A stretch of 64,000 nucleotides of DNA from a virus (Duplodnaviria > Caudoviricetes): the IMG/VR virus record IMGVR_UViG_3300009031_000221, positions 472,054-536,053 of that record. One strand, written 5' to 3'. This document shows positions 1-64,000 of the stretch, piece after piece. Within the stretch, counting starts at the first letter, position 1. Each line of letters starts with the position of its first letter. The notes beneath the pieces are model-generated. The model searched no databases. It saw nothing but the letters and a program-made list of their open reading frames with translations, and was not told where the DNA came from. The position numbers were made by a program, and so were the translations under genes.

Positions 1-5
1 TTAAC

Positions 6-245
6 ATGAAACCAGTAGCATGTACAGGCGTAAACATCTACAACGGCGGAGTCACCTTTCAAGTCCTCGATGAGGGTGAGTTTGGCCCGTCTTTGGAAAT
101 CACTTCTAGTTCCTTCGGGAACATGAACCACACATTCCAAATCTACTTGACACCGGACTCCCTTCATGACTTGGCAGAGGTATTCAAGAAGGCTGCGGAA
201 CACAAGTTTACGGGACAGTATGTCCATGCCGCCAAATGCGATTGA
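6..245 (+). CDS. hypothetical protein
   Basis: 79-aa ORF, first of a tightly spaced plus-strand cluster; upstream context cut by window edge. Confidence 0.6.
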   Translation: MKPVACTGVNIYNGGVTFQVLDEGEFGPSLEITSSSFGNMNHTFQIYLTPDSLHDLAEVFKKAAEHKFTGQYVHAAKCD

Positions 246-251
246 AAGGAA

Positions 252-878
252 ATGATGCGAAAGCCAAATAACAAGGAACTGAAAGATATCAAACGCTACG
301 CTTATGGCAGGCTTTGTTGGTGGAGCGAGGATATCGCCAAGGCCAAAGCTATCGTTGTAGCGCGGATCAAGGAAGACCGTGCCAATCCCGACAAACGGGA
401 TCCTGAGGTATTGAAGAAAGACCTTCGCAAGGCAGGACGCATTATAGCAAAACGCTATCGGGAAGATGCCCAAACTATTCGTGCTATCTGGAGAAATCCA
501 AGCAATTACCGGAATATCCTAAAGCAGTGCATTATTGGCAGGTATATCAGTACTCCTGAGGGAAGGACAAAGCTTGCCGAATCTATGACACAGCCTCTTC
601 GTTGTGGCGGCAAGGACTACATCAACGGTGTAGGCTATACCAAGTACGGCGGAAAGATGTTGACGGATGCGGAGTGCGAGATTCTACGGAAACGCAACAA
701 TGGGTCGGTAGTAGATTTGGGACATAGCTACCACTGCCCTGAATGCTATGACCCCAGGACGCATCAAATTATTCCTGGATGTGTTCATTGTGCGGGCACG
801 GGCGATTCCGAATGGTATCGTAACCTCCTACGTACGCATGTCCCTAACAAGGGTACATGGAAACCCTCGGAGGCATAG
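252..878 (+). CDS. hypothetical protein with capsid-N-arm-like motif and CxxC Zn ribbon
   Basis: AAGGA RBS; IIGRYISTPEGRTKLAESMTQPLR segment; CPEC...CVHCAGTG. Confidence 0.7.
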   Translation: MMRKPNNKELKDIKRYAYGRLCWWSEDIAKAKAIVVARIKEDRANPDKRDPEVLKKDLRKAGRIIAKRYREDAQTIRAIWRNPSNYRNILKQCIIGRYISTPEGRTKLAESMTQPLRCGGKDYINGVGYTKYGGKMLTDAECEILRKRNNGSVVDLGHSYHCPECYDPRTHQIIPGCVHCAGTGDSEWYRNLLRTHVPNKGTWKPSEA

Positions 879-881
879 CAC

Positions 882-1274
882 ATGAACCTCGATGACGCGA
901 TTCTACATGCCCGGCATCAATCCTGCCAAGGTGGGGAATGCGGAGCGGAACATGACCAGTTAGCTATGTGGCTCGAGGAACTCCGTAACCTACGGGCAGA
1001 GCAAGCACGTCGTCATGGGGAATCGAAGGAAGCAGTCCTTGAGGTTCTGGAGAACGCGGAAGCTTGGACAGCGGATGGATTCGAGGATGCCTTGGTAGGG
1101 TATGCGGACGTGGCGCAACGAACCATTGCGGTCTATGACTACGAATCGTGTGTCGAGATTCTGATGTCCCGGGATGGAATGACCCGCGAAGGGGCTGAGG
1201 AATTCATTGAATTCAACGTTATTGGGGCGGATGTCGGGAAAGGAACTCCAGCATTTGCAACCCTCATCAAATAA
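882..1274 (+). CDS. conserved phage hypothetical protein
   Basis: HDQLAMWLEEL and ADGFEDALVG...AVYDY...EFIEFNV motifs typical of phage hypotheticals. Confidence 0.7.
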   Translation: MNLDDAILHARHQSCQGGECGAEHDQLAMWLEELRNLRAEQARRHGESKEAVLEVLENAEAWTADGFEDALVGYADVAQRTIAVYDYESCVEILMSRDGMTREGAEEFIEFNVIGADVGKGTPAFATLIK

Positions 1275-1284
1275 GGAAACGAAC

Positions 1285-1626
1285 ATGGCTATTCTAGGTG
1301 TAGCGGGAAACAACCCCAATGGAAACGTGGTGATTCTGTCTGCGGATGACGCGGATGATGCGACCACGGCACAAATGTTGGAACAGGCAAAGTTGGCCTT
1401 CATTGATACTGCCAAGTATATCATCGTCGCGAATGTGGATATCTATACGAATACCCTGGATCTCAAGTACCTTGAAGGAAAGGTGCTATTCCTCCATGGG
1501 GAGGATATGAGCATGGACCAAGTCGATACCCTTCAAGGTCTTGTATCAGATGCTGTTGGGGATACCGATGTTGGCGTAATCATCACGAACTTTGAGATCA
1601 ATACGCGGGTGGTTGAATGTCGGTAA
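1285..1626 (+). CDS. hypothetical protein
   Basis: AAGGA RBS before ATG 1285 (MAILGV); stop overlaps next start. Confidence 0.6.
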   Translation: MAILGVAGNNPNGNVVILSADDADDATTAQMLEQAKLAFIDTAKYIIVANVDIYTNTLDLKYLEGKVLFLHGEDMSMDQVDTLQGLVSDAVGDTDVGVIITNFEINTRVVECR

Positions 1627-1940
1627 ACAAGTACACCATGCTCGTGGAGAAGCTCGCTACGGATGGCAAAGGCCAGATGACGTGCTTCGGCCAATCCATG
1701 ATGCCTATCCTCAAGTCCGGTGGAACCGTCACCTTTGAGAAGCGGGACTCCTATGCGGTAGGGGACATGGTATTCGCGAAGGTCAGGGGACGCTACATAG
1801 ATTGTCATTTGATTACAAAGGTTGGTTCGGATGGCAGGTTCATGATTGCCAATAACCATGGATGGGAAAACGGTTGGACGGACACCATTTACGGCAAGGC
1901 AGTTTCTGTGACCTACAAAGGCGAAACCAAGGAGTTGTAA
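1617..1940 (+). CDS. S24/S26 family peptidase-like protein
   Basis: GQSMMPILKSG catalytic-Ser motif, GDMVF, H-x-I-x-K segment. Confidence 0.7.
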   Translation: MSVNKYTMLVEKLATDGKGQMTCFGQSMMPILKSGGTVTFEKRDSYAVGDMVFAKVRGRYIDCHLITKVGSDGRFMIANNHGWENGWTDTIYGKAVSVTYKGETKEL

Positions 1941-1942
1941 CC

Positions 1943-2725
1943 ATGTGTGGAGCTACGTCAGACCTAATCATTTACGAAGGGCGGGCATATTCAGGTATGA
2001 TCCGTGACATGGTTCCACGTCATTCTACGGTGCCGGATTACGAAAACATGAACTGTTTCGGGTCTAGCCACATCTTGATATTTCAGGCAGGGTTAGGCGA
2101 ACCAATTGTAGCCCCATGGTTACTCATTCGTACCCCCACGAAAGAAAATGGCCCTGTCATAGATGAAATGCAGCCTGAGCCAATCCCCAAGTCTATTGAC
2201 GGGGTTGTATTGTCGGGCGTGTTTCGCCACATTGATTCATTCGGGTGCGGTTATCGCCTTGACACAACGTACCAGTATTTGTTTCAAGACGTCATACTGT
2301 TCCTCTATGACAACATAGAGTGCACTGAGCATGAACTAGTGATACGGAATTCCAAAGTCGTAGAACTCCGTAGCCTGGGTCCTGTCGCATATGAACGAGA
2401 TCCGCCTGAAAAGTTGAAAAAAAGGTACAACATCATCGCCCGTATGATGCGTGAACCAAATTGGCGCAACCGCATTTGGCGCACATTCACTGGATCCGAC
2501 GCACTTCGCCTAAGGATGAATTACAGAGGACTGTGGGAAGGCGAATACGAGTTCTTGTCTGAGGATGAGTTTTGGCAAGTCATTGAAAGGCATGCCAGCA
2601 GTTCCGGGCGCCTTAGTCTAGCTAGTGCTGTAATCGATGTGTCCGACACCCCCGTAAGAGGCCTCCATCAATTCCCGCATCCGTTTGTACGTCGAACCAA
2701 AGACATAGTTCAGTTCATACATTGA
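1943..2725 (+). CDS. hypothetical protein
   Basis: GGAG RBS before ATG 1943; operon continuity. Confidence 0.55.
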   Translation: MCGATSDLIIYEGRAYSGMIRDMVPRHSTVPDYENMNCFGSSHILIFQAGLGEPIVAPWLLIRTPTKENGPVIDEMQPEPIPKSIDGVVLSGVFRHIDSFGCGYRLDTTYQYLFQDVILFLYDNIECTEHELVIRNSKVVELRSLGPVAYERDPPEKLKKRYNIIARMMREPNWRNRIWRTFTGSDALRLRMNYRGLWEGEYEFLSEDEFWQVIERHASSSGRLSLASAVIDVSDTPVRGLHQFPHPFVRRTKDIVQFIH

Positions 2726-2735
2726 GAGAAACGAA

Positions 2736-3644
2736 ATGAAAACCAAAGTCCTGTTTGACATGGAAACGGGTGACCCGGATGACGTACTCACCCTGGCCTT
2801 GTTGGCTACGCATCCGAAGGCGGATCTACTTGGCGTGACCATCACTCCGGGTACTCCTGACCAAGTAGGCATCGTTCGTCATGTTCTAGATGCCGTGGGT
2901 CGTGGGGATCTTCCTGTGGGTGCATTCAACCTGGATCATGGGAAATCTTGCGTATCCGAATGGCACTACAAGACGTTCGGCAAAGTCCCACCAAGTAGGA
3001 ACGCCCTCAAGGGCTGGGAAACCCTTTGTGACTTGTGGGACGAAGACGTGACTTTGATCACGGGCGGACCCTTGAAGAACGTTGGGGCATTACTTCACCA
3101 ATTTCAGGCTGCCTGGAACAACGGTATCAAGAATCACCTTTGGCGTTTCGATGTAGGGAACATTGTCGTCCAAGGCGGGTTTGCCGGGGATGGGGTTGTG
3201 CCTTTTGAAATGCAATTGCCCAAGTTCCACGGACGAACCACGTGCCCAACGTACAACTTGAATGGCGATCCCACGTCTGCCAAATCCGTTCTGGCATTTG
3301 AGGAACTACGGGGCAAGCGGCACTTCGTGTCCAAGAACGTTTGTCATGGTGTTGTCTACGACCGGGAGATGCACGATATCGTATGTGCCGTCCCATGTCC
3401 CCATCCAGGCCTCGCCCTCATCAAACGGTCCATGGATGCCTACGTTGCCGGGGACGGCGCTAAGGCCTTGCATGACCCCTTGGCTGCCATGTGTGCCCTA
3501 TACCCTGAGATTGGGGTATGGGCAGAAGTAGAGATCTATCGGGAACGTGGAGAGTGGGGATCCAAGCTATCCCCCGGATCAGGAACATGGATCCTGATTG
3601 GATATGACAGGAAGCGCTTCTTGGAAGCCTTCTGCGAGGTCTAA
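2736..3644 (+). CDS. inosine/uridine-preferring nucleoside hydrolase
   Basis: N-terminal DMETGDPDD Asp-rich motif, TYN, C-terminal LHDPLAA. Confidence 0.85.
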   Translation: MKTKVLFDMETGDPDDVLTLALLATHPKADLLGVTITPGTPDQVGIVRHVLDAVGRGDLPVGAFNLDHGKSCVSEWHYKTFGKVPPSRNALKGWETLCDLWDEDVTLITGGPLKNVGALLHQFQAAWNNGIKNHLWRFDVGNIVVQGGFAGDGVVPFEMQLPKFHGRTTCPTYNLNGDPTSAKSVLAFEELRGKRHFVSKNVCHGVVYDREMHDIVCAVPCPHPGLALIKRSMDAYVAGDGAKALHDPLAAMCALYPEIGVWAEVEIYRERGEWGSKLSPGSGTWILIGYDRKRFLEAFCEV

Positions 3645-3647
3645 TCC

Positions 3648-3836
3648 CTACATGTCAATGATGAACACGCCGCGTTCGGAATCGACGTCATCGTCGGATT
3701 GAGCGCTGGTAGGCCTATCGGTAAATCCTGGGGGCATTGATTCAGGCATCGGCAACCGAAGCATGGGTTGCACAGGTTTTACGGGTTGACGGATCTGCTC
3801 TTGACGCAACTGTTCAAGTTCTTCAAGCCATCCCAT
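3648..3836 (-). CDS. hypothetical protein
   Basis: GGAGG RBS; last gene of minus-strand operon. Confidence 0.55.
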   Translation of the reverse strand: MGWLEELEQLRQEQIRQPVKPVQPMLRLPMPESMPPGFTDRPTSAQSDDDVDSERGVFIIDM

Positions 3837-3838
3837 GG

Positions 3839-4168
3839 TTACACCTCTTCCAAATCCTTGTAGAACTTTGCCAGTTTGTCGGCCTCGAATCCCAAGCTCA
3901 GGTAGATGTCCCGTTCCATTCGCCGCACGTTGCGGTTCTCCTCCTCCGTTTCACTATAACCCCCGCGACGAAAGATGTCGAGGAGGGCGGAGTAGAACTC
4001 GAGTTCCAGGTCGGACTCGGGCTTGAACCCCTCCAGGGCACCCTTCAAGCAACGCATCATCAGGTAGCTCATGTGCGGAGTCGGGTTGAGCACAACTCCA
4101 TCCAGGGATGGGGGAGCCAAAAAACACGAAGCGTTCAACAGAGATTCCAAGTCCTTGCGGATATCCAT
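3839..4168 (-). CDS. hypothetical protein
   Basis: ATG 4168 coupled to upstream stop (TAATG). Confidence 0.6.
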   Translation of the reverse strand: MDIRKDLESLLNASCFLAPPSLDGVVLNPTPHMSYLMMRCLKGALEGFKPESDLELEFYSALLDIFRRGGYSETEEENRNVRRMERDIYLSLGFEADKLAKFYKDLEEV

Positions 4169-4575
4169 TAGCCAGCCCTCCCCGCGATGCCCGTGATCTG
4201 ATCGCCGCCACCGCCACCATGGGTCGGGCTGCTTCCTGGGCCATACCAACGATCATGGGGATTGCTGCTGAACGTGCGGACATCGCGCTGTGGCGTGACA
4301 CCCTTCAGGTTCAACCCGTAGCCTTCCAGCATGATGCGAAGGGTCGTGTTGTAGATGCCCGTGTACAGGTGCAACTTGACCAGTTCCGAGGTCGTGAACG
4401 TGTCCCGGTCGCTATCCATCATGAACTGGACGAAGTCTTCCACGGATGCGAATTCCGGTTCCTCCTCCAGTTCCGGGGGAAGCTCCGGGTTCTCCATGTG
4501 GCGGAAGTCCGCATCACCCTTGCCGAAGCGGGGTTCGGGCTTCTCTTTCTCAGGGACGTAGGAAGTGCGTGCCAT
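4168..4575 (-). CDS. hypothetical acidic protein
   Basis: AAGGA RBS, directly downstream of promoter motif at 4614. Confidence 0.65.
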   Translation of the reverse strand: MARTSYVPEKEKPEPRFGKGDADFRHMENPELPPELEEEPEFASVEDFVQFMMDSDRDTFTTSELVKLHLYTGIYNTTLRIMLEGYGLNLKGVTPQRDVRTFSSNPHDRWYGPGSSPTHGGGGGDQITGIAGRAG

Positions 4576-4613
4576 GTTCGGTTCCTTCAGGCGTCGTTCG
4601 CGCCCTATGTAGG

Positions 4614-4642
4614 ATCTACGCTGGCAGGAGCGAAAGTAAGCC
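4614..4642 (-). promoter_or_regulatory. conserved phage promoter motif copy
   Basis: GGCTTACTTTC-N10-GCGTAGAT. Confidence 0.8.
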
Positions 4643-4842
4643 TAAAGCATGCCCATCATTATCAACGTGCCCCCGAAACATCCGGCGCTGCCGACCAACA
4701 GGATGGCTTTGTAGAACCACGGGACACCTGACCAATTGTCCCCATCATTGACGCTGATGACGTAGAGAAGGGTTCCCGCGGATGGCAGTCCGAAGACAAG
4801 GATAAGCATAAGTCCTTGGATGATGTTCGTAGGGATGTTCAT
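4642..4842 (-). CDS. small two-TM membrane protein
   Basis: two hydrophobic segments; ATGA overlap with upstream gene. Confidence 0.6.
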   Translation of the reverse strand: MNIPTNIIQGLMLILVFGLPSAGTLLYVISVNDGDNWSGVPWFYKAILLVGSAGCFGGTLIMMGML

Positions 4843-5291
4843 GCCTTGTCACCTTGGGCATCCCACCCATAATTGTCCTGCTTCTTCGCAGCCTTGCGGG
4901 ACAATTCCTGGGGCAGGGGCTTGGTGCAAACGAACTGCAACACCGGCCAATGGTTGAGTTCCTCGAACACCGTCCAACCCTGCTCCTCGGCGAAGATCTT
5001 GGCAACACGTGTTGCCTCCGCACCGAAGTAGGCATACGAATGGGATCCGAAGCCTTGCAGTGGCAGGGTCATGTTGTAGGCGTCTTCCACTGCCTGGTAA
5101 TCGACGGTGACCACGAAGGTGTAATCGTAGGTATTTTCCTGAACCTTGAGCTTGCCGCCCCTGACCGTCATTTCCATGGGACGGCTACTGTAGCCACAGG
5201 TGCTACTGCCATGGATGGTGATGGGGTACGTCTTTTCAGCAATGGTGCCGTTGGCCTGTTCAATGCCGTTACGATACATTCCGAGGTTCAT
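4839..5291 (-). CDS. hypothetical protein
   Basis: GGAG RBS before MNLGMY. Confidence 0.6.
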   Translation of the reverse strand: MNLGMYRNGIEQANGTIAEKTYPITIHGSSTCGYSSRPMEMTVRGGKLKVQENTYDYTFVVTVDYQAVEDAYNMTLPLQGFGSHSYAYFGAEATRVAKIFAEEQGWTVFEELNHWPVLQFVCTKPLPQELSRKAAKKQDNYGWDAQGDKA

Positions 5292-5314
5292 TGTGCATTC
5301 TCCAAGTTCAGATG

Positions 5315-5722
5315 TTAGGGTTCCCAACCCTCGAGGGTGCAACCGCCATCCATCGGGTTCGATTCCGGGTTGATGACCCGATCCCCGACGATGAAACGGC
5401 CGCGGGAAATCGGCTCCGCATCCAAGATGGTCGTGCGGTACTTGCCGTTCTTGGCGTACTGCGAAGACAAACGCTTGTTCGCATGGAACTCACGCTCCGC
5501 ACCGTAGGCCAAATCAAGCGTCGAGTACGGGCCAACGATGTGGTTCTCGTCCTGGCAACACGTGCATCCCGTACGGCATTCCACGAAGAAGAGTTCCTGC
5601 GTGACAGGCGCCTCTTCATATTCTCGCCCAGTGCAGGGCGGGGCATCGTCAGTAGTCCCGCCTGCCATGTCCGTACAATAGCCACAACGAGTGCAAGTTC
5701 CAAATGTCCAATCGTGCTGCAT
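5315..5722 (-). CDS. Cys-rich hypothetical protein
   Basis: CTRCGYC, CRTGCTCC; downstream of promoter 5763. Confidence 0.6.
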   Translation of the reverse strand: MQHDWTFGTCTRCGYCTDMAGGTTDDAPPCTGREYEEAPVTQELFFVECRTGCTCCQDENHIVGPYSTLDLAYGAEREFHANKRLSSQYAKNGKYRTTILDAEPISRGRFIVGDRVINPESNPMDGGCTLEGWEP

Positions 5723-5762
5723 CGTTCGTTCGTTCCTTGAAGGACTTCATGCCCTACCATCT

Positions 5763-5791
5763 ATCTACGCTACTAGAAGGGAAAGTAAGTC
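5763..5791 (-). promoter_or_regulatory. conserved phage promoter motif copy (divergent pair, left)
   Basis: GACTTACTTTC-N10-GCGTAGAT. Confidence 0.8.
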
Positions 5792-5802
5792 ATGACCCGT
5801 TG

Positions 5803-5831
5803 GACTTACTTTCTTGGGGAGGAGCGTAGAC
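5803..5831 (+). promoter_or_regulatory. conserved phage promoter motif copy (divergent pair, right)
   Basis: GACTTACTTTC-N10-GCGTAGAC. Confidence 0.8.
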
Positions 5832-5869
5832 AGGCTACCCGGGCGTCAATGCCCTGCTAGGAGGCACAC

Positions 5870-6307
5870 ATGGATCTCAATCAAGCGTCGGAACAGGAAC
5901 TTCAAGAGGAACTCCGGAAACGGATGACCCAGCGTGTGGCAACGGCTCTTCAAGACGTAGAAGCCCAGATGCAGGCCACCATCCTGAAGGAGCGCCTCCG
6001 CCTTGGCGATGACGAAGAAGTCCTTGTGTCGCTGCATTCCCTGCCCGTGGGCAGCCTCTTCGTGACCCGGGAACGCTACACCCCGGAGACGACCTATCAG
6101 CGGACCTACAAGGTTCAGAACTGTCCGACTCGCAATTCCGTGGGTATCCTGGATGTGACCAATGGCGACATTGGCATGGTTTGGACTCGTTCCGGAGGCG
6201 GCAAGTACATCAATTACCTGGTGGTCAATGGGCATCAACTCGTTCTGGCGGCAGGGGATGTCCCCCGGTGGCACGACAAGGTCATCCCTCTCCTGTACAA
6301 GGGCTAG
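5870..6307 (+). CDS. hypothetical protein
   Basis: AGGAGG RBS, downstream of promoter 5803. Confidence 0.7.
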   Translation: MDLNQASEQELQEELRKRMTQRVATALQDVEAQMQATILKERLRLGDDEEVLVSLHSLPVGSLFVTRERYTPETTYQRTYKVQNCPTRNSVGILDVTNGDIGMVWTRSGGGKYINYLVVNGHQLVLAAGDVPRWHDKVIPLLYKG

Positions 6308-6358
6308 GGGTACTGAAAGTTCTCCCAATAGGGTAGAACCAGTCCCGGAGGTTCATTA

Positions 6359-7213
6359 ATGGCAACTGCAGGCAGTATTCCCGAGAAACTCGTCGTTGTT
6401 CTGAAGAATTCTTGCAAACACAAATGGCAAGGAGGAGAATTCGTAGCTCCTGATGCCTATGTCACCGATGCAAAGTCCAAGACTGCATTGGAGACAGCAA
6501 GGAATTGGGCAGTCCGTACCTACGGATACCAAACAGCTCCGGATGCTAATACCACTTCCCCCGCCATCGTCGAAATCGACAATGAACCCTTCAACACCCT
6601 TCGCATTGTCGGAATGGAAGAGCGTGGGGAAGGCGGGCGTGCATGGAAGGTCATCACACCTCAAGGTTGGATCGTTGACCTTCGTGAAGACGTATTCATG
6701 GAGGCACTGTTTGGGCATCGCATCACCAATACTGCGGGGCTTGAAATCAAAGGGCCGTTCCGTTGGGTTGTCAATGGATCACAGATGCGACTTGCCCTGG
6801 TAGACTCCTCCTTGTACCGGGACATTGCCAAGCTCGACGCCATCAAGAAGTTGCCTCAGGCAGGCAAAATCCCGGCTGCATCCTTGGTAGTAGGTGGCCT
6901 CTATACTTCCCTTGGATGGAAGGATCGGCGTTACAACAGATCCCGATACAGCGTTTTCCTGGGCCATGTTCGGCACAAGGGCAAGAAGGCCTTCGCATGG
7001 TATGAATGCTATGCGTCACATCCCATCACAAACGCCGATATTATTTCAGTACAACAGGAAATCAATCGGTGGGCAACGGGGCATATTACCATCACAGGTG
7101 CCTTGTCATGTACCGAATTCGCAGGGACGATCATCGTCCCGCCTCAGAAGCCCGCGAAAATCTACAATGGTTACGGGGACACTGTAGACGTGGGGGACTT
7201 GGACTGGCTGTAA
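6359..7213 (+). CDS. hypothetical protein
   Basis: GGAGG RBS, 284 aa. Confidence 0.7.
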   Translation: MATAGSIPEKLVVVLKNSCKHKWQGGEFVAPDAYVTDAKSKTALETARNWAVRTYGYQTAPDANTTSPAIVEIDNEPFNTLRIVGMEERGEGGRAWKVITPQGWIVDLREDVFMEALFGHRITNTAGLEIKGPFRWVVNGSQMRLALVDSSLYRDIAKLDAIKKLPQAGKIPAASLVVGGLYTSLGWKDRRYNRSRYSVFLGHVRHKGKKAFAWYECYASHPITNADIISVQQEINRWATGHITITGALSCTEFAGTIIVPPQKPAKIYNGYGDTVDVGDLDWL

Positions 7214-7866
7214 CCAGCCTTGTATTCGTGGTTGTCCCACCAAGTCCGTAGGCGTGCCACATTCCGTTCCGCTTCCTTGACCACTTCCTCAGTCACCTGA
7301 TCCCTGCATCCTACTCCTCCCCCACAGCCCCCGTCACACCAAACAACATGCAGTGCCGCCAGTTGCTTGTTCCGATATTCTGCAACCTCTTGTGCAGTAC
7401 GGATTTGCTTTTGCAAGGAACGGATGTGCTTGGTCATCGTCGCAAGGATATCCTTTTCCCGTGGAGCCCAGGGATCGTACTGACGCATCCTGCGGATAGA
7501 ATCATCCACTTCCTTCCGCCGTTCCTCGGGAGTCTCGGCACGGTACAAGCGTAGCTGTGCCTCAAGCTCCTTGATCTTCTTGCGGGATGATAGAAGCGCT
7601 TCCGCCATGAACTCAATGACAATCTTGACACGTTGAATGTCATCCCGCTCCTCCCCCCAGAAGATTTCCTTCCAATAGAACTCCTTGGCGAGGTTGAATC
7701 GGGTCAATACCTCCAATGCCCCGTTCTGGTATTTATCCAGTGCGGTTTTGGCATCTTCCCACTGCCCCCGAAACTTCCGGTAATTCCAGTTCTCCGTTTC
7801 CACCGCCCGTTGAAGGCGTTCAATTTCCTTGTCCATTGGTTTTTCCTTTGTAGCGAACCAACTCAT
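7171..7866 (-). CDS. coiled-coil hypothetical protein
   Basis: ATGA overlap with upstream gene; heptad-rich. Confidence 0.65.
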   Translation of the reverse strand: MSWFATKEKPMDKEIERLQRAVETENWNYRKFRGQWEDAKTALDKYQNGALEVLTRFNLAKEFYWKEIFWGEERDDIQRVKIVIEFMAEALLSSRKKIKELEAQLRLYRAETPEERRKEVDDSIRRMRQYDPWAPREKDILATMTKHIRSLQKQIRTAQEVAEYRNKQLAALHVVWCDGGCGGGVGCRDQVTEEVVKEAERNVARLRTWWDNHEYKAGYSQSKSPTSTVSP

Positions 7867-8360
7867 AGCTTGACCTCATCGGGATACAGAGTCATCAGGT
7901 CGCGGAGCCGTTGCCGGTCATTCGCTTCATTCCGAATACGGGCCTCCTTGATAAGTTCTTCCTTCCGTGCATCATCCTCGGCCTTAATCTTGGCAGCCTC
8001 TTCATTCCGTTTTGCAACCACCACGGAGGCCTCGGCGAGTGCTACCTTGCCGCCATCAGCAAGTTCAGACAGGGAAATATACTTCTCATGTGTCCAACCC
8101 CCATCACCACGGTAAGCCGCATACTCGTGAAGATGGACCGTGACACCACCCCAATCTTCGATCTCGATGCTATCAATCTCAGGGCGCTTCATGAATATTG
8201 GGGTCTTTCCATCCCGGCTAATCCACCAGGGATCCAGGTCGTAATGTGCCCAGAAGTATTCCTCCGCAAGGCTACGGAGAATATTGGTGCAACGCATGAG
8301 GTTTTCAAGTTGTTTGGCCGAATAGGTCTTATTCGGGTCTCGATCCATCTCGTACATCAT
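7863..8360 (-). CDS. hypothetical protein, paralog of 8357..8929
   Basis: LAEEYFWAHY and RLRDLMTLYPD match the neighbouring gene. Confidence 0.7.
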   Translation of the reverse strand: MMYEMDRDPNKTYSAKQLENLMRCTNILRSLAEEYFWAHYDLDPWWISRDGKTPIFMKRPEIDSIEIEDWGGVTVHLHEYAAYRGDGGWTHEKYISLSELADGGKVALAEASVVVAKRNEEAAKIKAEDDARKEELIKEARIRNEANDRQRLRDLMTLYPDEVKL

Positions 8361-8929
8361 TTGGCAATGACCTCCGGGTATTTCTCCGCCAGTTCCTTCA
8401 ACCGCTTCTTGTCCGCCGCTACCTGCTGCCGACGTTCCTTCTCCTCGGCCTTGACCTTTGCCGCTGCTTCCGCTGCCTTCTTCGCCTCATGCGTGGCCTT
8501 CAAATCCGCCAAGATAGCGGTTTGATCCATCCACAGGTAGGACAACGGGAAAGTGTAGGTATGTGAATCATCCCCACAGCACCCACGCCCACAAGCACGA
8601 GCACGGGCATCAACCTCAATCATCGCCGGGATCTCCGTGATGGTGGTCAGTTTACCCGTCCAATTGCACTTGTCACAACCCGCACCGGACTTGTACTTGG
8701 GGTCGTCCCCGCTGAAACAAGGGCACGTTTCCGTAACCTTGTTCGTTCGGGCATCCAGGAAGGATACTTCAATCCAGGGGTCATGACGGAAACCGGTGAA
8801 CCAATCTCCGTCCTCATCCCACTCTGGTTCCGCCCTATAGCGTGCCCAGAAGTAATTCGCTGCCAACTGTGTCACGATCTCTCGACCGCGAAGCATATCC
8901 ACGACTTGTTCTTCGGTGTAAGTTTTCAT
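8357..8929 (-). CDS. hypothetical protein with Zn-ribbon insert, paralog of 7863..8360
   Basis: LAANYFWARY, CPC...CDKC, RLKELAEKYPE. Confidence 0.7.
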   Translation of the reverse strand: MKTYTEEQVVDMLRGREIVTQLAANYFWARYRAEPEWDEDGDWFTGFRHDPWIEVSFLDARTNKVTETCPCFSGDDPKYKSGAGCDKCNWTGKLTTITEIPAMIEVDARARACGRGCCGDDSHTYTFPLSYLWMDQTAILADLKATHEAKKAAEAAAKVKAEEKERRQQVAADKKRLKELAEKYPEVIAK

Positions 8930-8998
8930 GTTGTTTCAGCCCAGGGGGACGAGGACAGCAGGACGAGTATCGAACCCGCCCTGCTGTCCTCATTCCGA

Positions 8999-9655
8999 TC
9001 AGGCTGCCTCCTGCTTCGGGGCCTTGGCGGCATCCAAAGCAGCCTGAGCCGCTTCCAACTTGACGATAGCCTTATCCCGATTGGTTACGATGTACGCCAA
9101 ATCCAGTTCATAGCGGGTGGTAGCCATACCCTTGGACTTCGCATGTGCCATGTCCCGGGCAATGCGATCCATCTTGACAACCCACTCCTTGACCTGAACC
9201 TGGGCGGCGCCCACGGCAGTCATCTTGGAATGGAGCGCCTCAATGGTTGCCTTGTCCGTGACGATCTGGTCACGGGTGACGGCACCCACATCCAGCCACA
9301 TCTGAACGTGGCTCAACGTGTTGTACTTGGTCTCGGTTTCCTTGTATCCCGCCTTACCCTCACCCAGGTCATTCGGGATGAAGGAAGCGATCTTCGTAGC
9401 CAACCGCTCCTTCTCATACCGCAAGGATGAATCGTAGCCGTAGAACCCGGCACGCAAATACCGGGGATTGGACTCGATCTGAAGGTAGGTACGGCCACGC
9501 AAGAAGCAGTAGGCCAACAAACGGCAACGGCGATCATCCGAAGAGGTCTTGAAAGGCCCCTTCTTCGCATCTTCCGTGTCGGACTTGATGGAGTCCTTCA
9601 AATTGGCCAGAGCCGACTGGTACTGAGGATTAACGATGTAGGTCTTGGTATTCAT
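8999..9655 (-). CDS. conserved phage hypothetical protein
   Basis: RLLAYCFLRGRTYLQIE motif; start placed at MNTKTY. Confidence 0.65.
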   Translation of the reverse strand: MNTKTYIVNPQYQSALANLKDSIKSDTEDAKKGPFKTSSDDRRCRLLAYCFLRGRTYLQIESNPRYLRAGFYGYDSSLRYEKERLATKIASFIPNDLGEGKAGYKETETKYNTLSHVQMWLDVGAVTRDQIVTDKATIEALHSKMTAVGAAQVQVKEWVVKMDRIARDMAHAKSKGMATTRYELDLAYIVTNRDKAIVKLEAAQAALDAAKAPKQEAA

Positions 9656-9838
9656 TGCTGCGTATCCCTTTGCCCCCGAGTCCCGCCTGTGGCGTGGATG
9701 GTAGTGGGGGCGTTTGATTGTTTGTTCAGACACTAGAATCTAGCTGAACAAACAACCGGGGGGGCCGCGGCAATGATGTACTTACGTGTGGGGCAAACGA
9801 GTCATGGTTTTCATCTCCAATGGCACAATAAGCAATTC

Positions 9839-10141
9839 TCAGTGCCCTGTCAAGTGCCTTACAGGCAATTCGTACAGGACGAACATCGTGGTCACAACAC
9901 TACCCGATAGAATGACTCTGTATTCAAGGTTACCCGGCTTTTCATGAACCCACCATACAGTAGGGACTCCCGTCATGATTCCAAGTCCCGCCATTACCCA
10001 TCGAACAACTTCCGGCATCGGTCCAATCAATCGAAGGACTTCCGGCATCGACCCAATCAAGATATTGAAGCAACCTATGATGATGCATGCGGCACACATC
10101 TTGGCTACGTCATTCTTGACTTGGGCCGATACCGTCGTCAT
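9839..10141 (-). CDS. small multi-TM membrane protein
   Basis: three hydrophobic segments; 5 nt downstream of pspA-like gene. Confidence 0.65.
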   Translation of the reverse strand: MTTVSAQVKNDVAKMCAACIIIGCFNILIGSMPEVLRLIGPMPEVVRWVMAGLGIMTGVPTVWWVHEKPGNLEYRVILSGSVVTTMFVLYELPVRHLTGH

Positions 10142-10146
10142 TTCGA

Positions 10147-10926
10147 TTACGCCTGCACGCTGGTGGTGTTCGGCGTCAGCAGGGCGCTGAGGTCAGCGTT
10201 GCTCGCAGCCGGTGCCGCCAAGGCGGGGGTTGCGGGCTGAACGATGTGGGCTTCCACGGGCAAACCCAGCATCTCCGCCAGGGTCGCCTGCTCGAGAGCC
10301 TTCTGCTCTGCCTCGGTCGTCAGGAACGTAGACGAAGCAAGGGCATCCGTCGCGACGCGGGTGATGCCTTCCGCATTCGCCGCACGCTCGTCAAGCGAAG
10401 CCTCGATCTTGCTGAGGCCACTGCCGGAGGTGTCGAACACCTGAACCGAAATCATCTTGGCGAGATCCGCCTGCGACTCCAGCATCTCGGCCTTGGAGAT
10501 CTTGCCCTTCACACGCTCGATGCGCTCGCGGGCTTCCTTGACGAAGACATCACGCTGGCGGGTCTGGAGCTTGTAGGCCTCCTCCGAATGATCCCACTGC
10601 GACTGGTTCTCCGTAATCTCCGACTGCAGACGCTTGACCGTCATGGCGTACTGGCCCGCACGATCCGTCAGGCCGGCAGCATTCGCCGAAAGCATTGCCG
10701 CCTTCGCCTTGGCAAGCTCCGCCGTGGCGGTCGCGATCTGCATCTTCAGGCGGTTGCTCAACCCCTGGGACTTGCCGAGGGACTGGTTGTAGTTCGCCAC
10801 CGCCAAGTTGTACTTGTCAACCTCGTTGGCCAACATCGCCTTGGGATTGGCGTCCTCCGAATTGCTCACGAACAAGCTGAAGAAGCCCCTGAAGAGGTTC
10901 CCGATACGCCGAAACAAATTGAACAT
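10147..10926 (-). CDS. pspA: PspA/IM30 (ESCRT-III-like) family protein
   Basis: MFNLFRRIGNLFRG amphipathic helix 0, E-D-A-N-P-K-A-M-L, long coiled coil; very high GC3. Confidence 0.8.
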   Translation of the reverse strand: MFNLFRRIGNLFRGFFSLFVSNSEDANPKAMLANEVDKYNLAVANYNQSLGKSQGLSNRLKMQIATATAELAKAKAAMLSANAAGLTDRAGQYAMTVKRLQSEITENQSQWDHSEEAYKLQTRQRDVFVKEARERIERVKGKISKAEMLESQADLAKMISVQVFDTSGSGLSKIEASLDERAANAEGITRVATDALASSTFLTTEAEQKALEQATLAEMLGLPVEAHIVQPATPALAAPAASNADLSALLTPNTTSVQA

Positions 10927-10975
10927 GAATGTATTCCTCGCTATTTGTGGGGCGTTGGTTAGCCCTGGTTTCGTA

Positions 10976-11004
10976 ATCTACGCACTATGATCTAGAAGTA
11001 AGTC
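10976..11004 (-). promoter_or_regulatory. conserved phage promoter motif copy
   Basis: GACTTACTTCT-N10-GCGTAGAT. Confidence 0.75.
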
Positions 11005-11020
11005 TACTGGAGTTGGAAAA

Positions 11021-11413
11021 TTAGGATTTCGGGGTGGCACCACATGGAATGACATGGACCATCTTGCATTGGATAACCGAAGGCTCCCAAAGCCGATGGT
11101 CAATCCGGCAATCGAAATCGGCACATGTCCCCTTGTTCAGGATGGCACACCGGGTAGACAAACATTCGATCGCCAAGCTGCCGTCCCCGCCACCCACGTT
11201 CGTTACTTCATCCGAAGCCGTGTAGGGGCTCAACAGGATGGCAAACTTCTGCCCGCTTGCCATCGGTACACCGGAATACCGGGAACCCTCCGTGACCACC
11301 ATGCCATTGACGGCACGGACGTACATGGGATCCTTCCATTTGATGAGCCCGTAAACAAGGAGGAGAAGAACAGCAACAACCGCAGCAATGATAAGTTTCG
11401 TTTTCATATTCAT
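11021..11413 (-). CDS. membrane-anchored Cys-rich protein
   Basis: N-terminal TM, several Cys in C-terminal half. Confidence 0.65.
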   Translation of the reverse strand: MNMKTKLIIAAVVAVLLLLVYGLIKWKDPMYVRAVNGMVVTEGSRYSGVPMASGQKFAILLSPYTASDEVTNVGGGDGSLAIECLSTRCAILNKGTCADFDCRIDHRLWEPSVIQCKMVHVIPCGATPKS

Positions 11414-11422
11414 CCTTTAGGG

Positions 11423-11508
11423 CGCCTCTAGTAGGATTCGAACCCACGTTGTATCTTACGACAAGCCGGGTTAAAGTCGGCTCCCATCGTCCACTCGGGC
11501 ATAGAGGC
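11423..11508 (-). tRNA. type II tRNA with UUA anticodon (ochre-suppressor-like)
   Basis: GCCTCTA/TAGAGGC acceptor stem, D arm CCC..GGG, anticodon loop CT-TTA-AC, long variable arm, GTGGG-TTCGAAT-CCTAC T arm, G73; CCA not encoded. Confidence 0.85.
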
Positions 11509-11515
11509 GACGCTT

Positions 11516-11779
11516 CTAATTGATCCCTGACACACTCTCAATGGATTCCTGACGAATCATGGCATTCGCAGGATTCTCATCCTCAAGCACCCGCAGTCTC
11601 GAGTACAACTCGAGGGTGAGTTCCTGAGGCATTTCACAGATGGAATCCAGCTTCGCTGCCATCTTGACGATGGACAACAGGCACAACTTATTTGAAACAC
11701 CGGACATAGATGCGGATGCGATTACCTCGCATAGACGCCCTTCTAGTTCCTGCAACTGCAATGCTTCCGGACTCGCCAT
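11516..11779 (-). CDS. hypothetical protein
   Basis: AGGAG RBS, downstream of promoter 11803. Confidence 0.6.
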   Translation of the reverse strand: MASPEALQLQELEGRLCEVIASASMSGVSNKLCLLSIVKMAAKLDSICEMPQELTLELYSRLRVLEDENPANAMIRQESIESVSGIN

Positions 11780-11802
11780 GTGAATTCTCCTGTTGACGAC
11801 CT

Positions 11803-11831
11803 ATCTACGCATACTAGATCGAAAGTAAGTC
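11803..11831 (-). promoter_or_regulatory. conserved phage promoter motif copy (divergent pair, left)
   Basis: GACTTACTTTC-N10-GCGTAGAT. Confidence 0.8.
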
Positions 11832-11843
11832 TCCATCAAGCCG

Positions 11844-11872
11844 GACTTACTTTCAGGCCTAACTGCGTAGAT
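11844..11872 (+). promoter_or_regulatory. conserved phage promoter motif copy (divergent pair, right)
   Basis: GACTTACTTTC-N10-GCGTAGAT. Confidence 0.8.
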
Positions 11873-11911
11873 GTGGCGCATACCCGTGCATCAACGGGAA
11901 CAAGGAGCCCT

Positions 11912-14623
11912 ATGTATCGTTTGATTCTCGCAGCTTTCCTACTGATCATGGCACCCGGGACGACATTCGCCCTGGGCATGACCGTTGGCGGATCCCCGGA
12001 AGATCGATTCTTGGCGGGTCCAGTCCAGGCGCCCAAGCGTGTGGATGGCCAGTTTGTCTATACGGTGCCGGCGGACTTCAATCCCCCGGGCATCCACCAG
12101 AACGGGCTGCAGGAAATCCAGGCGGCGGCAAAGGCACTCCACTTCCCCTTCTACGTCGTGATCGTCGATAGCATTCCCGATCTCACCGATGTTCAAGTAG
12201 CGGAAGCCCGGCACCGGGAATACACGGAAAACGGAATCGAACTGCAGATGGCATACGCGGTTGACAAGATCGTTGAGGAATGGGCAAGCTACGGGAGCTA
12301 CGATGCTAGCCGTACCTCCGCATTCCTGTTGTCCTACCATCCCCGCCAGTACCGCATGTTGGCTGGCGCCAAGTGGAAGCTGGACTTGGGAATCCGAAGG
12401 GACAAGCTTGATCCCTACCTGAACCTATTCAAGCGCTCCGCAATGGGTTCATCCAAAGATCCCAAGGCGGGCATCATCAATCTCATGGGCACCTTCGATG
12501 AGTTCGTGTTCGATCAAACCGACCCAGGTCGAATCAAAGCCCGTGCCGAAGCCGCTGCGAAGGCCTTGGAAGCGGAACGCGCCCAAGCAATCGCCATCGC
12601 ACTGGCTACGGCAAAGGGACGCCTAGGCAACCTCCAGCTCCAGTCCAAGGAACTCCTGAAGGGCGATAAATCCCACCTTCCCGATACCAAGGCACTTGAA
12701 GCGGCGCTTCGCCATGTAGACACTCTATCAGATGCCGATTACCAAAGGGCTGGCCCAGTGAATGCCGAAGCGGATTCCCTGTTGGCGGCATACACCCCTG
12801 TCAAGGTATATTATGATGCCAAGGAACAAAAAGCCCTCGTGGATGCCTTCTGGTACTACTTCTCATGGTTCATGTTCTTGTGTGGCATTTGTTTCCTCAT
12901 CGGAATGTACCTGATGCGTCGTTCCCGCTACTTGAGCCTCATCCAGGAGTTCGCACAGGATTACAAGGATTGGGATGACAAGGTCAAGGCAGCTGCGGGG
13001 CGCTACGTTGACGCCTACTCGAATCGGGACAACATCATCGGATTGCATGACACGGAAGGAAAAACCAAGACCCTGTGGGATGCCCTGTCCTTTGAGATCG
13101 ATGACATCTGGGTCGGCGTCAAGGCCATCGAGAGCCACATTGCAGAGTGCAAGACATTGGCAGCAAAGGCCAACGTGTTCTACATCACCCCACTCCTTGA
13201 CGCCATCAGCAACCTGGATCGTGCCTTCACCTTCGATACCGGTCAGGTCAACGTGGATGAACTGTTCGGGCGGGACACGAAAACCATTCGTGTTGTCCCG
13301 AGTTCCTTCGCCCAGACATTGCAGCAGCGATTCAAGAACAACCAGGAATCCTGGGACCGAATCAAGCGGGCTGCGGATATTCGTATGCCTGACCAGTGTG
13401 CATCCAATTTGTTCCCGCATCTACCCCTGACCAATCTCATGAGGGCGGCGGCAAAGTTGGGCATCCCGGATGCATGGTACAACGACCACCCGCTCGCCGG
13501 GGATGACGCTTCGGATGCCGCGGTGTGGGAAGCGGCGGATAGCCTTCGTGTGAAGGATCCGATTGCCTACCTGGATGCAATTGAGGCACTGAAGGCTCAG
13601 GAACGCAAGGTTATTGCCCGCCACGATCGCTTGGTCAATGCGCTGAGCCTGATCAAGCCAGTGAAGGTGGATAGCCTTCCCGCGTTCGAGTCCGCCTTCG
13701 ACGCATCGGATGACCCCGCCATCACCCTGTCCAATGCCCGTGATACGGAACATCGGCTTGCCGGCCTCCTGGAATCCAAAGCGGAAACCAAGGCTGTGGA
13801 TGCTATTGATGCATACGTCGCGGATATCGTGGCGCTCTACACGAAGGTCAAGGCACAAGTCGGCACCATCACAGCGGCCGTCAAGGATGCCAATGATGCT
13901 GTCAGGGCTGCAGATGCAGCATACCCCAAGAAGTTGGGTGTGGATGCCGCCATCTGCGTCAAATCCGCAGCCCGGATTCACCTCAACATCGAGGTTGCCA
14001 ATACGAACCTCAAGTCGGGGGATGATCTCACCGCTCAAGGTCGCATCGCATTCCTCAGGGCCAACGAAGCCCTGAAGTCGGGACGGCACTTGGAAGCCCT
14101 GCGGAAGGCATCATCTGCATCTACGTTGTACGCCAACGCCCGCAAGGCCTATGAGAAGGCAGTTAGCTACTGCGGTGAATTGGATCGCTCCAGGGCGGCA
14201 TTTGAGGCCAAGGTTGGCAAGATGGCATCCATCCGCGAAGAACACATGCGGCGTGTCAAGCAGTACCATGGGGCGCCCATCCGCCTCAAGTCCTACTCGG
14301 CACCCTCTGTGTCCAACGTGATGGACTATAGCATCGCCCTGAGCGCCCTCAGTGCCCAGGAATCGGCGTGGGAACGTGAATCCCGCCAAGTCCAGTCCGC
14401 CTATGAGGCAGAGCAAGCTCGGCAACGTGCTGAACGGGATGAGCAGGATCGCCGTGAACGTCAAGCCATTGCTGCGGCGGCAGAAGCGGCCGCTTCCGCC
14501 CGCCGTGCCGCATCCTACAGCAGCTACAGCAGCGGTTACACCAGCTACAGCAGTGGGGGATCGGATTCCGGGGGCGGAAGCTGTGGCGGTGGGGGATCGG
14601 ATTCCGGTGGTGGCGGCTGGTAG
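11912..14623 (+). CDS. large membrane protein, TPM-domain-like with coiled coil and Gly/Ser tail
   Basis: AAGGAG RBS, signal peptide MYRLILAAFLL, internal TM (YYFSWFMFLCGICFLIGMYLM), SGGSDSGGGSCGGGGSDSGGGGW tail. Confidence 0.7.
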   Translation: MYRLILAAFLLIMAPGTTFALGMTVGGSPEDRFLAGPVQAPKRVDGQFVYTVPADFNPPGIHQNGLQEIQAAAKALHFPFYVVIVDSIPDLTDVQVAEARHREYTENGIELQMAYAVDKIVEEWASYGSYDASRTSAFLLSYHPRQYRMLAGAKWKLDLGIRRDKLDPYLNLFKRSAMGSSKDPKAGIINLMGTFDEFVFDQTDPGRIKARAEAAAKALEAERAQAIAIALATAKGRLGNLQLQSKELLKGDKSHLPDTKALEAALRHVDTLSDADYQRAGPVNAEADSLLAAYTPVKVYYDAKEQKALVDAFWYYFSWFMFLCGICFLIGMYLMRRSRYLSLIQEFAQDYKDWDDKVKAAAGRYVDAYSNRDNIIGLHDTEGKTKTLWDALSFEIDDIWVGVKAIESHIAECKTLAAKANVFYITPLLDAISNLDRAFTFDTGQVNVDELFGRDTKTIRVVPSSFAQTLQQRFKNNQESWDRIKRAADIRMPDQCASNLFPHLPLTNLMRAAAKLGIPDAWYNDHPLAGDDASDAAVWEAADSLRVKDPIAYLDAIEALKAQERKVIARHDRLVNALSLIKPVKVDSLPAFESAFDASDDPAITLSNARDTEHRLAGLLESKAETKAVDAIDAYVADIVALYTKVKAQVGTITAAVKDANDAVRAADAAYPKKLGVDAAICVKSAARIHLNIEVANTNLKSGDDLTAQGRIAFLRANEALKSGRHLEALRKASSASTLYANARKAYEKAVSYCGELDRSRAAFEAKVGKMASIREEHMRRVKQYHGAPIRLKSYSAPSVSNVMDYSIALSALSAQESAWERESRQVQSAYEAEQARQRAERDEQDRRERQAIAAAAEAAASARRAASYSSYSSGYTSYSSGGSDSGGGSCGGGGSDSGGGGW

Positions 14624-14805
14624 TCACACAAAGCCGTAGGGATTAGGGCGAGAGTTCTAAGGCCCAAGAGCGTGTCTACCGGACTCCTTGACTATCCGGT
14701 ATGACGTGCGAATTCTTGTCAATCCTTAGACCGATTGTGAATTTGACGAGCGGAAGTATTGCAGATTTGTGACTTCACAAGGATTCCGCTACGGCTTTGC
14801 GTGAC
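14623..14805. ncRNA. candidate structured RNA or IR-bounded element
   Basis: 17-bp terminal inverted repeat (1 mismatch) enclosing internal hairpins, between convergent genes. Confidence 0.35.
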
Positions 14806-14823
14806 ACACTATCATACCCGCAT

Positions 14824-15297
14824 TCACGGAATATCGAATCGGACATTCTCACCGTCCCACCACCCAACACGTCCTCGAACTGTGGGCATCCCTGATCGGG
14901 CTTCTGCACTCCGCACTAGGAACTTGGCATAAGCAGGGGGAACCCCTGCCGCAGTGGATATGGTGATATGTGGAATTCGCCCTCGGGGTGCTAAAATGCT
15001 AGGCGGGTCTACTACCACGGCCTGCCCTTTAGCATCCTCCGCATAGCCTACAATCTTCAACGCTATGAACTTCCCTAATGGAAGTTCCTCAAGGCGGGGA
15101 TCCCCACCGTCATGGTGCGTCCATATAGTCATATGATGGGCAAACAGTTCTGAATGAACCTGTCCAAACCGATCGACTAATCGACGTTGATCCATGGGAG
15201 ACAGAAACACTGCCGTATAAAGGGGAGTGCCTATGAATTCGGCAACAACATGCCGTATCCACCGGGATGCCACACGATGTTTAGGGCTTTGTTGCAT
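14824..15297 (-). CDS. 2H phosphoesterase
   Basis: two HxT motifs (HMT, HIT); N-terminal HRVASRW. Confidence 0.75.
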   Translation of the reverse strand: MQQSPKHRVASRWIRHVVAEFIGTPLYTAVFLSPMDQRRLVDRFGQVHSELFAHHMTIWTHHDGGDPRLEELPLGKFIALKIVGYAEDAKGQAVVVDPPSILAPRGRIPHITISTAAGVPPAYAKFLVRSAEARSGMPTVRGRVGWWDGENVRFDIP

Positions 15298-15745
15298 GCG
15301 ATGCAGAATTAGGGCTAGCCAATGCAGATGATCCAGCAGCCACGCTCTTCAGCTTTTCTGTTAGAACCGTTCCCATGATACTGCCTCCAACACCAAGTGC
15401 CGCTACAGCAACGGCAGCAATAATCTTGTGCCGAGTGGTCTTGAACCATTCATGCACAGCCAATTGCTGTTGGATGCGTGGCAACTCCGTCATCAATATG
15501 GAGTCTACCTTGGTATCCAAATGGTCAACTCGGGTTCCAAGTTGACGCATCTCAGACACATGTGCAGGACATTGTGCATTCAGCACGTTCCAATGTTCTC
15601 GAATATCGGAAAGGCTAGTCGTGAGGTCATCCACGTTAGCCTTTACCTCCGCCACATCAGCTTTGATGGACTTCAGTTCCCCAATATCACCCTTGATTTC
15701 CATCAAGGTATCCACAACCCATTTATCTTCGGCAGTCAATGGCAT
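15281..15745 (-). CDS. coiled-coil protein with C-terminal TM helix
   Basis: heptads then IIAAVAVAALGVGGSIMGTVL. Confidence 0.65.
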   Translation of the reverse strand: MPLTAEDKWVVDTLMEIKGDIGELKSIKADVAEVKANVDDLTTSLSDIREHWNVLNAQCPAHVSEMRQLGTRVDHLDTKVDSILMTELPRIQQQLAVHEWFKTTRHKIIAAVAVAALGVGGSIMGTVLTEKLKSVAAGSSALASPNSASHATKP

Positions 15746-15758
15746 CTTTCCCTCACAA

Positions 15759-16829
15759 TTAATCGTTACATAGGGACAGTTGCTTGGTGATGTAAGTCTT
15801 TGCCGTAGCCAACTCTTTGGCTAGGTTTCTTCCATCTACGTCAGGCAAGAACCTTGGGCTCCCGCTCAACCTTCGCAATGATTTCCCAAAGAATCCAAGG
15901 ATCTTTTGTGCCATAGTTGAATCCACAAGGGCGACTGTATCCAGAAGCCTCACTGCTTGATTCAACTCCGATTCAATGACTGCCGATTTGCCTGTTCCTG
16001 CAATTTCCAATAGGGCTTGGCTAATTGCATCATGTACCATTCGCAGCGCTGGAATGCATCGTGTTACAGACTGTGAACCCCATCCAAAGCCCGTACTCCT
16101 AGTCAGGCCTACTGGGTATTCACCCATCGGAAGCTTGTGTCCATCCGGTGTCACATGCTTCGGTCCAAACGCATCTACATAACCATGTGCTATTCGTTTG
16201 GCATAGTGAGTTTGCAACTCACGCCTTGCCGCGGCCTCTGTCGGAAATAAACCACGGGGATCTTCATCGAACTGGGTTCCATCGATGCGTCCCGTCTGCC
16301 CCGAGTCTGTCAAAGCACCCCAACGGCGGATGACCCGGTATCCACCATCAGCAGGGATAACCAATCCCTCATAGAATTTCGAGTTGTTATTTTTCGGATT
16401 GACCTGATAGACCATGAATGCGTTATCGTCATTCACGGCAGCCTTGGTCAATCCCTGAGCCAACAGAATCGGCTTGTGTGCCACGCGATGCAGGATTGCC
16501 ATCTTCTCGAAGTTCGTTAGTGACGCCCAACGGGTACTGGCACGAGGAAAACATAGGGAAGCAACTCGCATCTCCTCCCATGCAATCTTCTGATCCGCGG
16601 CATAAACAACCATTGCACGCTTGGCAACCTTCGCAGCCAGAGCCGTTTCTCCACGTTGATACTTCTGGGACAATTCCGACCATGTACGCTGGTTGAAATC
16701 CTGAAGGTAAGGGCTATCTGGATCAACCATAGCCGGGGCTTTTACCTTGCCGATATCTTTGGGATCCATGTTATTCTGTGCCATTGATATCATCCCCGTG
16801 AATTCGTGTTCGTATGATCCTTCATACAC
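15759..16829 (-). CDS. WGR-domain protein
   Basis: NPKNNNSKFYEGLV...YRVIRRWGALTDSGQ...ARRELQTHYAKRIAHGY. Confidence 0.7.
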   Translation of the reverse strand: MYEGSYEHEFTGMISMAQNNMDPKDIGKVKAPAMVDPDSPYLQDFNQRTWSELSQKYQRGETALAAKVAKRAMVVYAADQKIAWEEMRVASLCFPRASTRWASLTNFEKMAILHRVAHKPILLAQGLTKAAVNDDNAFMVYQVNPKNNNSKFYEGLVIPADGGYRVIRRWGALTDSGQTGRIDGTQFDEDPRGLFPTEAAARRELQTHYAKRIAHGYVDAFGPKHVTPDGHKLPMGEYPVGLTRSTGFGWGSQSVTRCIPALRMVHDAISQALLEIAGTGKSAVIESELNQAVRLLDTVALVDSTMAQKILGFFGKSLRRLSGSPRFLPDVDGRNLAKELATAKTYITKQLSLCND

Positions 16830-16963
16830 CTACAGTGACTTATTGAATGCCTACCGAGCCCCCGACGATCTAAATGTGATCACGGAGCCTATTTCATCCC
16901 TAGATAGGTTGAGTTCTGCTTCGTTAAGGGTAGAAACATAAGGGCATAAGGAGGCCCATACGA

Positions 16964-19402
16964 ATGAGTTTGTCTAAATTCGCACTTCGCAACTTTGCAG
17001 GAAAGCCTGTCAAATACTTCACCGTTGAGTCCGAAGACCTGGGTTCTACCCAGGCCCCCGCTGCGGTCAAGAAGCCCTCGCACCACATTCTGGTCATTGA
17101 CCGATCAGGTTCAATGTATGGGGACATGGCAGCAATGACTGCCACCGTTGAGAAGCTATTGACATTGGCAGAGTTCAATGATGACAGCCAACGTGTCAGC
17201 TTGATTTCCTACTCGTCCATGGGCGATGTGAAGTTGCACTTCAACAAGGTCACTGTTGGGGATGTCATGCAGCCGGGTTCGCCCTACCTGCAGGCCATTC
17301 GTTCCATTCGGGTTACGGGTTTGACGTGCATTTCGCAGTCCCTGTCCTTGGCAGAGGGTCTGGTAGACGACAACGAAACAACCTGCATTTCGTTGCATAC
17401 TGATGGTTACGCCAATGACCGTAGCCCTTCCCAGGAAACTCGGGACATTCAGACGGCACTTGACAAGCTGAAGAAGCACCCTGCCCTGTTCGTCAATACG
17501 GTAGCACACCGCGATTGGTGCGACTTCAACCTGATGTCAAGCATCGCCAATCAGATGTCTGGCGTATGCATCCAGGCAAAGGGTATCAAGGGTGTCTACG
17601 ATGCCCTGTACAACACGCAAGGCCTGTTGAACAAGGGTGTGGAAACCGCCATTGGGGCTTCCATCGGGGACGCATCCTACGTTGGATTTGTATCCCTGTC
17701 TGCCAAGAAGGTTCTGGGTTCCAATGCCTCGATTATGGTCAAGGGATTGTTGGACTCGGATGACAAGACCGTCTATCGGTACACCGAGGTAGACGAGGCA
17801 TCCTACAACGCATCCACGGCTACTGAGAATCCCTACAAGGCAATTCAGGTCTACGCCCGTTGCCAGTTGGCGGAAGGGAATTTGAACGCAGCCAAGTATG
17901 CCTTGGTGTCCTTGCGGAACTTGGATTTGCTGAAGAAGCACTATCGGGCATTGGTAGGAACTGAGGTAGCCGCCCTGGTTGCGGATCTCGAACAGTCCCT
18001 GTTCAGCCAGGAGAAGTGGGCATCCTCAGCGGATTACGGCTTGGGCGCCTCATCGGCTACCGTACTCCAGGTTCTGTCTGTCCTGGGTCAGTATCCCAAG
18101 GCGGTCATGGTCAATGTCAAGCGCCTGTCGGCAAACTACAAGCGTCGCGGCCTCAAGAAGGTTGCCGGTGTCCGTAAGGAAGACGGAACCTTGGAAGCCC
18201 CCACCACGATCTCAATGGATCGTTTCCCCGGTGATTACCTTCCCCTGGGTTCTGTAGACGCCAACCGCAACACGGCAACGATCAACATCCTCGTGTCCAA
18301 GCACATTCAGTTGGTCACCGCGGGTGTCATTGTCGAAGAAGTAGCGGGTATCAAGCTGGACAACCTGAAGGACTTCCGCAACTTCACCATCGTTGGTGAC
18401 GGTCAGGTTTGCACGCCCATTCTGCCCATCAAGGTGTCCGATAAGCGTTGCTTCAAGGCATTGGCGGACTTGGGCGTTGTGTCGGGAGACTTCGATCCCA
18501 ACACGGAGTATGACATCGCATTGGGCGATCTTCCCCTGGTAGATTTCGATGCTTCGTTCGCTGTACCGGCGGATACCTTTGGAACCTTGGCACGCTTGAC
18601 GGCTGTGTCCAAGATTCTGTCTGCGGTATCCAAGGAATCGTCGGAAGCATATACGGCAGAGCAGATCGCGGCATTGAAGGGTCATTACTTGACTTCATCG
18701 TTGTACTTCTCGCCCCCGACCACCAACTCGTACACGGATTTGACGGAGGCCTTGAACAAGGGTGAAGTGGATTCACGGTTGAGCTACAAGGTGGAAATCG
18801 GAACGGCAGATATCACGGCCTTGTCGAAGTTGCCTTCCGCCAATGCGTTCCTTGAGCGTCGGTTCACCCTGACGGTTGATGGTGCGGATGTGCCCAAGCC
18901 AAAGATGACGGAGTTCCTGAATCCTGATGCAGTGTGGGGAGTCAAGGCCTTGGGTCCGAAGATCAAGTTGACCCCGGTCGATGAACTTCTGTTCCCGTTG
19001 TTCTCCGAATTCCTGGGGTTGACTACGTATTCGACCTTCTCCAAGACTCTGCATGACCTGGATGCATCCTTGGACGTAGATGTATCCGCCGTGCTGGCAC
19101 ATTGCATGACTCCGGACGGATTGGTAGAATTCCTGTCCAAGGCACGCAAGATGGTAGATTCTGCGATCGATGACATCTACACCAAGACGGTTTCCCCGTT
19201 GGTATTCTTTGTCGGCTCTACCGGTATCGTACCGGATGAGTTCGGTTGCAAGGCAATGTCGGCAGAGCAGATCGAGGCGAAGTTCCCCACGATCACTTTG
19301 TCCAAGGATGAGAAGGATGGGACGTTCTTCGTTCTGCCCAACGATGTCCTGCTGACGGTATTCACCAAGGGTGAGTACTTCACCGTGGCGGAAGCCGCGT
19401 AA
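16964..19402 (+). CDS. large vWA-domain protein
   Basis: HHILVIDRSGSM MIDAS, GLT, LHTDGYAN; 812 aa. Confidence 0.85.
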   Translation: MSLSKFALRNFAGKPVKYFTVESEDLGSTQAPAAVKKPSHHILVIDRSGSMYGDMAAMTATVEKLLTLAEFNDDSQRVSLISYSSMGDVKLHFNKVTVGDVMQPGSPYLQAIRSIRVTGLTCISQSLSLAEGLVDDNETTCISLHTDGYANDRSPSQETRDIQTALDKLKKHPALFVNTVAHRDWCDFNLMSSIANQMSGVCIQAKGIKGVYDALYNTQGLLNKGVETAIGASIGDASYVGFVSLSAKKVLGSNASIMVKGLLDSDDKTVYRYTEVDEASYNASTATENPYKAIQVYARCQLAEGNLNAAKYALVSLRNLDLLKKHYRALVGTEVAALVADLEQSLFSQEKWASSADYGLGASSATVLQVLSVLGQYPKAVMVNVKRLSANYKRRGLKKVAGVRKEDGTLEAPTTISMDRFPGDYLPLGSVDANRNTATINILVSKHIQLVTAGVIVEEVAGIKLDNLKDFRNFTIVGDGQVCTPILPIKVSDKRCFKALADLGVVSGDFDPNTEYDIALGDLPLVDFDASFAVPADTFGTLARLTAVSKILSAVSKESSEAYTAEQIAALKGHYLTSSLYFSPPTTNSYTDLTEALNKGEVDSRLSYKVEIGTADITALSKLPSANAFLERRFTLTVDGADVPKPKMTEFLNPDAVWGVKALGPKIKLTPVDELLFPLFSEFLGLTTYSTFSKTLHDLDASLDVDVSAVLAHCMTPDGLVEFLSKARKMVDSAIDDIYTKTVSPLVFFVGSTGIVPDEFGCKAMSAEQIEAKFPTITLSKDEKDGTFFVLPNDVLLTVFTKGEYFTVAEAA

Positions 19403-19410
19403 GGAGACCT

Positions 19411-19614
19411 ATGAGGAATGACTTGAGGACGGCACAGGTACTTCAGAAAGACGGGAATTGGATGAATGTTCAGTTCATGTCATTGCGGAAGGGTGACCGG
19501 TTCCGGCTGGTAGAACCTGAAGGGGAACTCGTGGATGATGGGGAAGAAGCGATTGCTTCGGCGGATCCCTATGTGGCCAATGGGACTCATATCATTCGGT
19601 GTGATGTCGTCTAA
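19411..19614 (+). CDS. hypothetical protein
   Basis: AAGGAG RBS after vWA stop. Confidence 0.6.
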   Translation: MRNDLRTAQVLQKDGNWMNVQFMSLRKGDRFRLVEPEGELVDDGEEAIASADPYVANGTHIIRCDVV

Positions 19615-19624
19615 GGGATCCTCC

Positions 19625-19667
19625 AAAAACGCGAACGCCCCGGTTGACCTTCAACCGGGGCGTTCGT
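19625..19667 (-). terminator. intrinsic terminator
   Basis: 15-16 bp stem CGAACGCCCCGGTTG(A)/(T)CAACCGGGGCGTTCG followed by T5 on minus strand. Confidence 0.85.
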
Positions 19668-19684
19668 GCAACTAAGGAGGTAAC
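19625..19684 (-). ncRNA. candidate ~60-nt sRNA with anti-Shine-Dalgarno seed
   Basis: promoter copy immediately upstream, ACCTCCTTA in single-stranded 5' part, terminator at 3' end, no ORF. Confidence 0.6.
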
Positions 19685-19689
19685 ACTCT

Positions 19690-19718
19690 ATCTACGCACT
19701 CCAGATAGAAAGTAAGTC
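19690..19718 (-). promoter_or_regulatory. conserved phage promoter motif copy
   Basis: GACTTACTTTC-N10-GCGTAGAT. Confidence 0.8.
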
Positions 19719-20363
19719 TTAGGCCTTGCCGTTCGGAACAACTTCCTGCTGCATCCAGTGCTTGTCCGTCTGAACGTGGGATTCCCGAACAAACTTCGCC
19801 GTGGCGCTCCAGAAATCCTCATAGCGGAACCTCGCCGCATCCCGGACAACGTAGCCTTCCTGCACGCCTCCGAAGCGGGAAACGCCCGTGTAGCACGCCT
19901 TGACATCCTCCACGTTCCACGGCCCCCGATACAATACCGGGACATGCTCGAGGCCAAGCAGGCCACACCACTCAACGGTGTCGTCCCAGGACAGGCACAC
20001 GTTGTTCTCGTCATAGATGCCGAAGACGAGGAAGTAGGACGGCAACGCCGTGTAACCGATGCTGTGCCGTGCGTAGACGTTCTCGCCGCACACACGCCAA
20101 TTCTCCGGGATGTCATGTCCAACCTGAGCCGCGAAGGCACGGAGCCAGTCACGGGACGGGTGGGACTTCGAGTCCAGGGAACGGGCATGCGTCCGTCCGC
20201 CATGATAGATGGTGGTATTCTCGCCGTCAGCCTTCTCAGTCACGATGACTTCGCGGCAACGCTCAAATGCCCAGTTGATCATCTTGAGGGTATGCGTCTT
20301 GTCGTCATCGGTGCGACCCAATGACCAAGGGCAATGAAATGTGCGGGGGTGCTTGGCTTCCAT
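19719..20363 (-). CDS. ATP-dependent RNA ligase
   Basis: motif I TEKADGEN, GENVYARHSI, YFLVFGI, motif IV EGYVVR, AKFVR. Confidence 0.85.
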   Translation of the reverse strand: MEAKHPRTFHCPWSLGRTDDDKTHTLKMINWAFERCREVIVTEKADGENTTIYHGGRTHARSLDSKSHPSRDWLRAFAAQVGHDIPENWRVCGENVYARHSIGYTALPSYFLVFGIYDENNVCLSWDDTVEWCGLLGLEHVPVLYRGPWNVEDVKACYTGVSRFGGVQEGYVVRDAARFRYEDFWSATAKFVRESHVQTDKHWMQQEVVPNGKA

Positions 20364-20403
20364 GACACGTTCCTAAGGGTCGTCGTTTGCGCCCCTATGT
20401 ATC

Positions 20404-20432
20404 ATCTACGCTGTCGATGGGAAAAGTAAGTC
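20404..20432 (-). promoter_or_regulatory. conserved phage promoter motif copy
   Basis: GACTTACTTTT-N10-GCGTAGAT. Confidence 0.8.
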
Positions 20433-20476
20433 AAAAACGCGAAAGGCTCAGGCGGCTTATTTGGTCCGCCTGAGCC
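20433..20476 (-). terminator. intrinsic terminator
   Basis: GGCTCAGGCGG/CCGCCTGAGCC stem followed by TTTCGCGTTTTT on minus strand. Confidence 0.8.
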
Positions 20477-20672
20477 CCTCGTTTTGTGCCAATTGCCGAA
20501 CCTTATGGCTTCTTCTAATCACTCTGGCAAGATCCTAGTGGCTTGCTTTCCGATTCGGCATCTCTCCTTCTCTCTACTCTGCCAGGAGTAGCTTTTAGGG
20601 CGGACTCACGCATCCCATTAATCCAGGGCCCTTCCGGGTAGGGGAATCGAACGCCCCGTGCATCATCCGGCA
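20433..20672 (-). ncRNA. candidate ~240-nt structured ncRNA with T-loop-like hairpin
   Basis: promoter-to-terminator unit with no convincing ORF; GGGG-CGTTCGATT-CCCC and TGCCGAA/TTCGGCA stems. Confidence 0.4.
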
Positions 20673-20678
20673 CACTGT

Positions 20679-20707
20679 ATCTACGCTGAACGAGTGGAAA
20701 GTAAGTC
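20679..20707 (-). promoter_or_regulatory. conserved phage promoter motif copy
   Basis: GACTTACTTTC-N10-GCGTAGAT. Confidence 0.8.
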
Positions 20708-20961
20708 TACGCGGCCTCCACAACAACGACCAAACCCAAGTTAGGGCCTCGGACTTCATGCACATCGATATGCCCATCCATGTAGGAAACGATGTGCCGT
20801 TCAGGGCTCGATGCGGTTCCCTGGGTGCTCTTCCTCCCGCATACCGTGCGAAGGACGTTATTGTCCAACACTTGCATGCCCCGTTCCAAGGCGGACTTGG
20901 AGTAGATGTGGAACTTCATATGAGGCTGCAGCGCCTTGAATTGATCGAAACGGTCATTCAT
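20707..20961 (-). CDS. hypothetical protein
   Basis: GGAGG RBS; operon continuity. Confidence 0.6.
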   Translation of the reverse strand: MNDRFDQFKALQPHMKFHIYSKSALERGMQVLDNNVLRTVCGRKSTQGTASSPERHIVSYMDGHIDVHEVRGPNLGLVVVVEAA

Positions 20962-20963
20962 GA

Positions 20964-21623
20964 TTACGCCTCCACCGCATTGAATTCATCCACAATCAAC
21001 TGACGCCAAGCGATTTCCCGATCGAGGATGTGCAAGGTGCTTTCGGCATCCAGACACAGGCACAGGCGCTCGATCAGGCAGGTCGGGTTCGGAACCAGGG
21101 GGAAGTCCCCGCCGTACGTGATCCCGGTGACGCGGGACAAAGCCGCCGACACCGTGAATGCCTTGGCAAAGGGGAACCAGAACACCGTAGGCTTGACCTC
21201 ATCCCCCTCCTGAACCATGGCCACATTGGCGTAGGGGTTGCCGTGGTGCAGGAAGAACCCCGGACGAACCATCCCCTCCACAGGGCTATCCTTGGGGAAC
21301 AGCAAGGCCTTCGCCCGCTTCAGGACTTCGACTTCCTGGATCTTCGTATCCATTTGTTCCGCACCCGCCTGAACCGCACCCTCGCGAATGGCCTCTCGGG
21401 TCGGACCATAGTGCGGCTGGTCAAATGCCATCTCGCCATTGCCGTTGAAAAACTGGACGTTGAATTGGCCGCAAGGGCAAAACCAACCAGAGCCGGGAGC
21501 GGCGACGTTGGAAGTCTTGCGGCACTGGCTGCAACGGGCGCCGATGAAGTGGTGATGGTGGCGGAAGATGTCAACGATCTGATCGTGGTTGTACATCATC
21601 TGCTTGGGGGTCGGGGTATGCAT
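20964..21623 (-). CDS. hypothetical protein with Zn ribbon
   Basis: GAGGA RBS; CSQC...CPC. Confidence 0.65.
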   Translation of the reverse strand: MHTPTPKQMMYNHDQIVDIFRHHHHFIGARCSQCRKTSNVAAPGSGWFCPCGQFNVQFFNGNGEMAFDQPHYGPTREAIREGAVQAGAEQMDTKIQEVEVLKRAKALLFPKDSPVEGMVRPGFFLHHGNPYANVAMVQEGDEVKPTVFWFPFAKAFTVSAALSRVTGITYGGDFPLVPNPTCLIERLCLCLDAESTLHILDREIAWRQLIVDEFNAVEA

Positions 21624-21661
21624 GATTCCTCGTTCGTTGGGGGCGTCGATGCCCACGTATC

Positions 21662-21690
21662 ATCTACGCTGAACTTCGGAAAAGTAAGTT
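21662..21690 (-). promoter_or_regulatory. conserved phage promoter motif copy
   Basis: AACTTACTTTT-N10-GCGTAGAT. Confidence 0.8.
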
Positions 21691-22116
21691 CTAAATCTGC
21701 TTGCCCACATCAGGGCCAACCGCATCCAATAGCCGTTGGTTGTAGCCCTTGAAGGCTGCGTCATCATGGGTCAATGCCTCGGACTTGACCCATGCAACGG
21801 TGATCCCCTTTTCGATCTCGTAGGGTTCCGTGGGGATTGAACCCTGTACCTTGCCAACGAAGATCTCGTTCCAGTGGGTATTGGGGCCTTCGCACCAATC
21901 GGCAAATACGGGCTCGAGATCCGTAATCCGAATGCCCGTTTCTTCCAGTAGTTCTCGGGCTGCGGCATCCCTCAGGGATTCGCAACCATCGGCCTTCCCG
22001 CCGGGCAGCCCGTATGTATTGGGGATGCCTCGGCGGGTCGTAGCCAGGATGAGTCCATCAGCGTTCCGAATCAGAACGCAAGCGCAGGGGATAGGGGAGC
22101 GGGGGCCGGCAGTCAT
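21691..22116 (-). CDS. Nudix hydrolase
   Basis: Nudix box GGKADGCESLRDAAARELLEETGI. Confidence 0.9.
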   Translation of the reverse strand: MTAGPRSPIPCACVLIRNADGLILATTRRGIPNTYGLPGGKADGCESLRDAAARELLEETGIRITDLEPVFADWCEGPNTHWNEIFVGKVQGSIPTEPYEIEKGITVAWVKSEALTHDDAAFKGYNQRLLDAVGPDVGKQI

Positions 22117-22121
22117 GGCAA

Positions 22122-22571
22122 TTACTCCGTAACGGGCGGGGCGGGCAGTTCCGTGAACCAGGCCTTGTCGAAGGCGATGTAGGCATCACGGGGAGACTGA
22201 CCCTCGCCGATGACGCCGCCGTAGATGGCAACCCAGACGTACGTGATCTCGCTGCTGTTGGCGCCGTAGCAACGGGCCTCCTTGGACAGCACCGGGCGGA
22301 AGATCATGCACGGACGGGCATCGCGGGCACGCTTTTCCTCGAGGACTGCGACGTGCTTATTCTTGACCTCCCGAAGGGCATCCTCCGCGGAGTTCTGGAC
22401 GGCGCGGATGGAGTTGTTGGTGGTGTCCTTCACGCTGCCGACATCCGCGGCAAATCCCCTGCGGAAGCTATTGCAGACACTCGAGAATTCTCCCATAGCC
22501 GTCAGGAAGGCATCGCGAATGTCGCGACGCAGGAGATCCTGCTGGGTTTCGTTGAGCAAATTGGCGGTCAT
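22122..22571 (-). CDS. hypothetical protein
   Basis: GGAGG RBS downstream of promoter 22615. Confidence 0.65.
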   Translation of the reverse strand: MTANLLNETQQDLLRRDIRDAFLTAMGEFSSVCNSFRRGFAADVGSVKDTTNNSIRAVQNSAEDALREVKNKHVAVLEEKRARDARPCMIFRPVLSKEARCYGANSSEITYVWVAIYGGVIGEGQSPRDAYIAFDKAWFTELPAPPVTE

Positions 22572-22614
22572 GATAGGTTCCTCCGTGTGTGTTAGGCGTC
22601 ATCGCCTACATACC

Positions 22615-22643
22615 ATCTACGCTGTCGATGGGAAAAGTAAGTC
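22615..22643 (-). promoter_or_regulatory. conserved phage promoter motif copy
   Basis: GACTTACTTTT-N10-GCGTAGAT; core identical to copy at 20404. Confidence 0.8.
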
Positions 22644-22857
22644 ACGTCAATGGAACAATAGCCTCAGCCGCCGCTTGCCGTGTCTTGTAAACCGGTGCCC
22701 TGGGATTCCGCGAGGCTACAAGGTCGGCTTGATTGAGCCAACGCTTGTCCCCGCCTACCACGGAACCGATGAACTTGGTTCCGTCAAATACAGAGTACAT
22801 GCTTCGACCGGTACCCCAGCCATCCTCGGATTTCTTGAATGTAAACTTCATGTTCAA
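22642..22857 (-). CDS. hypothetical protein
   Basis: operon continuity; start may be MKFTF at 22851. Confidence 0.55.
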   Translation of the reverse strand: MNMKFTFKKSEDGWGTGRSMYSVFDGTKFIGSVVGGDKRWLNQADLVASRNPRAPVYKTRQAAAEAIVPLT

Positions 22858-23564
22858 CCTTGCTGAGGGGATTCCCCCATGGAATAGGGATTCGTCTCTT
22901 TCCGTTGTGCATCCCAGATGCGATGCAGCGGGGTGATCCGAATCCCGTTCACGTTGACGCCACCATCAACATTTTGGATAGGCCCATAGATCATGTCATC
23001 GAGGTTATCGAGGCCGGTGATACCTGGGAGGCTGACAAGCACCAGGAACCCATCGGGTTTGTTGCCGATGTAGGTCATTGTTGCACGCCGAGTGACCAGA
23101 GCACGCCAGTAGACGAGACATGCCTGTGCCCGTTGTTCCGCCGTCACCCGCTGCATGTTGTGGTAATGCAACACGTCAGGAGTGGAAATCGATGGATCCA
23201 ACTCACATTGTGCCGCCATCATACTTGCGATGCGTTCCGCCGACCAGCCCCGGTTATGAGGGCAAGCGCAGGTATGCATGTGCTGAAGGATCTCCCGGGC
23301 AACTGCAAGAGCGTTCATACGAGGGGGCACGCTTTCACGGGGAAGTTCTCCCTCAGGTTGATAATTCCAGGGTTCCCGCTTGAAGCCCCCGCAGCCAGAC
23401 CAAGGGGATCCATCAGCCGTGAATACAACGCGCTTGCCTTTGACATGTACGACCACTTCACCGTTTGCCACACCCTGAATCAGGCCGTAGGGTTCCACAG
23501 TGCCCTTCCACATGTACGCCGGGGCTTCCGAAAAGTACACGCGATTTCCAATCTGAGCGTTCAT
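22854..23564 (-). CDS. hypothetical protein
   Basis: ATGA overlap with upstream gene. Confidence 0.6.
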   Translation of the reverse strand: MNAQIGNRVYFSEAPAYMWKGTVEPYGLIQGVANGEVVVHVKGKRVVFTADGSPWSGCGGFKREPWNYQPEGELPRESVPPRMNALAVAREILQHMHTCACPHNRGWSAERIASMMAAQCELDPSISTPDVLHYHNMQRVTAEQRAQACLVYWRALVTRRATMTYIGNKPDGFLVLVSLPGITGLDNLDDMIYGPIQNVDGGVNVNGIRITPLHRIWDAQRKETNPYSMGESPQQG

Positions 23565-23755
23565 GACTTCCTCGCTTTGTAGGCTTCTTCATCCCGACGT
23601 TCGTACACATGACGGGTCATAGGGGTTTTCACTTCAGGCGGCTGAATGACCGTGCCATCCAACCGCAAGGTGAACGTAGAAAGTTCAACGGAAGGCTTTC
23701 CATCCTCCAGGACTTCCACGCGGCCATCCTTGATGATGATGGTCATGTTCTTCAT
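23561..23755 (-). CDS. hypothetical protein
   Basis: ATGA overlap at 23752-23755. Confidence 0.55.
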   Translation of the reverse strand: MKNMTIIIKDGRVEVLEDGKPSVELSTFTLRLDGTVIQPPEVKTPMTRHVYERRDEEAYKARKS

Positions 23756-24009
23756 TCCGTTACCCCATTCTTCTTGGGCCAAGTGATAGTGTAGCCCCCA
23801 AAATCATCCTTCGAACCCCAGGTCACCTTGTACCCGGCTTCCACCAGGGCATTCTCCACACCCGGGAAGTATTCCCCCCGGACGATGACCGTGAACTTCC
23901 CGTCTCGGGCTTCCTTGAGGATGTAGTCCTCAATGCCACGCAGGACGGCCTTCTGCTTCTCCGAACCCAAGGAATTCGACAAGGTAGATGCTTCCGCAGC
24001 GGTCATCAT
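23752..24009 (-). CDS. hypothetical protein
   Basis: AGGAG RBS downstream of promoter 24051. Confidence 0.6.
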   Translation of the reverse strand: MMTAAEASTLSNSLGSEKQKAVLRGIEDYILKEARDGKFTVIVRGEYFPGVENALVEAGYKVTWGSKDDFGGYTITWPKKNGVTE

Positions 24010-24050
24010 GGATCGCTCCTACAGGTTGGGGGCATATGCGCCCACAGTCT

Positions 24051-24079
24051 ATCTACGCTGATTGCTTGGAAAGTAAGCC
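24051..24079 (-). promoter_or_regulatory. conserved phage promoter motif copy
   Basis: GGCTTACTTTC-N10-GCGTAGAT. Confidence 0.8.
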
Positions 24080-24084
24080 TCGTA

Positions 24085-24849
24085 TCACAACTTTTTGCTC
24101 AAATGAGTGCGGCAAGATTTAGGCAAGTTGCACGTTGTCCTATCAGGGCTATACCGGAATCTAGGCCTTGTAACAGGATCTCCACAAACAACGCATGTCC
24201 GCACTTCAGCATGTCTACGTGGGGGATGATTACTAGTCCTTTTCCGATAGGCATTTACATCTAAAATCTCAAGATTCAACGGATCATCATTAGTTTTTAC
24301 CATGTCGACATGGAACACTCGTTCATTCGGCAATAATGAACGCCCCAACTTTTCCTCCGCAACTATAATAGCACGTTTCACGTAACCCTTATGTGACAAT
24401 GGATGTTCCGAATTCCGGATATAGACAAATTTGCCTTGGACAATCTGGCCCCCATTCCAGTTGCCATGATTTGATCCTGTAGCATGATGAACAGTGTTCC
24501 CTTTTCCACCTATAACGGCAGCGCTGATCTTCCTCTTGGTTTCATCGGAACATTTTCCCCCCAAACCTCCATACTTGCAGTTGTAACCGTCATGAACACA
24601 ATTCAACTTGGCAATCCAGGCAATTTCGAGAGCGTTCAAATCATCTTGCGTACCGTAGGGAGGTAATTCTTCAAGGATGTCAAATTGGAATGCCCCCGAT
24701 CCATATTTGGCAAATGCTTTGTATAGCTTCACTTGAGCTTTGTGAGGCATATTCCCGTAGCTTTTCCATCGTTTTTCGATGTCCCAACTTTGCCCTACGT
24801 ATGCTTTGCTATTTATGGTATTGGTGATTCTGTATATGCCAATGGTCAT
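24085..24849 (-). CDS. GIY-YIG homing endonuclease
   Basis: GIYRITNTINSKAYVGQS, E...GYN, NUMOD-like SDETKRKIS; AT-rich. Confidence 0.85.
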   Translation of the reverse strand: MTIGIYRITNTINSKAYVGQSWDIEKRWKSYGNMPHKAQVKLYKAFAKYGSGAFQFDILEELPPYGTQDDLNALEIAWIAKLNCVHDGYNCKYGGLGGKCSDETKRKISAAVIGGKGNTVHHATGSNHGNWNGGQIVQGKFVYIRNSEHPLSHKGYVKRAIIVAEEKLGRSLLPNERVFHVDMVKTNDDPLNLEILDVNAYRKRTSNHPPRRHAEVRTCVVCGDPVTRPRFRYSPDRTTCNLPKSCRTHLSKKL

Positions 24850-25367
24850 GGGTTACCACCATAATTGGGAAGTACCCACACTTGTTCGGTATCATACAGG
24901 ACTTTTTCTGTTCTTGGTGGATGTACGGGAAGAAGCACAACCTTTGTGATCGTTTTTGAAGGTTTTACTTCCCCTGACCCTGCACAAAATTCGCATTGAC
25001 GATGTTCCATCACATGATACAGAATCCGAGGATCATACCCTTTATCAATACCGCTATCATCAGGGCATAGGCGGACAATGGCGCCTATAGGCGCCATTAA
25101 TGCCCCCACAGGGGGAGGATATATGGCATAGTAATGCTGGATTGATCCTTGGATTTTTCGGAACTTGTCCGATCTTAGCTGAGCCGTATTATGTAACCAT
25201 GTTTCGGCGTCCTTCAGGCGGACGACATGCCAACTCCCCCATTTTCTACATGGCAACTCACCGGACTTCAAAGCCCTGCGAACCATATTCTCGGACACAC
25301 CCAGATGTTTGGCAACTTCAACGGGGGTCATCCCCGGAACTTCATAGCTTGACATTAGCAATACCAT
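24846..25367 (-). CDS. winged-HTH (excisionase/MerR-like) DNA-binding protein with Zn ribbon
   Basis: MTPVEVAKHLGVSENMVRRALKSGELPCRKWG; CEFCAGSG. Confidence 0.7.
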   Translation of the reverse strand: MVLLMSSYEVPGMTPVEVAKHLGVSENMVRRALKSGELPCRKWGSWHVVRLKDAETWLHNTAQLRSDKFRKIQGSIQHYYAIYPPPVGALMAPIGAIVRLCPDDSGIDKGYDPRILYHVMEHRQCEFCAGSGEVKPSKTITKVVLLPVHPPRTEKVLYDTEQVWVLPNYGGNP

Positions 25368-25393
25368 CCGCCGCAGATGTGCGACTCAATATG

Positions 25394-25422
25394 ATGGTAG
25401 GTAATACCTAGCTTCCTGTCAA
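25394..25422 (-). promoter_or_regulatory. sigma70-like promoter
   Basis: TTGACA-N17-TACCAT upstream of HTH and GIY-YIG genes. Confidence 0.6.
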
Positions 25423-25441
25423 GAGTAAGCTGCGCTATTTC

Positions 25442-25753
25442 CTACACGCACAGATTTTCGCTGGCGGCTAAAGCTTTGTCCAAGTCCGATCCAATCAGGG
25501 CGTACAGTTCATCAGGGCTATAGCCCGGAAGTGCCGTTCCCGTGGAGTGCCAGTGTTCCGCTTTCACGTGGCACACCGGACACAAGGAAATGCCGTTTTC
25601 CGGCACGTAACCGCCATTAGGCATGTCATGGCGATCTAGGATATGATGAGCGTCTAGAGGGCCATCTTGACGGCATACACGGCATTTGTAGCCGTCCCGT
25701 GCAAAGGTTCTATCCCTGAACTGCTGCCGAACCTGTTTCTTGTCCAGCTTCAT
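25442..25753 (-). CDS. HNH endonuclease
   Basis: CRVC...LDAHHI...NGISLCPVCH. Confidence 0.85.
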   Translation of the reverse strand: MKLDKKQVRQQFRDRTFARDGYKCRVCRQDGPLDAHHILDRHDMPNGGYVPENGISLCPVCHVKAEHWHSTGTALPGYSPDELYALIGSDLDKALAASENLCV

Positions 25754-25759
25754 GTGAAC

Positions 25760-26242
25760 CTACAAAGGGCGGACATCCGCATCGGGGAGACGCGCCTCAA
25801 GATATGGGATGATTTCAGACAAAGGAGTCCCCCCACTGTCATATACGTCAATGCACAGATCCAGGATCATCGGGGATACCGTGTATGGGCCATCCCGGTA
25901 ATCGGGCATCCCATCCGTCAATACCACAACCCGACCTTCCTGACGGGTGATCCACAGCAGTTCCGCCGCTTTGTCCAGTGCCTCGTAGAGCGGAGTTCCA
26001 CCCGCTCCGAACCGGGGGAACGTATCGACTGGAACCTCAGGGTTCCGAGTCCAAGGTACTACAACCTCGATTTTGTGGCCGAACAATACGATTGCGTACT
26101 CCGTGCAAGGGCACAATCTAGCAACGTATCCTTGGGCAACCTCGGAGAGGTGTTGTAAAATCGTGGTGTTGCCTTTGTGACAAGTGCCTGTAGAACCTGA
26201 AGCATCAATCAGAAATACCGTACGCATGTTCACTCCTGCCAA
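25760..26242 (-). CDS. small vWA-domain protein
   Basis: FLIDASGST, GGTPLYEAL, VVLTDG. Confidence 0.8.
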   Translation of the reverse strand: MAGVNMRTVFLIDASGSTGTCHKGNTTILQHLSEVAQGYVARLCPCTEYAIVLFGHKIEVVVPWTRNPEVPVDTFPRFGAGGTPLYEALDKAAELLWITRQEGRVVVLTDGMPDYRDGPYTVSPMILDLCIDVYDSGGTPLSEIIPYLEARLPDADVRPL

Positions 26243-26251
26243 TCGTATTTG

Positions 26252-26683
26252 TTATCCCGCCGAAGCATCGTCCCCGTCCATGTCTCCATCATCCACTGGA
26301 TTGTCATCATCCAAAGTGTGGAGGAGCGCATCGTCCGAAAGGTCACATGATGCCAGCAAAGCCCGCAAAGAGTCATTCACGACGGGGCAATAGGTCTCGG
26401 TAACATCGATGTCGATAGCATCCAATGCCGCATCCGCGGCCTTCATGGCGGCATCATGGTCTAGGGCGGATCCAACCGCGTAGATATACGTGGGTTCTAC
26501 ATCCAAAGAGGACACGCACCACACAACGTTGGGTGCCCTGCCGCGAACGACCATTAGGCAATCGTCCGTATCATCCAAAGCCCGTACGTGTGTACGCTTG
26601 CCAAAAAGCCCCTTGTCCAATTCTTGCCACGGGGACAAACGACCGGCATTCCTTACCGCAATGAATTCATGGATATTGCTCAT
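26252..26683 (-). CDS. hypothetical protein with acidic tail
   Basis: ATGA overlap with upstream gene. Confidence 0.55.
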   Translation of the reverse strand: MSNIHEFIAVRNAGRLSPWQELDKGLFGKRTHVRALDDTDDCLMVVRGRAPNVVWCVSSLDVEPTYIYAVGSALDHDAAMKAADAALDAIDIDVTETYCPVVNDSLRALLASCDLSDDALLHTLDDDNPVDDGDMDGDDASAG

Positions 26684-27147
26684 CTGGACCCGTTCCTTTT
26701 GGACTTCTTGGTGTTCTTGGACTTGGAAGATTCCTCGGCATACCGAGTGTTGTAATCCCGGATGGTTTGGGGATTCCGCAAATCAATGCCATAGTTGTTG
26801 CACATGATGCGGACATCCGGGTCTTCCAGGCAGTCTTCAAATGAATTGTATTCGCTGATCAACTGGGACAACGTATGGACATCCCACACAAGGTCGAATT
26901 CGTAGGGAAGTTGGGGATCTTCGGCATTGGGGAAGTCCCGAAGGTACGGAAGGTATTCCCACGTGTCCATTTCTTCCCGGGTCGCTTGGCCGTGCTTGTG
27001 TTCGGTTCGCCAAGACACCAACGGAACCGCATTACCACCGCCGCCATAGGTGTAAACAATGTCCCCTTGCTTGGGACGACGGTAGTACCCACCGATGACT
27101 ACGGTGTTCTTGTGCTTGTCCCCTTGAACTGTGCATTTGATGGACAT
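26680..27147 (-). CDS. hypothetical protein
   Basis: AAGGA RBS downstream of promoter 27185. Confidence 0.6.
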   Translation of the reverse strand: MSIKCTVQGDKHKNTVVIGGYYRRPKQGDIVYTYGGGGNAVPLVSWRTEHKHGQATREEMDTWEYLPYLRDFPNAEDPQLPYEFDLVWDVHTLSQLISEYNSFEDCLEDPDVRIMCNNYGIDLRNPQTIRDYNTRYAEESSKSKNTKKSKRNGSR

Positions 27148-27184
27148 GATCAGTTCCTTCGGGGGATCGTATGACCCGCATCCT

Positions 27185-27213
27185 ATCTACGCATGCGGGG
27201 ACGAAAGTAAGCC
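27185..27213 (-). promoter_or_regulatory. conserved phage promoter motif copy
   Basis: GGCTTACTTTC-N10-GCGTAGAT. Confidence 0.8.
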
Positions 27214-27954
27214 CTACCAGCAGATGTTAAATCCTGGGTGCTCTTTGCCGATTAGCAATTTGGTTGCCACGGCAAGGGTTGGATTGATCAAGGGGCCGGA
27301 ACCAAACGACACGGTTTGATTCCGTACGTACACCTTGCTCAGGGTGTCCTCCCATCCTTCAAACATGACACGCCCGCCGTTCCCGTTGATGTAGCGGCAA
27401 ACCAGAGCGGATGCCGCATTCAGATCGGCAGTGACAGACTTGGCACACCCGATGCCAGAACACCAAGCGTATCCAATGAATTCACGCACAGTGTGGGCAT
27501 CTTCGTAGACAAACAGGCAGTCGCAATCCACGTAGCCCATATACGTGTCATCCAAGTCCAACCGTACATCGGTAATGCAACTTGCCTGCCAACCCTGCTC
27601 CGTCAGAGCCTTTGCTCCGGGGGTATATGGAAAGTTCTTGGCATCCACGATGAGATTAGACAACAAACCCGGTTCCGATTCCAACCAGATTTCTGCCGTG
27701 ACACGGGTAAATTCCTGGCACTCCATGACTTCCATGTCAGATGAGGCCTCTACCTCGGCCACGGTCTTCGTGACTCGCATGCCTTCATCGTCAAACCAAG
27801 TCCAGCACCGTTCGCCCTGGGTGAATCGAAGGCGCAACCTGACCAAGGGATCAGGCAAATCGTAATGGGCAAGGTTCGCAGCGATAGATTCCTTCATCGC
27901 GAGGAGCCGGTCACATTCTCGTTCCAACTCTGTTGCCAAGTCAGGTGCTGTCAT
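27214..27954 (-). CDS. hypothetical protein
   Basis: GAGGGG RBS; 246 aa. Confidence 0.6.
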   Translation of the reverse strand: MTAPDLATELERECDRLLAMKESIAANLAHYDLPDPLVRLRLRFTQGERCWTWFDDEGMRVTKTVAEVEASSDMEVMECQEFTRVTAEIWLESEPGLLSNLIVDAKNFPYTPGAKALTEQGWQASCITDVRLDLDDTYMGYVDCDCLFVYEDAHTVREFIGYAWCSGIGCAKSVTADLNAASALVCRYINGNGGRVMFEGWEDTLSKVYVRNQTVSFGSGPLINPTLAVATKLLIGKEHPGFNICW

Positions 27955-28070
27955 TTGTCCCCCTCAGTGTGATTTGCCCTGTAGACGCAGCATTCGATCG
28001 ATGTATGACAAGCCGTCTACGCAAACGGGGAGCGGAGTACTCCACATACTCCGCTCCCCGTTGTTTGGTG

Positions 28071-28877
28071 CTACGCCGCCTTGGCGATGACGTTCATGAT
28101 GTCGTCAGTGACCAGGAAGCCCGCCTTCGAGGCAGCAACGGCAGCCGTGCCGCCGGCGTTGAGGATGAAGTCCGCACCCGGCTCGAGGGGGTACGAAACG
28201 TACTTGCCGACCGGCAGCTTGTACTTGAGCGCATCCTTCGCACGGGTCTTCGGGGCGCTGTTCGGCTCCGGGGCATCGCCGTTCGGCGCCGGGGTCAGGA
28301 CGGTCTTGTAGATCTGGAGGCCCTGCAGGTACACGGTGCCCGGCAGCGGCGCCTTCTCATCGCCCGTGCAGTTGCGGCACTTGCAATCGTAGGACGTGCC
28401 CTCCGAATCCGACTCGCCCTTCACGCACTTGTAGACCTTGCTGCCACGAACCGTCTCGCCGTTCACGACCAGCGGGGTGTAGACGTGCGCCGTGGTGCTT
28501 TCGTTCTCGCCCGCCAAGGACTTCTCGAAAGACGCCTTGAGTTCCGCACGGGCTTCCTCCACGTCCGCAACCGTGACCTTGTGACCCTTCTCGGCGAGGT
28601 CGGCAACGATCACATCCGCGGCGATGCCCGGCAGGGCGTCCAAGGAACGCTGCACAAGGCGGTCGTACCGGAAGCCGGTGACAACAACCACATGCACCTG
28701 TTCATCACCGTAGAGCTTGCGGTCGGCACCCTTGCCGACCATCTTGCCCTTCTTCTTCGTGATGAGGCCGGTGAACGTGCCAACGCGAGCATCCGCCAAG
28801 AGAGCGGCCAAGAGGGGGCTATTCGAGTTCGTATTCATGGTTTCCATCCTTCGTCTGAGGTTGTCAGGGTTGGTCAT
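28071..28877 (-). CDS. hypothetical protein, paralog of 33382..34146
   Basis: YGDEQVHVVVVTGFRY, PKTRAKDALKYKLPVGKYVSY; very high GC3; start may be 28847. Confidence 0.75.
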   Translation of the reverse strand: MTNPDNLRRRMETMNTNSNSPLLAALLADARVGTFTGLITKKKGKMVGKGADRKLYGDEQVHVVVVTGFRYDRLVQRSLDALPGIAADVIVADLAEKGHKVTVADVEEARAELKASFEKSLAGENESTTAHVYTPLVVNGETVRGSKVYKCVKGESDSEGTSYDCKCRNCTGDEKAPLPGTVYLQGLQIYKTVLTPAPNGDAPEPNSAPKTRAKDALKYKLPVGKYVSYPLEPGADFILNAGGTAAVAASKAGFLVTDDIMNVIAKAA

Positions 28878-28895
28878 TCGCCGCCCCTATGTGGT

Positions 28896-28924
28896 ATCTA
28901 CGCTCAACTTCGGAAAAGTAAGTC
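28896..28924 (-). promoter_or_regulatory. conserved phage promoter motif copy
   Basis: GACTTACTTTT-N10-GCGTAGAT. Confidence 0.8.
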
Positions 28925-28958
28925 ACACCAGGTGTGATAAACGCTAGGGCAAAACGCA

Positions 28959-29011
28959 CCGTGCCCCCGTCAACTGGCCCCCGAGGGGCGCTGCTGTTGA
29001 CGGGGGCACGG
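28959..29011 (-). terminator. long hairpin, probable terminator
   Basis: 16-bp perfect IR CCGTGCCCCCGTCAAC/GTTGACGGGGGCACGG followed by TGCGTTTT on minus strand. Confidence 0.7.
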
Positions 29012-29154
29012 CTAGACACTTCACAACAAAATCAAAATAAATAATAATGTGTGGGTTAGGCCATGATACACCTTCCTTTTCATTATTCGTCGGCTATGCC
29101 GGATGGGGTTGTCGTTCCTTGTCCATGGGGCCTTCGCGTTCCCCGCTACATCCT

Positions 29155-29183
29155 ATCTACGCTCGAAGCGGGAAAAGTAAGTC
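29155..29183 (-). promoter_or_regulatory. conserved phage promoter motif copy
   Basis: GACTTACTTTT-N10-GCGTAGAT. Confidence 0.8.
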
Positions 29184-29185
29184 AC

Positions 29186-29758
29186 TCAACCCCAATAATC
29201 GCTCCAAGACGAGTTTTTATCGTAGCAACAGTACGGATCCCAACGACCCCCTGACTTCTTGACCCTTTCGGCATGCTGCGGATGCTTGGAGATTTCATCC
29301 TCCCGGTCAATGTCCCGCATGAAGGCCCGAATGACCTCATAGGTACGGTCATCCTTGTCGATGTTGCATAGACCCTGAATCACCGTCACCTGTGCCATGA
29401 GGTTCCGCTGGTCATCCCCCACGGCATCATCCATGCAGATGCCCGGCTGTTCACGACCATTGAACACCCATTTGTTGTCACTCAACTCATGGAGTGCCAG
29501 GAGGAACCCGGTACACGTCAGGGGATCCTGAGCCAGTACCATCTTGACGAATTCGTCGTGGGCATTCTCCGGCACATCCTTTTGCCCCCACATCGGAGGC
29601 AGTGCCGCCATACGCTTGATCTCGTTGTAGATGCGGGTCATCCTGGAGTGTGTCAGGGACGAAATGCCCTCGCCGGAGTAGTATTCCGGTCGGGTGCTCA
29701 TTCCGCATCCACCCCTCAAATCAGACCGGTAAATGAAATCGATAAGTTCCTGATTCAC
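29186..29758 (-). CDS. hypothetical protein
   Basis: AGGAGG RBS. Confidence 0.65.
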   Translation of the reverse strand: MNQELIDFIYRSDLRGGCGMSTRPEYYSGEGISSLTHSRMTRIYNEIKRMAALPPMWGQKDVPENAHDEFVKMVLAQDPLTCTGFLLALHELSDNKWVFNGREQPGICMDDAVGDDQRNLMAQVTVIQGLCNIDKDDRTYEVIRAFMRDIDREDEISKHPQHAERVKKSGGRWDPYCCYDKNSSWSDYWG

Positions 29759-29767
29759 GATGGCCTC

Positions 29768-30004
29768 CTACCAGTCAATCCAGATGCGACCCAGGGTGAT
29801 TCCCCGAGTAGAAAACCCTAAGTTGCAACTGTATGCACCCCAGGCAACCTTGACCTCCCCGCCATGACACAGCGGATAGATATCGGATGAACGGGGATCC
29901 CGCTTGGCAAGGGAGATGAACAGGTTGCCCGTTCGATCCCGACCCCAGTACAGGAATCCATCTTTGGGCAATCGTTGCCATCCCATGGTCTTGGAATTAC
30001 TCAT
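29768..30004 (-). CDS. hypothetical protein
   Basis: GGAGG RBS; operon continuity. Confidence 0.5.
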   Translation of the reverse strand: MSNSKTMGWQRLPKDGFLYWGRDRTGNLFISLAKRDPRSSDIYPLCHGGEVKVAWGAYSCNLGFSTRGITLGRIWIDW

Positions 30005-30167
30005 TGGAACCCTCCTTTGGAGGCATGACGATAGAAAAATCAGGACATTGGCACACGATGTTCCGCTTGATGTCCGTATTGCTAGCCGCTTGCTTCAGCA
30101 CCCAACCACAGTTCGGGCATATGAAGGGCTTGCCTGATACCAGCCATTTTTTGCCTTCCCTGTCCAT
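29997..30167 (-). CDS. small Zn-finger hypothetical protein
   Basis: CPNC...CQC; start placed at MDREG. Confidence 0.5.
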   Translation of the reverse strand: MDREGKKWLVSGKPFICPNCGWVLKQAASNTDIKRNIVCQCPDFSIVMPPKEGSNE

Positions 30168-30169
30168 GG

Positions 30170-30451
30170 TTACTGCCTCGGGGGACCATCCGGCACCGGC
30201 GGCAAATCCTGCCACCTTTGGGGCATCATTGGCTTGGGCGTGGCGGGCTGTGCCTTTGTCACGCACAGGCATTGGTGTGCCATGAGTTCCGCCGACTGCC
30301 CATCAGGGCACGTCATCTTGGAACATTCCTTGTGGTTGTCGCACACGCATACGGCAACCACAATGACAATCAGGAGTCCGATCAACGTCCCCCAAAAGCC
30401 GCCGCCAAGGCCGGCAAAGATTGCAAAGTCGAGATCACTATCGTCCAACAT
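30170..30451 (-). CDS. small Cys-rich membrane protein
   Basis: TM helix followed by CSKMTC...CLC. Confidence 0.55.
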   Translation of the reverse strand: MLDDSDLDFAIFAGLGGGFWGTLIGLLIVIVVAVCVCDNHKECSKMTCPDGQSAELMAHQCLCVTKAQPATPKPMMPQRWQDLPPVPDGPPRQ

Positions 30452-30461
30452 GATTCACCTT

Positions 30462-30677
30462 CTAGCCCACGTTGATGTGGAAGCAGTTGCAACGGCACGA
30501 GAACATGATGATGTTCGCGGGCTTCGGGGTCTTGCCTTCCCGACGTGCCCGGGAGTTCGCCACGGCAGTTTCCCACCGGATCTCCCCCAGGTGCCCCTGC
30601 GGGATGAACCGATTGTACGGGTCACGGTTTCGAATGGGGCGCCCCCGGTAATCTTTGGGGCCTTGTGCTTTCTTCAT
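30462..30677 (-). CDS. small basic hypothetical protein
   Basis: GAGG RBS before MKKAQ, downstream of promoter 30714. Confidence 0.5.
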   Translation of the reverse strand: MKKAQGPKDYRGRPIRNRDPYNRFIPQGHLGEIRWETAVANSRARREGKTPKPANIIMFSCRCNCFHINVG

Positions 30678-30713
30678 GGGGAACCTCAATGCGAAATCTA
30701 TCCGCATTACCCT

Positions 30714-30742
30714 ATCTACGCCGCACCTTCGGAAAGTAAGTG
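30714..30742 (-). promoter_or_regulatory. conserved phage promoter motif copy (divergent pair, left)
   Basis: CACTTACTTTC-N10-GCGTAGAT. Confidence 0.8.
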
Positions 30743-30760
30743 CTCGATCCTACCATCCAG

Positions 30761-30789
30761 GACTTACTTATTGCTAATCCGGCGTAGAT
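30761..30789 (+). promoter_or_regulatory. conserved phage promoter motif copy (divergent pair, right)
   Basis: GACTTACTTAT-N10-GCGTAGAT. Confidence 0.8.
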
Positions 30790-30829
30790 AGAAGGTAGGC
30801 ACAGACGATGCCACAAGGAACGAAAACGA

Positions 30830-31084
30830 ATGCCGCCCCGTAAACCCAAGTCCAAAGGCCGTGAAGGCTATATCATCACCCTGCGTAAGGGAGACCTGTG
30901 CCAAGCCCTGCCCACTAGCGCAGATGTCATCAATCTCCTGACGGATGAACAAGCACGATCCCTTCCCACCCTTTGTGGGGTATGGGTAACCGAGAAGGAA
31001 GCGGAGAAGGCCCTTATCGGGTTGCCGCCGGAACTCCTCGCCCTCGTCGAGATACTCCCCGTCTGGGTCACCGTCCGGAGATAG
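30830..31084 (+). CDS. hypothetical protein
   Basis: AAGGA RBS downstream of promoter 30761. Confidence 0.55.
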   Translation: MPPRKPKSKGREGYIITLRKGDLCQALPTSADVINLLTDEQARSLPTLCGVWVTEKEAEKALIGLPPELLALVEILPVWVTVRR

Positions 31085-31086
31085 CT

Positions 31087-31749
31087 ATGCATCTTGCCAG
31101 TGTGATTTTGTACATTTACGTCAAGGTTGCACTCGCTGCCTTCGCAGTGTTCATCCTGTCAGAGATTGGAACTTCCCTGATTCGCCCGGAATATCCCGCA
31201 TGGCTCAAGTCACATCATGAGGGATCCAACAAAACCCCCAATGCAGGTAAGTTCATCCTGATGTGGCTGCTCCTATGTATCCCCATCACGATTGACATGT
31301 TCATTGCATTCTCGAAAGGCCAAACGTTCCTCGAACGGTTGACCCTTCGCGGCATCAAAAACGAGGAAGAAAAGAAGGCACAAGAAGCCAAAGTAGCGGA
31401 TGCCCGAAAACTCCTCCTCGCCGTAGTGAAGGACGGCACGTTCACTTGGCACCCAATAGAACAAGACGGCATGCGTGCCCTTGTCCTAGTTCGTCACGTC
31501 CCGGGTTATAACTTGTTGACCCATGTGATTGTCATACATGACCTTCGCACTGGAAAAGTCGATTGCATGCGGGCAATGCCAAACATCCATGATAGTCTTG
31601 TATGGTTCCAAACATTTGCCCTGCAAGAAGCTATGGACAAGTGCATTGAGGACTACGATTGGGCTATCATGTGTTTCCCCGGTATGAATGACTGCCAACG
31701 CAGGGCTTGGAAAGAAGCAAAAAAGGCAATGAATGCTGATATTTCTTGA
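31087..31749 (+). CDS. membrane protein
   Basis: two N-terminal TM helices; GGAG RBS. Confidence 0.6.
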   Translation: MHLASVILYIYVKVALAAFAVFILSEIGTSLIRPEYPAWLKSHHEGSNKTPNAGKFILMWLLLCIPITIDMFIAFSKGQTFLERLTLRGIKNEEEKKAQEAKVADARKLLLAVVKDGTFTWHPIEQDGMRALVLVRHVPGYNLLTHVIVIHDLRTGKVDCMRAMPNIHDSLVWFQTFALQEAMDKCIEDYDWAIMCFPGMNDCQRRAWKEAKKAMNADIS

Positions 31750-32338
31750 TATTGATGGGGTGTTGGTTCTGAATGGACGAAAGTTCGAGCGGAAGCTCGT
31801 CAACCACTTGAACAACCTCATTGCAACCTACTTCTGGAAATCCGGGAAAAACGTTGAAATCGTATTCAACTCTGCATGGAACGTCAACCCCATTGATGAC
31901 ATGAAGAAGTGGCTTGCGGAAGCTGGGTTCCTCTATACGAATTGCATCATCGGAAAGACACCCGGTACAAGCGGCGGCGGCGAATTGATCCGTCGTTGGC
32001 TCACCACCAACAACCGCGTTGGGGAACCCTTTATCCTCCTCGATGACTCGAGCCATGATATTCAGGCCATGTGGTGCCGGATTGCACAGTCCGTAACATC
32101 CAAAGGATTCAATCGCACCGTTGCCCGTAAAGCGGAAACCATCATGTTGCGGAAAATCACTGAGGATGGGGAACGCAAGGCGGCGTGCGAAAACCTATTG
32201 GCACAAGCGCTCCGTGTACAAAAGGCATCATGGTTGACGGCGGATCAGAAGGCAGACCTTGCGGCAGTTGATTGCGCCTTGCTTCAGGAACTGCTATTGA
32301 AGCCCCACTTCCTCGAGCATGCATTCCTGAAACCCTGA
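31733..32338 (+). CDS. HAD-superfamily hydrolase (RNA-repair-associated type)
   Basis: IFLDIDGVL motif I, FNSAW, ILLDD motif IV. Confidence 0.8.
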   Translation: MLIFLDIDGVLVLNGRKFERKLVNHLNNLIATYFWKSGKNVEIVFNSAWNVNPIDDMKKWLAEAGFLYTNCIIGKTPGTSGGGELIRRWLTTNNRVGEPFILLDDSSHDIQAMWCRIAQSVTSKGFNRTVARKAETIMLRKITEDGERKAACENLLAQALRVQKASWLTADQKADLAAVDCALLQELLLKPHFLEHAFLKP

Positions 32339-32381
32339 TTTCGTTAGGCATCCTATACCAACCGGTATATGAGGTGCTTCA

Positions 32382-33035
32382 ATGTCCATACGAACAGAAT
32401 CTGCTGAACGTGTTGCTTCCACTTGGCGTGTAGCATCCGAATTTTGGAATCGGCTAAGCCGTTCCGTTCCAATGTATACGGACGATGCTCTCCGTACTTT
32501 AGGACTATCCTCAGGTGCTAGCCCCGAAGAAATCAAATCCGCCTATCGCAAGATGATGATGCTTCATCATCCTGATCGCGGAGGAGACACAGCCAAGGCA
32601 CAGCAAATTAATGAGGCATACGCACAACTGAAAGAAGGCATCACCATCAATCGCCCCTATGGCTATTCCCGCCCTACTCCTACGCCCCCACCTCGTCCAG
32701 CCCCGCCTCGCCCTACCCCTACGCCACCCCCAAGGCCAACTCCATCAGCAAACCCTCACATAAGGGTAACGTGGAGGATGGCTGAGAATCTAACGGGAAT
32801 GCACGGGGAAAGCCGTCCGGACGCCAAAGACATCAAGCGGATTGATGATATGATCGTGCGAGCCAAGGGCAACCCCGCCAAACTAGCGGCACTGGCTCAA
32901 CAAATGGCCAGTTCTATTGACAGTATTGCAAAGGCTCTTCGCCGAGGTCGTGCAGCAGAAGAACATGCAGATAGCTCTGTGAATTATGCTTCACAGGTAT
33001 TCTACACTCGTGCTCGGACCCTTGCCGGAGTGTAG
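32382..33035 (+). CDS. J-domain (DnaJ-like) protein
   Basis: LRTLGL...EIKSAYRKMMMLHHPDRGGD...INEAYAQL; Pro-rich linker; N-terminal ERVASTW. Confidence 0.85.
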   Translation: MSIRTESAERVASTWRVASEFWNRLSRSVPMYTDDALRTLGLSSGASPEEIKSAYRKMMMLHHPDRGGDTAKAQQINEAYAQLKEGITINRPYGYSRPTPTPPPRPAPPRPTPTPPPRPTPSANPHIRVTWRMAENLTGMHGESRPDAKDIKRIDDMIVRAKGNPAKLAALAQQMASSIDSIAKALRRGRAAEEHADSSVNYASQVFYTRARTLAGV

Positions 33036-33036
33036 G

Positions 33037-33207
33037 CTACTTGGAACTGATTCGGTCGATACCCATGACAGCCATCGCAATGGCAAGGCCTGATAGACCC
33101 ACACAAGTCACCCAGTACTGAGGACTTTGGTGCCAAGCAAAGTCTGCCCCAACAAGGTAGAGGATGCTCATCGCAATCATGATCCATCCGTAGCTAAAGC
33201 GTCCCAT
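33037..33207 (-). CDS. small two-TM membrane protein
   Basis: hydrophobic ORF from MGRFSY. Confidence 0.45.
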   Translation of the reverse strand: MGRFSYGWIMIAMSILYLVGADFAWHQSPQYWVTCVGLSGLAIAMAVMGIDRISSK

Positions 33208-33385
33208 TCGCAAAGTCCTTTTCAAGCTCGGCGAGGTCTTCACACTTGGCATCGTAGCACCCTTGGCAAAGCCCCGCCCATACCGGAGATTCCTTCTGAC
33301 ATTCGTGGCATGTATCAGACGGTGGCAGAGGGCTAATACTCGTATCCCCGTCAAAGAAATCTTTCAAATCCATCCGTTGCCTCAC
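33194..33385 (-). CDS. small Zn-finger protein
   Basis: CHEC...CQGC; ATGA overlap. Confidence 0.5.
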   Translation of the reverse strand: MRQRMDLKDFFDGDTSISPLPPSDTCHECQKESPVWAGLCQGCYDAKCEDLAELEKDFANGTL

Positions 33386-34146
33386 ACTGCGATCTTGAAC
33401 AATGAACGAATGGCATCAGGATCTACCGGAATACCGGCCTTCTTGGAATGCGCTGCTGCTTCCGGGCCAATCTTGATTTCCGTCAACCGATCAGGCGTCA
33501 ACGAATACCGGACATACAACCCAACCGGCAACATCGCCTTCAGGATATCCTTGGCAACGGTCTTGGGCTTATGCTGTGCATGCCAATGTCCATTCACGGA
33601 AGGTTCCAGAACCTTCTCCCCCAGCTTGACGCCATCAATGTAGATCGTTCCCTTGACAAGGTTGTTCGTGCAGTCTCCCGCACCAACGTAGACCTGTGCC
33701 CCTAGGATGATCTGCCCGTCTACCTGAAGAGGTTCCCACGTCCGGGCATATCCCGTATCTATGGTCTTGATGCCCTGGTAAGCCGCCGCGTTCAGGACAT
33801 GTGTGAAATACTCATCTACTTCCTGAACCGCTTCCGCCACATCCTGAAGGGTCACGAGAGGATAACCCGCTTCCTGCGTAGCTTTCATCAAGCTTTTGAA
33901 CAGCGAACCCTGACTCCAAATCTCATGGAGCTTCCTATGACTCCGTTCAATCAACGCCGAATACTGAAATCCCGTCCAGAAAAGGACGTGTACCTTTTCA
34001 TCGCCATAAATAGCGTATTTCCCAAAGGTTCCGTGCCGCTCCCCTTTCTTGTGAAGGATCATCGACACCAGGGTTCCTTGGCCTAGATTGCCAATCCCTG
34101 TCAAGGAAGATGCGGTACGGGTATCATTTGCGTTGGTCGCGAGCAT
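33382..34146 (-). CDS. hypothetical protein, paralog of 28071..28877
   Basis: YGDEKVHVLFWTGFQY, PKTVAKDILKAMLPVGLYVRY. Confidence 0.75.
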   Translation of the reverse strand: MLATNANDTRTASSLTGIGNLGQGTLVSMILHKKGERHGTFGKYAIYGDEKVHVLFWTGFQYSALIERSHRKLHEIWSQGSLFKSLMKATQEAGYPLVTLQDVAEAVQEVDEYFTHVLNAAAYQGIKTIDTGYARTWEPLQVDGQIILGAQVYVGAGDCTNNLVKGTIYIDGVKLGEKVLEPSVNGHWHAQHKPKTVAKDILKAMLPVGLYVRYSLTPDRLTEIKIGPEAAAHSKKAGIPVDPDAIRSLFKIAV

Positions 34147-34194
34147 GGTATGCCTCCAGGGAGATATACCCCAGGGGAACCAAAAGCGATCTAG

Positions 34195-34920
34195 CTAGTC
34201 CCTCTCGGAAGCCGTTAGGGTAGCCTTGCCTTCCCCAATCTCCCAATCCTCAAAATCGTGTGGGGATCTAGGATGAGGAATGCCTATCTTCTCGTAACCC
34301 TCATCGGAGGTGACTCGAAGGGACTTAGGCAACCGTCCGTAGAACGAATTCCAGTCCGGGGATTTCAGGGCAATTACCGCCAGATCTTCTGCAAGTTGCC
34401 GTTTCTCGGCATCCCCATGCGGGGCCTTCCAGGATCCTTCCAATGTGACAGTCAACGTGGCCCATTCATCCACAGGGTAGGCTTCCATATTTGTGATCCT
34501 GACGGACTTAGGATCGATAACTTGATTCGATTCCATGTATCGATAGGCAACACGAGAAGCCAATTTACCAATAGGAGATTCACCTAATTCTTCTGCGGAT
34601 ATGCGATCCGCCTCGGGTTTCACTTTATTTGCCAACTTCACAGCTTCTTGAAGTGTGTCCACTGTCTGGGATGACCACCGATGTGCAGGGTTCCCTGTGT
34701 ACCACACCACTCGAAATAGCTCCTTCTTGGATCCTGTGTGCCGTTGATGAACGAAATTGACAGCGTAGAATGTAACAACCCGTTGTTCATAGGATTGGTC
34801 ATGGGGGTCTAACCGCCACCGCTCAGCCTTAAGCCGTCGCATTACTTCTGCAACAGTAATGGTCAAAACCCGATCATTTGCGATCAAGTATCGAGCAATA
34901 ATCCGTTGTGCCAATCCCAT
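34195..34920 (-). CDS. hypothetical protein with two RVAxR-type motifs
   Basis: LAQRIIARYL, LASRVAYRYM. Confidence 0.65.
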   Translation of the reverse strand: MGLAQRIIARYLIANDRVLTITVAEVMRRLKAERWRLDPHDQSYEQRVVTFYAVNFVHQRHTGSKKELFRVVWYTGNPAHRWSSQTVDTLQEAVKLANKVKPEADRISAEELGESPIGKLASRVAYRYMESNQVIDPKSVRITNMEAYPVDEWATLTVTLEGSWKAPHGDAEKRQLAEDLAVIALKSPDWNSFYGRLPKSLRVTSDEGYEKIGIPHPRSPHDFEDWEIGEGKATLTASERD

Positions 34921-34930
34921 GTTCTAACCC

Positions 34931-35425
34931 CTACTTCATGTACCGGGAAGCAACACGGGATGCAATCTTGCCATCCTTCATCCGTTGCCCCAACAAGTAC
35001 AACGGCGTTTCGTGGCTATCCGCCAACCCGGCAAGGAAGTTATCCATACCAAGAGTGAGTTCCTCAGATTCATCTAGAGCATCAACAGTGTTGGTGATGG
35101 CATCCTGAAGCCCTTCCTCCACCATGTAAGCACGGGCAACAAGGTCAGGTTCCTCAGCCCACTTGGCTGCAAATGCTGCCTGCATACGAGTTTGTTGCAC
35201 GAGGTCTACAGATTCTGTTCCATACATGGCAACCATCTTCTCTGCCAACCCATCGATCTCGCCGGGGAAGCTTCCATAGAGGCGCCCAAACAATTCATGG
35301 TCGGCATAGAAGTTGGAACCCTTGGACTGCCAATGTGCCGTCCAGTGATTCTGATAAGCAGCATGAAGGTATGCCAGCAATGTTTGGCAGGACTCGGTTT
35401 GTGCGGCTCGCTTATTCATGGTCAT
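34931..35425 (-). CDS. Dps/ferritin-like protein
   Basis: HWQSKGSNFYADHELFGRLY...EIDGLAE ferroxidase-type motif; C-terminal IASRVASRY. Confidence 0.8.
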   Translation of the reverse strand: MTMNKRAAQTESCQTLLAYLHAAYQNHWTAHWQSKGSNFYADHELFGRLYGSFPGEIDGLAEKMVAMYGTESVDLVQQTRMQAAFAAKWAEEPDLVARAYMVEEGLQDAITNTVDALDESEELTLGMDNFLAGLADSHETPLYLLGQRMKDGKIASRVASRYMK

Positions 35426-35429
35426 TTCC

Positions 35430-35894
35430 TCAATAGATGGTCACGTTGACGCGAAACGGATGCTTCGCATAAAACTCCGCAATCGCGAAGGATGAAACCC
35501 TCGGATACTTGCGTCCTGACCATACGTCCTCATGAACATGATCAGGTTGTACAGGGCCAAAGTCCTGCAAAGGTGTGGTCACAGAATCTACGACTATCTT
35601 ACCGCCCGATGCTTTCGCCATGCGGCCTACGGTTGCCTTGATTACGGATGCAATTCGTCCCGGTGTGATCTTGTCCGTGCTGTTCATGTCCTCCCGCTTG
35701 GGGACAGCCGCAAATACATGTATTTGACCCGTTACGTTAGGACCGTTCTCATTGTAACTGTCCACTCGTGCCCGATTGACACCCGGCAAGTCATGCAACT
35801 CATCCGCAATACCGTCCAACACAGCAATACGGGCAATATCCCGTCCTATGAATTGACGTGCTACTCGATCAGCCATGAATTTACTAGGCATCAT
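35430..35894 (-). CDS. hypothetical protein with RVAxR motif
   Basis: MADRVARQF. Confidence 0.6.
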   Translation of the reverse strand: MMPSKFMADRVARQFIGRDIARIAVLDGIADELHDLPGVNRARVDSYNENGPNVTGQIHVFAAVPKREDMNSTDKITPGRIASVIKATVGRMAKASGGKIVVDSVTTPLQDFGPVQPDHVHEDVWSGRKYPRVSSFAIAEFYAKHPFRVNVTIY

Positions 35895-35903
35895 ATGTAA
35901 GTC

Positions 35904-36266
35904 CTACATGAAGGCGTCAATTTCATTGAGCAGTTCTCGCACATGACCTAGCGAACCGACGAATCCCCAGTTCTTGGGGTCTCGCTTGAATAGAATTACA
36001 TCTTGCTTCAATTTTCGGCGGATACTGACCAAAAGGGCATCAATTTCAGCCATACGCTTCCGGTAAGCTTCTTCAGCAGTATCTTCGGCCACCCGACGCA
36101 TCCATTGACGGGCTACACGTTCACTTGCGGTCTTGAATTCATAATCGGGCTTCATCTTCTTGTAGATGCCCATGATGTAGGCATAATCTTCGTCCTTGCC
36201 TTGTTCTTTGGCAATAGACTTGGCCTTCTGCCACTTCTTTTCGTCTTCAGGTGTCTTAGTAGGCAT
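35904..36266 (-). CDS. hypothetical protein with RVAxR motif
   Basis: TASERVARQW; start placed at MPTK. Confidence 0.6.
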   Translation of the reverse strand: MPTKTPEDEKKWQKAKSIAKEQGKDEDYAYIMGIYKKMKPDYEFKTASERVARQWMRRVAEDTAEEAYRKRMAEIDALLVSIRRKLKQDVILFKRDPKNWGFVGSLGHVRELLNEIDAFM

Positions 36267-36315
36267 TACACAAACCCTTGGTACAAATCCTACCAAGGGC
36301 TATCGTATAAGGACG

Positions 36316-36630
36316 CTACCGATTCCCAGGAAACTTGCCGTGCATGATGTCACGAATCATCTTGTTCGGATTCCTAGAGTCATTGTTGTGAATCAGAGAT
36401 TCCATACGGCTTGCCATGGCAATCCACAACCGGTATTCCGCCAAGGTGGGGAGCGTACATTCATCCGCCATCTTGCGAAGGGCTTGGGGATCCGGCAGTG
36501 CTCTGCGATCCCGGCCACCGGGCAGGAGGTTACGAAACTCCAGGCAATCCCCGCCGTACCAACCATGGGTGGAAATATGCTGAAAGCGCACAATGCGAAC
36601 AGCCATCCGCTGAAGGTCGAGGGGAGTCAT
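36316..36630 (-). CDS. hypothetical protein
   Basis: operon continuity; MAVRIVRF variant motif. Confidence 0.5.
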   Translation of the reverse strand: MTPLDLQRMAVRIVRFQHISTHGWYGGDCLEFRNLLPGGRDRRALPDPQALRKMADECTLPTLAEYRLWIAMASRMESLIHNNDSRNPNKMIRDIMHGKFPGNR

Positions 36631-36633
36631 GGA

Positions 36634-37158
36634 TTAGCCCGCCTTGTGCGTGACAGCCAACACCACTCGGTGATGCGGACGACCCTCGTCCTGGCTATTT
36701 GCATCCGTGATCTGAACCTGCTGCACGGCGTCGATGTCCGTGAACATGCTGACCTTGGGAACGGTTCGACCTTCATTATGAGGAACCACGTCTTCCCGCA
36801 TGGAGGCGTAACCCTCATCCAGGGTGCGGAAGCCATCGGAGCGCCAGCACGAATCATGATACGAGGTCATCTTCCACTGCTCGGGCTTGACCGCTTCGAA
36901 CCGACTGCCCGTGTACGCCCACACCTTCGTGTAATTGGTCAGGCGGGAAAACAGGAAGTGAAAGTACCGCGTGCTTTCCGCCGGCGTCTCGTTGTCATGA
37001 GGATCGGGGCACACGATGAGGCCCCCCGTACGGGACTTGGTTGCACCGTAATTGGTCATCGTGGCACGCATGCGGATGTACAATCCATGCTGGGTACCAA
37101 CCGGCAGCATGTTTTCGACCAGTACCACAAGGGCATGTTCAGCGCGAAGTTCAAGCAT
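36634..37158 (-). CDS. hypothetical protein
   Basis: AGGAGG RBS. Confidence 0.6.
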   Translation of the reverse strand: MLELRAEHALVVLVENMLPVGTQHGLYIRMRATMTNYGATKSRTGGLIVCPDPHDNETPAESTRYFHFLFSRLTNYTKVWAYTGSRFEAVKPEQWKMTSYHDSCWRSDGFRTLDEGYASMREDVVPHNEGRTVPKVSMFTDIDAVQQVQITDANSQDEGRPHHRVVLAVTHKAG

Positions 37159-37170
37159 GACTGGTTCCTC

Positions 37171-37476
37171 CTACAGGGTAATCATTGCGTCAAGCAATGC
37201 CTTGGCATTCTTGAGCCCGATTCCAGGAATGGCCTCAAGCATGAACTTCATGGCATTGAGGAGGTTGGGGTACTTGTAACCATCCGGATGCACGGAGAAG
37301 TGCCATGCGCTATGGCCAATCGGGGGCGGGGAACTGGATTTCCGACGATCCGTGTAAAGGATTTCGCGTGCCTCCGCAAGCGTGTCATTCGATACAAGAA
37401 CGACCGTGCCATCCTGCAACATGACCCGCTTGAAATTGCTCTGGCACTTCGGGAGAAGGCTGATAAGGGATGTCAT
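37171..37476 (-). CDS. hypothetical protein with L7/L12-CTD-like C-terminus
   Basis: AAGGA RBS; AMKFMLEAIPGIGLKNAKALLD. Confidence 0.55.
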   Translation of the reverse strand: MTSLISLLPKCQSNFKRVMLQDGTVVLVSNDTLAEAREILYTDRRKSSSPPPIGHSAWHFSVHPDGYKYPNLLNAMKFMLEAIPGIGLKNAKALLDAMITL

Positions 37477-37487
37477 CGTCGTTTCCT

Positions 37488-37811
37488 TTAGATTCGTGCG
37501 ACCAGATTTGCCCATGACGCCGCATCCGCCGCCTTGTCTTCCGCCAGGGTGATGCGATCCTCGCCAGCCAACGTGTCAACCGCTTCCGCCAGGAGGGCAC
37601 CGAAGTTGATGCAGTTCCAACCCTCGCCGAAGTCGATCGCGAGGATGTTCCCGCGGTGCGATTCCAGGGTCGTCATGTACCAACCCGCACCAGCACCTTC
37701 CATCCGAAGGATCCAATCCTTCTTGGAAAAGCCCGGGCGATCCGTTTCGGTCAGGGTGACAGGGTAGGAATGCCCGCGGTTGTCAATGGCGCGAATGGTC
37801 AGGGTCTTCAT
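37488..37811 (-). CDS. hypothetical protein
   Basis: GAGGA RBS downstream of promoter 37860. Confidence 0.65.
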   Translation of the reverse strand: MKTLTIRAIDNRGHSYPVTLTETDRPGFSKKDWILRMEGAGAGWYMTTLESHRGNILAIDFGEGWNCINFGALLAEAVDTLAGEDRITLAEDKAADAASWANLVARI

Positions 37812-37859
37812 CGTAAGTTCCTCAGGGATGGTCGTGCCGTAGCAGCCTCCCTATGGATC

Positions 37860-37888
37860 ATCTACGCTGTCGAAGACGAAAGTAAGTC
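37860..37888 (-). promoter_or_regulatory. conserved phage promoter motif copy
   Basis: GACTTACTTTC-N10-GCGTAGAT. Confidence 0.8.
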
Positions 37889-37889
37889 A

Positions 37890-38087
37890 CTACTGGAAAA
37901 GATGATCCCCAGCCCGCAAAATCCTTTGAATGCGGCGCCTTCGTTCGATGACACTTAGCACACCGATCACAACAGGAATGGCAGCAAGGGCAAAGAAGAT
38001 TGCAGCAATCACCCCGGAATTGTGGACATGCCCATCCTCAGGAAGGATGTCCCACCATGTTCCGAAATAGATCCACAGGTTATACAT
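37890..38087 (-). CDS. small membrane protein
   Basis: single TM; overlaps stop of upstream gene. Confidence 0.55.
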   Translation of the reverse strand: MYNLWIYFGTWWDILPEDGHVHNSGVIAAIFFALAAIPVVIGVLSVIERRRRIQRILRAGDHLFQ

Positions 38088-38814
38088 CGATGATCAAGCT
38101 CTGGTTGAAGTCCGTGTCTTCCCGAGGATAGCCCAAAGGATTGCACACGACCCGCGTGGCGTTGCCCGAACCCGTCAAGTAGTCACAGGGGCTATGCGTA
38201 TGCCCGTGAATCCAGATTGCAGGCTCATGACGGTCAATCTCGGCATCCATTTCGCACACGAAGAACGCATTCAAGGCGCTACCCTTGTAGCGGGGATCCA
38301 CCGACTGCTGCGACGGCAAGTGGTGCGTCACCACGATGTCTCCCGCTTCCATCCGCGAATCCAGGAAACGCCGTGAAGCCGAATTCGCATCATAGACCCA
38401 GGGCTTGAACCCCTTGATCAACTTGAAGTCCGCCAACTGATGTTCATGCCAGAACGCCATGGGATTCTCGCGAAACCACAACGTGGCACCCAGGAACCGA
38501 TGCCCCATGTGTTCCCACACTTCGTTCTCCAACCAATGCAGGTTCGGAATCAAAGCGTTGAACGACACTCGCATCGCTTCCACTTGATCAGGCGTGCTGT
38601 AGTACACGTCGTGGTTGCCATTGACCATGACAACCTGCGGATATTTCGCACAAATGCTTCGCAGCATCGTGCCGTATCCTTTATGACAGGCTTCCGCCAA
38701 ATCCCCCGCGATGACCAGCACATCCACGTTCGTAGGATCCAGGCTTGCGATGAATGCAGCACCTTCATCCCTATGGAAGTCCAGGTGAAGGTCTGACAGG
38801 ATTTGCATTCGCAT
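38080..38814 (-). CDS. calcineurin-like metallophosphoesterase
   Basis: SDLH, AGDL, GNHD, THH, HGHTH. Confidence 0.9.
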   Translation of the reverse strand: MRMQILSDLHLDFHRDEGAAFIASLDPTNVDVLVIAGDLAEACHKGYGTMLRSICAKYPQVVMVNGNHDVYYSTPDQVEAMRVSFNALIPNLHWLENEVWEHMGHRFLGATLWFRENPMAFWHEHQLADFKLIKGFKPWVYDANSASRRFLDSRMEAGDIVVTHHLPSQQSVDPRYKGSALNAFFVCEMDAEIDRHEPAIWIHGHTHSPCDYLTGSGNATRVVCNPLGYPREDTDFNQSLIIDV

Positions 38815-38816
38815 GG

Positions 38817-39059
38817 CTACCGGCTCCTCTGATTGCGGTGCAATTGTATCGCCTTCCTACCATCTGTCAACGCTTCTTCACGGGTGTTGAACGGCCCCGT
38901 CCAACCATCATCCGCACCCCACCAGTGCCCAGGAGATGAAGGAACCTTCACCTGGATACCAGAACGCTTCATCGCATCCACGTAGAACTGATCCACATAG
39001 ATGACAGCGGGCTCCCGGCCCGTGAACCATTCAGCGATGCGATATGGTGTGTTCTTCAT
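38817..39059 (-). CDS. hypothetical protein
   Basis: start placed at MKNTPY downstream of promoter 39093. Confidence 0.5.
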   Translation of the reverse strand: MKNTPYRIAEWFTGREPAVIYVDQFYVDAMKRSGIQVKVPSSPGHWWGADDGWTGPFNTREEALTDGRKAIQLHRNQRSR

Positions 39060-39092
39060 TTTCCATGACCCACAGGACATCCTGTGTGGTCT

Positions 39093-39121
39093 ATCTACGC
39101 TACTGAAGGAAGAAGTAAGCC
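39093..39121 (-). promoter_or_regulatory. conserved phage promoter motif copy
   Basis: GGCTTACTTCT-N10-GCGTAGAT. Confidence 0.75.
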
Positions 39122-39126
39122 GAAGC

Positions 39127-39798
39127 CTAATCCATTGCACAATAGGTGTGATACTTGATGCCTTCTTTCTGCATGAGTTCCAAAATCTGATAGAACCGCA
39201 GATTCTGTACCTTCGCCATGTTGTCCTTGATCCAACGGTAGAACGCAGGGACAGATGCCTTCCCACCCTTTGCCGCGGGGATACATACTGGGAGGTTGTT
39301 CTTATCCATGCGATCCCGAATGACAAATGAATCATAGGTCGCTTCAATGAATACATCCCCGGTACGAATCTCAATAGGTTCATATCCAGCGGGCATAACT
39401 GCGATACCCTTTTCCTGATGAACCTCAAGATCCAATCGTTCCCCCAAGGCCTTGGAACGACTTACAAGCTGTTGTGCCATCGCCAAAGCCGCATCATAAC
39501 GCATGTTCTTCAAACGGAAACCGAACCTGATGATGTCATCGCCCAGAGCTTCATCCCGAACATCATCAATGTGGTATAGGGCGAATACATCAACGGTCTT
39601 GCCACGCTTACCGGCATTGGTCAGATCCCATACACGATAGGCTGTACGGAAAGCATGGAACCGAATGTTTGGACCTTCAAAAGTATTCCCCGTCAATGCA
39701 GAATCTGCATGCTTGCGAAGCAATGGCACGAGATGCTTTCGCAATTCAGGGTTGCTATGTGCAAGTTTGGCAACACGATGATAGAGTTGATCAGGCAT
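39127..39798 (-). CDS. hypothetical protein (probable virion-associated)
   Basis: N-terminal LYHRVAKLAHSNPELRKHLVPLLRKHA leader. Confidence 0.65.
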   Translation of the reverse strand: MPDQLYHRVAKLAHSNPELRKHLVPLLRKHADSALTGNTFEGPNIRFHAFRTAYRVWDLTNAGKRGKTVDVFALYHIDDVRDEALGDDIIRFGFRLKNMRYDAALAMAQQLVSRSKALGERLDLEVHQEKGIAVMPAGYEPIEIRTGDVFIEATYDSFVIRDRMDKNNLPVCIPAAKGGKASVPAFYRWIKDNMAKVQNLRFYQILELMQKEGIKYHTYCAMD

Positions 39799-39856
39799 GT
39801 GTAGAGTCCTATGGGCAAAGTCCTATAGGTCATGCGCTATAGGATGGCTACCGCAA

Positions 39857-39885
39857 GGCTTACTTTTCGTCAGTTTAGCGTAGAT
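39857..39885 (+). promoter_or_regulatory. conserved phage promoter motif copy
   Basis: GGCTTACTTTT-N10-GCGTAGAT. Confidence 0.8.
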
Positions 39886-39915
39886 CCCTTGTGCCTCTAT
39901 GAGGCCTTGGGAGTC

Positions 39916-40071
39916 ATGATGTTGCTTGAAATGGGAATCGGGGATGCTTACGGAGCAGGGCGTGAATACGCCGACCCCAAGGATGTTGCTGCAAACAATG
40001 ATGGCAAGTCCTACGTCCAGCATCAAAAGTGGGAGGAACTTGCCCCCGGGCGTTACACGGACGATACTTGA
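39916..40071 (+). pseudogene. stranded 5' fragment of ADP-ribosylglycohydrolase
   Basis: 51 aa, 27/51 identical without gaps to the N-terminus of 40717..41661, stops right after TDDT. Confidence 0.8.
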
Positions 40072-40126
40072 AACCAACATGACAATGGTGTACCATGCTG
40101 GAAGGCATTTATTCACGAGGTTCCGC

Positions 40127-40720
40127 ATGGCTTTCAAATTCCACCAGAAGATTGACACTGATGACATTGTAGGAAAAACGACGGGGATGCTCACAGTTGT
40201 AGCCTTCGCTCGTAAAGAGCCTTACCTGAATAGGTACACCTACATTTATGAGTGCCTTTGTGAATGTGGCAACACAATCTTCCTGCCCCGGACATCGTTG
40301 CTCACGCCGCATACAAAATCATGTGGGTGTATCAAGGAATTGGTGCATCGAAAGGAACATAATCCTTCGTGGAGGGGGGTTGGTGACATCAGCAGCACCA
40401 TGTACCGCTATTTCAAAACGATGGCACGATCCCGTAAATTGGTTTTCGACCTGTCCAAGCAGCAACTATGGGATTTGTTCGTGAAACAGGGGAAATGCTG
40501 TGCTCTGTCCGGGGTGCCTTTGGTTTTCGATCCAGTAACGTCCAACATTTCCCCAAACACATCTGCGTCCTTGGATCGTATTGATAGCTCCAAAGGGTAC
40601 ACCTTGGACAATGTTCAATGGGTGCATAAAGAGATCAACTGGATGAAAAACAGATTTTCTCAGGACACCTTCATTCGTTGGTGTTCCCTTGTTACAAATA
40701 ACGCATCAAAGGACACATGA
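40127..40720 (+). CDS. HNH-type homing endonuclease
   Basis: GMLTVV..YECLCECG..TKSCGC; SLDRIDSSKGYTLDNVQWVHKEIN. Confidence 0.85.
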   Translation: MAFKFHQKIDTDDIVGKTTGMLTVVAFARKEPYLNRYTYIYECLCECGNTIFLPRTSLLTPHTKSCGCIKELVHRKEHNPSWRGVGDISSTMYRYFKTMARSRKLVFDLSKQQLWDLFVKQGKCCALSGVPLVFDPVTSNISPNTSASLDRIDSSKGYTLDNVQWVHKEINWMKNRFSQDTFIRWCSLVTNNASKDT

Positions 40721-41661
40721 TGATCCTCGAAATGGCTATTGCAGACGCCTATGGTTTTTGCTTTGAATTTGCACCCCCTGACTTCGTGGCACAACATAAC
40801 GAAGGCAAAACTTACATTCAGCACCCTGGTCGTTCAGGAAACACCCCAGGAAATTATAGTGATGACACGCAGATGGCGATTGCCCTTGCGGAGTTCCTTC
40901 TGTCGGGCAAGCCTCTGAATACTGCCACCCTGGCCCGGTTCTTTGTCCAAACGTTCAAGCGGGACGAACGGGCGGGATATGCAGGAGGTTTCTACAAGCT
41001 CCTCCAATCCGTCAAGTCCGGTACGGAACTTGTTCAACGGATCCAACCCGATTCCGCCAAGTCAGGCGGAGCAATGCGTGCCGCACCTTGTGGATTGCTG
41101 AGCACTGTTGACGAGGTTTGTGACGTTGCAATGTGGCAGGCCAGCGTGACCCATGCCACCCGCGATGGAATGAATTCCGCCGCAGCCGCCGCCCTATTGG
41201 TCTACGCATGTCGCAACGGTTGTGACCAGAGCTACCTGCCGTCCTTCCTGAACGACACCGTTCCCGGCTACCATTGGGACATTCCGTGGGAAGGCCCCGT
41301 TGGCGCTCCTGGCATTCATGCCGTAAAGGCAGCCCTGACCGCTCTCGTAGATGCCAAGACGCAAACAGACCTCCTCAAGCGTTGCGTGGCGTACACGGGC
41401 GATGTGGACACCGTAGCGGCAATCGCGATGGCAGCAGGATCTTTCATTCCTCCCTGGGTACTGCTGGCGGACTTGCATGGAGATCTGTGCAAGGGATTCG
41501 AGAATGACCCCTACGGTTGGTCGTTCCTGAAGAAGCTGGATGCCGCACTCCTCAAGAAGTTCCCACTCCCCAAAGTCGACGATGAAATCGTTGCCGATGA
41601 AGACCCCGCCATCGTTCCGGCTTCGGATGATGACAGTATCCTAGTTCTATTCGGGCAGTAA
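40717..41661 (+). CDS. ADP-ribosylglycohydrolase (DraG/ARH family)
   Basis: IADAYG, YSDDTQM, SGGAMRAAP, VTH, GDVDTVAAIA. Confidence 0.9.
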   Translation: MMILEMAIADAYGFCFEFAPPDFVAQHNEGKTYIQHPGRSGNTPGNYSDDTQMAIALAEFLLSGKPLNTATLARFFVQTFKRDERAGYAGGFYKLLQSVKSGTELVQRIQPDSAKSGGAMRAAPCGLLSTVDEVCDVAMWQASVTHATRDGMNSAAAAALLVYACRNGCDQSYLPSFLNDTVPGYHWDIPWEGPVGAPGIHAVKAALTALVDAKTQTDLLKRCVAYTGDVDTVAAIAMAAGSFIPPWVLLADLHGDLCKGFENDPYGWSFLKKLDAALLKKFPLPKVDDEIVADEDPAIVPASDDDSILVLFGQ

Positions 41662-41970
41662 GGAAACCAAGAAAGTCTTGCGACCGATGGATTGATAATC
41701 AATTCCCCTCCGTATAGGATTGACCATTCCCCATGGAGGGATCCATGCCGGCGGGGGGAATGGTTCGGCAACCACTTCGGTCGTGTGCATGCAAAGCAGG
41801 GCATATACCCTATCCCGATAATCCTCAGGGCAATCGTACGATCCAGATTCTGCAATGGTGCGAGCGTCCCGCAAACTAATGCCTGGAACGAGGATACGAA
41901 GGGCTCGCATCATAGCCCGCTTGGCATTCAACTCCATTAATGGAGTGAACGTGATCTTCAATGTGTACAT
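41647..41970 (-). CDS. hypothetical protein with L7/L12-CTD-like segment
   Basis: KRAMMRALRILVPGISLRDARTIAE. Confidence 0.5.
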   Translation of the reverse strand: MYTLKITFTPLMELNAKRAMMRALRILVPGISLRDARTIAESGSYDCPEDYRDRVYALLCMHTTEVVAEPFPPPAWIPPWGMVNPIRRGIDYQSIGRKTFLVSLLPE

Positions 41971-41995
41971 GTGCTAGACCTCAAATGTTTACATC

Positions 41996-43102
41996 CTAAC
42001 CGAACATATCAGATATGGGATCTAGGATTCCATCGTGGGAACTCGGGGGGGGCATACCCAACAGACGATTATTCGCCATGTTAATATACGATTCATTCAA
42101 GTCCAATCCAATATAGTCTCGACCCTCAGTGAATGCAACGAGACCTGTTGTGGCGGAACCTGAGAAGGGATCCAAAACTACACACCGTTTCAATGATCCA
42201 TCCGGACATTTGCAATTAGATTGCAATGAATGACTATCACGACGTTCCCAAGGGGTTCCACAAGTTGCACAACACCCGTGTTGACTCGTACCCGCACGAA
42301 TCATGGGCATGACAAGATCTGTAGGCCAAGTGGCAAAGTGCGCTCCCTGATAGGATTGTGTGTTGACGTTCCATATCGTCCGTTTGTTTCGCCCTATTTG
42401 GCCATCAATATTCTGATTGCATGCCGTGCCGTATTCCCTAATGGCATTTGCATCGTAGAAGTACTTTTCGTTCTTCGTCATCAGGAAGATGTATTCATGC
42501 GATTTCGTGCATCGGTCCTTTACTGTCTCCGGCATTGGATTGGGTTTGGCCCAGATGATGTCATTGCGTAAATACCAACCATCTGCCTGAAGGGCGAATG
42601 CCACACGCCAAGGAATCCCTACCAAGTCCTTTGCTTTCATCCCCCCAATACCGACGGTGCTTTTCCTCATATTTTCAATGAATCCGGGTTTATTTGACGG
42701 AGCTTCATCATCGGGGACTTGACTATTGCCATGATAACCTGAATAAGAATCCCCGAAATTCAACCACAATGTTCCGTCATCACGTAGTACACGTTTGACT
42801 TCCCGAAACACTGCCACCATGTGCCCGACAAATGCCCATGGGTCTGCTTCTAACCCCAGGGCAACTGTTTGTGGTGGAATTGTTATTGTGGGCAAACCCA
42901 GTACAGGTGCAAATGTGACTTCGGGCCATGATTGTGGTGGAACACCGTAATCACGCAAACCCCAATACGGAGGAGAAGTTGCCGTCATGTGGACAGATCC
43001 ATTACCCAACAAGGATAACCCATCCAAAACATTCACCCCATAATACAGGGTGGCTGCCGGGGGATCATCCCCTATTGCCTTCAGGATCACTTTCGATTCC
43101 AT
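41996..43102 (-). CDS. DNA amino-methyltransferase (N4C/N6A, beta class)
   Basis: TSPPY, HFATWP, VLDPFSGSATT. Confidence 0.9.
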   Translation of the reverse strand: MESKVILKAIGDDPPAATLYYGVNVLDGLSLLGNGSVHMTATSPPYWGLRDYGVPPQSWPEVTFAPVLGLPTITIPPQTVALGLEADPWAFVGHMVAVFREVKRVLRDDGTLWLNFGDSYSGYHGNSQVPDDEAPSNKPGFIENMRKSTVGIGGMKAKDLVGIPWRVAFALQADGWYLRNDIIWAKPNPMPETVKDRCTKSHEYIFLMTKNEKYFYDANAIREYGTACNQNIDGQIGRNKRTIWNVNTQSYQGAHFATWPTDLVMPMIRAGTSQHGCCATCGTPWERRDSHSLQSNCKCPDGSLKRCVVLDPFSGSATTGLVAFTEGRDYIGLDLNESYINMANNRLLGMPPPSSHDGILDPISDMFG

Positions 43103-43110
43103 GTAATCTG

Positions 43111-43917
43111 CTAGACCTCAAACAGATAGGGCTGATCCTGTCCACTGACATTCATCAAGGTGGAGTTGAGCCGCTTCACGGTCTTTGAACGATGCGTGTG
43201 TCCACAGAACTGATACACCAAGCCGGGCGTATTTGCAATGGGGGAAGCAGACTTGGAATCGTCCCAACCCATCCAAGCGTTCTGGTAATCGTACGCAGGG
43301 GATTCCCCGTACAGAAGGAACTCCGGCCCAGGAACCATGTGCGTTGCGACGACAATCTTGAGATTCCGCGACACCAAGGTTTGAATGTGCCGCCACAAGG
43401 TCATCTGGCACTGCTTGAACAAATCCATGAAGTCGAATCCCATTTCATCCTTGTGGAATTCGGAAACGGTGCGGTACAGGTCTGGGTAATTAACCGGATA
43501 CTCCGACACAATTACCTTCGGGTTTCGCCACAAGGACAAGTCATAGAATCCGAAGTTTCCGGCGAACCCCACATTATCAATCACAACGTATCCCGCATCC
43601 AACAACTGGACACCGTAGGCTTGAGCCTTGAATGCCAAGGGCTGGTGGTATTGCATGATGGATTTGCGTGGGAGAAACTCGATGTCGTTGTTCCCGGCAA
43701 CCCATAGGTGATGCTTGGCAGGAATAGCAGCCAACTTGCGGAGGCCGTCATCCAAAGTCATCGCCTGGTTGGAAGGTTCTACCAGGTCGCCGCAGAACAG
43801 GACAACATCAATCGAATCGGATCGGGCAATCCGATTCGCCGCATCGAAGACATCGTAACCGAAAGTCCCCCACCCAGGATGCCCGAGGTGAGTGTCGCTG
43901 AATACAAGTACTTTCAC
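43111..43917 (-). CDS. calcineurin-like metallophosphoesterase
   Basis: SDTH, CGDL, GNND, THM, CGHTH. Confidence 0.85.
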   Translation of the reverse strand: MKVLVFSDTHLGHPGWGTFGYDVFDAANRIARSDSIDVVLFCGDLVEPSNQAMTLDDGLRKLAAIPAKHHLWVAGNNDIEFLPRKSIMQYHQPLAFKAQAYGVQLLDAGYVVIDNVGFAGNFGFYDLSLWRNPKVIVSEYPVNYPDLYRTVSEFHKDEMGFDFMDLFKQCQMTLWRHIQTLVSRNLKIVVATHMVPGPEFLLYGESPAYDYQNAWMGWDDSKSASPIANTPGLVYQFCGHTHRSKTVKRLNSTLMNVSGQDQPYLFEV

Positions 43918-44156
43918 GCACCCTCCTCTTCCTTGACCTCCGGGATGCGCCCTGCGAACATGACACCCCGTACTTGTGCCTGAGTCAAATCAAGGTCATT
44001 GCACTTGATGCACACCTTACCCCCGAGAACTCTTGCCACCGGCCATCCGCAGATGTGACAGGCCCATTGACGGGAGTTGCAGTTGTAGCAACCATCATCA
44101 AAAGACCCGTCACATCCGCAGGAATCCTTGACCGGAGGATCGCCCTCGAGCTTCAC
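43914..44156 (-). CDS. small Cys-rich protein
   Basis: several CxxC; overlaps both neighbours. Confidence 0.55.
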   Translation of the reverse strand: MKLEGDPPVKDSCGCDGSFDDGCYNCNSRQWACHICGWPVARVLGGKVCIKCNDLDLTQAQVRGVMFAGRIPEVKEEEGA

Positions 44157-45241
44157 TTGTCGTCCCGCAGCAAGGAACGAGTACCGGGCTTGATGGCCTG
44201 CGTTCCCGTCAAGCTCGGAGCCGCAACTCCGGCGTTCAGCAAGGACTGCGTTCCCGCCTTGACCGAAGGAGCCGAAGGGGCGCCCGTGACCATGGAGATC
44301 GACTGCTGCACCGTGGAGATGTTGACGTTGCCGTAGGCAGTTCCGCCCTGGCGCTTGTTCAAGTCCTGGGAGAACTGAGCAAACTGGCCACGAACCTTGG
44401 CAATGACACCAAGCATCACGTCCACAACCCGGCGAGAGTCATCCAGCGGAACGAAGCAATCATCGCCCAAGGCATCCTTCCACTGTGCGTCAATCACCCT
44501 CTCCTGGGTGGGATACTGCGATCCCGTCCGTGCCATGATGACGTACGTGTTCATGCGGGGCTTGAGCGAACGGAACACGCCGGCAGAGTTGATCGCCTCC
44601 TGGGGAGACCGCAGGCCGAGAACCGCATCCACGTCAGCACGGCACACTTCCGGGTAGAAGCCCTCATCCGTGATGGTGAAGAAGAACACCGACTTCGCAT
44701 CCGTCGTGTCGATCTGATTGGCGACATAGTAGGCGGGAAGTTCCGCCGACTCGATGCTATTGCCACCACCATTGGCAGGCGTGTCCAAGGCCGTGATATA
44801 GCCGTCAAGCTCCTGCCCCGAACCCGTAGGCGCCACCTCGAACTTGTCCCCACAGAGCTGGGCATCGCCGTACCCCATGAATACGATCTCAAGGGAATCG
44901 CCAAGGTACTTCTGGGCTTCCTTGTAAAGGAGCGCCAAGCGCTGCACGATCTCAGCGTGCCATGCGTTGAGCGAACCCGTACGATCCAAAGAAACCAACA
45001 GGACATTGTCCTTGGTCGTCTTGATGTGCTTGCGAGGGGACAAGTCCACCGCAACGCCCGGAACCCGCGTCATCCGCAAGCTCGCCTGCCCAAGGCTGGG
45101 ATTCGGTGCTGCCGCCCCACCGTAATTGTGCGATCCGCCGGCGTAAGGCGTGCGTGCCGAGGAGAACCCGCCAACGCTACCGGAAGTGCTGCTGTAGTCA
45201 TCGGAACGGTCACGACCGCCCCATCCATAGTTACCGCTCAT
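44153..45241 (-). CDS. vWA-like protein with Gly/Ser-rich N-terminus
   Basis: SLDRTGS MIDAS, GGGNSIES, TITDE. Confidence 0.75.
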   Translation of the reverse strand: MSGNYGWGGRDRSDDYSSTSGSVGGFSSARTPYAGGSHNYGGAAAPNPSLGQASLRMTRVPGVAVDLSPRKHIKTTKDNVLLVSLDRTGSLNAWHAEIVQRLALLYKEAQKYLGDSLEIVFMGYGDAQLCGDKFEVAPTGSGQELDGYITALDTPANGGGNSIESAELPAYYVANQIDTTDAKSVFFFTITDEGFYPEVCRADVDAVLGLRSPQEAINSAGVFRSLKPRMNTYVIMARTGSQYPTQERVIDAQWKDALGDDCFVPLDDSRRVVDVMLGVIAKVRGQFAQFSQDLNKRQGGTAYGNVNISTVQQSISMVTGAPSAPSVKAGTQSLLNAGVAAPSLTGTQAIKPGTRSLLRDDK

Positions 45242-45247
45242 GGTACC

Positions 45248-46072
45248 TCACTTATGGCCACGCTTGGATGCGTGACGAAATTTGAACTCTTCCAGGCAGG
45301 AAGTTCTGCCATACACCTCATGACGAAGCTTGCCGAGTTCGTAGCGAGCCTTGTCCGTACTATTGGTGCGCTTCGTTGGATCGTGGCGAATCCACGGCTC
45401 AAAGAACGCCCGCAACTTGGGGTTCATGTCCGTAGCAAATGTCCCTGTCATGGGATTGCCACCGGTCATGAAACAAACGATCTTGCCTACTGAGTAGATG
45501 TCGGATTCCGGTACCGGGGGCAAACCAATGTTGAACTCAGGCGGTAGGTACGCCGGAGTTCCACCCTTGGATTTGGTCATGCCATCCGGGTTAATGGATG
45601 CCATACCCATATCTACAACCGTTGCGTTGTGGTCCGGGATATCGATAATCACATTCGCGGGCTTCATGTCGCAGTGCACGATGCTATGCTTGCCATGAAG
45701 GTAGGACAACGCCCCAAGCATCCGATCAACGATCCAGCAAATGTGTTCATCGTCAATAGGCTTTTGAGCAATGCCATCCGCATTTGCTTCGCAGAGCTTG
45801 TCTAAAGGAGTGCCTTCAACGAAGGACAGGATCAGGACTTGGCCAATGGCCCCGCCCATTTCCGCATAATCCATGAAGGTTGGCAGGGACGGATGCCGGA
45901 GCTTGGCGATAACGCCCGCTTCCTCTCGAAACAGTTCTGTGTAGGGCTTGACACCCGTCTTTTCCTGCTTGATGCAAACGGGTACTTTCAGGATGTTGTG
46001 TTCGCCCTTGAAGGTGCGCCCGAAGGAACCCTCCCCGATCAAAGACAACACCTTGTAGTTACCGATTTGCAT
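45248..46072 (-). CDS. Ser/Thr protein kinase (Hanks type)
   Basis: GEGSFG, IKQE, HCDMKPAN, DMG, GTPAYLPPE, SDIYSVG. Confidence 0.9.
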   Translation of the reverse strand: MQIGNYKVLSLIGEGSFGRTFKGEHNILKVPVCIKQEKTGVKPYTELFREEAGVIAKLRHPSLPTFMDYAEMGGAIGQVLILSFVEGTPLDKLCEANADGIAQKPIDDEHICWIVDRMLGALSYLHGKHSIVHCDMKPANVIIDIPDHNATVVDMGMASINPDGMTKSKGGTPAYLPPEFNIGLPPVPESDIYSVGKIVCFMTGGNPMTGTFATDMNPKLRAFFEPWIRHDPTKRTNSTDKARYELGKLRHEVYGRTSCLEEFKFRHASKRGHK

Positions 46073-47130
46073 TAGATTACCCCAGTGCGAATGAGTTCAA
46101 CGACCTGCTTGTGGAAGTTCGGGGGGGTATTCAGATCGTAGTCATATTCCACAAGAGTTCCGTAGTGATCTTCCTGCTGCCGCAATTGGGTTTCCGTCAC
46201 CCGATCATAGTAGGTCATTTCCGGGTGCGGAATGCCGTCAGGGGCATCCTTCATCACAGTCGAAACATGGATGACATTGTTGTTGACCCAATGGAGCATC
46301 CCGTCTTCAACAAGATGCGGTGCCACAACTAGAATGATGCCTTGAACCGGCTTGGCGGGCTTGCTAGGCGCAAGTGCCTTCCGATAGACACGGCTCATGT
46401 GCGCCTTCCAAAGGGGATCAACCTCAGTGCATGGAGTTGCCATCACCATGGCACTGAGCACCTTCGCACCGGGGGAATCCTCCGCCGCAAGATCCGCCGC
46501 CAATGTCGTTAGGTCTACGATGGTTGTAGGCAGCTTGTCCGCCTCAAGGGCGAATTTGAGATCAATGGCGACGCTCTCGATAACCTTGTAGCAATCCCCC
46601 GTAATCCCGATGAACTTCTGCTGATGCATCCGACGCCAGAGGCGAGCTTGAGCCGCCATCGGCGCCATGCTGCTGATATCCAAGTGCTTCGCGGCAAAAT
46701 TGCGAACGATGGTAGACCGAATGAATGCCAAAGCGGGATCGGCAGCCAGGACAACGGTCATTGCCGTGATACCGGGCAGGACATGCTCATGGCAAGCGGT
46801 CTGGAGGGACTCGTACTCGACATCCTCATTATCCCGAATCCCACGGAACACAACGTCGCAGTTCTCCCGCAGGATGATGTCAGTCAGGATGTCATCGGAT
46901 TGAATGACCTTGCCATGTGCGTCAGGGCAAAAGTCCTTGATGGCATTGGTCGTCAGCTTGAGCCGGTCTTCGTCCTTCAGGACGTAATCCTTCCCAGGAT
47001 TCACCGTCAAGGCAATGAGTAGCTTGTCGCATCGGGTTGATGCCTGCCGAATCAGATCCAAGTGCCCGAAGGTCAACGGGTCAGCGGACAAGGGCAAGAT
47101 TCCACACTTATAGTTCGCCATTCCATTCAC
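46072..47130 (-). CDS. coaD: phosphopantetheine adenylyltransferase with degenerate CoaE-like C-terminal domain
   Basis: ADPLTFGHLDLI, VNPGK, FRGIRDNEDVEYE, IRSTIVR; C-terminal domain begins FIGITG. Confidence 0.75.
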   Translation of the reverse strand: MNGMANYKCGILPLSADPLTFGHLDLIRQASTRCDKLLIALTVNPGKDYVLKDEDRLKLTTNAIKDFCPDAHGKVIQSDDILTDIILRENCDVVFRGIRDNEDVEYESLQTACHEHVLPGITAMTVVLAADPALAFIRSTIVRNFAAKHLDISSMAPMAAQARLWRRMHQQKFIGITGDCYKVIESVAIDLKFALEADKLPTTIVDLTTLAADLAAEDSPGAKVLSAMVMATPCTEVDPLWKAHMSRVYRKALAPSKPAKPVQGIILVVAPHLVEDGMLHWVNNNVIHVSTVMKDAPDGIPHPEMTYYDRVTETQLRQQEDHYGTLVEYDYDLNTPPNFHKQVVELIRTGVI

Positions 47131-47140
47131 CTCCTGTCCG

Positions 47141-47169
47141 TTCTACGCACTTAGGACAGGAAGTAAGTC
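47141..47169 (-). promoter_or_regulatory. conserved phage promoter motif copy
   Basis: GACTTACTTCC-N10-GCGTAGAA. Confidence 0.75.
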
Positions 47170-47170
47170 C

Positions 47171-47983
47171 TCAACCTTCCTGTGCAGGCGTTTCCACTCC
47201 ATGATTGTTGAATTCGGAGACGGGATGATCTTCCATGAACTTTGCCAAGGCCTCAGGGCTTTCCTTCTCTGCGGCTTCCAACCCTTGCATGTACGGATCC
47301 GCGTTGTTTTCCGCATTGATCTTTGCCTCAATCGGTGCCCACTCGCGATACATCGCCATGAGTTCCTCACTGGGAGGCGAGCAGAAAATATCCTCATAGT
47401 CAGCAACCGCCAATTCCAGCAGCTTATCCGGGTCTTCCTCCCGGCTGCGGCAGGAAATTTCACGGAACGATTGCTGATCCGAGTACCGATCATGATCAAG
47501 GGGGAGGATGTGAGGCCTACATCCATCATTCGAAGCAGGTTCCGCCGCGACTTCATCGGGAGTGCATAGCGGGCAATCTTCAACCTCAACCCCGACTTCT
47601 TCCGGGGCAGCCTTACCGGTCTTCAACCGAACGTCCCTTGCGAAGTCCGTATCGCCATCAATGACGCCCTGGGACATGCACTTCTTGCACCGGAACATGA
47701 CACCGCCGGCGGCTACCGTTTCCGCCATAGATTCGGACTTCACCTGACATTCAGGACAAAGATTGCCCGGGATGCCCTCGCCATCATTCAACGAACGGAT
47801 GAATTGCGTCCTGCCTGAAGGTGCCCTGCAAGTCGGGCATGCCCCTGACCATGCGGCACCTAGAAACTGGTTGTTGCAATCATGGCAATGGTAAATGCGA
47901 GTCCGCACGCCAAGCACGCCTACGCTCCCGTTCAGCTTCCTGCACCAGGGGCAGTAGCACGGATAAAACTTGTCCTTCGCCAT
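47171..47983 (-). CDS. multi-Zn-ribbon hypothetical protein with acidic C-terminus
   Basis: six CxxC pairs. Confidence 0.65.
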   Translation of the reverse strand: MAKDKFYPCYCPWCRKLNGSVGVLGVRTRIYHCHDCNNQFLGAAWSGACPTCRAPSGRTQFIRSLNDGEGIPGNLCPECQVKSESMAETVAAGGVMFRCKKCMSQGVIDGDTDFARDVRLKTGKAAPEEVGVEVEDCPLCTPDEVAAEPASNDGCRPHILPLDHDRYSDQQSFREISCRSREEDPDKLLELAVADYEDIFCSPPSEELMAMYREWAPIEAKINAENNADPYMQGLEAAEKESPEALAKFMEDHPVSEFNNHGVETPAQEG

Positions 47984-48086
47984 TTCACTTGCCTCGCATC
48001 AACAGTGTTTGGAATACCATGCCAAGATTGGCCCAGTCTACCCTAGCATCTACCCTAGTAAGGGTTAAAGGGATCGCCCTAAAAAA

Positions 48087-48115
48087 TTGACAACCCGACA
48101 CAAAAAAAGCATAAT
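48087..48115 (+). promoter_or_regulatory. sigma70-like promoter
   Basis: TTGACA-N17-CATAAT 30 nt upstream of HNH gene. Confidence 0.65.
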
Positions 48116-48145
48116 ATAGTATGCCGGAATGGCAAGAGAGGTAAT

Positions 48146-48601
48146 ATGAAAACATGCCCTTGTGGAAAACCAAAACTTCCAGATCGATCAATTTGTCGGG
48201 AATGCAGAAATGCTAAACTTAATGAACGCTATCGCAAAGATAGAGTTTGGCGCGAAAACCTCCGCCAACAGGTCAATGCCAATTACGATCCTCAAAAGAA
48301 ACGGCTGTGGTATATGGACATGAAACAAAAAGCCTATGATGTTTTAGGAGGGTTCGTTTGTGTGCATTGCGGATTCCTTGACCCAAGGGCATTACAAATT
48401 GATCACATCGATGGGGATGGTTATACGGGTAGAAAAGCTAGAGGCGAAATCGGAATATCCCTATATCGTCAGGTTGTAGCAACACAAGGCAAAGGATTTC
48501 AAGTACTTTGTGCAAACTGCAATTGGATTAAGAAGGCTGAGGAGGGCCATTATGGAGGTGTTAAGCGTACTCGATTAGACAAGTACCCCATTATCCCATA
48601 A
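48146..48601 (+). CDS. HNH endonuclease (antisense insertion)
   Basis: CVHCG...LQIDHIDGDG...QVLCANCN; AT-rich; GAGG RBS. Confidence 0.8.
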   Translation: MKTCPCGKPKLPDRSICRECRNAKLNERYRKDRVWRENLRQQVNANYDPQKKRLWYMDMKQKAYDVLGGFVCVHCGFLDPRALQIDHIDGDGYTGRKARGEIGISLYRQVVATQGKGFQVLCANCNWIKKAEEGHYGGVKRTRLDKYPIIP

Positions 48602-49793
48602 GGGCTGCTAGAATCATCCCAATATTGGACCAGTCAACAAGGTCGCTTTTAAGCATTGTGCCTACAGTAGTAACTTCGACATAGGTTCGTTCTGTGTCTA
48701 CCTCATTCCCATGAACTTTCCCTGCGTCCCATTTCAGGGAAAGCATCTCATTTCGTGTCATTTCTACTGCATAGACATGTGCTTTGTGAGTTGACAAAGT
48801 CGCAGCTATTTGACGGACCCCAATAGGAATAAAACGATCGGCTGCCACCCTAAACCCAGTCTCCTCATACATTTCTTCGGAAGCCGTAACTTCAGGTTCT
48901 ACCCCAGCCTTGGAGGAACTGCCCCCTGGCACTTCGACCACCATCGCTAAACTGTTATTGACAGGCGATCGGAACTCCCGCACCAATACGATCTCAGTTT
49001 CTTTGATGTACAATGGGGTTTTATTACCTTGTTCAGGGCGACAAAATGCAATGATTGTTGACACATCAGGGCGTAGAATCAAGACTTCATTGGTCTTGTG
49101 CCGGTTCTCCGCCTTGATCCATACATCCACATGCAATGCCCACAAGAAGATCCGCTCCTTGTGTTTGCCAACGCGGAATGACCATACAACCTTGGCACCG
49201 TCAATCCGATTGCCGACAGCCTTTTGAGCACTATACCATGATTGAAACTCAGGCTTGACCCACAGATGAAGCGGGACTTCCTGTTCGCCTCCCGTACGAT
49301 CCGCCCCGTTCGCCAACCTATCAACGGCATCCTTCAGCAATGAACCCAAGGTCGAATGGATGGGAACGCCCTCATGTTGACCTTGCCAATCCAGATAGGT
49401 CATGTGAGAAGCACCCTTCGGATACCCCAACAAGGCCTTACCTGACGTAAGCCAAATCCCGAACTCGACATTCGTAGTCAATGCGGGGGCGAACTTCATG
49501 TCCCGGGGAACCCAGAATACAACGAGGTCGCATGCGTTCAGGTACTTCGTCTCCCAGGAAACCTGCCCGTCATAGTCAAACGGCTTGCCATCGGGTTGCT
49601 GCGGAGGCCATTGTCCCGGCTGATTTCTCCAGGTCGGGTCAAACACCACCCCATCAAAACCCAGGTCTTGCAGGATATTGATAGCGTGCGGCCTCCAGTT
49701 GATATCCGAATCCTTCCTTGGCGAGGGGCCAGCAAGAAAGATGGACTTGGTGATAACGGAGGGGGCGACTTCCCCGGTATAGACAACTTGCAT
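48591..49793 (-). CDS. nucleoside 2-deoxyribosyltransferase-like / Nudix fusion
   Basis: N-term SIFLAGP...WET..L..CD.VVFW....TTNVEFG; C-term EVPGGS...ASEEMYEETG. Confidence 0.8.
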   Translation of the reverse strand: MQVVYTGEVAPSVITKSIFLAGPSPRKDSDINWRPHAINILQDLGFDGVVFDPTWRNQPGQWPPQQPDGKPFDYDGQVSWETKYLNACDLVVFWVPRDMKFAPALTTNVEFGIWLTSGKALLGYPKGASHMTYLDWQGQHEGVPIHSTLGSLLKDAVDRLANGADRTGGEQEVPLHLWVKPEFQSWYSAQKAVGNRIDGAKVVWSFRVGKHKERIFLWALHVDVWIKAENRHKTNEVLILRPDVSTIIAFCRPEQGNKTPLYIKETEIVLVREFRSPVNNSLAMVVEVPGGSSSKAGVEPEVTASEEMYEETGFRVAADRFIPIGVRQIAATLSTHKAHVYAVEMTRNEMLSLKWDAGKVHGNEVDTERTYVEVTTVGTMLKSDLVDWSNIGMILAALMG

Positions 49794-49823
49794 CGGTAGC
49801 CTCGTAGGATTGTCCTGCGTTGG

Positions 49824-49852
49824 ATCTACGCTTTCTCATGAACTAGTAAGTC
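49824..49852 (-). promoter_or_regulatory. conserved phage promoter motif copy
   Basis: GACTTACTAGT-N10-GCGTAGAT. Confidence 0.75.
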
Positions 49853-50102
49853 TAGGCGCGGATCAAAAGATACCCGCTTGAACCCCCCTTTGAACTACCG
49901 ATATAGGGCAAACAACTATCAACCCCCGTGAAAACCGGAAGTTCTAAGTCGAAGGAACGGCATATTTCTGGGGTTTGGAGTTATCTACCCCGATAATAGC
50001 CGATAACGCCAGGCGCCAATTTTGAGCGTTGCAAATTTGTCCTCTAACTGTCCTTCGGGGTTCTGCAAGGTGTTGCATCCGATGGAAAGTGTTAGTCTTT
50101 AG

Positions 50103-50172
50103 CGTTAGAGGATCTCGCCTCCAAAAGTCCTCTAACGAGCGTTTGATCACTCATCAGAGGACATTTTGGAGG
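50103..50172. other. two mutually exclusive hairpins in a 350-bp intergenic region
   Basis: 50118..50172 long hairpin versus 50103..50137 10-bp hairpin. Confidence 0.5.
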
Positions 50173-50207
50173 ATTCTTGCTGGGGGAGATATGTCCGTAA
50201 ACTACCC

Positions 50208-51887
50208 TTATCCCTTGGGATTAGGATTGCCAAAGGTAATATGGACTTCCGCGCCACGGGCTGCCAAGATGGACTGACCGAGATTCATCGCCTTCGTATC
50301 CAATGCGACGGCAGCAGGAGCAACAGGCACCTTCAGGCCGGCAACGATGGTCTTGAATCCGGCGATCTCGGCCTTCAGATCCTCGAGTGCCTTAGCCATA
50401 CCCTCAGCGCCAGAGGCAACGTTGGTATTGAGACCTTCGAACTCCTGGTCAATCGTAGCCCGCATGTTCTGGACATCGGACACCCGAGTAGCTACTGCCA
50501 ATTCCGAAGCGGCAACCCGATCCAGGATCAACTTGACAGATGCCGCCAGCATGTCCGCCATCTTGGCTTCCAAGTGCGCCTGAATGGCATCGATAGCCTT
50601 GTTGATCTTGATGCCGATCCCCGCCTCGATGAGTTCCGCCGCAGCCAAGATGTCACTGCTATCCGAACTTGCCTTCACGGGCTTGTCAACCAACTTGGGC
50701 TTGCCCAAGTTGTCAACCACTTCGGACACGGCAGCCAACATTTCCAATTCTGCGGGACTCGCCTCGGCAGCCTTGATACCCGCCGTATTCAAAGCCGCCG
50801 CCACGTTGTCATCATTCGGCACCTTGACAAGCGGGTAGCGCTTCTCGGCGAACTCCTGAATAGCCAACTCCGAAGTGTACCGGCGGAACCTATCTGCGGT
50901 CGGCACAGAGATGTACTTGAGGTTCCCCTTGTCCATTTCCATGCCGATATCTACCGAAACACCGGGACGGAGCTTCGCGAAGAATTCCGCAGCCGGGGTC
51001 ATCCCAATGAGAAGCCGTGCCCAGGAACCGTAAACATGAGCGCGAGCCTCTCCCGCCAGTACCCAAGGGATTGACCGACCGAAGATCGGCTTGCCCACGT
51101 CATTGGAAAAGCTAAGCCATCCCGTTCCCGTATCCTTGTACTGTTGGAAGCGCTTCTTCATCCAGTTGAGGCCGTCAAGGTTGCACCGGTCGAGGTCATT
51201 CTTCCAGATATCCCGAACTTCAGCGATAACCGAATGTGCCATCAGATCCGTGAATGCTGGGGCCAAGTCCGGGAATCGTGCCTGAAAAGCCTTGCGAAAT
51301 TCCGGGATTGCCAGGATCAACTCCGGGTTGTCCTCCAACAAAATCAATGCACCAGTGCGAGCATCACCCACGATATCCTCCTTCTTCACGACCACAAGGG
51401 GTTGATTTGCTGCAGCCTTCGCCCGTGCTTGACTGCAAATGTTCATGGTAAACGGAACATTTCCGAAGCGGCCCTTCACGTAAGAAGCCACTTCCTCGTA
51501 GCTTGAATCACGCCCTTCAGATCGGGCCTGAACCAAGTACTTGATTGCTGCCGCCTTGACATCCGTTTCCGAAGGCCCCGCATTTACATCGGGATCCTTG
51601 ATCGGAAAACCCGCCATCTTCAGCAACCGTACGGATTGTTCCCACTTTCTCTCAATAAGGACGCACGGAATCCCTCGTGACTTGGCATCCATCACAATTC
51701 GACCGCTCAACGAGTGCGACATCATGTCCCGCACACCGATGACGCCTTCACAGTTCTTCGGTATCCCACTGTATGTGGAAGTCATGTCGGTGATATGCCA
51801 ACCGACTGTGATTCCATGCACCCCAAGTTTCTTGGCAAGGTTGCCATCGACTAGGGATTTCGCACCGCCTGCTACTAGGACATTCAT
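50208..51887 (-). CDS. hypothetical protein with DUF2325-like N-terminus and coiled-coil C-terminus
   Basis: MNVLVAGG...VRDMMSHSL...AKSRGIPCVL. Confidence 0.65.
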   Translation of the reverse strand: MNVLVAGGAKSLVDGNLAKKLGVHGITVGWHITDMTSTYSGIPKNCEGVIGVRDMMSHSLSGRIVMDAKSRGIPCVLIERKWEQSVRLLKMAGFPIKDPDVNAGPSETDVKAAAIKYLVQARSEGRDSSYEEVASYVKGRFGNVPFTMNICSQARAKAAANQPLVVVKKEDIVGDARTGALILLEDNPELILAIPEFRKAFQARFPDLAPAFTDLMAHSVIAEVRDIWKNDLDRCNLDGLNWMKKRFQQYKDTGTGWLSFSNDVGKPIFGRSIPWVLAGEARAHVYGSWARLLIGMTPAAEFFAKLRPGVSVDIGMEMDKGNLKYISVPTADRFRRYTSELAIQEFAEKRYPLVKVPNDDNVAAALNTAGIKAAEASPAELEMLAAVSEVVDNLGKPKLVDKPVKASSDSSDILAAAELIEAGIGIKINKAIDAIQAHLEAKMADMLAASVKLILDRVAASELAVATRVSDVQNMRATIDQEFEGLNTNVASGAEGMAKALEDLKAEIAGFKTIVAGLKVPVAPAAVALDTKAMNLGQSILAARGAEVHITFGNPNPKG

Positions 51888-51926
51888 AACGTAAACCTCC
51901 GCAGGGGGAGATCCCCCTGTCCCGAT

Positions 51927-51955
51927 GTCTACGCATTATCGAATGGAAGTAAGCC
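51927..51955 (-). promoter_or_regulatory. conserved phage promoter motif copy (last in window)
   Basis: GGCTTACTTCC-N10-GCGTAGAC. Confidence 0.75.
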
Positions 51956-51958
51956 CGT

Positions 51959-53281
51959 CTATTCGCCAAACATGGACGATATAGGGTCAACTACTTTGTC
52001 TTCGCTAGGCTTCTTGGGAGCGCTCAGGCCATTGAGACGAGCATAAGCCAAGTCCAGGTAATGACCCTTGTTCAGGTCCAATCCCGTGTAATTCCTACCT
52101 CCTGCCAAGGATACCACACCGGTTGTACCAGAGCCTGAGAACGTGTCCATGACCGTACACCGAATGGGTTCAAAGTCCGGGCATGTGCAGGACTTCTCCC
52201 AGCCCACGGTGATATGAGTGGACAAGGGCATCTCTCCGCCAAGGGATACGCGAGCGGAACTGGATATTCCACGATCGGTTGCCTTCTCGTAGACGCCGTA
52301 CTCCAGGTGCCGCCCTGTTGTATTGCCCACCTTGTCTACGATCCGATTCATCGGGGCAAGGCAGGTCGGGCAACATCCACGTTCACTGGATCCGGCCTTG
52401 ACCATCAAGTCAACCAAATCCGTAGGCCAAGTGGCAAAGTGTGCCCCGGGATACGATTCAGGGGATACGGACCATACGGAGCGCCTATTGCGGAGTGCCT
52501 GCATCAGGTCTTCCAAGGATACGTTCATCCCTCCATCCTGTGCCGCCGCCAACCGAGTTGCCATATGCTTATGTGCATTGGCCTTCATCCCAGGGGATTC
52601 CTCCCGAATGGCTTCCGTGTCAAAGAAGTACCGATCGGACTTCGCCAACAAGAAGATGTATTCATGCATCTTCGTAGGGCGATCCTGAACATTCTCAGGC
52701 AAACACGAGGGTTTGGCCCAGATGATGTCCGAACGCAGAATCCAACCATCCGCCTGAAGGGCAAACGCCACACGCCAAGGAATCCCCGCCAAGTCCTTTG
52801 GCTTGAGCCCATGAGGCGTGTTCGGGCGGAAACGCTGCCGTGCCGCACCACCATCATCCGAAAAGAAATCCCGCTTATCAGGATCCCCCATCGTCCCCGG
52901 TGCTGTGGAACAATAGGTGTCCCCCAAATTCACCCACAAGGTTCCTGACGGATGTAGCACCCGCTTGACCTCATGGAATACCTCAACGATGTGTTGAACG
53001 AACAAACCTGGGGTCGGTTCCTGTCCTAGCTCCCCTTGCCAAGCATTACATTTCGTGCATAGGGATTCCCCAGACCATTCATGGTCACAAGTACTATCCC
53101 CACCCCATACCGCAGGATCCGTACCATAGTCTCGCAAACCCCAATAAGGCGGGCTAGTCGCAACCATATGGATAGAATCTGCCGGGAGATCCCGAAGGCT
53201 ATTACGGCAATCCTGCCCATAATAAAGGTTCGCAACTGGAGGGTTATCCCCCGAAGAAGGGATAATTACAACGGGATCCAT
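51959..53281 (-). CDS. DNA amino-methyltransferase (beta class)
   Basis: TSPPY, HFATWP, MDTFSGSGTT. Confidence 0.9.
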   Translation of the reverse strand: MDPVVIIPSSGDNPPVANLYYGQDCRNSLRDLPADSIHMVATSPPYWGLRDYGTDPAVWGGDSTCDHEWSGESLCTKCNAWQGELGQEPTPGLFVQHIVEVFHEVKRVLHPSGTLWVNLGDTYCSTAPGTMGDPDKRDFFSDDGGAARQRFRPNTPHGLKPKDLAGIPWRVAFALQADGWILRSDIIWAKPSCLPENVQDRPTKMHEYIFLLAKSDRYFFDTEAIREESPGMKANAHKHMATRLAAAQDGGMNVSLEDLMQALRNRRSVWSVSPESYPGAHFATWPTDLVDLMVKAGSSERGCCPTCLAPMNRIVDKVGNTTGRHLEYGVYEKATDRGISSSARVSLGGEMPLSTHITVGWEKSCTCPDFEPIRCTVMDTFSGSGTTGVVSLAGGRNYTGLDLNKGHYLDLAYARLNGLSAPKKPSEDKVVDPISSMFGE

Positions 53282-54280
53282 TCATCCTCCAAACATATCA
53301 AGAAATGAGGTAACTTCAATTTCAGGTTCCGTATTCGCCGGGGGACTATTACCCAGAATACGGGCTTCAGCTAGCGGGAGATATTTGGCGTTCTGATCCA
53401 ATCCTACATAATCCCTACCAAGCTTGAGTGCTACCATACCCGTGGTGGCAGAACCTGAGAAGGGATCCAGAACGACACAGCTGGTATTTCCCGCTTCTTT
53501 GCATTGACATGGCGGCGCCCAGCTATTGCCCTCGATGCGCCCGTAGGGCGCCCCACATGCCCCGCAGCACCCTCGGGCACTCGATCCCGCCAATACCATC
53601 GGTTCTACTAACTTCTCAGGCCACACGGCGAAATGGGCACCAGGGTACGGCTTGGGGTTTACGTCCCATACCGTACGCTTGTTACGGGTTTCCCCTGTTG
53701 GGTTTCCCGTTTTTGCACGCGACCCCTTATCCTGACACATCGGTTCCTGATCCTTGCGACGATCCGTACGAAGATGCCGATTGTCCCCTGGAGTCACCGT
53801 CAACTCTTTGATGGCCTCGATATCGTAGAAGTACTTCTCATTCTTCGTCATCAGGAAGATGTATTCATGCGACCGTGTAGGACGGTCTTGCACACTCTCT
53901 GGCATCGGATTGGCCTTTGACCAGATAATATCTGAACGGAGATACCAACCATCCGCCCGCAACGCGAATGCAACCATCCAAGGGATGCCTACCAAATCCT
54001 TCGGTTTGAGCCCCGTGGTTTTCTTGCCGCGTCCAATTCCGGTGTTGCCATGAAGGTCAACAGCATGCTTTCCGCCTGTCTGCCCACCCCATTTACCATC
54101 ATTGGAATAGGAATCTCCCAGATTTAACCACAAAACCCCGTCGTCCCGAAGTACTCGTTTCACTTCACGAAATACTTCCGTCAAATGGCAAACGTAGCAT
54201 GCCCCGCATCGTTCGGGTATAGGTTTGAAAAACCTTTGAAGGTCTTCAGGGATTTGTTCTTGTGTAAATGTTATTTTCAT
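53282..54280 (-). CDS. C-terminal part of split DNA methyltransferase
   Basis: lacks SPPY; has EVFREVKRVL, HFAVWP, LDPFSGSATT. Confidence 0.8.
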   Translation of the reverse strand: MKITFTQEQIPEDLQRFFKPIPERCGACYVCHLTEVFREVKRVLRDDGVLWLNLGDSYSNDGKWGGQTGGKHAVDLHGNTGIGRGKKTTGLKPKDLVGIPWMVAFALRADGWYLRSDIIWSKANPMPESVQDRPTRSHEYIFLMTKNEKYFYDIEAIKELTVTPGDNRHLRTDRRKDQEPMCQDKGSRAKTGNPTGETRNKRTVWDVNPKPYPGAHFAVWPEKLVEPMVLAGSSARGCCGACGAPYGRIEGNSWAPPCQCKEAGNTSCVVLDPFSGSATTGMVALKLGRDYVGLDQNAKYLPLAEARILGNSPPANTEPEIEVTSFLDMFGG

Positions 54281-54304
54281 GGCACACTAGGGTTAGAGGT
54301 TGCT

Positions 54305-55087
54305 ATGTACAAAATTCGAGTATTTCAATGTTTGCATTGTCACAAAGAAGTCACGAAGCGAACCTATCCTAATGCTATTTTCTGTTCGCATTCATGTAGT
54401 CTTGCCCACCGCAATGATCCTACCCGAAACCCCGCCAAAACGGCTGAGGCCAGGGAAAAAATTGCATCTTCCCGTATAGGAAAACCCACTACTTTGGGTC
54501 GGGTTACCCCAGATGATCAGAAACAGAAAATCAGCGATTCCCTCAAAGGACGTGTGTTTACCGAGGAACATCGACAACACATCAGCGAAGGGGTTATTGC
54601 GGCAGGTATCATCCCGCCAAAACATTTTGGTGCAACCAACCACAAATGGAAAGGTGGGGTAACAGGAGAACGGGCAAAGAGATATGGATCGGAGGAGTAT
54701 CGGGGATTTGTCAAAAATTGTTTGATTCGTGACCAATACACATGCCAGCATTGCGGAGCCAAGAATGGGATGGGCGTTAATGTTGTCCTCCAGGTTCACC
54801 ATATCAAATCCTATGCAGAACATCCGTTATGCCGCTACGACCCAGATAATGGTATCACGCTATGCATCAGTTGCCATTACAAAACCCCGAAAGGATTGCC
54901 CAGGCCCATCAATCATACATGGACAGGACAAGATAAAGTATGTGTCCATTGCGGGGATACCTTTCGAGGACGTAACCCAAGAAAGTTCTGTCCCGCATGT
55001 AGATTGAAAATCTGCTGCCCGCTTTGTGGATCTACAGTTTGCACACATACGGCGCGACGTAATCTATCTAATAATTCCCCGCTTTAG
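54305..55087 (+). CDS. NUMOD3-HNH homing endonuclease (antisense, inside methyltransferase)
   Basis: AGAGG RBS; repeated KISxxxKG helices; RDQYTCQHCG..LQVHHIK..NGITLCISCH. Confidence 0.85.
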   Translation: MYKIRVFQCLHCHKEVTKRTYPNAIFCSHSCSLAHRNDPTRNPAKTAEAREKIASSRIGKPTTLGRVTPDDQKQKISDSLKGRVFTEEHRQHISEGVIAAGIIPPKHFGATNHKWKGGVTGERAKRYGSEEYRGFVKNCLIRDQYTCQHCGAKNGMGVNVVLQVHHIKSYAEHPLCRYDPDNGITLCISCHYKTPKGLPRPINHTWTGQDKVCVHCGDTFRGRNPRKFCPACRLKICCPLCGSTVCTHTARRNLSNNSPL

Positions 55088-55540
55088 GAGTTCCCGAAAC
55101 ACAAATTCTCGTTCAGATTCTGTCAAATCATCTCGAAGTTCTAGAAGCATATTATTCGAGGAAGGATTATGACAAGTTGGCGTTGGTTCCAATCCTAGCT
55201 GTCCCCGCCACGCGCCGCACTTGCAGTATTGCCCCCGCTCCGTTGGGTAGCCTCCAGCAAGTGCTACCGTGCCTTCCTTAGATCCATATTCATCCGTATA
55301 CATATGGCGACTATTCTGAGGGACGGGATCTCCCCACTCATGTTCGCAAGCTTCATCCCCACCCCAAACCGCAGGGTCATTTCCATAATCTCGCAAACCC
55401 CAATAAGGGGGCGACGTTGCGACCATGTGGACGCATTGCGGGGGGAGATCCTTCAAGGAAGCCCTGCAATCTTGGCCGTAGTAAAGATATGCACGTGGAG
55501 GATTGTCCCCACTGTGCCCAGGAATCACGAAGGGTTCCAT
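55064..55540 (-). CDS. N-terminal part of split DNA methyltransferase
   Basis: LYYGQDC, TSPPYWGLRDY, GQLGLEPTP, then stops; no SAM-binding motif. Confidence 0.8.
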   Translation of the reverse strand: MEPFVIPGHSGDNPPRAYLYYGQDCRASLKDLPPQCVHMVATSPPYWGLRDYGNDPAVWGGDEACEHEWGDPVPQNSRHMYTDEYGSKEGTVALAGGYPTERGQYCKCGAWRGQLGLEPTPTCHNPSSNNMLLELRDDLTESEREFVFRELLKRGIIR

Positions 55541-55543
55541 TCG

Positions 55544-56620
55544 CTATACCCCGCCGCACATACTCGAAATCAGATTCTCAGCCACATCATCATCGTCCGC
55601 ATCGGCGGATTTCGGAGCATGATTGAGCAATCGCCTTTGTGCCATTCCCAAGTACTCGGCATTCAGATCCAGGCCGATGTAATTGCAATGATTCTTGAAC
55701 GCTACAACGCCCGTCGTCCCTGATCCCGAGAACGGGTCCAGTACCACCCCGCCCTTCGGGCATCCGGCTTTAACGCATGGTTCAATGAGCCTGATGGGAT
55801 AGGTTGCAAAGTGCGCTTCCTGCGTCCCGCCCGTTGGAATATGCCACACCGTACGCTTGTTCCGTCCCAGGGGATTACCAGGAGGGCCGCCTGCATAAGC
55901 GGCAGCAAGGTTCCCACCCGACCGTGTCCCGGTAGCATGCCCTTCCTTGTGCCCATCTACCGTAAATCCTTCCGTCAAACCATCAGTCCGCAAGTCACCC
56001 TTGCCTCCCCGATAATCCGAGGCTGCAACATCGCTAGGGTTCCACGATTTATGAGGTTCACGGATAGCGTCGATGTTGTAGTAATACTTCGCACTCTTGG
56101 TCATCAAGAAAATGAATTCATGTGCCCGTGTCGGACGATCCATGGAAGGTTCCGGCATTGGATTCGGCTTTGACCACACAATGTCCGACCGAAGATACCA
56201 ACCCTGGGCCTGAAGGGCGAATGCCACACGCCAAGGAATCCCAATCAGGTTCTTTGGAGGGAGCGCCGTAACCAAATCAGGGTTTTCCAGATTCCAAGGG
56301 GAACTAACCGTCATAGGGCGCATCGTGAATGAATCCCCCAGATTCAGCCACATTGTACCTTCATCCTTCAGAACCCGATGGCACCCCATGAGAACTTCCA
56401 CGAGTTCCCGTACGTAATCATCTGGGGATCCCTCCACCCCAATCTGACCATCCTTGCCGCCGTAATCCCGCAACGCCCAGTAAGGCGGGGATGTTACAAT
56501 GGTATCTACGGACTTATCAGGAAGTTGAAGGAGGGACTTCCGACAATCTTGACCGTAATAGAGAGTGGCTTGAATGGGATCGTCTAAATGCTTAGGGGAC
56601 AGAACAATCTCTGGCTGCAT
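55544..56620 (-). CDS. DNA amino-methyltransferase (beta class)
   Basis: TSPPY, HFATYP, LDPFSGSGTT. Confidence 0.9.
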   Translation of the reverse strand: MQPEIVLSPKHLDDPIQATLYYGQDCRKSLLQLPDKSVDTIVTSPPYWALRDYGGKDGQIGVEGSPDDYVRELVEVLMGCHRVLKDEGTMWLNLGDSFTMRPMTVSSPWNLENPDLVTALPPKNLIGIPWRVAFALQAQGWYLRSDIVWSKPNPMPEPSMDRPTRAHEFIFLMTKSAKYYYNIDAIREPHKSWNPSDVAASDYRGGKGDLRTDGLTEGFTVDGHKEGHATGTRSGGNLAAAYAGGPPGNPLGRNKRTVWHIPTGGTQEAHFATYPIRLIEPCVKAGCPKGGVVLDPFSGSGTTGVVAFKNHCNYIGLDLNAEYLGMAQRRLLNHAPKSADADDDDVAENLISSMCGGV

Positions 56621-56656
56621 ATGTTCACCTCGTACTCCACCATACCCGGAATGACC

Positions 56657-57208
56657 TCAAATTGAGGCGGGAATAAAGTGCTGAATACAACGTGCGGCAT
56701 ATTTATCGGCGCCACCGGTTTCTACCAAATCTGTTGAAGATGTTAGCCTTTGGCTACGGATAGCGTCCTCCCCACATACCGTACAAACTGCCGTCAATTT
56801 GTCTACCCGTTCAGCAATTGCCAACAGGAAAGGCATTGGCCCAAATGGTTGCCCCCCAGCATCCATATCCAGACCGTTGATAATCACTCGAATGCCTCTC
56901 AAGGCTAGCGTTTCCGCTACTTTTACAATGCCTGGGGCAAAGAACTGCGCCTCCTCAATGCCCACAACATGGGCATCCCCTACCAAATCCAGCATCATCT
57001 CGGGGCGGCTATTGGGAATGCTAACGGCGGGCCAATCCTTGCATGAGTGCGTTTCCACCTTGTCATTTTCGCATCGGTTGTCAATGTCGGGCTTGAACAC
57101 AATCACAGGACGTTTGGCGATGACGGATCTTTCCACACGTCGAATCAATTCAGAGGTTTTACCAGAAAACATGCAACCCGTGATGACTTCTACCCTTCCT
57201 TTCAGCAT
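56657..57208 (-). CDS. tdk: thymidine kinase (type II)
   Basis: GCMFSGKTSEL, EEAQF, GLDMDAGGQPF, CTVCG, YAARC. Confidence 0.92.
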   Translation of the reverse strand: MLKGRVEVITGCMFSGKTSELIRRVERSVIAKRPVIVFKPDIDNRCENDKVETHSCKDWPAVSIPNSRPEMMLDLVGDAHVVGIEEAQFFAPGIVKVAETLALRGIRVIINGLDMDAGGQPFGPMPFLLAIAERVDKLTAVCTVCGEDAIRSQRLTSSTDLVETGGADKYAARCIQHFIPASI

Positions 57209-57263
57209 GGCAATCCCTAATACGGGTCCAATGCCCGCAGTGAATGATTATATGGTTTGGGGG

Positions 57264-57752
57264 CTAACGGTGACGGCAACGCCCACGTTGGACGTATATG
57301 GATGCTACCCGTACAGCAGCGTCTCGAGGATCGAAAATCAACGGCACGAGGCTTTTACGGATATTCCGAACCTCTATGGATACCTCACGTGGGGGTTTGC
57401 CATCCGCAAGAACTTCCATCCATTGCCGGGACTTCTCGGCAATGGATTCGGCTAGAGCTACGGAATCCCCTTCCTTGTCCATAGCACTCGCCTCTTCAGC
57501 AAGTCCTTCAATGGTCAATAGATGTTTACGGATGCAATCATCACAAAGCTTGTATGGATGGGCTAGATGATCTTCTAGTAGAATCATCTGTTTTGCGATT
57601 TCCCGCAAATTGAATTTGGGATCCGTGATATCTCGACGTGCTGCTTCATGTGCATGAGCTACACGAATAGCTGTAGCCGCTAGCCGTCTATTCAGGATTC
57701 TGGGTTCCATCATGCCCCTCACTACCGTACATATGAGAAGCACCATAGCCAC
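57264..57752 (-). CDS. hypothetical protein
   Basis: AIRVAHAH and AVRVASIY motifs; CDDCIRKH. Confidence 0.6.
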   Translation of the reverse strand: MAMVLLICTVVRGMMEPRILNRRLAATAIRVAHAHEAARRDITDPKFNLREIAKQMILLEDHLAHPYKLCDDCIRKHLLTIEGLAEEASAMDKEGDSVALAESIAEKSRQWMEVLADGKPPREVSIEVRNIRKSLVPLIFDPRDAAVRVASIYVQRGRCRHR

Positions 57753-57767
57753 GCTACCGAGCCAACG

Positions 57768-58436
57768 TTAGATAGGGTCAGGCACTTCAACGCCCTTGGA
57801 AGTCTCCACAACCTGATAACCCTGTTTCTTCGTTGCCCGTGCCGCCGCTGACGCATCATTCCGACGAATAATGTCCGCACCCACGTCCAGATCCTTCGCC
57901 ATACGAAGCTGGTTGTCATCCAGTTTCATGTTCCCCTGCATCGTCCGTTCCTTGGTGTCCTTGTCAAGGCGCCGCGAAGTCAATCCGAACGCTCCAGGCT
58001 TAATGGCACGCACTAGCTCTGGAGACAAATGATCGATAGCGATGTCCCACGCGAGGTCTACAAATACCCCCGCACATACCTGAAGGGGTACACCCCCAAC
58101 GGCAGTAGGATATCGTTGCCGCATTAGGGATTTCTGGCTAGATCGAATGCGAAGCTCGAGGTCAAAGAAGTAGACATCCATTGGAGCCGCGGGGGCGGTG
58201 AAGTCCAACCGGAACAATAGCCCAAGGCGATGGTCCCCAAACGAGGCTTTCACCTTGTTGACGATACCCCATCCATGAACCACAATCTCGATGTCATCCG
58301 TTTCAAATATTCGGGTCAGGACTTCCTGCTCATCCTCTGTCAATGGGACATACAATCCATGAGGGTTTGCCCCGCCAAACATATTCTTATCCGAATCCAT
58401 CATTTGCCCTCGCATACACATACCTTGATATGGCAA
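57768..58436 (-). CDS. hypothetical protein
   Basis: 222-aa ORF in minus-strand operon. Confidence 0.6.
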   Translation of the reverse strand: MPYQGMCMRGQMMDSDKNMFGGANPHGLYVPLTEDEQEVLTRIFETDDIEIVVHGWGIVNKVKASFGDHRLGLLFRLDFTAPAAPMDVYFFDLELRIRSSQKSLMRQRYPTAVGGVPLQVCAGVFVDLAWDIAIDHLSPELVRAIKPGAFGLTSRRLDKDTKERTMQGNMKLDDNQLRMAKDLDVGADIIRRNDASAAARATKKQGYQVVETSKGVEVPDPI

Positions 58437-58894
58437 GCCCGGGGACGGTCCAACCGCGTCCCTACATAGAACACTAATGTATTCCCAGGCATTGGCATGT
58501 GGCCGTCTAACATCTCACTGCGATGAAGGTGATACAATGTTGTATCCCCGCTGATGAAACCATACCCTCGAAGGGGGTCAAAAGCTTGAACCACGCCTAT
58601 TCGCATTTCAGGAACGTCCATTCGTTCTACCCGAAGTGCACGAGGGGCACGCCCAAGAACTATTATATCCGGCAATGTTACCAGGACATTTTCCCCTAGG
58701 ATGGGAGGAGGAGACGCCCAATCCCAGGATATACAATCAGTTCGATGACACTTGTGGCATACCGGTACAACAGGGCCTTTCATCTTGGGGTCGAAAACCC
58801 CAAGATGAAAGAATACCTCCAATCCTGAAGGATCCGCGGCAAACCCATACATACGTTCCGGAATGTACTTGACAATCCGCATCGGGATCGGCAT
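58400..58894 (-). CDS. tandem cold-shock-domain protein
   Basis: RMYGFA...EVFFH and FDPLRGYGFI...YHLH RNP motifs with CHKC insert. Confidence 0.7.
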   Translation of the reverse strand: MPIPMRIVKYIPERMYGFAADPSGLEVFFHLGVFDPKMKGPVVPVCHKCHRTDCISWDWASPPPILGENVLVTLPDIIVLGRAPRALRVERMDVPEMRIGVVQAFDPLRGYGFISGDTTLYHLHRSEMLDGHMPMPGNTLVFYVGTRLDRPRACHIKVCVCEGK

Positions 58895-58905
58895 GAGATC
58901 CGCCC

Positions 58906-59184
58906 TTACCAGATCTTCTTTTTAGACTTCTTGGCAGGTTCCGCTACAACCTCGGGTTCAGCTACAACCTCGGGTTCAGGAACTACAACCTCGGGTTCAA
59001 CTACAACCTCAGGTTCAGGAACTACAACCTCGGGTTCAGCTACAACCTCGGGTTCAGGATCCGGGGGGATTACAACTTCGACCACAACCTCAAGAGGTGT
59101 TTCAGGGATACTTACGATATTTCTACCGTGAATTCCCGCAACAATTTGATTCATACGGGCACATGGGGGTCGGTAACTAGACAT
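58906..59184 (-). CDS. small protein with PEVV(A/V)E repeats and basic tail
   Basis: six EPEVV units, KKSKKKIW. Confidence 0.65.
   Translation of the reverse strand: MSSYRPPCARMNQIVAGIHGRNIVSIPETPLEVVVEVVIPPDPEPEVVAEPEVVVPEPEVVVEPEVVVPEPEVVAEPEVVAEPAKKSKKKIW
58944..59056. repeat. coding tandem repeat, 6 copies of CTACAACCTCRGGTTCA with 18/21-bp period
   Basis: copies at 58944, 58962, 58983, 59001, 59022, 59040. Confidence 0.85.
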
Positions 59185-59193
59185 AGAAACTCC

Positions 59194-59571
59194 TTATAGC
59201 AGGCCTTTGATAATACCCGCCAAAATCACACCGAGAACTTCAGAAACTTCCGCAAGGAATTTGCGGGTTGAATCCTTCTTATCAGCTTCGGCATTCTCCA
59301 TTTGTGCGAGGATGTTACTCGCTACCTCAAGGTCGGCCCAATCAATATTCGGCGCAGAACCATCCAATAGATCTTGGATAGCCTGCGTTGCCATCTTAAT
59401 CCCGGCAGGGCCATGCTTCTCAACAGCATCCGCAACAAGTGCCAAGGCTGCCTTCTTCCATCCAGAATCAGCACCCTCAGATAACCCCTTGAGCTTAGCC
59501 TCAATGGCATCGACGCCCTTCTGGCCAACAACAGGCAATAGCTTCTCTAGGAAATTCGTAAAATCATTCAT
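59194..59571 (-). CDS. hypothetical helical protein
   Basis: AGGAG RBS. Confidence 0.65.
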   Translation of the reverse strand: MNDFTNFLEKLLPVVGQKGVDAIEAKLKGLSEGADSGWKKAALALVADAVEKHGPAGIKMATQAIQDLLDGSAPNIDWADLEVASNILAQMENAEADKKDSTRKFLAEVSEVLGVILAGIIKGLL

Positions 59572-59580
59572 GGTAATCTC

Positions 59581-59919
59581 CTATGGGCAAAGGGTGCTGG
59601 TGGAAGGCACAACAGGCGGGTCTACAGGGGGGCGGACAGTAAGCAGCCGGGCATTGTAAAGCATCATAGCCTTGTGCCAGGGCACGCGAGCGCTAGCGAG
59701 AACAGCCTTCTTTGCCGCCATCTCACAATCAGGAGTTGTGAACTTCTTTTCTGCGTCACACTTGCAATATGTCTTGACAAGGGTCGTCAAGGATTCTGCC
59801 TGCTGAACTGCAGCCTGCTCCATGAAGTTCACTTCCAACTTATAAGTGGCCTCATCTCGGACAACCGTATGGCATCCAAGAATAGGCAATAATGCTAATA
59901 CACAAAGAATGTTTCTCAT
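59581..59919 (-). CDS. lipoprotein
   Basis: signal peptide with lipobox ILGC. Confidence 0.65.
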   Translation of the reverse strand: MRNILCVLALLPILGCHTVVRDEATYKLEVNFMEQAAVQQAESLTTLVKTYCKCDAEKKFTTPDCEMAAKKAVLASARVPWHKAMMLYNARLLTVRPPVDPPVVPSTSTLCP

Positions 59920-59920
59920 T

Positions 59921-60271
59921 TCAATCCTTCTTAGGTTCGGGTTTCATCGGATTCACCGGTACTACTGGATCCACTGGCACTACTGGATCCACTGTGACCC
60001 CCTTTGGGGGAGGCACTGATATCTTGCCGCCTTGTTGGGTAATCATGCTAACCGCTTGAACGTACTTGTCTAAGCTGGCCTGGCCGAGGATGTACCCCGC
60101 CTCAACAAATCCGGCAACCACAACAATGGCCAACATAATCCAGAATACCTGATCCGAAATGCTCGTCCGTCCCCAAAATAGGACCAATACCGCTAGAATC
60201 TTCCAGGTCACTTCGGCTACCAAGAAAGCTATGAACTTCTTGGACTTGAGGTTGTCATCGCCATTAGCCAT
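59921..60271 (-). CDS. two-TM membrane protein (holin-like topology)
   Basis: two TMs and VDPVVP repeats in tail. Confidence 0.6.
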   Translation of the reverse strand: MANGDDNLKSKKFIAFLVAEVTWKILAVLVLFWGRTSISDQVFWIMLAIVVVAGFVEAGYILGQASLDKYVQAVSMITQQGGKISVPPPKGVTVDPVVPVDPVVPVNPMKPEPKKD

Positions 60272-60592
60272 TTAGTTACCCCCGCCGTGAGGCCCAGATG
60301 TTCGTATCCTCTGGGTGTTGAGACGATGTTGGAATGCGTCACTCACTCGATCGTAAACCAAAGCCTTGAGTTGAGGCATCCCTTCCGTAATGTGCATCAA
60401 TCGGGCCTGCTCTTCGGGAAGCATTGTCGGAACAATGCGATTGAAGGAATCCCGCGCAGCGTTAATTTCCATCAGGAATTCCACGATAGCTTCATCCGCC
60501 AATACGATCGGATTATCAAGGCTATCATAAACACCTTTCAACAAATTCACACCACTGCTGTTAATCCACCATTCCATTCCAATACTCCGCAA
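60272..60592 (-). CDS. hypothetical protein
   Basis: abuts next gene; start uncertain. Confidence 0.55.
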   Translation of the reverse strand: MRSIGMEWWINSSGVNLLKGVYDSLDNPIVLADEAIVEFLMEINAARDSFNRIVPTMLPEEQARLMHITEGMPQLKALVYDRVSDAFQHRLNTQRIRTSGPHGGGN

Positions 60593-60677
60593 GACTCCCT
60601 ATGGGGAGGGTATAAGTTCAGAACCGAACCAGATCTAATATCCTGTATTTAGGGTATTGTGCATTGGAGGTGCATTG

Positions 60678-61211
60678 ATGGCATATTTGACGTTGTATCA
60701 GAAACCACAGGTATTTATTGACACGGAAACGTCAGGGCTTGACCCTGTTATGCATGAACTGTTGGACTTCGCTGCCATCAAAGATGGTGTTGAAATGTCC
60801 TTCAAGATCAAGCCACGCCGTATTTTCACGGCTTCCCCAAAGGCCTTGGAAGTCAATGGCTACAATGCTGCCGAATGGGAAGGTGCCCTTGAGATCCACG
60901 AAGCTGCCCCCAAAATTGCGGCATTCCTGAAGGATAGTGTCATCGTCGGGCACAATGTCCGATTCGACATGAGTTTCATCGCGGAGTTCCTGAAGGAAGC
61001 GCAGATGGATGTCCGATTGGACTATCATCTCGTCGATACGGTTACGTTGGCATATGTGCTATTGGTACCCAAGGGATTGATTAGCCTGTCGCTTGAGCCT
61101 GTATGCAATTTCCTGCGTCTTCCGCCTGAACCCAAGCAGCACCGGGCATTGGCAGGGGCACGGGCATGTAAGGCTGTGTACGAAAAGATGACGAGTCAGC
61201 TGCCGTGGTAA
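60678..61211 (+). CDS. DEDDh 3'-5' exonuclease (DnaQ-like), ExoIII Asp missing
   Basis: IDTETSGLD, GHNVRFD, HRALAGA; GGAGG RBS. Confidence 0.8.
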   Translation: MAYLTLYQKPQVFIDTETSGLDPVMHELLDFAAIKDGVEMSFKIKPRRIFTASPKALEVNGYNAAEWEGALEIHEAAPKIAAFLKDSVIVGHNVRFDMSFIAEFLKEAQMDVRLDYHLVDTVTLAYVLLVPKGLISLSLEPVCNFLRLPPEPKQHRALAGARACKAVYEKMTSQLPW

Positions 61212-61492
61212 TTATCGAAGTCTGCCGCCATCTCTTCGGGCCAAACAGCCTTCATCCGGGTTCCTAATAGGTTCAAGCGTTCCTCATATTGATCGGAGGA
61301 TTCCGATTCCGTATACCGGGTTATTGTTGCCCCGAAAGCCTTGAATGCATTCTCAGCTTGTGACGCCAGGGATTCGTCCCCTACCAGCTTCCATATGGTT
61401 CTCCTGCCCTCATGAATCAATATGGGGTTATTCGGGAGCATCATTTGGAATGTTTGCCCGCCGGTAATCAGGAATGTCCACACCTTTTGCAT
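61196..61492 (-). CDS. hypothetical protein
   Basis: operon continuity. Confidence 0.55.
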   Translation of the reverse strand: MQKVWTFLITGGQTFQMMLPNNPILIHEGRRTIWKLVGDESLASQAENAFKAFGATITRYTESESSDQYEERLNLLGTRMKAVWPEEMAADFDNYHGS

Positions 61493-61493
61493 T

Positions 61494-61844
61494 TTATACC
61501 CCTGCTGTAATTACTCGATCCGCACCACTTGCCCAATTTGCCCACGATGCGGCTTGATTCTGTGCCTTCCATCCGGTCAACGCGATGACATACCTTTGAC
61601 CATTGGGTAGAAACATCCCAGAATCAGATGCCGCTACCGAAATCTTTCCACCGCCCTCAAGGAGGGCAGTCCTACCACAAGTCGAGGATCCCGCCGGCAG
61701 AACTGTCGCTAAAGTCTTCGCTACGATTTCTGTAACGGCGGAATCAGGACAAACCACCACAACCCAGGCCTGATGTAAACGGGCATGCCGGATTGCGTTC
61801 AACAGATCAACCATAAACGATAGGTCTAGAGTTGGTGCCGCCAT
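61494..61844 (-). CDS. hypothetical protein
   Basis: operon continuity. Confidence 0.55.
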   Translation of the reverse strand: MAAPTLDLSFMVDLLNAIRHARLHQAWVVVVCPDSAVTEIVAKTLATVLPAGSSTCGRTALLEGGGKISVAASDSGMFLPNGQRYVIALTGWKAQNQAASWANWASGADRVITAGV

Positions 61845-61850
61845 ATTAAC

Positions 61851-62918
61851 CTACCCATACGGCATGAGCCGTGCCATCCATCCCGCCGATCGTTCATCTA
61901 CCTGATCAATCGGAGTGACTTCGAGATATACCATCGCGGGTTTGTCATCCCCAATATCCTTCACCAACCCTATCGCCAATGACTTGGCAGCAATATCCAC
62001 CAGGGCAAATGCAGGTTGAGTCGCCCCAGGTCCAGACAACATAATAGACCAATCCCTATAGGCGAGGGGTTGTTCCCTTGGGGCCCGAGGATCGAAATCG
62101 CGTTCTTCAACGGTAATCCCCTTGGCAAGTAAATGTGTTGCCACCAAGTCTCGAATCACCAACACGGCAGATCGCCGACCCTGAGTTGTGGATAGAAACT
62201 TCCACGCCAACTCATGCCGATCCCCATCTGTCATCTTCGTCAATGCCGATCCTCGAGGCCTCATGACCGTTGCCAACTGAGGAAGCTCCCCTCGACGATA
62301 ACCCTCAGGATCGGATTGTGCCGTGCCCTGTACTATGGCCCCCGCATCTCCCGATGCCGTCATAAGGGCACCGTGCTGCCGTATCAGGGCTATAGCATTA
62401 GTTCCCCCCGCAGCGACCGCATCCGCTAGCTGGCGCCGTTCCTGGGTCCTTGTCGTGAGTTCATCACGCATCTTATCGGAGGCCTTCGTAAGCATTGCCC
62501 CAATAGCTACAGGATTGCGTGCCATAGTCTTGACCGGTACAGCCGGGGCCATACCATTCGGAATATCCCCCGTCCGTAGCTCTGGCATGTCTCCGTCAAA
62601 CTGTGCCCGTTCAATGAGTGCCCCTTCATACAAGGGATTCATTCGGGTCAACCCCTTGCCGTCACGAGGGACAAACACATCGTGAGGTACTTCAACCTTT
62701 TCGCCTTCACGCAATGGCGCCAACGTGTTCATCGCCAGATTCTGGAGCTTCGCCGCAAGTGCCGGATCCCCTTGAACAGTCTCCATGAGACACGTCATTG
62801 CCGTGATCTCATCAATCTCGCCACGCTTGGCCTTATCCAATACGTCCCGCAACTCGGGAGATAGATCCTTCAGGTTGGCAATCAAGGAGGTCAGTGCGGT
62901 AGCTACTTGGGAATCCAT
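61851..62918 (-). CDS. hypothetical protein
   Basis: GGAG RBS before MDSQVA; KFLSTTQGRRSA motif. Confidence 0.7.
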   Translation of the reverse strand: MDSQVATALTSLIANLKDLSPELRDVLDKAKRGEIDEITAMTCLMETVQGDPALAAKLQNLAMNTLAPLREGEKVEVPHDVFVPRDGKGLTRMNPLYEGALIERAQFDGDMPELRTGDIPNGMAPAVPVKTMARNPVAIGAMLTKASDKMRDELTTRTQERRQLADAVAAGGTNAIALIRQHGALMTASGDAGAIVQGTAQSDPEGYRRGELPQLATVMRPRGSALTKMTDGDRHELAWKFLSTTQGRRSAVLVIRDLVATHLLAKGITVEERDFDPRAPREQPLAYRDWSIMLSGPGATQPAFALVDIAAKSLAIGLVKDIGDDKPAMVYLEVTPIDQVDERSAGWMARLMPYG

Positions 62919-62919
62919 A

Positions 62920-63609
62920 TCATTTCTCCAATTTGATGGTAGCGCCCGGTTGTACCTTTTGAGTATTGACCGGTGGCGCCGCCCAAGGATCCGCATAAAC
63001 GGGAACCCGACCCTGGGCTTTATCATCTCCAATCATAACCCCACCCGCAGGCTTTGGGATATTTCCACGACCTACTTGAGCGGCACCCACACTCGGGGAT
63101 GCTACAACTGTCGCAGGTTTGCCTTGTACTGCCGTAGGCACTGGGGCCTCAGGCTCCTCAACCTCGTCTTCAAGGTATTCATCCTCGGGTTCTTCAATAT
63201 CATCATCTACGGACATATCTTCCAATGCGGGATCATCCCCCATAGGGTCTAGGATGATGTTCTTTTGATCCTTGAGCATCGATCCCTGCCCATTGGGGAT
63301 TTTCCCAAAGGTGGATAGATCCGGCACCGACCAATCCCCTCGGCGATCGGCTATCTCCAGCTTCATCGCCTCCTGAAACATACTCGGGAAATCCGTGAGG
63401 TGTTCGTACCTAGAGCTAGTGTTATCTGCCTTGATCGGGCGCAAAAGTCGGGCGGCTTGTGTCGCTACGCGGGAACCGAACTTATCAGTAGACCACTGAG
63501 ATCGCATGCATTCAGGTTGGCGACATCGCTGACAGAACGTTTCGATAAATGCGGACTGATCATTGGTCTGCAAATCCGTCATACAATCATTGATAAGGTC
63601 ATTAGACAT
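62920..63609 (-). CDS. hypothetical protein with N-terminal Cys motif and acidic low-complexity region
   Basis: CQRCRQPEC; EEPEDEYLEDEVEE. Confidence 0.65.
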   Translation of the reverse strand: MSNDLINDCMTDLQTNDQSAFIETFCQRCRQPECMRSQWSTDKFGSRVATQAARLLRPIKADNTSSRYEHLTDFPSMFQEAMKLEIADRRGDWSVPDLSTFGKIPNGQGSMLKDQKNIILDPMGDDPALEDMSVDDDIEEPEDEYLEDEVEEPEAPVPTAVQGKPATVVASPSVGAAQVGRGNIPKPAGGVMIGDDKAQGRVPVYADPWAAPPVNTQKVQPGATIKLEK

Positions 63610-63613
63610 GTTA

Positions 63614-63916
63614 TCATCCTACCCGTTTGAAATAATGGGAATAGACTAATTGATCCGCTAAGCAATAACCCATAACCATGTTAGCCGGCCATCTCCCACC
63701 GGGCTTATACATAGAAGTTTCTTTACCTAATCTGGATTTGGCAAATCTAAACCCTCGATCTGTGCCATCATGCTGACATTGCATAGCACCCATATCGACA
63801 CCATCCTCAAATGCTATGCGACTAGCGTCGATATTGATTCCACCAGTGCCCCACTTGATGGATGTGGACGCCACATTCACATCCAGCGGTTTACGGGCAA
63901 CGGTAATTACAATCAT
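63614..63916 (-). CDS. stand-alone methyltransferase-insert-like protein
   Basis: VARKPL...KWGTGGINIDASRI...GRWPAN, a segment normally internal to phage DNA methylases. Confidence 0.55.
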   Translation of the reverse strand: MIVITVARKPLDVNVASTSIKWGTGGINIDASRIAFEDGVDMGAMQCQHDGTDRGFRFAKSRLGKETSMYKPGGRWPANMVMGYCLADQLVYSHYFKRVG

Positions 63917-64000
63917 CTAGGATACCTTGCCACCTGGATTGGTAGACACCGGATTGGGACGAATTCGGCTATGCGCCTTTTGAATTCCCTGAGGACGAAG

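Follow-up and report, generated by a model that had tools for sequence, protein, structure and literature searches.

Suppressor tRNAs are well documented in phages that have recoded TAG or TGA, and the gain of such a tRNA is thought to precede recoding, once the codon concerned has become rare as a stop (bioRxiv 10.1101/2021.08.26.457843; PMC13037316). In phages whose code differs from that of their hosts, TAG-to-Gln and TGA-to-Trp are the only reassignments found; the recoded stops cluster in the late genes and those for lysis, and suppressor tRNAs also occur in certain standard-code relatives of the recoded phages (bioRxiv 10.1101/2021.08.26.457843). A stop-reading tRNA is also known from a standard-code jumbo phage, the Ralstonia phage RsoM2USA, where a tRNA(CUA) among 44 tRNAs has been left unexplained (PMC8504454). 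Phage suppressor tRNAs are now explained as tools for reassigning stop codons, TAG to Gln or TGA to Trp. The tRNA described here does not fit this explanation, since its anticodon reads UAA, the genome that carries it uses the standard code with TAA and TAG making up two thirds of its stops, and a stop-reading anticodon has persisted although the entire tRNA body was exchanged and UUA and CUA alternate.

Laboratory suppressors provide a second term of comparison. Those of E. coli include supC (tRNA-Tyr UUA), supG/supL (tRNA-Lys UUA), supB (tRNA-Gln UUA), and supD (tRNA-Ser CUA), and psu1 of phage T4 derives from tRNA-Ser; as a rule, ochre suppressors act weakly and recognise UAG too. The phage gene that we analysed probably encodes a natural counterpart: with a probability that we place at about 0.7, it is a selected, phage-promoter-driven, and probably weak ochre suppressor that inserts serine.

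Structure and genomic context of the tRNA gene

The gene lies in the last 64 kb (positions 472054-536053, the stretch analysed here and hereafter called the window) of a groundwater-metagenome viral record of 536,053 bp. ARAGORN detected a sole tRNA in this window, on the minus strand at 11420-11509, and called it tRNA-Stop with anticodon tta; Rfam RF00005 agreed, with a minus-strand match at 11423-11508 covering model positions 1-71 of 71 (45.4 bits, E 1.8e-6, for a gathering score of 29 bits). From G1 at 11508 to the discriminator G73 at 11423, the sequence folds as a class II tRNA, that is, one with a long variable arm. Both the sequence and the Rfam alignment place the anticodon U34-U35-A36 at 11472-11474 on the minus strand, where the plus strand reads TAA, within the 7-nt loop C32-U33-U34-U35-A36-A37-C38 (11470-11476, minus strand). 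The acceptor stem has seven pairs (G1-C72 to A7-U66), the D stem four (CCCG/UGGG, closing a 9-nt loop with G18G19), and the anticodon stem (GCCGA/CCGGC) four Watson-Crick pairs plus an A31·C39 mismatch, whereas the T arm reads GUGGG-UUCGAAU-CCUAC. The variable region of 17 nt, longer than the 10 nt that a bacterial-type tRNA-Ser is expected to exceed, contains a 4-pair stem for which two registers are possible, UGUC/GAUA with a GNRA-type closing loop or UUGU/ACAA. In the Rfam alignment the tertiary and loop nucleotides U8, G18G19, U33, purine 37, and the T-loop UUCGAAU are all present. CCC, and no encoded CCA, follows the discriminator (11420-11422, minus strand), and the SD and ATG of the next gene come directly after. 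The initial annotation, made from the sequence alone, had listed a TTA anticodon arm, a variable arm of ~17 nt, G73, the A31-C39 mismatch, and the missing CCA, and had assigned the tRNA to the Ser type; every listed item is present, as are the Ser-type marks of a class II tRNA with UUA anticodon (long variable arm, G73, and C11:G24), and the ARAGORN call, seconded by RF00005, bears out the stop anticodon. By contrast, tRNA-Sec was ruled out by the anticodon (UUA, not UCA), the 7/5 instead of 8/5 geometry, and a D stem of four pairs instead of six.

A motif of the form CTTACTT-N12-GCGTAGAT occurs 23 times in the window for 0.06 copies expected, always ahead of genes, and for these reasons is very likely a phage promoter. 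One copy, at 11803-11829 on the minus strand, lies upstream of an 87-aa ORF (11516-11779, minus strand), the tRNA, and a 130-aa ORF (11021-11413, minus strand), the last encoding a Cys-rich protein with an N-terminal membrane helix. A second minus-strand copy (10976-11002) comes before a 259-aa gene (10147-10926), and the divergent gene for a 903-aa protein (11912-14623, plus strand), which serves as the synteny anchor of the tRNA slot, has its own at 11846-11872. The spacing around the tRNA is tight: the TAG stop of the 87-aa ORF is 7 nt before its 5' end, the SD of the 130-aa ORF begins immediately after it, and that ORF starts 9 nt past the discriminator. We found no homologs of the 87-aa ORF and no Pfam or PHROG family for the genes neighbouring the tRNA; beside the tRNAs studied here there was neither an HDV-like or theta ribozyme nor any further Rfam family. 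The initial annotation had proposed that the tRNA is co-transcribed from a promoter at 11803, which the position of the motif copy, upstream and on the same strand, makes plausible.

Conservation of the stop anticodon among relatives

Relatives were defined as homologs of the divergently transcribed 903-aa neighbour (31-50% identity) on large contigs whose DNA could be retrieved. A stop-reading tRNA lies less than 1 kb from the ~900-aa gene in six of the seven readable lineages, the window phage counted; two of these tRNAs are class II with UUA, one is class I with UUA, and three are class I with CUA. The five relatives concerned are not close, since their neighbouring protein is only 39-50% identical to that of the window. 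In four of them, the tRNA occupies the same place and orientation: a 90-nt class II tRNA with UUA, G73, and an encoded CCA in L035 (neighbour 48% identical), a 76-nt class I tRNA with UUA and A73 in L033 (48%), and class I tRNAs with CUA and G73 in L036 (46%) and L045 (45%). In the fifth, the 377-kb contig L050 (39%), a tRNA with CUA, U73, and an encoded CCA lies ~870 nt downstream of the gene. All five score above the RF00005 cut-off (39-62 bits). In the L047/L049 lineage (40% identity), the tRNAs at this place, which lie upstream of the gene, are all for Gly or Arg, and the more distant L037-L044 (31-34%) have no tRNA there, both of which count against a suppressor function of the locus. As for the persistence of TTA in related phages, on which the initial annotation had made its proposal depend, UUA is found in L035 and L033, but L036, L045, and L050 carry CUA. 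ARAGORN labelled these three CUA tRNAs as tRNA-Pyl, an identity that we ruled out: tRNA-Pyl has a short D loop without G18G19, a 3-nt variable loop, and an atypical T loop, whereas the D loops here are normal with GG, the variable loops have 4-5 nt, and the T loops are of the UUCAAAU, UUCGACU, or UUCGACC type. Beyond these loci, there were no close DNA relatives of the window in the phage collection, no relatives of the 903-aa and 259-aa neighbours in single-protein and alignment scans of the viral contig collection, and no match to exact patterns of the anticodon arm and the variable/T arm in the viral and genome contig collections.

The two class II tRNAs allow a comparison at the level of base pairs. 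Those of the window and L035 are 74% identical and differ by double compensatory changes at seven of 25 pairs (three each in the acceptor and anticodon stems, one in the T stem) and by one further single change, from G·U to G-C, that keeps the pairing; a C(-1)·G73 pair, which ARAGORN draws for the window tRNA, is missing in L035. The C-U-U-U-A-A of the anticodon loop is identical in both. Compensatory changes in the pairs together with an unchanged loop are the signature of a working tRNA with its anticodon under selection, and the sequences thus indicate that the gene is maintained by selection.

The body of the tRNA has been far less constant than its anticodon. L033 and L035 agree at 90% of residues in the neighbouring protein and almost throughout the flanking non-coding DNA, yet between the same two promoter copies the first holds a class I UUA tRNA and the second a class II UUA tRNA. 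The copy directly after the tRNA in both corresponds to that at 10976-11002 in the window, and the upstream motif is 11-12 nt from the tRNA 5' end in L033 and L035, ~31 nt in L045, and ~60 nt in L036, an arrangement in which the tRNA appears as a promoter-driven unit. These repeated promoter copies on both sides of the L033 and L035 tRNAs are a plausible substrate for recombinational swapping. Downstream of the CUA tRNAs of L036 and L045, the string ATG TTG ACC CGT CAC TAG was considered as the start of the next gene and rejected; it is a conserved non-coding element. The bodies belong to class I or II and the discriminator varies among G, A, and U, so that conservation does not extend to the amino acid; what these loci appear to conserve is the reading of UAA/UAG, the codons of RF1, making stop-codon read-through a selected trait on this evidence. 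That the stop anticodon was kept through replacements of the body and switches between UUA and CUA suggests that read-through itself is useful, whatever the residue inserted.

It is very improbable, given this conservation, that the gene is a decaying or accidentally mutated copy of a tRNA-Ser (or -Leu, or -Tyr) gene, or that its anticodon reflects a sequencing or assembly error at the middle base. Such a reading could draw on the Rfam score, slightly under those of the other class II tRNAs of the phage (45.4 versus 49-58 bits), on the A31·C39 mismatch, and on the missing CCA, although the last feature is not unusual in this phage, where by a crude count only ~25 of 68 tRNAs have an encoded CCA and ~43 do not. 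Against it, two independent Logan assemblies (L031 and L032), made from further sequencing runs of the same study, are identical to the window across the whole region, and a 48-kb contig with a depth of ~20 shows no difference in the tRNA region, so that the anticodon base, for which the initial annotation had recommended a check against reads, has the same letters in all three. There is also no close paralog in the genome. The 67 other tRNAs and a tmRNA are grouped in arrays at 208-260 kb, whereas the suppressor tRNA stands alone, 224 kb away, and shares 52% identity with the tRNA-Ser(UGA) of this phage and at best 65% with any array tRNA; best identities to array tRNAs were 62-74% for the five suppressor tRNAs compared in this way. 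The earlier statement that tRNA-Ser(UGA) is one substitution away consequently holds for the anticodon but not for the body, and at this level of divergence the gene is not a recently mutated copy. The tight packing of the locus, with an SD directly 3' of the tRNA, speaks against a dead gene too, and the diverged relatives keep the anticodon while their stem changes are compensatory. Judged by the diverged L035 ortholog, the window tRNA is an old, separately maintained gene.

The same comparison bears on whether the transcript decodes anything. A tRNA-shaped RNA might instead lure away a host anticodon nuclease, or some other defence aimed at tRNAs, or it might serve as a processing signal at which the operon transcript is split. 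In the window, the tRNA is so closely wedged between two ORFs that its excision would cut the mRNA, and U35-A36, kept in all versions, is common to tRNA-Tyr (GUA), a known nuclease target. Nevertheless, the tRNAs of L033, L035, L036, L045, and L050 are not wedged between ORFs, and in the first four the promoter motif is directly upstream of the tRNA, from which it follows that mRNA punctuation is not the conserved role. Nor do class I and class II bodies with differing acceptor stems and discriminators suit the mimicry of one host tRNA, and such differences make a decoy for one specific nuclease hard to accommodate. As the features that charging and decoding require are also retained in the acceptor stem, in the D and T loops, and at A37, we regard a non-decoding role as improbable and favour a suppressor that would cause read-through.

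Stop codon usage and the search for client genes

The phage uses the standard code, without recoding. Across the genome, 610 gene models, which are crude because they derive from codon-usage scoring without a trained gene finder, end in TGA (219), TAG (209, 34%), or TAA (182, 30%), and the 86 models of the window end in TAA (32), TAG (29), or TGA (25); the view of the initial annotation that many genes still end in TAA and that the tRNA does not reflect code reassignment is therefore borne out in the window and in the genome. With code 11, 84% of the genome already lies in ORFs of 150 aa or more, and the gain in coding sequence from reading TAA as sense is smaller than that from reading TAG or TGA as sense. 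The base that most commonly follows TAA is T (72 of the 182 TAA-ended genes), and TAA followed by T is a strong termination context in E. coli. Stop usage in the relatives comes from short loci: TAA ends only one of 20 genes in that of L033 and one of 13 in that of L035, and TAG, usually the rarest stop in bacteria, ends 18 of the 33 genes called in the two together.

These figures also allow us to judge whether the tRNA marks an early step toward, or a remnant of, stop reassignment, in a clade moving to or from a code with UAA or UAG as sense. The published model places the gain of the suppressor before the appearance of in-frame stops, standard-code relatives of recoded phages can carry suppressors, and the scarcity of TAA stops at the L033 and L035 loci points the same way. 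Yet that model calls for prior depletion of the codon, whereas here TAA and TAG account for 30% and 34% of the stops; code 11 ORFs already fill most of the genome, TAA-as-sense adding least; no reassignment other than the two mentioned above has been reported in phages whose code differs from that of the host; and a G+C content of 52% is not low. We consider this scenario quite improbable.

If the code is standard, the suppressor could still serve particular genes. It might gate one or a few phage genes by reading a programmed in-frame UAA or UAG or by adding a short C-terminal extension, a switch like that of stop-recoded phages but limited to a handful of genes. A stop anticodon that has been kept fits such a dedicated decoding task, and the concentration of recoded stops in late and lysis genes of the published recoded phages offers a precedent. 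We screened the whole genome for TAA codons with at least 50 stop-free codons and coding signal on both sides, and this screen revealed no TAA-interrupted gene; nor did we come across a gene interrupted by TAG. The 26 in-frame TAA sites flanked by coding signal were all ordinary gene junctions, 25 of them with an SD and a start codon within a few codons past the TAA. Among the individual candidates, the long in-frame TAA "extensions" at genome positions 199490 and 47718 were rejected as the next genes, each with its own SD and ATG, and the TAA at genome position 421386 as an ordinary junction; at position 15281 of the window, the alignment of a TAA with sense codons in L035 was confined to a low-complexity Ser/Pro tail. 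The only coding-like TAA extension in unannotated space, 53 codons long and past the TAA at genome position 103707, turned out to be what is left of the C-terminal part of a TnsA_N-type nuclease gene, with 82% identity to P0164 over the final 60 residues of the latter. Matches of stop-to-stop ORFs in tblastn searches were nothing but shadow-frame artefacts. The ~900-aa anchor gene was likewise dismissed as a client: it ends in TAG in the five carriers with an upstream tRNA and in TAA in L050, and the extensions past TAG are 4-29 codons long and not conserved.

More global comparisons gave a similar picture. No in-frame stop occurs in the orthologs compared between this phage and the retrieved loci of its relatives, and junctions between genes in the same frame are no commoner past TAA or TAG than past TGA (p = 0.48). 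TAA-ended genes also lack the protection of back-up stops close by; their median extension is 21.5 codons, compared with 12-14 for the other stops. The lack of an interrupted gene in the genome-wide screen, the nuclease remnant as sole coding-like extension, the short and variable extensions of the anchor gene, and the intact orthologs all weigh against gated phage genes, as does the amino acid identity of the tRNA, whose variation (three discriminators, two classes) would be odd for a fixed coding position. At the same time, the requirement for at least 50 codons means that the screen would miss short clients, extensions below about 20-50 codons being beyond its reach, and we hold a gate for one or a few genes to be a tentative possibility. 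For the suppressor reading as a whole, the failure to find a client gene in this genome and the fact that TAA, TAG, and TGA are all common stops are points against.

Proposed decoding, possible benefits and comparison with known systems

Transcription, processing, serine charging, and weak efficiency are steps that we infer for this suppressor. The phage's own repeated promoter (11829-11803) would transcribe the tRNA within a short operon, from which host RNase P and 3' processing enzymes would excise it, and a CCA-adding enzyme would then supply the CCA; the phage itself presumably encodes such an enzyme, as it has a CCA-type nucleotidyltransferase domain. Since no class IIa synthetase core (PF00587) is present in the phage, charging must be carried out by the host, most likely by its seryl-tRNA synthetase, an enzyme that recognises a tRNA by its long variable arm and G73, whatever the anticodon. 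Bacterial-type tRNA-Ser carries G73, whereas tRNA-Leu and tRNA-Tyr carry A73, and the Ser, Leu, and Tyr tRNAs of the phage follow this pattern. The Ser identity of the window tRNA nevertheless appears incomplete: G2:C71 and C11:G24 belong to the E. coli tRNA-Ser identity set, and the window tRNA has C11:G24, but its pair 2:71 is C:G (A:U in L035) and not G:C as in all four tRNA-Ser genes of the arrays, which start with GGA.

Once charged, the tRNA would compete with the release factor at UAA (and UAG) codons in the infected cell and cause read-through. A UUA anticodon is expected to pair with UAA and, through wobble at U34, more weakly with UAG; the CUA versions would read UAG only. An A36-A37-A38 loop is typical of tRNAs that read codons starting with U and occurs in four of the six stop-reading tRNAs; L035 and L033 combine A38 with an A31-U39 pair, whereas the window tRNA has C38 and A31·C39. 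Read-through is probably weak because these two features depart from the optimum for U-starting codons, and they may even signal poor rather than tuned function, a point against the suppressor reading. Another phage gene, at about 394.6 kb in the genome, codes for a short release-factor-like protein in which a GGQ motif is accompanied by "SPT" at the place where RF1 has PxT and RF2 has SPF, and an interplay of this protein with the suppressor tRNA is possible.

As to what the phage gains, the candidate benefits are close in probability, each being less likely than not: slightly ahead is the service of a few client genes that are small or escaped detection; read-through at a low level in general, or nonsense buffering, comes just behind and is on a par with benefits of some other kind, and an action on host or competitor translation is a little less likely still. 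Pure sabotage of host termination, in particular, is hard to reconcile with the CUA versions, TAG being a very common stop in these phages. A broader proposal is that the clade keeps a promoter-flanked "suppressor slot", the sole conserved property of which is UAA/UAG reading with any amino acid, and that the phage uses it, perhaps together with the release-factor-like gene, to control how translation terminates in the infected cell. We think it rather unlikely, but if true it would amount to a deliberate, time-limited loosening of termination at UAA and UAG without a change of code, a mode of translational takeover so far undescribed. Should the suppressor be confirmed at the bench, the family would supply genetic-code work with ochre and amber suppressor tRNAs that are natural and already tested by evolution, and would raise the question of how a virus profits from weakening the very stops at which most of its own genes end.

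In the literature that we searched, the coverage of which was incomplete, we found no description of a UAA-reading tRNA conserved in a clade of standard-code phages. The recoded crAss-like, Lak, and "gemstone" phages (Borges et al.) resemble the phage studied here in being very large and having a tRNA with a stop anticodon, many tRNAs, a release-factor gene, and hosts presumed to use the standard code. Their tRNAs, though, read UAG or UGA, in genomes with many in-frame stops and a depleted terminator codon, whereas here the tRNA would read UAA, TAA ends 30% of the genes, and no interrupted genes were found. RsoM2USA is similar in having a lone stop-reading tRNA in a jumbo phage that still uses the corresponding stop codon; that tRNA reads UAG, and PMC8504454 gives no evidence of conservation or synteny, in contrast to the present trait, which was traced in six lineages with swaps of the tRNA body and alternation between UUA and CUA.

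The allo-tRNAs likewise unite a long variable arm and G73 with a non-serine anticodon, as the window tRNA does. They reportedly have an 8/4 or 9/3 acceptor/T-stem geometry (Mukai et al. 2017), and the standard 7/5 cloverleaf of the window tRNA rules out that it belongs to this group. The laboratory suppressors, finally, share with this family a UUA anticodon (CUA in some of the relatives) on an otherwise normal elongator body, and, when that body is of the Ser type, charging would be expected regardless of the anticodon in both. They arose from resident tRNA genes in a single mutational step under laboratory selection, whereas the gene described here is a natural and diverged one that has no close parent in its genome and has been kept across lineages.

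Promoter-like motifs and elements next to the relatives' tRNAs

The motif CTTACTT-N12-GCGTAGAT occurs 23 times in the window, against 0.06 copies expected by chance, and its copies precede genes on both strands (for example at 4614-4640, 10976-11002, 11803-11829, 11846-11872, and 19690-19716). It is also kept at the loci of the related phages L033, L035, L036, and L045. This motif is presumably the main phage promoter of the region.

Two further elements lie close to the UAG-reading tRNA(CUA) genes of the relatives. Directly 3' of the L036 tRNA(CUA), a second tRNA-like stretch (L036:5642-5714, minus strand) matches RF00005 weakly, with a score of 20.5 bits that falls under the cut-off. Because it retains a T-arm-like hairpin but lacks a proper anticodon arm, it is probably the leftover of an earlier tRNA cassette. 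The other element, of ~35-40 nt and beginning with CCATGTTGACCCGTCACTAGCTTTA, is found downstream of the tRNA(CUA) genes in both L036 (5530-5565) and L045 (775-812), in each case on the minus strand. Conserved between these two lineages, it is non-coding and does not start an ORF; it may represent a different class of promoter.

The anchor protein and its neighbor

The 903-aa protein whose gene anchors the tRNA slot (window 11912-14623, plus strand) belongs to a large unnamed family with 219 cluster representatives at E <= 0.001, the members of which measure ~900 aa apiece and carry a Gly/Ser-rich tail with a terminal Trp. Genes of this family are often adjoined by one encoding a protein of 225-259 aa, located in the window at 10147-10926 (minus strand), and the copy of this neighbor in the related phage locus L050 weakly matches PspA_IM30.

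Stop codons and translation-related genes elsewhere in the genome

TAG is an unusually frequent stop codon across the whole phage genome (G000:C1), where it ends 209 of the 610 crude gene models. At L033 and L035 together it closes 18 of 33 called genes, and TAA is scarce (2 of 33). Elsewhere, a conserved 141-aa gene ends in TAA, and the 53 codons that come next in its frame (G000:C1:103548-103706, equivalent to L051 549-707, minus strand) are what remains of the C-terminal part of an endonuclease gene of the TnsA_N type (PF08722), as comparison with homologs showed. The stretch has 82% identity to the C-terminal end of 255-aa homologs and is the scar left by a mobile nuclease gene.

Outside the window, ARAGORN detected a class II Ser-like tRNA (G000:C1:213498-213586, plus strand) with G73, an encoded CCA, and an 8-nt anticodon loop with the printed anticodon 'tgaa'. 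This tRNA may decode four bases (+1 frameshift), or it may be a tRNA-Ser(UGA) that was miscalled. A tRNA array, also outside the window, contains a phage-encoded tmRNA (G000:C1:225791-226190, minus strand; tag peptide ANDNVEFTSFAAAA) that may be relevant to whatever read-through runs to mRNA ends.

The phage also encodes, again outside the window, a release-factor-like protein of 199 aa (G000:C1:394490-395089, equivalent to L046 1396-1995, minus strand; Pfam RF-1, 103 bits) that possesses the GGQ motif. Bacterial release factors are much longer. The tripeptide that is PxT in RF1 and SPF in RF2 is S-P-T in this protein, and its codon-reading motif therefore looks like a hybrid.

What the first reader, a model, noticed from the sequence alone, without database searches (positions are those of the whole stretch)
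32382..36630. Shared R-V-A-x-R-[YWF] motif on about ten unrelated proteins: candidate virion-packaging or processing signal
Seen: HRVASRW (2H, 14824), AKVAKRA (WGR, 15759), ERVASTW (J-domain, 32382), QRIIARY and SRVAYRY (34195), SRVASRY (Dps, 34931), DRVARQF (35430), ERVARQW (35904), HRVAKLA (39127), IRVAHAH and VRVASIY (57264). It is usually terminal or between domains, often near K-x-A (KRAA, FKTA, RKHA). None of these genes lies directly behind the 23-copy promoter. Inference: a sorting tag that loads diverse cargo enzymes into the capsid for injection, or a prohead-protease recognition element, analogous to processed internal head proteins of jumbo phages.
Basis: partly seen in the sequence, partly recalled or inferred. 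Interest (0 to 1): 0.72.

Follow-up and report, generated by a model that had tools for sequence, protein, structure and literature searches.

The report
Portable RVAxRY address tag, huge phage

Summary
The motif is real and far above chance. R-[VI]-A-x-R-[YWF] occurs 13 times in this genome against 0.35 in shuffles, and scrambled versions sit at chance. Codons vary synonymously, so selection acts on the peptide. Two sequenced relatives (45% and 62% GC) and 160 related contig pieces show the same excess. The cultured relatives Tunturi_5 and phage G have none.

The tag is portable. It sits outside the fold, favours termini (32 of 58, 10.4 expected), and moves between N- and C-terminus among orthologues. 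In head modules it marks accessory proteins, never the capsid, scaffold, protease or portal proteins.

A second motif, [KR]-x-A-S, is enriched in scaffolds, at protease domain borders and just upstream of tags. The protease has the T4 gp21/herpesvirus fold, so this may be the clipping site.

Best reading (about 0.45): an excisable head-loading label.

I found no paper describing it. Earlier reports of this scan noted the same tag on other DNA and in other windows of this genome.

The parts
15256..15276 (-). N-terminal tag.
   Evidence: Translation; 15.7 bits on the tag matrix; no Pfam or PHROG match for the protein itself.
32409..32447 (+). Tandem tags RVASTW-RVASEFW, residues 10-22 of the J-domain protein (gene 32382-33035). 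N-terminal, moderate match.
   Evidence: Translation; 12.1 and 7.9 bits; DnaJ domain at residues 39-84, E = 1.6e-11.
34534..34554 (-). Tag RVAYRYM at residues 123-129, in the middle of the 241-aa protein of gene 34195-34920, preceded by K-L-A-S. The best-scoring tag of the genome.
   Evidence: Translation; 32.3 bits; no family match for the protein.
34885..34905 (-). Weak tag-like RIIARYL at residues 6-12 of the same 241-aa protein (gene 34195-34920). Doubtful member.
   Evidence: Translation; only 10.4 bits.
34937..34957 (-). Tag RVASRYM, residues 157-163 of 164 of the Dps/ferritin-like protein (gene 34931-35425), preceded by K-I-A-S. C-terminal tag outside the four-helix bundle.
   Evidence: Translation; 32.0 bits. 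The AlphaFold2 model has its last long helix at 125-152 and high pLDDT (>=90 in most 10-residue blocks) up to about residue 150, while the tail 153-164 is below 50. Homologues carry the tag at the C-terminus, at the N-terminus, or not at all.
35847..35867 (-). Tag RVARQFI, residues 10-16 of an orphan 154-aa protein (gene 35430-35894). N-terminal tag.
   Evidence: Translation; 17.0 bits; no homologue beyond its own cluster.
36099..36119 (-). Tag RVARQWM, residues 60-66 of the 130-aa ORF (gene 35904-36296), preceded by K-T-A-S-E. Internal tag.
   Evidence: Translation; 21.3 bits.
57291..57311 (-). Tag RVASIYV, residues 148-154 of 162 (gene 57264-57752). C-terminal tag.
   Evidence: Translation; 15.0 bits; the protein has homologues in G001 and G004.

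Best explanation
R-[VI]-A-x-R-[YWF]-[LM], often with a preceding K-[ST]-A-S, is a portable short linear address tag. It is a short, probably helical, basic peptide that hangs on a flexible linker outside the folded part of otherwise unrelated soluble proteins. It occurs at the N-terminus, at the C-terminus, or at the joint between domains of polyproteins.

All copies are probably read by one conserved phage-encoded partner. I think that partner is most likely a component of the assembling prohead, so that tagged proteins are enclosed as internal head proteins and probably delivered to the host with the DNA. In this window the tagged proteins are a 2H-like protein, a J-domain protein, a Dps-like protein and several orphans. 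Elsewhere in the genome they include a polyprotein joining 2H, CCA-adding and topoisomerase IB domains.

Nearby [KR]-x-A-S sites are probably cut between A and S by the phage's gp21/assemblin-fold maturation protease, which would free cargo from its label.

What is shown:
- enrichment and protein-level selection;
- portability between termini of orthologues;
- position outside the fold;
- clade-wide conservation;
- restriction to accessory proteins within head modules;
- local association with [KR]xAS;
- the fold of the protease.

What is inferred: that there is a single reader, that it belongs to the head, and that packaging, cleavage and ejection occur.

My odds: about 0.85 that this is a selected portable docking tag, and about 0.45 that its purpose is head loading.
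For: 1. Enrichment. Strict motif counts against shuffles: G000 13 vs 0.35-0.53, G001 19 vs 0.63, G004 7 vs 0.47. In 80 loci around Dps homologues: 39 vs 1.6. In 80 head-module loci: 57 vs 0-1.

2. Selection on the peptide. Codons vary synonymously. The motif is kept in genomes of 45%, 52% and 62% GC.

3. Portability.
- Dps-like homologues carry it at the C-terminus (query, P0003, P0005; P0002 only a degenerate form, KTALRY), at the N-terminus (P0004), or not at all.
- The g125762 family has it at the C-terminus in G000 and G001 and at the N-terminus in G002.
- In 150 representatives of that family, each standing for a separate 50%-identity cluster, 67 carry it and none do after shuffling. Where listed (the first 70 were printed) it mostly follows the conserved domain directly. 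It is the C-terminus in 24 and a joint to further sequence in 32.
- In that family the linker before the tag varies while the tag is kept.

4. Position. It lies outside the fold and shows terminal bias.

5. Carriers are soluble.

6. Head link.
- Among head-module genes of relatives, tags occur in the polyprotein next to the portal gene (20 of 29), g125762 (14 of 28), g142303 (6 of 27) and g123917 (3 of 25).
- They occur in none of the 45-49 capsid, decoration-like, scaffold and protease orthologues, nor in 11 portal orthologues.

7. Clipping code.
- [KR]xAS is enriched in the scaffolds of four genomes: 4-6 observed vs 0.35-0.76, p <= 0.0015, with reversed controls at chance.
- It is conserved at both borders of the protease linker (K-A-A-S and R-T-A-S-S-D) and at the N-terminus of the g125762 family.
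- It is 20-fold enriched just upstream of tags.
- N-terminal tags have [KR]xA more often downstream (26%), C-terminal tags more often upstream (23%), and internal tags on both sides.

8. Protease fold. Z = 8.2 to T4 gp21 (5JBL) and Z = 6.8-4.9 to five herpesvirus proteases. Herpesvirus proteases cut after Ala, with predicted sites YLQA-T and VQA-S, to free the scaffold from the capsid protein (PMC4498786).

9. Precedent. The T4 capsid targeting sequence loads unrelated proteins into the head core and is then removed by gp21 (PMC9026906).
Against: - There is no direct evidence of packaging, binding or cleavage.
- The phage is uncultured. The two cultured relatives with similar capsid proteins, Tunturi_5 and phage G, lack the tag, so no virion proteome can be consulted.
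- Only 4 of the 17 tagged genes of G000 that score at least 15 bits lie in the head module. Others sit among helicase, chaperonin and accessory genes.
- Some carriers would be expected to act in the cytoplasm, for example a UvrD-type helicase with an intein that has a weak tag.
- Only 12-33% of tags have a flanking [KR]xA(S), and the motif is not enriched elsewhere in tagged proteins.
- Part of the upstream S-A-S pattern could be helix capping rather than a cleavage site.
- The promoter argument is not significant.
- A similar address-tag reading elsewhere in this scan was later given low odds for its bold version.
Confidence: 0.45

Rival explanations
1. The tag docks its carriers onto a conserved partner that is not part of the head. 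Candidates are a phage replication or repair factory, the phage chaperonin, a host chaperone or protease adaptor (which would make it a timing or degradation tag), or a compartment of the infected cell.
For: - Most tagged genes of G000 lie outside the head module. Two of them sit beside a phage GroEL gene and helicases.
- Several carriers act on nucleic acids or are chaperone-related: Dps-like, topoisomerase IB, helicase, J-domain.
- Terminal bias is also typical of degrons and of clamp- or hub-binding peptides.
Against: - The tag is nearly invariant in phages of 45-62% GC, which probably infect different hosts. This argues for a phage-encoded and very conserved reader. By far the most conserved proteins are the capsid protein (87-92% identity) and the portal (65-70%).
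- The genome encodes no Hsp70 and no ClpP.
- The families that keep the tag across relatives are head-module genes.
- The tag is locally linked to the motif that is enriched in scaffold and head protease.
- Forty-five percent of tags are internal, which fits degrons poorly.
Confidence: 0.27
2. The motif is itself the recognition and cleavage site of the head maturation protease (R-V-A cut before x-R-Y). Its only role would be to split polyproteins and trim propeptides, with the protease active site as its reader.
For: - R-V-A-S is formally an instance of [KR]-x-A-S, the motif enriched in scaffolds and at protease domain borders.
- Conserved positions form a contiguous seven-residue footprint, as protease subsites would.
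- Tags mark the domain joints of the polyprotein.
- The protease has the assemblin/gp21 fold.
Against: - The position that would be P1' is freely variable (S, A, T, N, Q, D, E, Y, H, R, G, L, M, V), whereas the flanking and scaffold sites keep Ser.
- Many tags lie 2-7 residues from the C-terminus or 5-10 from the N-terminus, where a cut would remove almost nothing.
- The hydrophobic residues fall at positions 1, 2, 5 and 6, the spacing of one face of a helix (my reading), and a short helix is modelled there at low confidence.
- Scaffolds, which must be degraded, use [KR]xAS and never the full tag.
Confidence: 0.12
3. The motif has no common function. It would be a chance or compositional pattern, or the remnant of one duplicated protein segment.
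For: A few individual matches are probably chance:
- RIATRYF lies inside the RNB catalytic domain.
- RVARIY lies in a conserved stretch of the capsid protein, where tagless relatives have different residues at the aligned positions (TVAYIF, VVTKIV).
- The WGR-protein peptides scored at most 6.6 bits and IRVAHAH below the 6-bit threshold.
Against: - There is a 20- to 40-fold excess over shuffles in several genomes and in 160 related loci, with scrambled controls at chance.
- The flanks of different carriers are unrelated.
- The tag has been kept for a long time at the same place in one family while the linkers vary.
- It is absent from Tunturi_5, although its matrix and shuffle expectations are similar.
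Confidence: 0.02

Closest known systems
Capsid targeting sequence (CTS) of phage T4 internal proteins IPI-III and Alt (Mullaney and Black 1996; reviewed in PMC9026906)
   Same: - It is a short peptide shared by otherwise unrelated proteins.
- It directs them into the assembling head core and is then removed by the head protease, whose fold (gp21) this phage's protease shares.
- The cargo sets differ between related phages, as they do here.
   Different: - The T4 CTS is a strictly N-terminal propeptide of about 10 residues that ends in the L/I-x-E cleavage site. Here the tag has an unrelated sequence and works, if it works, at the N-terminus, the C-terminus or internally.
- The candidate cleavage motif is [KR]-x-A-S, lies beside the tag rather than inside it, and accompanies only a minority of tags.
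- The T4 function is shown by experiment; here nothing is.
Encapsulin cargo-loading peptides (C-terminal targeting peptides of ferritin-like, DyP and other cargo that bind the inner face of an HK97-fold shell; my knowledge, plus the titles and abstracts listed)
   Same: - A short peptide sits on a flexible linker outside the cargo fold, mostly terminal and transferable between cargo types.
- A ferritin-like (Dps-like) protein is among the carriers.
- The shell protein here also has the HK97 fold and is the most conserved protein of the clade.
   Different: - The consensus is different: encapsulin peptides are Gly/Ser/Leu-rich, not R-V-A-x-R-Y.
- This is a tailed, DNA-packaging virus with scaffold, protease and portal.
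- Internal tags and flanking protease motifs have no counterpart in encapsulins.
- Binding to the shell is untested.
Herpesvirus scaffold C-terminal tail with its maturational (M) site, and the C-terminal capsid-targeting tail of the HK97 protease gp4 (PMC4498786 for herpesviruses; HK97 from my knowledge of Duda et al. 2013)
   Same: - A terminal docking peptide holds a protein inside the procapsid.
- An assemblin-fold protease cuts after Ala just upstream and releases it.
- Here [KR]-x-A-S lies shortly before the conserved scaffold C-terminal peptide and just upstream of many tags.
   Different: - Those peptides serve the scaffold or the protease itself, not a varied set of cargo enzymes.
- This phage's scaffold and protease each have their own, different C-terminal peptides (WESAPDVSKVF and LIRLGKLLS).

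Membership tests
T4-type capsid targeting sequence | One short peptide shared by otherwise unrelated proteins of one phage | tested here: met
   About 17-19 carriers in G000 have unrelated bodies and flanks, a 20- to 40-fold excess over shuffles.
T4-type capsid targeting sequence | Strictly N-terminal propeptide of about ten residues | tested here: not met
   Of 58 tags, 17 are N-terminal, 15 C-terminal and 26 internal.
T4-type capsid targeting sequence | The peptide ends in the cleavage site of the head protease and is removed | tested here: inconclusive
   The candidate site [KR]xA(S) flanks 12-33% of tags, oriented towards the cargo. Cleavage itself was not observed.
T4-type capsid targeting sequence | Sufficient to load a foreign protein into heads; carriers are found in virions | not testable with these tools
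   The phage is uncultured and the cultured relatives lack the tag.
Encapsulin cargo-loading peptide | Short terminal peptide outside the cargo fold on a flexible linker | tested here: met
   In the Dps-like model the fold ends with a helix at 125-152 and the tail 153-164 has pLDDT below 50. In the g125762 family the linker varies and the tag is kept.
Encapsulin cargo-loading peptide | Family consensus sequence of known loading peptides | tested here: not met
   The logo R-V-A-x-R-[YWF]-[LM] does not resemble the Gly/Ser/Leu-type consensus, which I recall from memory.
Encapsulin cargo-loading peptide | Binds the inner face of the HK97-fold shell protein | not testable with these tools
   Needs binding or structural experiments; see Tried and rejected.
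Cleavage site of a gp21/assemblin-fold head protease | The phage encodes a protease of that fold in the head module | tested here: met
   phrog_18299 head maturation protease. The model of residues 57-270 matches T4 gp21 (5JBL: Z = 8.2, rmsd 3.4, 139 aligned) and five herpesvirus proteases (Z = 6.8-4.9). Z near 8 is only moderate.
Cleavage site of a gp21/assemblin-fold head protease | Fixed residues on both sides of the scissile bond, recurring in scaffold and protease | tested here: not met
   This applies to the tag core itself. The would-be P1' residue is freely variable, and no scaffold or protease orthologue carries the full tag. The separate motif [KR]xAS does meet this feature.

The most novel reading that the evidence does not exclude
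A clade of huge phages, covering more than 2,000 capsid-protein clusters, uses a position-independent and excisable address label. The label would be read by the almost invariant HK97-fold capsid shell or by the portal, much as encapsulins load cargo. It would be bracketed by Ala-Ser sites for an assemblin-fold protease. In this way each phage could pack and inject its own changeable kit of enzymes, including RNA-end repair, CCA-adding enzyme, topoisomerase IB, a J-domain co-chaperone and Dps-like proteins. A new cargo protein could be recruited simply by acquiring seven residues at either end.
Probability: 0.3. Interest if true: 0.8.

Novelty: new variant of a known kind. Interest (0 to 1): 0.6.

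Why it matters
If the label does load proteins into the head, three things follow.
- It gives a simple sequence rule for listing the injected protein arsenal of a very large, uncultured clade of huge phages directly from genomes.
- It would show that tailed phages can use an encapsulin-like, position-independent loading code, not only N-terminal propeptides.
- It would offer a seven-residue handle for packing foreign proteins into phage capsids.

The companion motif [KR]-x-A-S would give the first specificity proposal for this branch of gp21/assemblin-fold proteases.

Tried and rejected
1. Complex prediction of the capsid protein (alignment A2) with a 43-residue piece around the best tag (residues 98-140 of gene 34195-34920) returned 'no answer' with a score of 0.00.

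2. I considered the EF-hand pair in the scaffold as the tag reader, by analogy with calmodulin binding a basic helix. I rejected it. G002 and 19 of 47 close relatives have scaffolds without EF-hand loops, yet carry tags at similar density: 1.7 against 2.24 per 10,000 residues.

3. I tried phyletic profiling for a reader present in tag-bearing genomes and absent from Tunturi_5. It left 64 candidates and was not informative.

4. Promoter class as a timing clue led nowhere. The motif CGGTAG-N5-YTATA has only 4-8 copies. The absence of tagged genes behind the abundant CTTACTT-N13-GCGTAGAT promoter is not significant.

5. A single-protein scan of viral contigs with the Dps-like protein found nothing; the alignment-based scan worked.

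6. The orphan 35430 has no homologues, so it gives no second portability test inside the window.

7. An Atlas look-up of g125762 gave only generic helical matches.

8. Foldseek alone gave no significant protease match (best E = 0.06); only the second-look aligner did.

9. Literature searches for the tag strings and for targeting peptides in huge phages found no description. The phage G multi-omics paper gives no cleavage rule.

10. A megablast of the region against the phage collection found no match.

11. I rejected a DNA-level repeat and membrane anchoring.

Full report
**Setting.** The window is the last 64 kb of a single 536,053-bp virus contig with 52% GC. No gene caller was available. 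I therefore built a crude model of 630 ORFs, using codon-usage scoring and greedy non-overlap. Gene starts are accordingly approximate. The head module lies at 119-162 kb of the genome:
- major capsid protein, 137187-138062;
- scaffold, 139022-140833;
- head protease, 140776-142299;
- a 1,798-residue polyprotein with 2H-type, CCA-adding-type and topoisomerase IB domains, 143971-149367;
- portal, 149412-151124;
- large terminase, 151771-153732.

**Is the motif real?** Yes.
- RVAx[RKQT][YWF] occurs 16 times against 0.8 in per-protein shuffles.
- R[VI]AxR[YWF] occurs 13 times against 0.35. Reversed and scrambled orders and conservative variants (K for R, L for V, G/S for A, aliphatic for aromatic) stay at 0-3, mostly within the shuffle expectation.
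- The instances use different synonymous codons for every fixed residue. The conserved thing is therefore a peptide and not a DNA element.
- A logo from 47 non-redundant instances extends the motif to K-[ST]-A-S-R-V-A-x-R-[YWF]-[LM]-A/K-S/K, with position x free.

I scored them with the matrix from that logo.
- Six are strong: 2H-like 15.7 bits, 34195 internal 32.3, Dps-like 32.0, 35430 17.0, 35904 21.3, and the 57264 C-terminal instance 15.0.
- The J-domain tandem is moderate at 12.1 and 7.9 bits.
- QRIIARY is weak at 10.4 bits.
- AKVAKRA and IRVAHAH fail.
- HRVAKLA belongs to another shared N-terminal peptide, LAHxNPELRxHLVPLL.
- Two further matches elsewhere in the genome look like chance. 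RIATRYF lies inside an RNB catalytic domain. RVARIY lies in a conserved stretch of the capsid protein, where tagless relatives have different residues at the aligned positions.

**Spread among relatives.**
- The capsid protein has 2,101 clusters of homologues. The best 120 are at least 88% identical.
- I fetched three relatives whole. Strict-motif counts against shuffles are 19 vs 0.63 in G001 (436 kb, 62% GC) and 7 vs 0.47 in G004 (376 kb, 45% GC).
- G002 has a 76% identical capsid protein. It has only relaxed tags, 7 vs 0.8 at 12 bits.
- Eighty loci around Dps homologues hold 39 strict tags against 1.6 expected. Eighty head-module loci hold 57 matrix hits against 0-1.
- The cultured relatives have none. 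These are Tunturiibacter phage Tunturi_5 (capsid protein 49.5% identical) and Bacillus phage G (39%). No virion proteome can therefore be consulted.

**Behaviour of the tag.**
- It prefers protein ends. Of 58 tags, 32 are terminal against 10.4 expected (p = 2e-10), and the rest are internal.
- In the Dps-like protein the AlphaFold2 model is confident up to a last helix at 125-152. The tail 153-164, which holds the tag, is an unstructured appendage with pLDDT below 50.
- It moves. Dps-like homologues have it at the C-terminus (one of them in degenerate form), at the N-terminus (P0004), or lack it. In G004 the Dps domain is instead fused to a larger protein.
- The small head-module protein g125762 has it at the C-terminus in G000 and G001 and at the N-terminus in G002.
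- Among 150 representatives of that family, each standing for a separate 50%-identity cluster, 67 carry a tag and none do after shuffling. Where listed, it mostly follows the conserved domain directly. It is the C-terminus in 24 members and a joint to extra C-terminal sequence in 32.
- In the alignment the linker before the tag varies in length and sequence while the tag is kept.
- Carriers are soluble. One of 49 has a membrane-like segment, against 9% of all proteins.

**Link to the head.** Across head modules of relatives the tag is found in the polyprotein next to the portal gene (20 of 29 orthologues), g125762 (14 of 28), g142303 (6 of 27) and g123917 (3 of 25). It is found in none of the 45-49 orthologues each of the capsid protein, its neighbour g138074, the scaffold and the protease, nor in 11 portal orthologues. 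The tag therefore marks accessory proteins encoded among the head genes, not the shell or the assembly machinery itself. Outside the head module the carriers differ between genomes, as would be expected for a changeable cargo set. The window's run of five adjacent tagged genes (32382-36296) is such an island.

**A companion motif.**
- [KR]-x-A-S is enriched in the scaffolds of four genomes: 4-6 sites against 0.35-0.76 expected, p <= 0.0015, with reversed patterns at chance.
- Its positions there are conserved, including one shortly before the conserved C-terminal scaffold peptide.
- It is conserved at both ends of the disordered linker of the protease (K-A-A-S and R-T-A-S-S-D) and at the N-terminus of the g125762 family.
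- With tags chosen by their core alone, [KR]xAS lies within 8 residues upstream of 12% of 116 non-redundant tags against 0.6% of controls. [KR]xA lies upstream of 28% and downstream of 21%, against 6%.
- N-terminal tags have it more often downstream, C-terminal tags more often upstream, and internal tags on both sides.
- It is not enriched elsewhere in tagged proteins.
- The protease model (residues 57-270) matches T4 gp21 (Z = 8.2) and five herpesvirus proteases (Z = 6.8-4.9). Herpesvirus proteases cut after Ala to free the scaffold from the capsid protein (PMC4498786).
- I therefore infer, without proof, that [KR]-x-A|S is the maturation cleavage site and that many tags can be clipped off.

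**Is the tag itself the cleavage site?** I think not. Position x, the would-be P1' residue, takes almost any residue. Many tags end 2-7 residues before the stop codon. The hydrophobic residues at positions 1, 2, 5 and 6 fit one face of a helix.

**Who reads the tag?** Unknown.
- The tag is nearly invariant in genomes of very different GC content. That argues for a phage-encoded and very conserved reader. The capsid protein (87-92% identity) and the portal (65-70%) are by far the most conserved proteins.
- The genome has no Hsp70 or ClpP of its own.
- The EF-hand pair in the scaffold was an attractive candidate, but it is dispensable.
- A complex prediction of capsid protein with tag gave no answer (see Tried and rejected).

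**Comparison and novelty.**
- In function the closest system is the T4 capsid targeting sequence (PMC9026906). The tag fails that family's defining N-terminal propeptide architecture and has an unrelated sequence.
- In form (terminal peptide on a linker, ferritin-like cargo, HK97-fold shell) it resembles encapsulin loading peptides, again with a different sequence.
- I found no paper containing the tag strings or describing such a tag in huge phages.
- Earlier reports of this scan noted the same tag in other genomes and in other windows of this genome. One similar address-tag claim was later given low odds for its bold reading. That is why I keep the head-loading reading at about 0.45 while holding the portable-tag conclusion at about 0.85.

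Noticed in passing
window 39127-39798 (-); also genome 114744-115304 and 158035-158490: A second portable peptide, [KR]-L-A-[HQ]-x-x-P-E-L-R-x-[HYV]-[LI]-[VIL]-P-[LIV], starts three unrelated proteins of this genome. It also occurs three times in G001 (once internally) and once in G002.
   Followed up: partly
genome 139022-140833 (L002:16022-17833, -): The head scaffold carries a pair of EF-hand calcium-binding loops (Pfam EF-hand_6, EF-hand_1). G001, G004 and 28 of 47 close relatives share them; G002, Tunturi_5 and 19 close relatives do not. A calcium-binding scaffold seems unusual.
   Followed up: partly
genome 140776-142299 (L002:17776-19299, -): The head protease ends in a conserved peptide of its own, [TL]-[LI]-[IV]-R-L-[GA]-K-L-[LI]-S, after a confidently modelled helical C-terminal domain (residues 395-490). 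This may be its own capsid-docking tail. The scaffold ends in W-E-S-A-P-D-V-S-K-V-F.
   Followed up: no
whole genome; 20 copies in the window, e.g. 37886 (-), 39119 (-), 30740 (-): An abundant promoter-like element, CTTAC[TC]T-N10-16-GCGTAGAT, has about 102 copies, 74 of them on the minus strand. It is almost absent from 40-200 kb, where the head and probably tail genes lie.
   Followed up: partly
genome 204528-206264 (L006:9528-11264, -): A phage-encoded GroEL-type chaperonin (phrog_5725, E = 1e-113) lies directly beside two tagged genes, 206237-207034 and 207243-207857.
   Followed up: no
genome 15402-20048 (L004:402-5048, +): A UvrD-type helicase is interrupted by an intein-like insert (Pfam Intein_splicing at residues 752-1086, below the family cut-off). 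It ends with a weak tag, KVASRWA, scoring 15.7 bits.
   Followed up: no
genome 137187-138062 (L002:14187-15062, -): The capsid protein is extraordinarily conserved: 87-92% identity between genomes of 45-62% GC whose other shared proteins are mostly 40-65% identical. It has 2,101 homologue clusters in the protein collection.
   Followed up: partly
G004 69426-71129 (-): In this relative the Dps-like domain is the C-terminal part (residues 403-559) of a 567-residue protein and has no tag. Fusion to a larger protein may replace tagging.
   Followed up: no

Follow-up and report, generated by a model that had tools for sequence, protein, structure and literature searches.

A free-standing HNH endonuclease gene between two 5' ends of an ADP-ribosylglycohydrolase gene in a groundwater phage: a probable case of intronless homing with co-conversion of the target 5' end

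The genome of a 536-kb groundwater phage carries an ADP-ribosylglycohydrolase (ARH) gene whose first 51 codons occur twice, on either side of a gene for an HNH-type endonuclease. This arrangement was probably produced by the homing of a free-standing ('intronless') HNH endonuclease gene that co-converted the 5' end of the ARH gene, with one of the two repair junctions being illegitimate. The initial annotation of the window, the whole 64,000-nt stretch of DNA that was analysed, had proposed that a cassette made of a homing endonuclease gene (HEG) and a replacement 5' end stranded the original N-terminus, and this proposal is supported by phylogenetic trees, sequence identities and blocks of distinct GC content. 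Two types of ARH 5' end, A and B, have to be distinguished, and the parts follow each other in an operon-like row, namely fragment A(1-51), HNH, and B(1-~51) joined to A(52-314):

39916..40071, + strand: stranded original ARH 5' end, comprising 51 type A codons and a TGA that arose with the junction, with its own GGGAG ribosome-binding site
40069..40126, + strand: left margin of the imported block, 58 nt of leader that include the stop codon at the junction and the HNH gene's ribosome-binding site (GAGG)
40127..40720, + strand: predicted free-standing HNH-type homing endonuclease gene, 197 aa
40717..40869, + strand: imported type B replacement 5' end, ARH codons 1-51
40870..41661, + strand: resident ARH body, residues 52-314, of the same lineage as the stranded fragment

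The intact ARH gene thus extends from 40717 to 41661, its ATG overlapping the TGA of the HNH gene (ATGA), and the imported block spans ~40069 to 40869 (801 bp), comprising the leader, the HNH gene and the first ~48-56 codons of the donor ARH. The locus (39300-41700) is identical in four per-run assemblies and in one ENA assembly, with a depth of up to 236x, and the identity of both junctions across all of these rules out an assembly artefact. The contigs of the four groundwater runs, from which rare variants are dropped, contained no alternative joint, and no HEG-less variant of the same phage was present among the contigs carrying the identical ARH. Among 50,697 deposited phages, blastn found nothing that matches the locus.

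An endonuclease gene situated between two pieces of one gene is also what intron-encoded HEGs look like, and the fragment could be regarded as the first exon of a split gene rejoined by a group I or group II intron or by an intein. We give this reading, together with that of an assembly artefact, practically no credit. No Rfam family matches the region 39000-42500 at E<=1, no Hint or intein domain was found, and the downstream gene is complete by itself: it matches PF03747 with an E of 3.6e-30 and retains every family-invariant residue, including D49, D50 and D229/D231/T232 (the DraG and Tri1 equivalogs are distant matches, below their cut-offs). Since the downstream gene brings codons 1-51 of its own, nothing requires the fragment to be joined to codon 52. 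The absence of an intron RNA family and the completeness of the downstream ARH bear out the earlier suggestion that the gene was restored without splicing.

The gene lying between the two 5' ends had been read as an HNH endonuclease, and its product indeed matches PHROG 374 (HNH endonuclease) with an E of 6e-21, as well as PHROG 3322 and 1035 (E ~1e-20 to 2.5e-19). The protein is not recognized by Pfam or NCBIfam, and phmmer found no match among PDB sequences. Its start at 40127 is indicated by the N-termini of homologues and by the GAGG ribosome-binding site. The protein has two domains, a Cys-rich beta domain at the N-terminus and, at the C-terminus, a beta-beta-alpha-metal nuclease domain, and was modelled by AlphaFold with a pLDDT of 88.6. 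Residues 85-190 of the model align to PacI (Z 7.5) and Gme HNH (Z 6.5), both middling values, and also to the HNH domains of Cas9, Cap5 and McrA; Foldseek of the model against the PDB returned nothing at E<=0.001. Canonical HNH_3 proteins carry a His at the first His position of their motif, which is occupied by an invariant Arg in the present family, a widespread one with at least 437 relatives in IMG/VR. Profile matches and model together lead us to predict a nuclease of a homing-endonuclease superfamily, HNH.

As had been pointed out, the 51-codon open reading frame that precedes the HNH gene can be aligned to ARH codons 1-51 without a gap, and 27/51 residues agree. At the DNA level, 84/153 bases match, and most third codon positions differ (14/51 identical). 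The fragment is recovered by a tblastn search of the phage's own genome with the ARH protein (E 9e-11), and Pfam ADP_ribosyl_GH matches the 51-mer weakly (E 0.011). Its similarity to the type A allele DNA of relatives ends exactly after codon 51, which agrees with the break at the DDT motif that had been proposed, and no similarity to ARH alleles exists from 40069 onward. In the tree of the N-terminal part, the fragment is the sister of the N-terminus encoded by locus L006 (41/50 residues identical), and the current N-terminus of the gene, with 28/50 residues identical to L006, belongs to the starred type B clade (96/95). The fragment has diverged from L006 with a dN of 0.10 and without any stop or indel; its dS to the relatives has reached saturation. 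Over codons 47-49, the new 5' end of the gene differs from type A at 5/9 bases (TAT AGT GAT vs TAC ACG GAC).

Two ungapped copies of 51 codons, on the same strand and 800 nt apart, might suggest a local tandem duplication followed by divergence, or the relic of a paralogous second ARH gene. The trees contradict this reading since the copies fall into different well-supported clades, each with alleles of other phages, and it is the fragment rather than the current N-terminus that matches the nearest relatives of the gene body. Moreover, a deletion between paralogues cannot yield the order A(1-51), HNH, B(1-51), A(52-314), and we consider an origin by local duplication extremely improbable.

The source of the imported 5' end lies outside the sampled phages: its best DNA match is 80% over 55 nt, and when ARH residues 1-51 were used by themselves as the query of a word-based search, the phage's own protein was the sole match and no close type B donor came up. 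For the fragment, the only similar short ORF in a collection of 5.8 billion proteins, within the word-sharing limit of the search, was the phage's own 75-aa call. The promoter that had been placed at 39857 was not confirmed, a sigma-70 scan being negative there, sigma-70 being a consensus that may not be the phage's own; a 14-mer from the upstream region showed no significant repetition within the window.

The ARH gene itself has two histories. The fragment and residues 52-314 together rebuild the ARH of the HEG-less locus L006, as the initial annotation had anticipated for relatives of this kind. Over residues 1-48, the fragment is identical to L006 at 38/47 positions and the current N-terminus at 25/47; beyond residue 48, the ARH is identical to L006 at 43/52 positions over residues 49-100 and at 137/183 thereafter. 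Separate phylogenies of the N- and C-parts are discordant: residues 52-314 group with L006 and L009 (support 97/89, starred), and a placement of the gene body among the type B set is rejected (p-AU 3e-35). For the N-part, with its 51 columns, the AU test is only borderline (p 0.062). A maximum chi-square break is located at residues 56/57 (p<0.0005); the sequence is clearly foreign as far as codon 48 and reverts to the resident type somewhere from codon 49 to codon 57, at the Y[ST]DDT motif. Given this discordance, the intact ARH is chimeric at the DDT motif; a non-chimeric intact gene, the finding that would have spoken against the proposal, is not what the trees return.

Base composition follows the same boundaries. 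The first codons of the intact gene had appeared AT-rich, and codons 1-51 have indeed a GC content of 45.8% (GC3 41%) vs 57.9% (GC3 64%) for codons 52-314. The leader (46.6%) is similar to the HNH gene, so that the leader, the HNH gene and codons 1-51 form a single block of 46-47% GC, flanked by the fragment at 54% (53.6%) and the gene body at 58%.

The association of this HNH family with ARH genes extends beyond the window. Related loci were not retrieved from IMG/VR by a search with the single ARH protein; an alignment-based scan found eight. Nine distinct loci out of 95 ARH loci carry the HNH gene (ten entries, L096 and L143 holding the same DNA), always immediately ahead of the ARH gene and in the same orientation. 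In the tree of the HNH family, eight ARH-linked HNHs cluster with a single change, a value that none of 500 shuffles reached, and the HNHs of the window and of L100 are sisters (98, starred). The gene is present in L010 and absent from the syntenic L007, and likewise present in L100 and absent from L101. The ARH proteins of L100 (HNH, type B) and L101 (no HNH, type A) are identical at 162/183 positions in the C-part and at 24/47 over residues 1-48, with DNA homology resuming at about codon 41. A switch of N-terminal type at residues 48-51 separates four sister pairs, among them L100/L101, P0014/P0015 and L099/L007, and the low-GC block of HNH gene plus N-terminus is found in L100 and L009 as well. 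The left boundary is visible in L100/L101 and L010/L007, where ordinary upstream homology was used in homing; the gene upstream of the window's fragment has no homologue in any sampled HNH-carrying locus. Of the hallmarks of a free-standing HEG, a predicted HNH nuclease, the lack of an intron or intein, presence/absence at the locus and co-conversion of the flank are observed.

The DDT motif is by far the best-conserved DNA of the ARH 5' part. It deviates in the HNH-linked alleles of the window, L010, L100 and L011, and five other HNH-linked alleles (L009, L115, L141, L143 and L144) keep the consensus; either the enzymes of these five have another cut site or the target comprises more than the motif. 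Such conservation also makes the motif a natural crossover point, and homologous crossovers between diverged alleles would land in the same 21 nt without any cut. Recombination at the DDT block, as the longest stretch of identical DNA, could then have been independent of the endonuclease, the HNH gene having hitch-hiked or inserted separately and the fragment stemming from an unrelated illegitimate event, and type B N-termini do occur without any HNH gene in four loci (L099, L179, L180 and P0014). We nevertheless judge this very improbable: independent events would have to place an illegitimate junction and a homologous crossover in the same few codons by coincidence, the HNH gene and the type B codons lie within one composition block, the nearest HNH relative (L100) is accompanied by the same N-terminal type, and the ARH-linked HNHs form a cluster in their family tree.

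A scan of eighty loci of the HNH family, looking on the upstream side of the HNH gene for a second copy of the start of the gene that follows it, brought up no stranded gene end. Two apparent matches were discarded: L016 is a tandem HNH and L064 a split-intein gene. In the phage genome itself, at G000:C1 about 132.1-133.3 kb, an antisense GIY-YIG gene separates an orphan copy of a gene end (47 aa, 68% identity) from the intact end; this GIY-YIG/nucleotidase-like locus represents a 3'-end version of the layout described here.

The preferred reading, homing by a free-standing HNH endonuclease gene with co-conversion, can be laid out as a sequence of steps. An HEG of the ARH-associated lineage would have come into the ARH locus from a co-infecting relative, and a HEG-less ARH would have been broken at or just after the TAC-ACS-GAC-GAC-ACS-CAG-ATG block (Y-T-D-D-T-Q-M). 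The right-hand end would have invaded the donor ARH, with copying proceeding leftwards, first through the donor 5' codons and then through the HNH gene. At 40068/40069, the left end would have been joined illegitimately because recipient and donor had no common homology upstream of the HNH gene, with almost no resection, leaving codons 1-51 in place. The outcome would be an old start, the HNH gene and a complete chimeric ARH, with no need for RNA or protein splicing. From the coincidence of the two junctions, the putative HNH cut site would lie at the DDT motif, and the type B 5' end may, judging from its sequence, protect the locus from re-cutting.

Intronless homing is documented for the free-standing T4 endonucleases SegF, SegG, SegB and MobE (Belle 2002; Liu 2003; via review PMC2988022). 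In those systems, the HEG lies between genes and its product cuts a HEG-less relative inside a neighbouring conserved gene, away from the insertion site; repair then co-converts the interval from the cut to the HEG and generates mosaic genes (PMC2988022), which matches L100/L101, L010/L007 and the HNH gene plus codons 1-48 of the window. Repair in the T4 cases is homologous on both sides (PMC2988022), whereas the window adds an illegitimate junction and a 51-codon fragment. A precedent for the former is the one-sided illegitimate double-strand-break repair with a microhomology junction reported in T4 td intron homing (Parker, Belisle and Belfort 1999, via PMC2988022), where homology exists on one side only and the mobile DNA is still acquired, the route proposed here for 40068/40069. 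The td experiments used an engineered plasmid-phage system and an intron, whereas the present locus is a natural metagenomic product with a free-standing HEG. The enzyme of the window also belongs to a family unlike Seg (GIY-YIG) and only distantly like Mob (HNH). For the T4 Seg and Mob cases, a stranded second copy of the target gene is not known to us.

A stranded end is a feature of the WHO elements of Torulaspora and Lachancea yeasts (Coughlan et al. 2020, eLife, PMC7282813). As in the phage locus, the endonuclease gene adjoins its target outside any intron or intein and splicing is unneeded; one end of the target is swapped for a diverged copy, which in WHO is proposed to be resistant; and the old end is displaced beyond the endonuclease gene, leaving a chimeric target with contradictory trees (PMC7282813). 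The phage locus replaces the 5' end and WHO the 3' end; the phage nuclease is of the HNH type and thus falls outside the WHO/HO/VDE family, the WHO enzymes being intein-derived LAGLIDADG-zinc-finger proteins; the setting is a phage and not a diploid yeast; and a single fragment is found here, whereas WHO fragments form clusters. No such fragment recurs at the 94 other ARH loci as a regular part of the element, which, sampling being limited, counts against membership among WHO elements and not against a mechanistic resemblance. In Allomyces atp6, a case that Paquin and colleagues are said to have described in 1994, a mobile mitochondrial endonuclease ORF reportedly entered a conserved gene and brought a foreign copy of the gene end that it displaced, the original becoming a pseudogene; cases of this type are said to be organellar and to replace the 3' end, the ORF often being fused in frame. 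In the literature searched, end-replacement homing without splicing is known from yeast, with no phage report, and queries for WHO elements in phage or for partial duplication, homing endonuclease and bacteriophage yielded nothing relevant; a paper on Bodo saltans virus concerns introns and inteins only.

The likeness nonetheless raises the alternative that the whole arrangement is a WHO-like, self-contained end-replacement element, with the fragment as its left homology arm and the gene body as its right arm. The 801-bp block would then fit into any type A ARH precisely at the boundary of codons 51 and 52, irrespective of the upstream DNA, and the arrangement would have been acquired by regular homing from a like-built donor instead of arising as a repair accident. 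The architecture of the WHO model is mirrored throughout, with a replacement end, an endonuclease gene, a stranded old end, a chimera and discordant trees (PMC7282813); the fragment has stayed intact despite its divergence from L006 (dN 0.10, no stop or indel), and the same genome contains at least one 3'-end version, the GIY-YIG locus. A recent event, however, explains an intact fragment equally well. No stranded fragment exists at the 94 other ARH loci, the eight other HNH-linked ones included, nor any similar short ORF in the 5.8 billion proteins within the word-sharing limit, and the way to home seen here by the initial annotation may not be a regular one. The homing events of L100/L101 and L010/L007 relied on ordinary upstream homology. 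We therefore view a self-contained element as unlikely, though deserving of more weight than the other alternatives.

Beyond this locus, huge phages could conceivably harbour spliceless, self-contained homing cassettes made of an endonuclease gene and a recoded replacement target end, a generalization that we put forward tentatively and regard as rather doubtful. If it were true, such cassettes would insert inside conserved catalytic motifs, with the displaced end serving as the homology arm of the next round as in WHO; the ARH locus would be the 5'-end form and the GIY-YIG/nucleotidase-like locus the 3'-end form; and HEGs would be freed from introns, inteins or conserved synteny in highly mosaic genomes.

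For the locus itself, the preferred reading of intronless homing describes how a free-standing endonuclease can enter an enzyme gene where it is most conserved, without inactivating the gene and with neither intron nor intein. Both repair junctions lie close to the ARH metal-binding motif, a few codons away at most, and would constitute a natural homing footprint, one that predicts the cleavage site of this HNH family to ~20 bp. The nearest parallel described comes from yeast nuclear genomes (WHO/HO), and its mirror image in this phage, along with at least one 3'-end counterpart in the same genome, points to a convergent origin of end-replacement homing. Short 'orphan' ORFs beside HEGs may be stranded gene ends, which is of consequence for annotation. 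Events of this kind give rise to mosaic genes, the two parts of which do not share a history, and end-replacement homing may thereby add to the mosaicism of huge phages.

The virus record spans 536,053 bp and the window is its final 64 kb. This DNA recurs in an ENA assembly and in four runs from a single metagenomic study of groundwater; we are therefore dealing with a huge groundwater phage. Its ADP-ribosylglycohydrolase gene (ARH) lies downstream of an HNH endonuclease gene and of a stranded copy of the ARH 5' end, hereafter the fragment, in the following order:

39127-39798, minus strand: upstream flank gene, 223-aa protein without known family
39916-40071, plus strand: fragment ORF, 51 residues then TGA, aligned without gaps to ARH residues 1-51
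40127-40720, plus strand: HNH gene, 197 aa, start set from the N-termini of homologues and a GAGG ribosome-binding site
40717-41661, plus strand: intact ARH (Pfam PF03747, E 3.6e-30)
41647-41970, minus strand: downstream flank gene, 107 aa

The TGA of the HNH gene overlaps the ATG of ARH, in which all family-invariant residues are kept. The ungapped resemblance of the fragment to the first 51 ARH residues, noticed in the initial annotation, is confirmed (27/51 residues and 84/153 bases identical); third codon positions mostly differ, 14/51 being identical. A promoter proposed at 39857 received no support from a sigma-70 scan. No Rfam family matched in 39000-42500 at E<=1, and nothing thus points to an intron. 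Elsewhere in the phage genome there is another ARH-like gene, a distant one (L003, G000:C1:109969-110472 of the whole record), 25% identical over residues 6-162 in a 339-aa open frame.

Compared across 119 homologues from a protein collection and the flanked sequences of 94 ARH loci, the N-termini of ARH divide into two types, type A (..GAGREYA..NNDG.TYVQH.KW..LTPGRYTDDT) and type B (..GFGFEFAP.DFV...HPGR...PG.YSDDT). The fragment is of type A and the present ARH N-terminus of type B. The closest relatives of ARH residues 52-285 are the loci L006 (76%), L009 and L007 and the proteins P0005 and P0009, whose own N-termini match the fragment at 35-41/50 positions versus 27-28/50 for the present N-terminus. 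Separate phylogenies of the two parts, a test suggested at the outset, are discordant: the C-part tree groups the window ARH with L006 and L009 (support 97/89, starred) and rejects its constraint to the type B set (p-AU 3e-35), and the N-part tree, built on 51 columns, places the present N-terminus inside a starred type B clade (96/95) and the fragment as sister to L006. Joining the present N-terminus to L006 and L009 costs 45 log-likelihood units, the AU test being borderline with so few columns (p 0.062). The ARH switch falls at residues 56/57 in a maximum chi-square scan (p<0.0005). Read along its codons, the gene remains of type B up to codon 48 (AGT), and by residues 63-66 it is L006-like. 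The similarity of the fragment to type A alleles stops exactly after codon 51, at the DDT motif where the break was first noted; the fragment and residues 52-314 together thus rebuild a normal type A gene, matching L006 at 38/47, 43/52 and 137/183 positions along its length.

Base composition follows the same boundaries. The 58-nt leader between fragment and HNH gene (40069-40126, 46.6% GC), the HNH gene (46.2%) and ARH codons 1-51 (45.8%, GC3 41%) form a single block, compared with 53.6% for the fragment, 57.9% for codons 52-314 (GC3 64%) and 53.1% for the window mean; the AT-richer start of ARH had been correctly perceived. In L100 and L009, the same low-GC block spans the HNH gene and the ARH N-terminus, and type A genes devoid of a homing endonuclease gene have equal GC in both parts.

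The HNH gene went unrecognized in Pfam and NCBIfam searches and matches PHROG HNH and endonuclease families (E 6e-21 to 2.5e-19). In an AlphaFold model of the protein obtained from 37 homologues (pLDDT 88.6), the C-terminal domain (residues 85-190) aligns to PacI (Z 7.5), to Gme HNH (Z 6.5) and to the HNH domains of Cas9, Cap5 and McrA (Z about 5); these Z scores are middling, yet the top matches are mostly HNH domains. The nuclease motif, invariant in the 37 aligned members, reads ..S-L-D-R-I-D..N-V-Q-W-V-H-K..N, and a near-invariant His ends the second strand. The Arg of this motif occupies the position of the first (general-base) His in canonical HNH_3 proteins. Judged from the alignment, the active-site layout is unusual for an HNH family and the activity putative. 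The family counts at least 437 relatives in IMG/VR. A search of the phage genome with the ARH-linked HNH returned six other matches, none of them at window positions 53282-55540. In another locus (L064:1456-4219), an HNH gene of the same family (2869-3576) lies between pieces of an IMPDH/GMP-reductase-like gene, with intein halves (C..VHNS/C motifs) where the pieces end and begin. The endonuclease of published fractured genes reportedly belongs to a different family. The L064 arrangement is a 'fractured gene' with split inteins, as in PMC2677866, but its endonuclease is of the present HNH family.

An HNH homologue lies directly upstream of ARH on the same strand in 9 distinct loci among 95. 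In the family tree, which includes eight of the ARH-linked HNHs, these group together, requiring one change (0/500 shuffles as low), and the window HNH is sister to that of L100 (98, starred). The gene is present in L010 and absent from the syntenic L007. L100, of type B with HNH, and L101, of type A without it, share 162/183 residues in their ARH bodies versus 24/47 over residues 1-48; DNA homology restarts around ARH codon 41 and is likewise seen upstream of the insert, which makes this event two-sided. The N-terminal type changes at the same point in the sister pairs P0014/P0015 and L099/L007. This switch point encodes Y-[ST]-D-D-T-Q-M, and its DNA (TAC ACS GAC GAC ACS CAG ATG), the best conserved in the ARH 5' part, is the kind of site that homing endonucleases prefer. 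Over codons 47-49, 5/9 bases of the imported end depart from type A, and this end could be cleavage-resistant. L010, L100 and L011 likewise deviate at this spot; five other HNH-linked alleles retain the consensus motif DNA, and type B ends also occur without any HNH gene. In place of Y[ST]DDT, the HNH-linked ARH of L011 (3552-4349) carries YTDGV and that of L100 (1934-2791) YSDDC, a change that may represent escape of the target site, paid for with enzyme activity. In L010 (3425-5434), from a 418-kb phage, ARH stands between two HNH genes of this family (3425-4000 upstream, 4880-5434 downstream). L100 carries tandem HNH genes upstream of ARH (909-1906), one full length (909-1508) and one lacking the N-terminal Cys-rich domain (1433-1906), which suggests either that the locus was invaded repeatedly or that one copy is decaying.

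The T4 endonucleases SegF, SegG and MobE cut in a conserved neighbouring gene, distant from their own insertion site, and repair co-converts all that lies between the cut and the endonuclease gene (PMC2988022). The ARH locus fits this intronless homing, the stranded fragment being an extra feature. By whatever route it arose, the order A(1-51), leader, HNH, B(1-~51), A(52-314) must include one non-homologous junction. It lies at 40068/40069, in the few codons that also contain the homologous B-to-A crossover. Both would be explained by a break at codon 51 or immediately after it: the right end would have invaded a donor ARH, with copying proceeding leftwards across the HNH gene, and the left end, hardly resected, would have been joined illegitimately. 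In T4 intron homing, such one-sided repair at microhomology is on record for cases where a single flank is homologous (Parker et al. 1999, as cited in PMC2988022); in keeping with it, the window upstream gene has no homologue in the sampled HNH-carrying loci. Even without a cut there, diverged alleles would recombine homologously at the DDT motif; the illegitimate junction is the sole feature that points specifically to a break at this motif. The structural and evolutionary interpretation of the initial annotation is supported by the tests it had proposed; the cut site, the cleavage resistance and the repair route are biochemical steps that we infer. The fragment contains no stop and no indel, and its dN to L006 is 0.10 versus 0.18 for the first 60 codons of the gene body (dS saturated); either it was stranded recently compared with the split from L006, or there is some reason for its retention. 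Its ribosome-binding site, GGGAG, is the original one of ARH, and 8 nt separate its stop from a downstream ATG in frame with the HNH gene; fragment, HNH and ARH probably now form a single unit driven by the former ARH expression signals.

Among described systems, the yeast WHO element comes closest; in it, an endonuclease gene beside FBA1 swaps in a resistant 3' end at each homing event; the old 3' end remains as a fragment, FBA1 is chimeric and its trees are contradictory (PMC7282813). The ARH locus mirrors this outcome with a 5' instead of a 3' end, an unrelated nuclease and a phage setting. The nuclease family differs, and there is no sign of the fragment as a regular, reused part of an element: a stranded fragment occurs in 0/94 other ARH loci, and a word-sharing search of a 5.8-billion-protein collection found no similar short ORF elsewhere. 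Free-standing (intronless) homing that included one illegitimate junction is therefore the more suitable heading for the locus. In limited literature searches, no report turned up of a phage homing endonuclease gene with an old gene end on one side and a new one on the other.

Of three further candidate loci of this genome, two bear on the arrangement; at the third, no duplicate was found in the stretch examined. In L190 (G000:C1:131300-136500; genome ~132.1-133.3 kb), the 3' end of an intact gene and an orphan copy of that end enclose an antisense GIY-YIG gene; this is a clear 3'-end counterpart of the ARH arrangement. In L189 (G000:C1:392500-397500; ~393.7-394.6 kb), a release-factor-like tail is duplicated (~15 aa) around an HNH gene: the gene ends HVTGKRTTAARYMKG... 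and the orphan tail HVTGKKWNLKSYMRG stands beyond the antisense HNH gene; this duplicate, being short, is suggestive only. In locus coordinates, the features are:

L190, 293-1069, plus strand: intact gene, last ~47 residues duplicated
L190, 872-1012 and 1839-1979: duplicated ends, 68% identical
L190, 978-1793, minus strand: GIY-YIG gene
L189, around 1280 and 2056, minus strand: tails
L189, 1323-2012, plus strand: antisense HNH gene

Replacement of a gene end that leaves a stranded copy has thus occurred more than once in this phage, and the nuclease families involved differ. This recurrence keeps alive the bolder reading of a class of spliceless homing cassettes, which we regard as rather unlikely.
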